Virus record (IMG/VR): IMGVR_UViG_2660238423_000013
Coordinates: 1 to 5,811 of that record
DNA from: a virus
Taxonomy: Duplodnaviria > Heunggongvirae > Uroviricota > Caudoviricetes
Strand: one strand, 5' to 3'
Length of the DNA: 5,811 nucleotides
In this document: one piece after another, positions 1 through 5,811 of the stretch
Layout of the letters: each line of letters begins with the position of its first letter
Numbering within the stretch: position 1 is the first letter of the stretch
The notes under the pieces: generated by a model
Database searches by the model: none
What the model was told of the DNA's origin: nothing
The model's input: only the letters and a program-made list of their open reading frames with translations
Program-made: the position numbers and the translations under genes

Positions 1-2763
<2,763 letters not shown>

Positions 2764-2789
<26 letters not shown>

Positions 2790-3309
2790 TCAGCAACCCC
2801 GGTATCAGTTCATCCAGCGCGGCTGCTTTGTTCATGGCTTTGATGATATCCCGTTTCAGGAAATCAACATGTCGGTTTTCCAGTTCCGGAAAACGCCGCT
2901 GCACCGACAGGGGGATCCCGTCGAGAATACTGGCAATTTCACCTGCGATCCGCGACAGCACGAAAGTACAGAATGCGGTTTCCACCACTTCAGCGGAGTC
3001 TCTGGCATTTTTCAGCTCCTGTGCGTCGGCCTGCGCACGCGTAAGTCGATGGCGTTCGTACTCAATAGTCCCTGGCTGGAGATCTGTCTCGCTGGCCTGC
3101 CGCAGTTCTTCAACTTCCCGGCGCAGCTTTTCGTTCTCAATTTCAGCATCCCTTTCGGCATACCATTTTATGACGGCGGCAGAGTCATAAAGCACCTCAT
3201 TACCCTTGCCACCGCCTCGCAGAACGGGCATTCCCTGTTCCTGCCAGTTCTGAATGGTACGGATACTCGCACCGAAAATGTCAGCCAGCTGCTTTTTGTT
3301 GACTTCCAT
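2764..3309 (-). CDS. nu1: Terminase small subunit gpNu1 (181 aa; cosB-binding winged-HTH protein)
   Basis: The 181-aa product MEVNKKQLADIFGASIRTIQNWQEQGMPVLRGGGKGNEVLYDSAAVIKWYAERDAEIENEKL... matches lambda Nu1 in length and, by recollection, sequence. It sits immediately downstream of cosB/cosN on the minus strand, as in lambda. Confidence 0.95.
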
Positions 3310-3486
3310 TGTTCATTCCACGGACAAAAACAGAGAAAGGAAACGACAGAGGCCAAAAAGCTCGTTTTCAGCACCTGTCGTTTCCTTTCTTTTCAGGGGG
3401 TGTTTTAAATAAAAACATTAGGTTACGGCGAAGAAGAACGGAAACGCCTTAAACCGGAAAATTTTCATAAATAGCGAAAACCCGCG
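3310..3486 (-). promoter_or_regulatory. cosB: terminase (Nu1) binding region with R3, an IHF-site-like AT-rich segment, R2 and R1
   Basis: The reverse complement of 3310..3498 reads gggcggcgacctcgcgggttttcgctatttatgaaaattttccggtttaaggcgtttccgttcttcttcg...gaaaagaaaggaaacgacaggtgctgaaaacgagctttttggcctctgtcgtttcctttctctg, which matches the lambda left end as I recall it except for a few substitutions. R-element cores (ggaaacg / cgtttcc) lie at 3339-3348 (R1), 3375-3390 (R2, opposite orientation) and 3439-3446 (R3). The AT-rich segment at about 3395-3430 sits where lambda has IHF site I1. Confidence 0.85.
3334..3390. repeat. Perfect 16-bp inverted repeat pair, agaaaggaaacgacag (3334-3349) and ctgtcgtttcctttct (3375-3390): cosB R1/R2 elements
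   Basis: Direct inspection: the two 16-mers are exact reverse complements separated by 25 bp. They correspond to the gpNu1-binding R1 and R2 elements of lambda cosB. Confidence 0.85.
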
Positions 3487-3498
3487 AGGTCGCCGCCC
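3487..3498 (-). other. cosN: 12-nt cohesive-end sequence (GGGCGGCGACCT on the minus strand), terminase nicking site
   Basis: The + strand has aggtcgccgccc at 3487-3498, the reverse complement of GGGCGGCGACCT, which is the lambda 12-nt 5' overhang. The flanking ~60 bp at 3499-3560 (rc ...cattatcattttcgcgggtcctttccggcgatccgacaggttacgg) resembles the lambda right end where cosQ lies. Confidence 0.9.
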
Positions 3499-3750
3499 CG
3501 TAACCTGTCGGATCGCCGGAAAGGACCCGCGAAAATGATAATGGTTATCAGTTGCAGCAAATCCAGTTTCTTCCACCATCGCACCGGACCAGCGACCATG
3601 AGGGGACAACGCCGCGCTCCGTTTACGCGGTAAACCCCGGTGTGTATCGTTTTTGATTATCCCCGCACACTCGCGCAGAGTAGTCTCCCTGTCGGGCTGC
3701 GGTCTCTGTTAATGAGGGAATACAGCGACGATACGGCGCATCAGCAAAAC

Positions 3751-4218
3751 TTAGTTCAGGCACTGAGTGCGGATATAGTCCTGTGCCCCTTCCAGCTGCT
3801 TCTGCATTGTCATCAACCGTTCTCTGAGGATGAAATAATCCCGTGTAACGGTGTCTGCCAGTTGGGGGCCGGTTGCATTATCCACGCGGGCGGTGCCGGT
3901 GGCTTCACGCACGGGACCTGGACAGGTGGCGTTGATCCGCAGGCTGCGGTGACCAGCGGCAACGTCAGCGCGAAGAGTTTCATTTTCAGCTCTCGCATCG
4001 GCTAATTCCCTCGAGTATCTGGCATCAAGTGCAGCAACATCACGCTGGCGCTGCTGCATATCAGTAATGGTTGCATTTGCCAGCTCCAGCTCACTGACTT
4101 TTTTATCGCGCTGCTCTTTGTAGGTTATGGCGTTATCACGGTAATGATTCAGCCCCAGACTAAGCGCACCACAGGCCACCAGCAGGGCAATGATGACCAC
4201 GCACAGTACGCGGTTCAT
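3751..4218 (-). CDS. Rz: Rz i-spanin (inner-membrane spanin subunit, 155 aa)
   Basis: It has an N-terminal TM segment (MNRVLCVVIIALLVACGALSLGL) followed by NHYRDNAITYKEQRDKKVSELELANATITDMQQRQRDVAALDARYSRELADARAENETLRADVAAG..., clearly homologous to lambda Rz. The Rz1 frame is embedded within it. Confidence 0.9.
   Translation of the reverse strand: MNRVLCVVIIALLVACGALSLGLNHYRDNAITYKEQRDKKVSELELANATITDMQQRQRDVAALDARYSRELADARAENETLRADVAAGHRSLRINATCPGPVREATGTARVDNATGPQLADTVTRDYFILRERLMTMQKQLEGAQDYIRTQCLN
3813..3998 (-). CDS. Rz1: Rz1 o-spanin (outer-membrane lipoprotein spanin subunit, 61 aa), fully embedded in Rz in another reading frame
   Basis: MRELKMKLFALTLPLVTAACGSTPPVQVPCVKPPAPPAWIMQPAPNWQTPLHGIISSSENG has a signal peptide with a lipobox-like TAAC and a proline-rich mature region (CVKPPAPPAWIMQP), as in lambda Rz1. 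It sits out of frame inside Rz, the hallmark embedded spanin architecture. Confidence 0.85.
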   Translation of the reverse strand: MRELKMKLFALTLPLVTAACGSTPPVQVPCVKPPAPPAWIMQPAPNWQTPLHGIISSSENG

Positions 4219-4219
4219 T

Positions 4220-4318
4220 TCACCACCAGCGTATCTGACCGATGAAATAACCGGAGGCCATAATCACAAACACCCGCCAGATAAGAATGAACTTCCAGGT
4301 AGATAATTTTTCAGCCAT
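4220..4318 (-). CDS. Hypothetical small hydrophobic protein (32 aa from ATG at 4318; possibly 45 aa from an in-frame GTG at 4357); function unknown
   Basis: Not in the ORF track because it is under 60 aa. The minus strand reads ATG GCT GAA AAA ... TGG TGG TGA = MAEKLSTWKFILIWRVFVIMASGYFIGQIRWW. GGGAG lies 9 nt upstream of the ATG. An in-frame GTG 13 codons further upstream is preceded by AAGGAG at 5-nt spacing and would give MFDFSKLIREIRVMAEK.... The stop TGA ends 1 nt before the Rz ATG. There is one ~20-residue hydrophobic stretch. I recognise no homolog, and it could be a chance ORF. Confidence 0.3.
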   Translation of the reverse strand: MAEKLSTWKFILIWRVFVIMASGYFIGQIRWW

Positions 4319-4393
4319 CACTCGAATCTCCCGAATCAGTTTGCTAAAATCAAACACACTTTCTCCTTTGACTTTTCCAGAGTCAGGAAACAC

Positions 4394-4434
4394 AAAACCC
4401 CGCTTGCAGCCAACAAACGGGGTTTTTACTTTTA
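4394..4434. terminator. Intrinsic-terminator-like hairpin, potentially bidirectional, in the R-Rz spacer
   Basis: aaaacccCG (4394-4402) pairs with CGgggtttt (4418-4426), a 9-bp stem with 5 G:C pairs and a 15-nt loop. On the + strand it is followed by tacttttatt. On the minus strand the stem is followed by UUUUGUGUUUCC. Confidence 0.5.
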
Positions 4435-4516
4435 TTCACTTAGTTTTTGTCAGTTCGCAGGATTTCGTGTTATCCGTCCGTGTGAGCAAACCTCATTTTT
4501 CAGCAAAATATTCTTC

Positions 4517-5050
4517 TTATCTGTCGATTCCCCAGCACGCCAGCGCGCTCTCCTGGTCACGACGGGATACCTGACCGTAACAGTTGTTTGAACGAATACG
4601 GCAGTCTCTGCCACCGTCCTTAATCCACCAGCGAATCGCTTCGCAGGCACCTTTTCGATCACCTGCATTAATTCGTCTGTAAAACGTCGACGGGAAACAC
4701 TTACCGGGACCAATGTTGTACGGACAGAATGACGCGATCCCCGCTTTCTGGGGTTCGGTCAGCGGCACTTTGATGTTTTTCTCCACCCATGCCAGCGCCT
4801 TATCACGCTCAATGGCGTTAACCCGGTCGCATTTTTCCTTCGACAACTTCATGCCCGGAACGACAGGTTTACCATCCACCAAGATGGCACCGCGGCAGAT
4901 GGTCCAGATACCCGCACCATCACGGTATGCCGTGGTGTGGTTACCTTCCTTTTCATCCAGAAACTGGTCGAGGATTTCAGGCGCAGACGCCCCTGCACCA
5001 ATCAGCGCCAGAACGGCAGCCGACAGGCCGTATCTGATTTTTGCGTTCAT
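4517..5050 (-). CDS. R: Endolysin R: SAR-type phage lysozyme of the T4-lysozyme (GH24) family, 177 aa
   Basis: The N-terminus has a Gly/Ala-rich weakly hydrophobic segment (YGLSAAVLALIGAGASA) typical of signal-arrest-release domains. The catalytic E-x8-D-x5-T spacing (E in DEKEG, D in YRDG, T in IWTI) matches T4 lysozyme E11/D20/T26. Overall it resembles the 177-aa lysozymes of phage 21 / Qin (RrrQ) / Stx phages as I recall them. It is not the lambda R transglycosylase. Confidence 0.9.
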   Translation of the reverse strand: MNAKIRYGLSAAVLALIGAGASAPEILDQFLDEKEGNHTTAYRDGAGIWTICRGAILVDGKPVVPGMKLSKEKCDRVNAIERDKALAWVEKNIKVPLTEPQKAGIASFCPYNIGPGKCFPSTFYRRINAGDRKGACEAIRWWIKDGGRDCRIRSNNCYGQVSRRDQESALACWGIDR

Positions 5051-5100
5051 GGATATTTATCAGGATTTATCGATTTCAAATCCCTGGATATGTTAAGTCT

Positions 5101-5445
5101 TCAGGCCAGCGGTGGAGTCTTCAGAGAACCAGTAATTATTCCCGGTAGTTTTCCTCTGTAGGTTATCAACACATCCTGCGCCTCTAAAATGATGGGCCGC
5201 TTTTCCGGCAACGGACCATCCCCTTCACATAACCCGGCAGCAACATCCATGAAAAACTGCTTCGCCTGCTTTTTCGCCTCAGCTTCGTAAAACTCCAGCG
5301 TGGCTCCTTCAGTACGGTCAAGACTAATCGCCACATCTGGCAACAACAGTGACGGATACCCACCAATTTCCAGTGCCACAGTAACAGTAATCTTATCCGG
5401 GTAATTATTTATCCCTTTAACAACCAGTTCGTATTTTTTCTTCAT
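5101..5445 (-). CDS. Uncharacterised 114-aa protein located between holin and endolysin; probably the YdfR/DUF1327-type protein that occupies this slot in Qin-like prophages
   Basis: The ATG at 5445 is preceded by GGGGAGAG with 7-nt spacing, and this SD overlaps the S stop codon TAA (5450-5452), indicating translational coupling to S. The product MKKKYELVVKGINNYPDKITVTVALEIGGYPSLLLPDVAISLDRTEGATLEFYEAEAKKQ... is acidic, with no TM segment or signal peptide. Assignment to the YdfR family rests on gene position (essQ-ydfR-rrrQ order in E. coli K-12 Qin) and memory, not on a search. Confidence 0.75.
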   Translation of the reverse strand: MKKKYELVVKGINNYPDKITVTVALEIGGYPSLLLPDVAISLDRTEGATLEFYEAEAKKQAKQFFMDVAAGLCEGDGPLPEKRPIILEAQDVLITYRGKLPGIITGSLKTPPLA

Positions 5446-5449
5446 CGCT

Positions 5450-5665
5450 TTACTCTCCCCGCGCCGCCTTACGACGGTCCTCTCTGATTTTGAAATACAG
5501 GTTAGTAAGATACGTCAGCAGGCCAAACAGCAGACTCCCCAGCACACCTATCGCCACCCACTGGGACGGAGAGACTTTGTCCAGCAGCTGCAGTAACCAG
5601 TATCCCGTCCCCACCGCTGACGTGGTGTATGACACACCCGTTGTGATTTTTTCCATCTGGTACAT
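5450..5665 (-). CDS. S: Holin S, class II pinholin of the phage-21 S21 type, with dual-start motif (71 aa from ATG 5665; 68 aa from ATG 5656)
   Basis: [71 protein letters not shown] has two TMDs and a charged C-terminus, closely resembling S21 as I recall it. GGGAG lies 8 nt upstream of the first ATG. The longer ORF-track version (5450..5776, 108 aa) is an unsupported upstream extension that runs through the terminator hairpin. Confidence 0.9.
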
Positions 5666-5726
5666 ACCCCGTCTCCCGTTATCCGTAACCGGCTCATTTA
5701 AACCGTCTGGTCTGTTTCCTCCGGCT

Positions 5727-5763
5727 CTACAAAAATAATGTCCATCATTTTTAATGGACACTA
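5727..5763 (-). terminator. tR'-like intrinsic terminator in the late-operon leader upstream of S
   Basis: The minus strand reads ...tagTGTCCATtaaaaatgATGGACAttatttttgtagag. It forms a 7-bp perfect stem (extendable to 10 bp with a G:U pair), an 8-nt loop, and a U-rich tract UUAUUUUUGU. It lies ~65 nt upstream of the S start, where lambdoid phages place the tR' terminator that Q antiterminates. Confidence 0.5.
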
Positions 5764-5811
5764 TCGTATGAAACACCGGACCTGGATCACTGAAGCTTTA
5801 CGTCTTCACCG

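Follow-up and report, generated by a model that had tools for sequence, protein, structure and literature searches.

The endolysin-spanin junction of a Caudoviricetes phage (IMG/VR record IMGVR_UViG_2660238423_000013, positions 1 to 5,811; this whole stretch of 5,811 nt is referred to as the window) contains a conserved gene for a protein of 45 residues. The gene is part of a cassette of about 230 bp that recurs, always co-oriented with the phage late operon, in unrelated phage contexts. In our preferred reading, which we rate at roughly 60%, the gene encodes an inner-membrane protein, is carried by a mobile cassette, has the layout of a type I toxin-antitoxin (TA) pair placed in a lysis operon, and serves an accessory role in lysis. 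The product would then probably be a membrane-active late or lysis accessory peptide. Literature searches returned nothing that describes the cassette or the RNA signals it carries, and a full-text search with the peptide sequences yielded no matching papers.

A conserved protein gene between endolysin and spanin

The preliminary description of this locus had placed a 32-aa open reading frame (ORF), or a 45-aa form if translated from an in-frame GTG with its AAGGAG, into the spacer between R and Rz. Both sets of coordinates were re-derived, as was the stop codon one nucleotide ahead of the Rz start (Table 1); the spacer itself, reported as 297 bp, is 298 nt long.

Table 1. Known and predicted elements of the lysis region, with positions given in window coordinates
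Feature	Position	Strand	Remarks
Holin, S21-type	5450-5665		separate gene
Endolysin R, 177 aa	4517-5050	-	Phage_lysozyme PF00959; N-terminal hydrophobic stretch, suggesting a SAR endolysin
R-Rz spacer, 298 nt	4219-4516	-	
G+C-rich hairpin	4394-4426	both	flanked by A-run and T-run; intrinsic-terminator-like in either direction; 5' boundary of the cassette
Small stem-loop SL1	4365-4387		between terminator and SD/start; from folds of individual lineages
Shine-Dalgarno (SD) AAGGAG	4363-4368	-	5-nt spacing to the GTG start (4357-4355)
Small membrane protein gene, 45 aa	4220-4357	-	GTG start, TGA stop included; phrog_6632
Internal GGGAG, codons 9-10	4328-4332	-	candidate SD for Met14
Possible 32-aa isoform	4220-4318	-	internal ATG (Met14) at 4318-4316; reads MAEKLSTWKFILIWRVFVIMASGYFIGQIRWW
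Stop/start junction TGGTGGTGAAATG	4216-4228	-	last codons W-W-stop form SD-like GGTGGTGA; TGA 4222-4220, single base 4219, Rz ATG 4218-4216
i-spanin Rz, 155 aa	3751-4218	-	PF03245; Rz1 embedded at 3813-3998
Predicted antisense promoter	4322-4350	+	-35-like TCGAAT (4322-4327), 17-nt spacer, extended -10 TGCTAAAAT (4342-4350)
Predicted cis-antisense RNA, ~78 nt	4356-4436	+	complementary to GTG start, SD, SL1 and hairpin of the ORF mRNA

As an ORF of this size may occur by chance in 298 nt, the claim that it is more than a chance occurrence rests on its conservation and substitution pattern and not on the window alone. Both identify it as a real, conserved protein gene. In the reading frame of the ORF, pS ranges from 0.51 to 0.59 and pN from 0.08 to 0.15, resulting in a dN/dS of 0.09-0.19, compared with 1.2-8.5 when the same strand is read in its two other frames. 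The frame is thus conserved and its divergence biased towards synonymous sites, the pattern that the preliminary description had proposed to look for. The opposite-strand frame with matched third positions, which is that of a 95-aa plus-strand ORF, shows a low dN/dS as well, as is usual for a frame that mirrors the true one. Among the fetched loci, the 45-aa ORF is intact in 69 of 76 copies and the 32-aa core in all 76; seven loci carry a stop at codon 12 and retain the 32-aa ORF. An intact ORF on which purifying selection acts does not support the suggestion of a remnant of an inserted gene. Homologues occur in Escherichia, Citrobacter, Salmonella, Yersinia, Pantoea, Brenneria, Sodalis, Providencia and Pseudomonas phages (nine further species representatives, plus Salmonella and Pseudomonas phages) and form 36 clusters at 50% identity, with the family motifs persisting among members of 40-50% identity. 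That the ORF is genuine and has its own SD is confirmed: the conserved start is the GTG of the 45-aa form, the position of this GTG/TTG start is conserved in 15 lineages, and an SD equivalent (AAGGGAG/GAGGAG) is present in all homologous cassettes. Other readings of the region were rejected. These include a 57-aa form starting at GTG 4393, whose extension enters the hairpin and is not conserved as protein, annotated extended versions of 65-72 aa, which read across the hairpin and are unconserved as protein in that portion, and the 95-aa plus-strand ORF (4287-4574, annotated in CP-1639), which overruns the conserved cassette boundary.

The ORF matches phrog_6632 (E=5e-28; residues 13-57 of the 57-aa ORF against profile positions 1-45, the full profile), as do divergent relatives. 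PGAP annotates the 45-aa form in some genomes as WP_000459347.1 (hypothetical protein; identical locus), and the CP-1639 record contains the ORF as CAH23245.1. The initial view of an unannotated ORF with no recognised homologue has to be revised in part, in view of phrog_6632, the RefSeq hypothetical proteins and CAH23245.1; the ORF is left unannotated in most phage records. Phrog_6632 and WP_000459347.1 represent a family without assigned function. The small protein has no match in Pfam at E<=0.1, in NCBIfam or the PADLOC defence-system models at E<=1, or in a PDB sequence search; it has no similarity to holin or antiholin families (PHROG, Pfam) and matches none of the type I toxin families in Pfam, such as Hok, Ldr, TisB, Ibs and ShoB. 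Qin of K-12 was examined for a named homologue and has none; rrrQ and rzpQ overlap there.

The AF2 model of the 45-aa protein (pLDDT 83.8) consists of helices at residues 4-17 and 20-44, and the second of these contains a hydrophobic stretch at residues 23-42, in agreement with the single transmembrane-length segment described initially. Within the preferred reading, the protein most probably comprises a short N-terminal helix, amphipathic and cytoplasmic, that a hinge connects to a single transmembrane (TM) helix. The TM helix carries a GYFIG (GxxxG) motif and aromatic belts and is followed by only three residues, R-W-W. With so few residues beyond the TM segment and no lipobox the protein does not resemble a spanin, Rz and Rz1 being the adjoining genes, and the R-W-W end takes the place of the charged hydrophilic C-terminal tail that is the hallmark of holins. 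At residue 28 the allele of the window encodes Arg instead of the Leu found in nearly all relatives, and with this residue lying within the TM segment the window copy could be attenuated.

Signals around the start codon

The hairpin upstream of the ORF was detected in a terminator scan and recovered by RNAalifold. In the alignment, 96% of the cells are paired, four pairs show compensatory changes, and none of 500 shuffles equalled the observed covariation. Screening the entire window against Rfam (E<=1) yielded no known RNA family; a sub-threshold rimP-leader match is really the terminator hairpin, and two miRNA-model matches fall on a cos-region hairpin. SL1 is present as a stem with a loop of about 7 nt at the same place in every lineage, with differing stem sequences (UGACU/AGUCA, CCUUG/CAAGG, CGUUA/UAACG, CCUUCUG/CAGAAGG) and, in most lineages, a 3' arm that overlaps the SD on the mRNA. 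RNAalifold missed SL1, the stems being out of register in the alignment, and its stability, with z-scores of only -0.1 to -2.95, does not significantly exceed that of shuffled sequence; SL1 is a weak candidate for a cassette element.

A second start may lie inside the ORF. Met14 is invariant even among members of 40-50% identity, and its ATG is preceded at a distance of 9 nt by GGGAG, which is kept by the exclusive use of [C/A]GG GAG codons: across 14 lineages, Arg9 is encoded only by CGG or AGG and Glu10 only by GAG. Taken together with the truncated alleles that keep the short ORF, these features make a 32-aa isoform possible. For the conservation of GGGAG and of the ATG, an internal translation start is a better explanation than a promoter.

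Codons 3-6 show no synonymous change, and their complement is an extended -10 element aimed at the hairpin. This element, TGCTAAAAT, is invariant in 14 of 15 cassettes, and the motif is constrained at the nucleotide level. From the conserved extended -10 and the bidirectional terminator we therefore predict an antisense RNA of about 78 nt that would run across the SD and the start codon and, according to its folds, would comprise a 5' single-stranded tail, SL1 and the terminator. On the plus strand the hairpin is followed by TTTTTACTTTTATT. Another sigma-70-like site on the plus strand (4235-4264) was rejected as antisense promoter, its hexamers being unconserved in other lineages.

The strongest competitor of this prediction, a serious one although we do not favour it, is a real protein gene with no antisense RNA, in which the constraint on codons 1-14 would act at the mRNA level (GTG initiation region, internal SD/ATG, local structure) and the hairpin would be a terminator/insulator or a stabilising 5' structure travelling with the gene. 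It suits the conservation of GGGAG and ATG14, which is consistent with an internal start, and residues D3-F4-S5-K6 are invariant as amino acids too, regardless of any promoter. The -35 element is poor (3/6), SL1 is thermodynamically marginal, and although TGCTAAAAT is the sole TGnTAnAAT in the window, one such motif per window is expected by chance (shuffles average 0.56). The pattern of synonymous change is harder to reconcile with this alternative. Whereas the codons of K22, F23, I39, R43 and L18 vary, GAT3, TTT4, AGC5, GAG10 and CGA12 are synonymously invariant, and it is precisely at the unchanging synonymous positions of GAT3, TTT4 and AGC5 that a substitution would destroy the extended -10. 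Among codons of invariant residues, two of seven vary synonymously within codons 1-14 versus five of five downstream (hypergeometric p = 21/792 = 0.027). Moreover, the motif remains -10-like when residues change (TGCTAATAT, TGCTAGAAT and TGATAAACT, with TAATAT, TAGAAT and TAAACT), it is retained together with the GAT and TTT codons against the GC-rich background of the Pseudomonas phage, and the conserved block reaches upstream of the hairpin just far enough for a T-run on the antisense strand.

On the gene strand, no sigma-70-like promoter was found in the spacer between R and the ORF, and the sequence upstream of the hairpin shows no conservation across contexts. With no conserved sense promoter of its own, the gene would depend for its expression entirely on late transcripts that read through (antiterminated, e.g. 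by Q).

Published data sets of E. coli O157 Sakai were compared with these predictions. The list of 63 Hfq-bound sRNA candidates from Hfq-CRAC (Tree 2014 supplement) has no entry at the R-Rz junctions examined (Sp9 and Sp15), both of which hold ant and a different small ORF and so cannot test the predicted antisense RNA; EcOnc22 (~85 nt) is located in the tail region, EcOnc12 downstream of Rz, and EcOnc52 at the end of a nanS-like gene. In the Sakai ribosome-profiling supplement (PMC5597208) the small ORF is unlisted, and a neighbouring small ORF of the phrog_4906 type, XECs191, is listed with a weak signal from an uninduced culture.

A mobile cassette in phage late operons

The conserved unit consists, in this order, of the bidirectional terminator hairpin, the small stem, the SD, the GTG start and the ORF, and DNA homology between unrelated contexts extends from about 10 nt upstream of the hairpin to the stop codon. 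It was found in at least 10 contexts, at least six of which lie between endolysin and spanin or spanin-like lipoprotein genes with non-homologous partners: a PF00959 endolysin and PF03245 spanin (window), a GH19 endolysin and DUF2514 spanin, a phrog_873 endolysin and phrog_13 spanin, a phrog_181 endolysin and phrog_1026/1275 spanins, a PG_binding_1 endolysin followed by two lipoproteins, and a context of the endolysin-to-spanin type in Salmonella phage SPN3UB. Other copies reside in baseplate clusters, in TA gene islands and in the tail region of a Pseudomonas phage, and stand-alone copies have terminators directly upstream and no closely following gene. Related phages with the same R and Rz carry other inserts or none at the R-Rz junction, which is a mosaic hot spot also for ant and other small ORFs. 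The spacer type is present in 870 of 5,426 complete E. coli genomes (about one in six), and the cassette in many converting phages of the Stx1a, Stx2a and Stx2c types, H-19B among them. STEC of O145, O111 and O103 contain the locus at 100% identity.

Being extra DNA that is absent from related phages, the cassette shares one property with morons in the Juhala/Hendrix sense, and it could be a moron that benefits the lysogen (e.g. through superinfection exclusion or a role in the envelope, in the manner of HK97 gp15) in a way unrelated to lysis, the endolysin-spanin junction being a tolerated insertion site. We consider this rather unlikely. The baseplate clusters, the tail-region zone of small genes, the TA islands and the mosaic nature of the R-Rz junction are all consistent with a moron, as is the weak ribosome occupancy of the neighbouring XECs191-type ORF in uninduced culture. 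Morons, however, have their own promoter and a downstream terminator, whereas the terminator of the cassette lies directly upstream and no conserved sense promoter was found, which argues against expression in the prophage state. In addition, the repeated landing at non-homologous endolysin-spanin junctions is above the expectation for one junction among dozens.

The lysis-cassette position, the single TM segment and the possible dual start would also suit a dedicated antiholin or timing partner, in this phage of the S21-type pinholin/SAR endolysin pair. This is highly improbable: the protein resembles no holin or antiholin family, and the same protein is found beside unrelated holins, endolysins and spanins, among them a Phage_holin_8 holin with a GH19 endolysin and a phrog_126 holin, and also with no holin nearby. 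The copies in baseplate clusters and TA islands show that the protein can do without a lysis cassette.

In phage-operon contexts the next gene, whatever its identity, starts 1-16 nt past the cassette stop, and the SD-like GGTGGTGA suggests that translation of Rz may be coupled to that of the ORF. Hardly credible, in spite of this spacing, of the stop 1 nt before the Rz ATG and of the SD-like sequence in the last codons, is the view that the ORF is only a translated leader bringing ribosomes to Rz over the inserted spacer, with an incidental peptide or, in the extreme form, as a chance ORF, since purifying selection on the amino acids is strong across genera, motifs are conserved in members of 40-50% identity, and there are stand-alone copies without a closely following gene.

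Proposed role and comparison with known systems

In the preferred reading, the cassette would insert into phage late operons, most often at the endolysin-spanin junction. The opposite-strand promoter within codons 3-12 would give rise to an antisense RNA of about 78 nt that ends at the hairpin and covers the SD and the GTG, protein would be produced only once the mRNA outruns this RNA, and the SD-like sequence in the last codons would hand ribosomes to Rz. Such a layout would amount to a type I TA pair with SymE/SymR-like geometry grafted into a lysis operon, and the most likely role of its product would be that of a membrane-active accessory late protein, silent in the lysogen, that contributes to or tunes lysis.

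A more elaborate version is offered tentatively and is unlikely to hold in full. The cassette would belong to a class of type I TA-like units not described before, which lack a promoter, "plug in" to phage late operons and either parasitise or serve them, and in which the antisense RNA sets the ratio of the 45-aa to the 32-aa form and the peptide tunes lysis timing. The bidirectional terminator and a constitutive ~78-nt antisense RNA would silence the peptide in the lysogen, and antiterminated late transcription would override both; by masking only the first of the two starts, the antisense RNA would set the isoform ratio. The peptide, oligomerising through GxxxG, would depolarise or perturb the inner membrane and thereby tune the triggering time of holin or SAR endolysin. 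The SD-like tail would restore translation of any following gene, which would explain how the cassette can hop among endolysin-spanin junctions that are not homologous, in phages ranging from those of Escherichia to those of Pseudomonas.

The cassette is part of the operon that governs Shiga-toxin release by way of lysis. Should the peptide or the antisense RNA influence when lysis occurs, a determinant of toxin and phage release would so far have gone unrecognised, and a new regulator would stand beside the holin, endolysin and spanin genes. More broadly, the cassette would clearly exemplify how a small-protein gene travels among unrelated phages together with portable regulatory elements (terminator, antisense RNA and downstream SD). 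The cassette shows how annotation misses ORFs of <50 aa with overlapping RNA signals.

Of the functions listed in the preliminary description, a type-I-toxin-like peptide is the best anatomical fit: the antisense extended -10 and the bidirectional terminator bracket the start, and the 45-aa protein is a small hydrophobic peptide (<60 aa, TM helix) of the kind encoded by type I loci. An own promoter, which would make the toxin gene an autonomous locus, and a toxin-family match are missing. As in SymE/SymR and Hok/Sok, the predicted short cis-antisense RNA would cover the SD and start and end at an intrinsic terminator. The predicted antisense promoter also has the geometry of SymR, whose promoter is located just within the coding sequence; SymE, unlike Hok, is no membrane peptide. 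Hok-type loci share with the cassette a small single-TM product and a prophage-borne location, and in the hokW-sokW pair, a type I TA system of the Stx2 prophage Sp5, HokW assists phage-induced lysis (PMC8621323). The cassette peptide nevertheless has no sequence similarity to Hok, Ldr, TisB, Ibs or ShoB, and whereas classical type I toxins have their own promoter, the cassette is promoterless and co-directional in late operons behind a terminator, with toxicity and RNA being predictions here.

Antisense RNAs acting inside phage operons are represented by P22 sar RNA/ant and lambda OOP/cII. Like these, the cassette is predicted to produce a short constitutive antisense RNA that would pair with the ribosome-binding region and set an expression threshold; it differs in genes and sequences, in having a tiny membrane protein as target, and in that the whole unit is mobile. 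The dual-start holin/antiholin genes, lambda S105/S107 and phage 21 S68/S71, have starts 2-3 codons apart. The cassette gene likewise encodes a small membrane protein in a lysis cassette and may use a second in-frame start, its GTG being preceded by an SD and the internal ATG by a candidate SD, and the N-terminal extension adds charge. Its starts, however, are 13 codons apart, its product has one TM segment and an RWW end instead of a charged cytoplasmic tail, and there is no homology. In P2, the gene for LysA sits between those for endolysin K and spanin LysB, and its product is a membrane protein that shifts lysis timing and is non-essential for lysis. Although LysA is about three times larger, polytopic and unrelated in sequence, the cassette gene resembles it in encoding a membrane protein and in its position between endolysin and i-spanin.

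Conservation of the small gene between R and Rz

The window comes from a Stx-phage-like lambdoid prophage of E. coli and represents its late region, read on the minus strand (table below). The 451 bases around the spacer between the endolysin gene R and the spanin gene Rz are matched at 100% identity by numerous STEC chromosomes (among them O145 and O111) and by Stx1a-converting phages, and at 96–98% identity by H-19B, CP-1639 and TL-2011c.

Features of the window, in gene order
Feature	Position	Strand	Remark
S21-type class II holin	5450-5665	-	within ORF 5450-5776
DUF1327/YdfR protein	5101-5445	-	114 aa; phrog_406, PF07041; between holin and endolysin
Lysozyme R	4517-5050	-	PF00959
R–Rz spacer		-	298 nt; between R and Rz
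R stop to hairpin	4427-4516	-	first ~90 nt of the spacer
Terminator-like hairpin	4394-4426	
Small ORF, 45 aa	4220-4357	-	GTG at 4357, AAGGAG 5 nt upstream; TGA at 4222-4220
Predicted extended -10	4342-4350	+	TGCTAAAAT
Rz	3751-4218	-	Rz1 embedded at 3813-3998
Lambda-type cos region			between Rz and Nu1
cosN	3487-3498		AGGTCGCCGCCC
Hairpin/inverted repeat	3331-3393		long, near-perfect; between cosN and Nu1
Nu1	2764-3309	-
Large terminase	864-2789	-

The DUF1327/YdfR gene, present in Sakai Sp9 and missing from Sp15, is found in some related phages only and is another uncharacterised passenger in the lysis cassette. A lambda-type cosN is present, since the reverse complement of AGGTCGCCGCCC is GGGCGGCGACCT, the cohesive-end sequence of lambda; the neighbouring inverted repeat is presumably part of cosB, and the Rfam miRNA-model matches on it are spurious.

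The preliminary description had placed in the spacer a 32-aa ORF starting at ATG 4318, or 45 aa from the upstream GTG with its Shine–Dalgarno (SD) sequence, containing a single hydrophobic stretch and stopping one base ahead of the Rz ATG, all of which is borne out by the sequence. It had also called the ORF unannotated, which holds for the majority of the 53 phage records containing it but not for some genomes, where it is annotated by PGAP in the 45-aa form (WP_000459347.1) or, in CP-1639, as CAH23245.1. The 45-aa ORF is the entire phrog_6632, a 45-position family without assigned function and the sole family matched among those searched; Pfam, NCBIfam, PADLOC and PDB gave no match to the protein, and no Rfam family was matched. 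The gene family is thus already catalogued yet uncharacterised, and it is small, with only 36 clusters at 50% identity in an exhaustive profile search.

Relatives were gathered by Rz-anchored retrieval, protein search, exact-protein lookup and a one-genome-per-species scan. Comparing the E. coli allele with E. fergusonii and metagenomic alleles, pS is 0.51–0.59 (half saturated) versus a pN of 0.08–0.15, and dN/dS is 0.09–0.19 in frame versus 1.2–8.5 in the other two same-strand frames, the synonymous-biased divergence that had been proposed as a check. Reading frame, GTG/TTG start and length are conserved in Escherichia, Citrobacter, Salmonella phages, Yersinia, Pantoea, Brenneria, Sodalis, Trabulsiella, Providencia and one Pseudomonas phage. 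The ORF is intact in 69 of the 76 copies at the fetched loci; in the other seven (L028 and six further IMG/VR loci) codon 12 is changed from CGA to TGA (equivalent to window 4322-4324), truncating the 45-aa form and leaving the 32-aa internal-ATG ORF whole, which either reflects cryptic-prophage decay or hints that the short form suffices. The protein database also holds a few frameshifted singletons. The ORF is almost certainly a real protein gene, to which we assign a probability of about 0.95, and the finding has more structure than the earlier reading could reveal.

The protein has conserved motifs near the N-terminus ([DN]-[FI]-S-K-[LI]), where the membrane segment begins (W-[KR]-F) and at a GxxxG (G-Y-[FL]-[IL]-G), an invariant Met14 and, often, a C-terminal R-W-W. 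AlphaFold2 predicts helices at residues 4–17 and 20–44 separated by a break (mean pLDDT 83.8); a cytoplasmic N-terminus is probable under the positive-inside rule.

Codon 28 (4274-4276, minus strand) is CGG (Arg) in the window allele and CTG (Leu) in almost all relatives, with Gln in E. albertii and Ser or Ala in other lineages. Arg28 puts a charge five residues inside the transmembrane (TM) segment; it is not a sequencing error, because many STEC strains and Stx1a phages carry the Arg allele at 100% identity, and it might represent an attenuated or altered-function variant. A 95-aa plus-strand ORF (4287-4574; hypothetical protein EC_CP1639_38 of CP-1639), overlapping the small gene and the end of R in antisense orientation and crossing the cassette boundary, is most likely spurious.

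The cassette and its insertion sites

When loci without shared flanking homology are aligned, similarity begins ~10 nt upstream of the hairpin and ends exactly at the stop codon, and the parts follow one another in a fixed order in all copies: A-run, G+C hairpin, T-run, small stem-loop, SD (AAGGAG, AAGGGAG or GAGGAG), GTG start and ORF. The conserved unit is therefore very probably this cassette rather than the ORF alone. On the gene strand the hairpin is scored as an intrinsic terminator, and on the opposite strand TTTTTACTTTTATT follows it; in a comparison of 14 lineages 96% of the hairpin positions are paired, with compensatory double changes at four pairs, a covariation reached in none of 500 shuffles. 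The small stem is found in all copies with differing stem sequences, and its marginal stability relative to shuffled controls (z -0.1 to -2.95) only weakly suggests a conserved element.

Repeatedly, the cassette lies between lysis genes: PF00959 lysozyme and PF03245 Rz (window and Escherichia sp.), GH19 endolysin and DUF2514 i-spanin behind a Phage_holin_8 holin (E. fergusonii), phrog_873 endolysin and phrog_13 Rz behind a phrog_126 holin (Citrobacter braakii), phrog_181 endolysin and phrog_1026/1275 spanins (Citrobacter sp.), and endolysin and Rz in Salmonella phage SPN3UB, where the ORF is unannotated; in a myovirus-like contig it lies between a PG_binding_1 endolysin and two (spanin-like) lipoprotein genes. 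Elsewhere it is found between baseplate spike and wedge genes (SEN34, Yersinia similis, Pantoea stewartii) or beside them (a metagenomic contig), in a small-gene zone of the tail region (Pseudomonas phage), and amid ParE/RelB/HicAB toxin–antitoxin genes adjoining terminase. At the last site (loci L103–L105, 2501-2635 and flanks) a 44-aa relative that shares the hairpin and the antisense -10 stands alone among ParE/RelB, HicAB and BrnA toxin–antitoxin genes upstream of terminase, surroundings characteristic of addiction or defence modules.

In all contexts the cassette has the orientation of its neighbours. Within operons 1–16 nt separate the ORF stop from the next start, and the last codons are SD-like (TGG TGG TGA, or AAG GGG TAG in a variant C-terminus), from which we infer that the cassette would hand ribosomes to whichever gene comes next and that its insertion would be non-polar.

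The R–Rz junction is a hot spot for small TM genes. Other phages that share this R and Rz have different inserts there, either ant with a 43–49-aa TM ORF (phrog_4906) or up to four tandem small TM ORFs, comprising a variant of phrog_6632 whose C-terminal half differs, phrog_4906, phrog_1115/4493 and a 28-aa ORF ending in AIRWW; C-terminal halves appear to be swapped between these families. Sakai annotates the phrog_4906 ORF as ECs_5722 and ECs_5741, and published RIBOseq gives weak ribosome occupancy for it (XECs191). Mosaic junctions at L062 (~936-1500) and, upstream of Rz, at L034, L011, L081 and L017 hold ant, one to four other single-TMD small ORFs (phrog_4906, phrog_1115/4493/3246, 28-aa MSAELIRAMAFAIRIVAIAVLVWAIRWW) or both, several of these ORFs ending IRWW with the stop 1 nt ahead of Rz. 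The stretch from the R stop to the hairpin accompanies R, not the cassette, and its homology is retained in phages with ant or other inserts; no ORF, promoter or structure that accounts for its conservation was found in it.

A predicted antisense RNA

In a per-codon table of 14 lineages, GAT3, TTT4, AGC5, AAA6, GAG10 and CGA12 show zero synonymous change, whereas downstream invariant residues do vary synonymously (K22 AAG/AAA, F23 TTC/TTT, I39, R43, L18). Synonymous variation thus affects two of seven invariant-residue codons in codons 1–14 versus five of five downstream (hypergeometric probability 21/792 = 0.027). Read as its complement on the plus strand, GAT-TTT-AGC-A gives TGCTAAAAT, an extended -10 promoter sequence and the sole match to TGnTAnAAT in the window, with a hexamer TCGAAT or TCGCAA 17 nt upstream. 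The three synonymous positions that stay fixed coincide exactly with those at which a change would disrupt the TG or the -10. In lineages with altered residues the motif is still -10-like, as in C. braakii and SPN3UB (TGCTAATAT), a 44-aa relative (TGCTAGAAT) and a 47-aa relative (TGATAAACT); the Pseudomonas phage has TGCTAAAAT unaltered. These patterns make it likely that a plus-strand RNA of ~78 nt starts at ~4356–4358, opposite the GTG, and ends at the hairpin. It would be complementary to the start codon, SD and leader of the ORF, and its end at the hairpin would explain both why the terminator is bidirectional and why the conserved block reaches just upstream of it, enough for the antisense T-run. 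A separate constraint, [C/A]GG GAG 9 nt ahead of the invariant ATG14, suggests an internal start for the 32-aa form, a start that the antisense RNA would leave uncovered. In the sources searched, neither the cassette architecture nor the predicted antisense RNA was found to have been described before.

Proposed role and known systems

No sense promoter is conserved across contexts or was detected in the spacer, and a terminator lies directly upstream, so that read-through is expected to be the only route to expression of the ORF, which for a lambdoid late operon would mean Q-antiterminated transcription following induction. Stray transcripts in the lysogen would halt at the hairpin, and the antisense RNA would mask those passing it; once the prophage is induced, late mRNA would exceed the antisense RNA, and the peptide, then Rz, would be translated.

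The ORF is not a holin, by family or hallmarks, nor a spanin, and is a moron only loosely, as extra DNA. A link to lysis is argued by the repeated insertion at junctions of non-homologous endolysins and spanins and is not obligatory, since other insertion sites exist. A lysis-related role is possible, at somewhat less than even odds. By analogy with hokW-sokW of Sp5, a prophage type I toxin that aids lysis (PMC8621323), we favour a membrane-active accessory late protein that would contribute to or tune lysis. The predicted RNA resembles P22 sar and like phage antisense controls. The cassette would follow the logic of a type I toxin–antitoxin pair, SymE/SymR being closest in geometry, but it differs from a type I locus in having neither its own promoter nor homology to known toxins.

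Follow-up and report, generated by a model that had tools for sequence, protein, structure and literature searches.

A 114-codon open reading frame (ORF) lies between the holin gene S and the endolysin gene R in the stretch of phage DNA analysed here (5811 bases, hereafter "the window"). Does its product take part in lysis, or does it only share the late transcript with the lysis genes? The original prediction, made from the sequence alone, listed lysis timing, control of the endolysin, and an unrelated moron exploiting late expression as plausible roles. Every gene in the window is on the minus strand, in the order S21-type holin, DUF1327 ORF, endolysin, 57-aa ORF, Rz/Rz1, a cos-containing gap, terminase Nu1 and A, and W. 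The window is the late region of a lambdoid, Stx-type Escherichia coli prophage. The features that matter for the argument are:

5101-5445, minus strand: ORF of the YdfR/DUF1327 family, ATG to TGA, 114 aa plus stop
5230-5445, minus strand: DUF1327 core, codons 1-72, conserved and acidic
5104-5229, minus strand: variable tail, codons 73-114, CEGDGPLPEKRPIILEAQDVLITYRGKLPGIITGSLKTPPLA, predicted disordered
5446-5460, minus strand: S/ORF junction, with GGGGAGAG at 5453-5460, TAA at 5450-5452 and AGCG at 5446-5449
5450-5665, minus strand: S21-type class II holin (pinholin family), 71 aa, Pfam PF04971 (E-value = 1e-32)
4517-5050, minus strand: endolysin R, 177 aa, T4-lysozyme family, Pfam PF00959 (E-value = 2.2e-24), PHROG 7 (endolysin)
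5051-5100, plus strand: 50-nt spacer between the ORF and R, aligning with the cargo promoter region of related cassettes
5101-5115, plus strand: 5' remnant of a cargo leader by alignment, TCAGGCCAGCGGTGG (in the leader, TCAGCCCGCCAGCGGTGG), likely a deletion joint

The junction with the holin gene

The upstream neighbour is labelled 'class II holin family protein' by PGAP and 'Bacteriophage P21 holin S' by Pfam, and it has the dual-start motif MYQM. The N-terminus of endolysin R is a Gly/Ala-rich hydrophobic stretch and is SAR-like. Read on the minus strand, the S/ORF junction is GGGGAGAG-TAA-AGCG-ATG, the end of S including GGG GAG AGT. The S stop codon (5450-5452) and the ATG of the ORF (5443-5445) are separated by 4 nt, and a GGAG lies in the final two codons of S, 9 nt 5' of the ATG. 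The original prediction had placed the start 5 nt after the S stop, with a Shine-Dalgarno sequence overlapping that stop. The close linkage stands, with a gap of 4 nt; the GGAG abuts the stop rather than overlapping it. With this arrangement, translational coupling of the ORF to S is plausible; the stoichiometric co-expression with the holin that had also been claimed goes beyond what a sequence can tell. A promoter and terminator scan around 5101-5445, together with folding of the 50-nt spacer, gave nothing above chance.

A known family with a conserved 72-residue domain

The window protein matches Pfam PF07041 (DUF1327) over residues 1-112 with 155.4 bits (E-value = 4.7e-46; gathering cut-off, 25 bits), which bears out its predicted identity as a YdfR-like, DUF1327 protein. 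It also matches PHROG 406, 2091 and 1085. The gene is already known and annotated as DUF1327/YdfR, and its placement between S and R is nothing unusual in lambdoid prophages of E. coli: PGAP names the identical E. coli copies 'YdfR family protein', and ORF47 of phage BP-4795 is the same protein. The window protein matched no other Pfam family, no NCBIfam and no PADLOC family, nor any of the holin and spanin models of Pfam and PHROG. It is acidic (pI 5.5) and, as predicted, soluble, with no catalytic motif and no transmembrane segment (maximum 19-residue Kyte-Doolittle mean, 1.18; N-terminus not hydrophobic). It has none of the transmembrane, SAR or lipoprotein signals by which a holin, antiholin or spanin would be recognised. 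Sequence and profile searches of the PDB with the window protein came back empty, and the DUF1327 model had no significant match in BFVD. A profile search of 1.84 billion representative proteins returned 94 matches, all of them DUF1327, and no larger superfamily emerged.

The Pfam and structure-prediction check that had been suggested yielded, beside the DUF1327 match, a confident fold for residues 1-76. AlphaFold2 run on the full protein gave a confident N-terminal domain and a pLDDT below 50 for residues 74-114; with a diverse alignment, residues 1-76 reached a pLDDT of 90.6 and a pTM of 0.79. In the core model, residues 5-14, 18-27 and 38-43 form strands and residues 50-71 a helix. In the alignments Y5, E54 and A57 are invariant family-wide, and the conserved core also carries Y53. 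The core is acidic (median pI 4.84; 19 of 20 relatives below pI 7). Judged by profile match together with a helix-strand-strand-strand-helix fold of basic surface, the protein is not a double-stranded RNA-binding domain (PF00035).

Only residues 1-72 are common to all DUF1327 members, the remainder being a mosaic. At least three unrelated tails occur beyond residue 72: that of the window, that of K-12 YdfR and a '...SITGC' tail. In many alleles the window-type tail runs on into a coiled-coil plus globular extension of 60-215 residues, and the extended alleles are 176, 183, 211, 268, 287 or 329 aa long. Between the window tail and other alleles dS is low (0.1-0.27), which indicates that this segment has been shared recently; it has few substitutions, with dN/dS of 0.3-0.8. 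The conserved functional unit is the acidic 72-residue domain of three strands plus a helix.

Prevalence and selection

When complete E. coli genomes were queried with 450 bp around the ORF, 3006 of 5426 matched, the median being 2 copies and the maximum ten. Many E. coli chromosomes, from serogroups that include O145 and O103, match these 450 bp at 100% identity. More than half of complete E. coli genomes thus carry the gene, frequently more than once, and it occurs in most Stx1 and many Stx2 phages, where it is placed inside the operon that controls toxin release. Among 80 related IMG/VR loci, the gap between S and the DUF1327 gene is 4 nt wherever it could be measured (75 of 75), as it is in every annotated E. 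coli phage retrieved. The intact 114-aa form is the commonest one for the N-domain allele of the window (60 of 80 sampled loci). Over the first 70 codons dN/dS stays at 0.2-0.45 even when alleles with saturated synonymous sites are compared, which argues for a real gene under purifying selection. Together with the Pfam match and the wide distribution, this confirms the ORF as a real gene between holin and endolysin. Orphan forms, which have no convergent partner of the type described below, are kept with three different tails in the functional phages mEp460, Tritos and BP-4795. The databases also hold many frameshifted, fused and truncated DUF1327 versions.

Positions of distant relatives

Does the gene always occur with an S21-type pinholin and a SAR endolysin, as a role in lysis would lead one to expect? 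A deep profile search revealed stand-alone DUF1327 cores of 72-86 aa in Citrobacter, Pantoea, Cronobacter and E. coli, and each of the distant stand-alone relatives matches DUF1327 individually (20/20). Their genes were found at the following positions (L numbers designate loci):

L007, L008, L012: between the lambda-type tail genes I and J
L005: after lambda gpK-like and gpI-like tail genes, gpI being recognised by sequence resemblance, with no Pfam match
L006: between the tail genes M and L
L010, L011 and Citrobacter L017-L020: directly past the tape measure gene
L009: after Rz/Rz1, the S21-type holin and lysozyme genes being directly adjacent to each other
Cronobacter L021-L023: after an Rz-family gene
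L015: between Q and a holin paired with a GH19 endolysin
L013, L014: upstream of Holin_8/Holin_3_7 and lysozyme

In all these distant loci the DUF1327 gene is oriented with the late operon. Late-operon orientation at such varied positions ties the family to late expression and not to the pinholin and SAR endolysin. The co-occurrence check thus speaks against an obligate association with an S21-type holin and SAR lysozyme: relatives lie in tail operons, near Holin_8/Holin_3_7 and near a GH19 endolysin.

In E. coli the position between S and R is itself a variable cargo slot. The Stx2a phage of locus L004 has kept the holin and the stretch upstream of R, and its slot encodes a 213-aa protein that has no DUF1327 core and shares the C-terminal extension modules only. 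In Qin and Tritos the DUF1327 stop overlaps the endolysin start, and phiSTEC1575-Stx2k has kept an S21 holin and DUF1327 together despite an M15 peptidase endolysin. The small RNAs PasA, PasC and PasD were considered as further elements of this slot and rejected, as they are located upstream of S.

A convergent partner gene

In all distant loci a small gene of 79-104 aa lies on the opposite strand, 4-35 nt past the DUF1327 gene and convergent with it. This partner, which we call cargo, is also present in the E. coli phages Evi, Chlobot, phiSTEC1575-Stx2k, PhiR5_1 and Stx2 phage 86. The cargo genes belong to at least six families (PHROG 25324, 10490, 2572 and 1853, a 90-aa family and an 87-91-aa family), between which hhalign detected no mutual similarity and of which none matched an annotated function. 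Conversely, when IMG/VR was searched with two of the cargo families, a convergent DUF1327 gene was found 4-35 nt past the cargo stop in 36 of 40 loci. In PADLOC-DB 2.0, at E-values up to 0.01, there was no match for the window protein, the long forms, the cargo of PhiR5_1 and Stx2a 12E129, or the distant relatives. The constant flanks are thus DUF1327 at one end and promoter plus leader at the other, and the ORF that they enclose is swappable. Judged from these gene neighbourhoods, DUF1327, the conserved leader and a swappable small ORF would make up a two-gene accessory cassette.

The link between DUF1327 and cargo is one of adjacency, and could reflect shared mobility only.

A conserved structured leader

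Nearly all cargo genes are preceded by a common leader of about 80 nt. Its elements follow one another in the order -10-like box, TCAGCCC, hairpin, purine/pyrimidine-rich stem, AAGGA Shine-Dalgarno sequence and ATG. TCAGCCC is invariant in the 12 aligned full-motif leaders and reads TCACCCC in PhiR5_1; in related loci the -10-like box (TATGTT, TATGGT or TATTGT) lies 6-7 nt before TCAGCCC. The stem, one side purine-rich and the other pyrimidine-rich, surrounds an invariant AUGGCUG loop, and RNAalifold pairs the invariant 5' UCAGCC with an invariant GGCUGA. The predicted helices are:

Hairpin 1: 7 pairs, 93% of cells paired, 5 pairs changed on both sides (compensatory)
Long-range helix UCAGCC/GGCUGA: 6 pairs, 97% of cells paired, essentially invariant
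Third stem: 6 pairs, 69% of cells paired, register ambiguous

Being nearly invariant, the UCAGCC/GGCUGA helix is uninformative for covariation. The observed covariation score was reached by none of 500 shuffles. A covariance model built on the leader found it 33 times in 423 kb, each time on the strand opposite to the late genes and just past a DUF1327 gene or L004-type cargo, and the leader was present in all 23 tested loci from the reciprocal cargo search. The full-leader model had no match in the window, K-12 Qin, mEp460, Tritos or BP-4795. Rfam has no family for this leader, either at the gathering threshold or at E-values up to 10.

The window copy as a deletion derivative

Phage PhiR5_1 carries a 211-aa DUF1327 form together with a partner. 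In the comparison with PhiR5_1, homology extends down to window position 5110 and resumes at 5103, and the window lacks 566 bp. On the plus strand, window positions 5051-5115 align with the partner promoter region and the first ~15 nt of the leader (TCAG..GCCAGCGGTGG) in PhiR5_1, Stx2 phage 86, Stx2a 12E129 and a 72-aa E. coli locus. The complement of this leader start encodes the end of the ORF, P-P-L-A-stop. The PhiR5_1 and leader alignments thus identify the 114-aa 'LA' form as a deletion derivative: as judged from them, the C-terminal extension and the cargo gene are gone, as is most of the leader, and the joint creates the 'LA-stop' ending. A short similarity around CCACCG at the deletion joint is consistent with an illegitimate joint. 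Still on the plus strand, the spacer holds a -35-like TTATCG (5067-5072) and a -10-like TATGTT (5089-5094), a candidate promoter remnant.

Comparison with known systems

K-12 Qin YdfR (P76160, b1555) and the window protein have their Pfam family and the 72-residue N-domain in common. YdfR occupies the same slot, 4 nt past the S21-type holin gene essQ and before the lysozyme gene rrrQ, and like the window copy it is an orphan with no convergent partner. YdfR is 103 aa long and its stop overlaps the rrrQ start, whereas the window protein has an unrelated 42-residue tail and is followed by a 50-nt spacer. The original prediction held such proteins to be functionally uncharacterised, which is nearly true, with the exception of one 2026 RNA Biology paper that reports binding of YdfR to RNase E. 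A two-hybrid screen designed for RapZ-like binders recovered residues 1-72 of K-12 YdfR three times; this fragment and the full-length protein both gave BACTH signals with RNase E 1-597, and FLAG-tagged Rne 1-598 co-purified with Strep-YdfR (PMC13232886). DNase-resistant nucleic acid also co-purified with Strep-YdfR, though according to the authors a contaminating protein may have retained the RNA; overproduction of YdfR changed few transcripts and left growth unaffected (PMC13232886). The window core is ~46% identical to YdfR over residues 1-72, and the same region suffices for YdfR to bind RNase E. The catalytic N-terminal half of RNase E is the sole experimentally reported partner of any family member, and the binding has been reported for YdfR only. 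RapZ, like YdfR, binds the catalytic N-terminal domain of RNase E and co-purifies with RNA. However, RapZ is kinase-like, tetrameric and 284 aa long, and its sRNA ligand is defined (GlmZ), whereas DUF1327 is an acidic 72-aa domain related to RapZ neither in sequence nor in fold.

Accessory genes among the essential late genes of lambdoid phages, patchily distributed, are known as morons (e.g. HK97 gp15); a classical moron brings along both promoter and terminator, and the prophage expresses it. The DUF1327 gene is likewise an accessory insert in the late operon with a patchy distribution, but it is read with that operon. Lacking both transcription signals, it does not qualify as a classical moron, and the description suits the convergent cargo better. 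An unrelated, late-expressed moron was nevertheless the only role on the original list that fits the comparative data; what does not fit is the absence of own transcription signals and the fact that in relatives the gene is one half of a cassette.

In phi80, the TaiEcA/AtiEcA pair forms a defence/counter-defence 'noncontiguous operon', in which an opposite-strand, lysogen-expressed gene lies inside the Q-dependent late transcript, between lysis and packaging genes, and the late-operon gene atiEcA (76 aa) prevents autoimmunity (He et al. 2024, PMC11364771). Deletion of ati from phi80 lowered the titre and gave rise to suppressors in the opposite-strand gene. Salmonella AtiSalB binds its cognate TaiSalB, and the same is proposed for each pair (PMC11364771). 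Full DUF1327 cassettes share this layout of a small late gene beside an opposite-strand gene. The phi80 pair, however, is divergent with overlapping 5' ends, whereas DUF1327 and cargo are convergent, and Tai proteins have ~200 aa as against 79-104 aa for the cargo. The window itself has no opposite-strand gene of the Tai/Ati type, only the promoter/leader remnant. Homology was rejected, hhalign giving probabilities of at most 0.7% for AtiEcA against DUF1327 and at most 0.5% for TaiEcA against any cargo. With no sequence relation and a divergent phi80 pair, the resemblance is one of logic and not of family. The phi80 orf65, considered as a convergent partner, was also rejected: it is an Arg-rich ORF overlapping orf66, and is unrelated.

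What the gene may do

Our preferred reading, to which we give a probability of roughly 0.4, is that the window gene is the orphaned late-operon half of a mobile two-gene accessory cassette, does not belong to the lysis machinery, and encodes a late-expressed binder. Across Enterobacterales prophages the DUF1327 gene runs with the Q-dependent late operon at many different positions, and convergent cargo almost always follows it. The cargo would be expressed from its own promoter in the lysogen, and the DUF1327 protein would be made only in lytic growth, the window copy through coupling to S. This small protein would then bind other proteins and, as neutraliser or modulator, switch off the cargo or a host factor, by the logic demonstrated in phi80 for TaiEcA/AtiEcA. 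Orphan copies may still affect, in trans, sister prophages that bear cargo, or may have a host target.

The nature of the target deserves a separate comment. One fold facing at least six unrelated cargo families is better explained by a constant target, either a host factor or the leader RNA. Likewise, the commonest E. coli forms and YdfR are intact with no cargo beside them, which suggests either a cargo-independent function or copies in decay. On the side against our preferred reading we also record the PADLOC result, the lack of sequence relation to AtiEcA/TaiEcA and the few transcripts changed by YdfR.

These considerations bring in RNase E as a rival target, given the many unrelated cargo and the predominance of orphans in E. 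coli. The protein would then be a modulator or adaptor that binds the catalytic half of the enzyme late in infection and alters RNA decay; it could be an acidic RNA mimic that blocks the enzyme, or could present RNA to it in the manner of RapZ, for which the cargo leader is a natural candidate. The BACTH and co-purification results with YdfR and its residues 1-72 (PMC13232886) favour this rival, as do the conservation of that 72-residue domain in the window protein and the genetic linkage of a conserved structured RNA to DUF1327. We nonetheless consider it unlikely, since 19 of 20 relatives have an acidic domain, which is atypical of classical RNA-binding domains, the window allele shares only ~46% of residues 1-72 with YdfR, and overproduced YdfR had little effect on transcripts and none on growth, the retained RNA possibly coming with a contaminating protein (PMC13232886). 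Equally unlikely in our view is the idea of a functionless remnant, in which the deletion derivative merely persists in a recombinogenic, recently spread segment and its translation helps ribosomes to pass from S to R. It would account for the 566-bp deletion, the disordered tail with its few substitutions and dN/dS of 0.3-0.8, the abundance of broken versions in the databases, and the carriers, which are mostly prophages and many of them defective. It sits badly with the constraint on the N-domain (dN/dS of 0.2-0.45 between synonymous-saturated alleles), with the intact 114-aa form in 60 of 80 loci, and with the three-tail orphan forms of mEp460, Tritos and BP-4795, which are functional phages.

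Lysis regulation, from which the question started, now seems to us very unlikely. It would require a cytoplasmic protein that binds the cytoplasmic tail of the holin or the SAR endolysin and tunes the timing of lysis (compare T4 RIII, a soluble partner of holin T). The invariant 4-nt start past S21-type holins in all E. coli loci examined would fit such a protein, and so would the stop-start overlaps in Qin and Tritos and the retention of the S21 holin with DUF1327 in phiSTEC1575-Stx2k. The relatives in tail operons and beside unrelated holins and endolysins do not fit. Nor does locus L009, where the S21-type holin adjoins the lysozyme and DUF1327 lies past Rz, nor the unrelated cargo in the slot of the Stx2a phage. 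DUF1327 is moreover found as many truncated and extended mosaics, and the window protein has no membrane segment. The lysis-timing and endolysin-control roles first suggested are weakened by these loci, and by the growth-neutral overproduction of YdfR.

The reading that we prefer, an orphaned half of a mobile cassette, can be carried one step further, though here we are doubtful ourselves. DUF1327, the ~80-nt leader (5' UCAGCC, covarying hairpin, GGCUGA) and a swappable ORF would together be an undescribed mobile cassette of enterobacterial lambdoid late operons. Its lysogen-expressed cargo would be silenced or neutralised by late DUF1327, maybe through RNase E recruited to the leader, and the orphans would serve as trans counter-measures in polylysogens.

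Three points appear to be new with respect to the literature and libraries searched: that the family is not lysis-linked, that it forms one flank of a convergent cassette whose swappable cargo has a conserved structured leader, and that the window copy is a deletion derivative. With no tie to lysis, the focus moves from lysis timing to the binding properties of DUF1327 and the roles of the cargo. The leader with its variable cargo may represent a new hotspot of prophage accessory genes, possibly for defence with a built-in counter-measure. The cassette also supplies a natural RNA or protein ligand for probing the reported YdfR-RNase E interaction. The three new points make the long-standing question of YdfR function directly testable.

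Two reported ydfR phenotypes may be added. An envelope-integrity phenotype, although cited, is absent from the main text of PMC3879167; such a phenotype might stem from polarity of the Keio cassette on rrrQ. Overexpression of ydfR is listed as raising the streptomycin MIC threefold (PMC12924614).

Small genes facing the DUF1327 gene

Genes for small hypothetical proteins (79-104 aa), from at least six families that are unrelated to one another, occupy one shared position, bounded by a shared leader on one side and by the 3' end of a DUF1327 gene on the other. The cargo proteins of PhiR5_1 and Stx2a 12E129 exhibited no match in PADLOC (E-value up to 0.01). Cargo ORFs in the related phage and prophage loci (L numbers) are as follows:

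L003:3584-3844, minus strand, cargo ORF
L004:3648-3962, minus strand, cargo ORF
L016:3244-3540, minus strand, cargo ORF
L017:3266-3553, minus strand, cargo ORF
L025:1811-2083, minus strand, cargo ORF
L051, 91-aa cargo ORF after the leader

The leader upstream of these convergent genes is conserved and structured (about 80 nt in the related loci). Its elements come in a fixed order: the motif TCAGCCC, next a hairpin that shows covariation, then a stem enclosing an invariant AUGGCUG loop, and after it a Shine-Dalgarno sequence. Its invariant GGCUGA is complementary to the invariant 5' UCAGCC. It matched no Rfam family. Examples from the related loci, and the remnant in the window, are as follows:

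L016:3535-3617, minus strand, leader
L008:4543-4628, minus strand, leader
L017:3548-3627, minus strand, leader
L006:4481-4562, minus strand, leader
Window 5051-5115, plus strand, remnant of promoter region and leader

Two arrangements depart from the pairing of DUF1327 with a cargo gene. At L123-L125 the ORF opposite the leader and cargo is 108 aa long and is not DUF1327, and at L134 tail gene I abuts the cargo and there is no small convergent gene.

L123:1811-2137, minus strand, exception to the pairing

A GC-rich hairpin with a T-run behind it separates the promoter region of the cassette from the tail gene that comes next, and stands just ahead of this late gene (L008:4640-4722, and likewise L005, L006 and L012). 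Read in the late direction, its sequence (GCCCAC-TAAAT-GTGGGC-TTTTTT) looks like an intrinsic terminator that would be passable only by antiterminated late transcription.

Variant forms and a possible analogue of the DUF1327 core

The longest forms (268-329 aa) are extended by a coiled coil and, at the C-terminus, by a globular domain of roughly 130 aa (PHROG 1085, 36381); in Stx2a phages this added part is present without the DUF1327 core.

L004:2995-3636, plus strand, longest form or extension part
L029:1501-2307, plus strand, longest form or extension part
P0216, database protein, longest form or extension part

Two other database proteins, P0001 (196 aa) and P0002 (169 aa), correspond to the window protein with internal tandem duplications of its N-domain; since each is a singleton cluster in the database, they are possibly assembly artefacts. 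The interval from the tape measure gene to gene M holds an extra ORF of 70-80 aa (L006:3323-3565, plus strand; L123:2529-2741, minus strand). Its N-terminus is strand-rich, its C-terminal helix ends in QLKDLVAGF or QLKQLIAGF, and it matched no Pfam family; it may be distantly analogous to the DUF1327 core.

Endolysin and neighbouring lysis genes

Endolysin R (4517-5050, minus strand) exhibits no recognisable Shine-Dalgarno sequence within 15 nt upstream of its start (…CCTGATAAATATCC ATG). The approximately 23 nt preceding this ATG are invariant across all loci aligned over the interval between holin S and endolysin R.

Window 5051-5075, minus strand, region upstream of R

Between the endolysin and Rz, the window carries a 57-aa ORF (4220-4393, minus strand) matching PHROG 6632; in phage BP-4795 this interval is filled by an ant gene instead. 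In phage phiSTEC1575-Stx2k (L024:1281-3299), an S21-type holin, DUF1327 and reverse genes come first; another holin pair follows, together with an endolysin of the M15 peptidase type, which places two holin systems within one lysis region.
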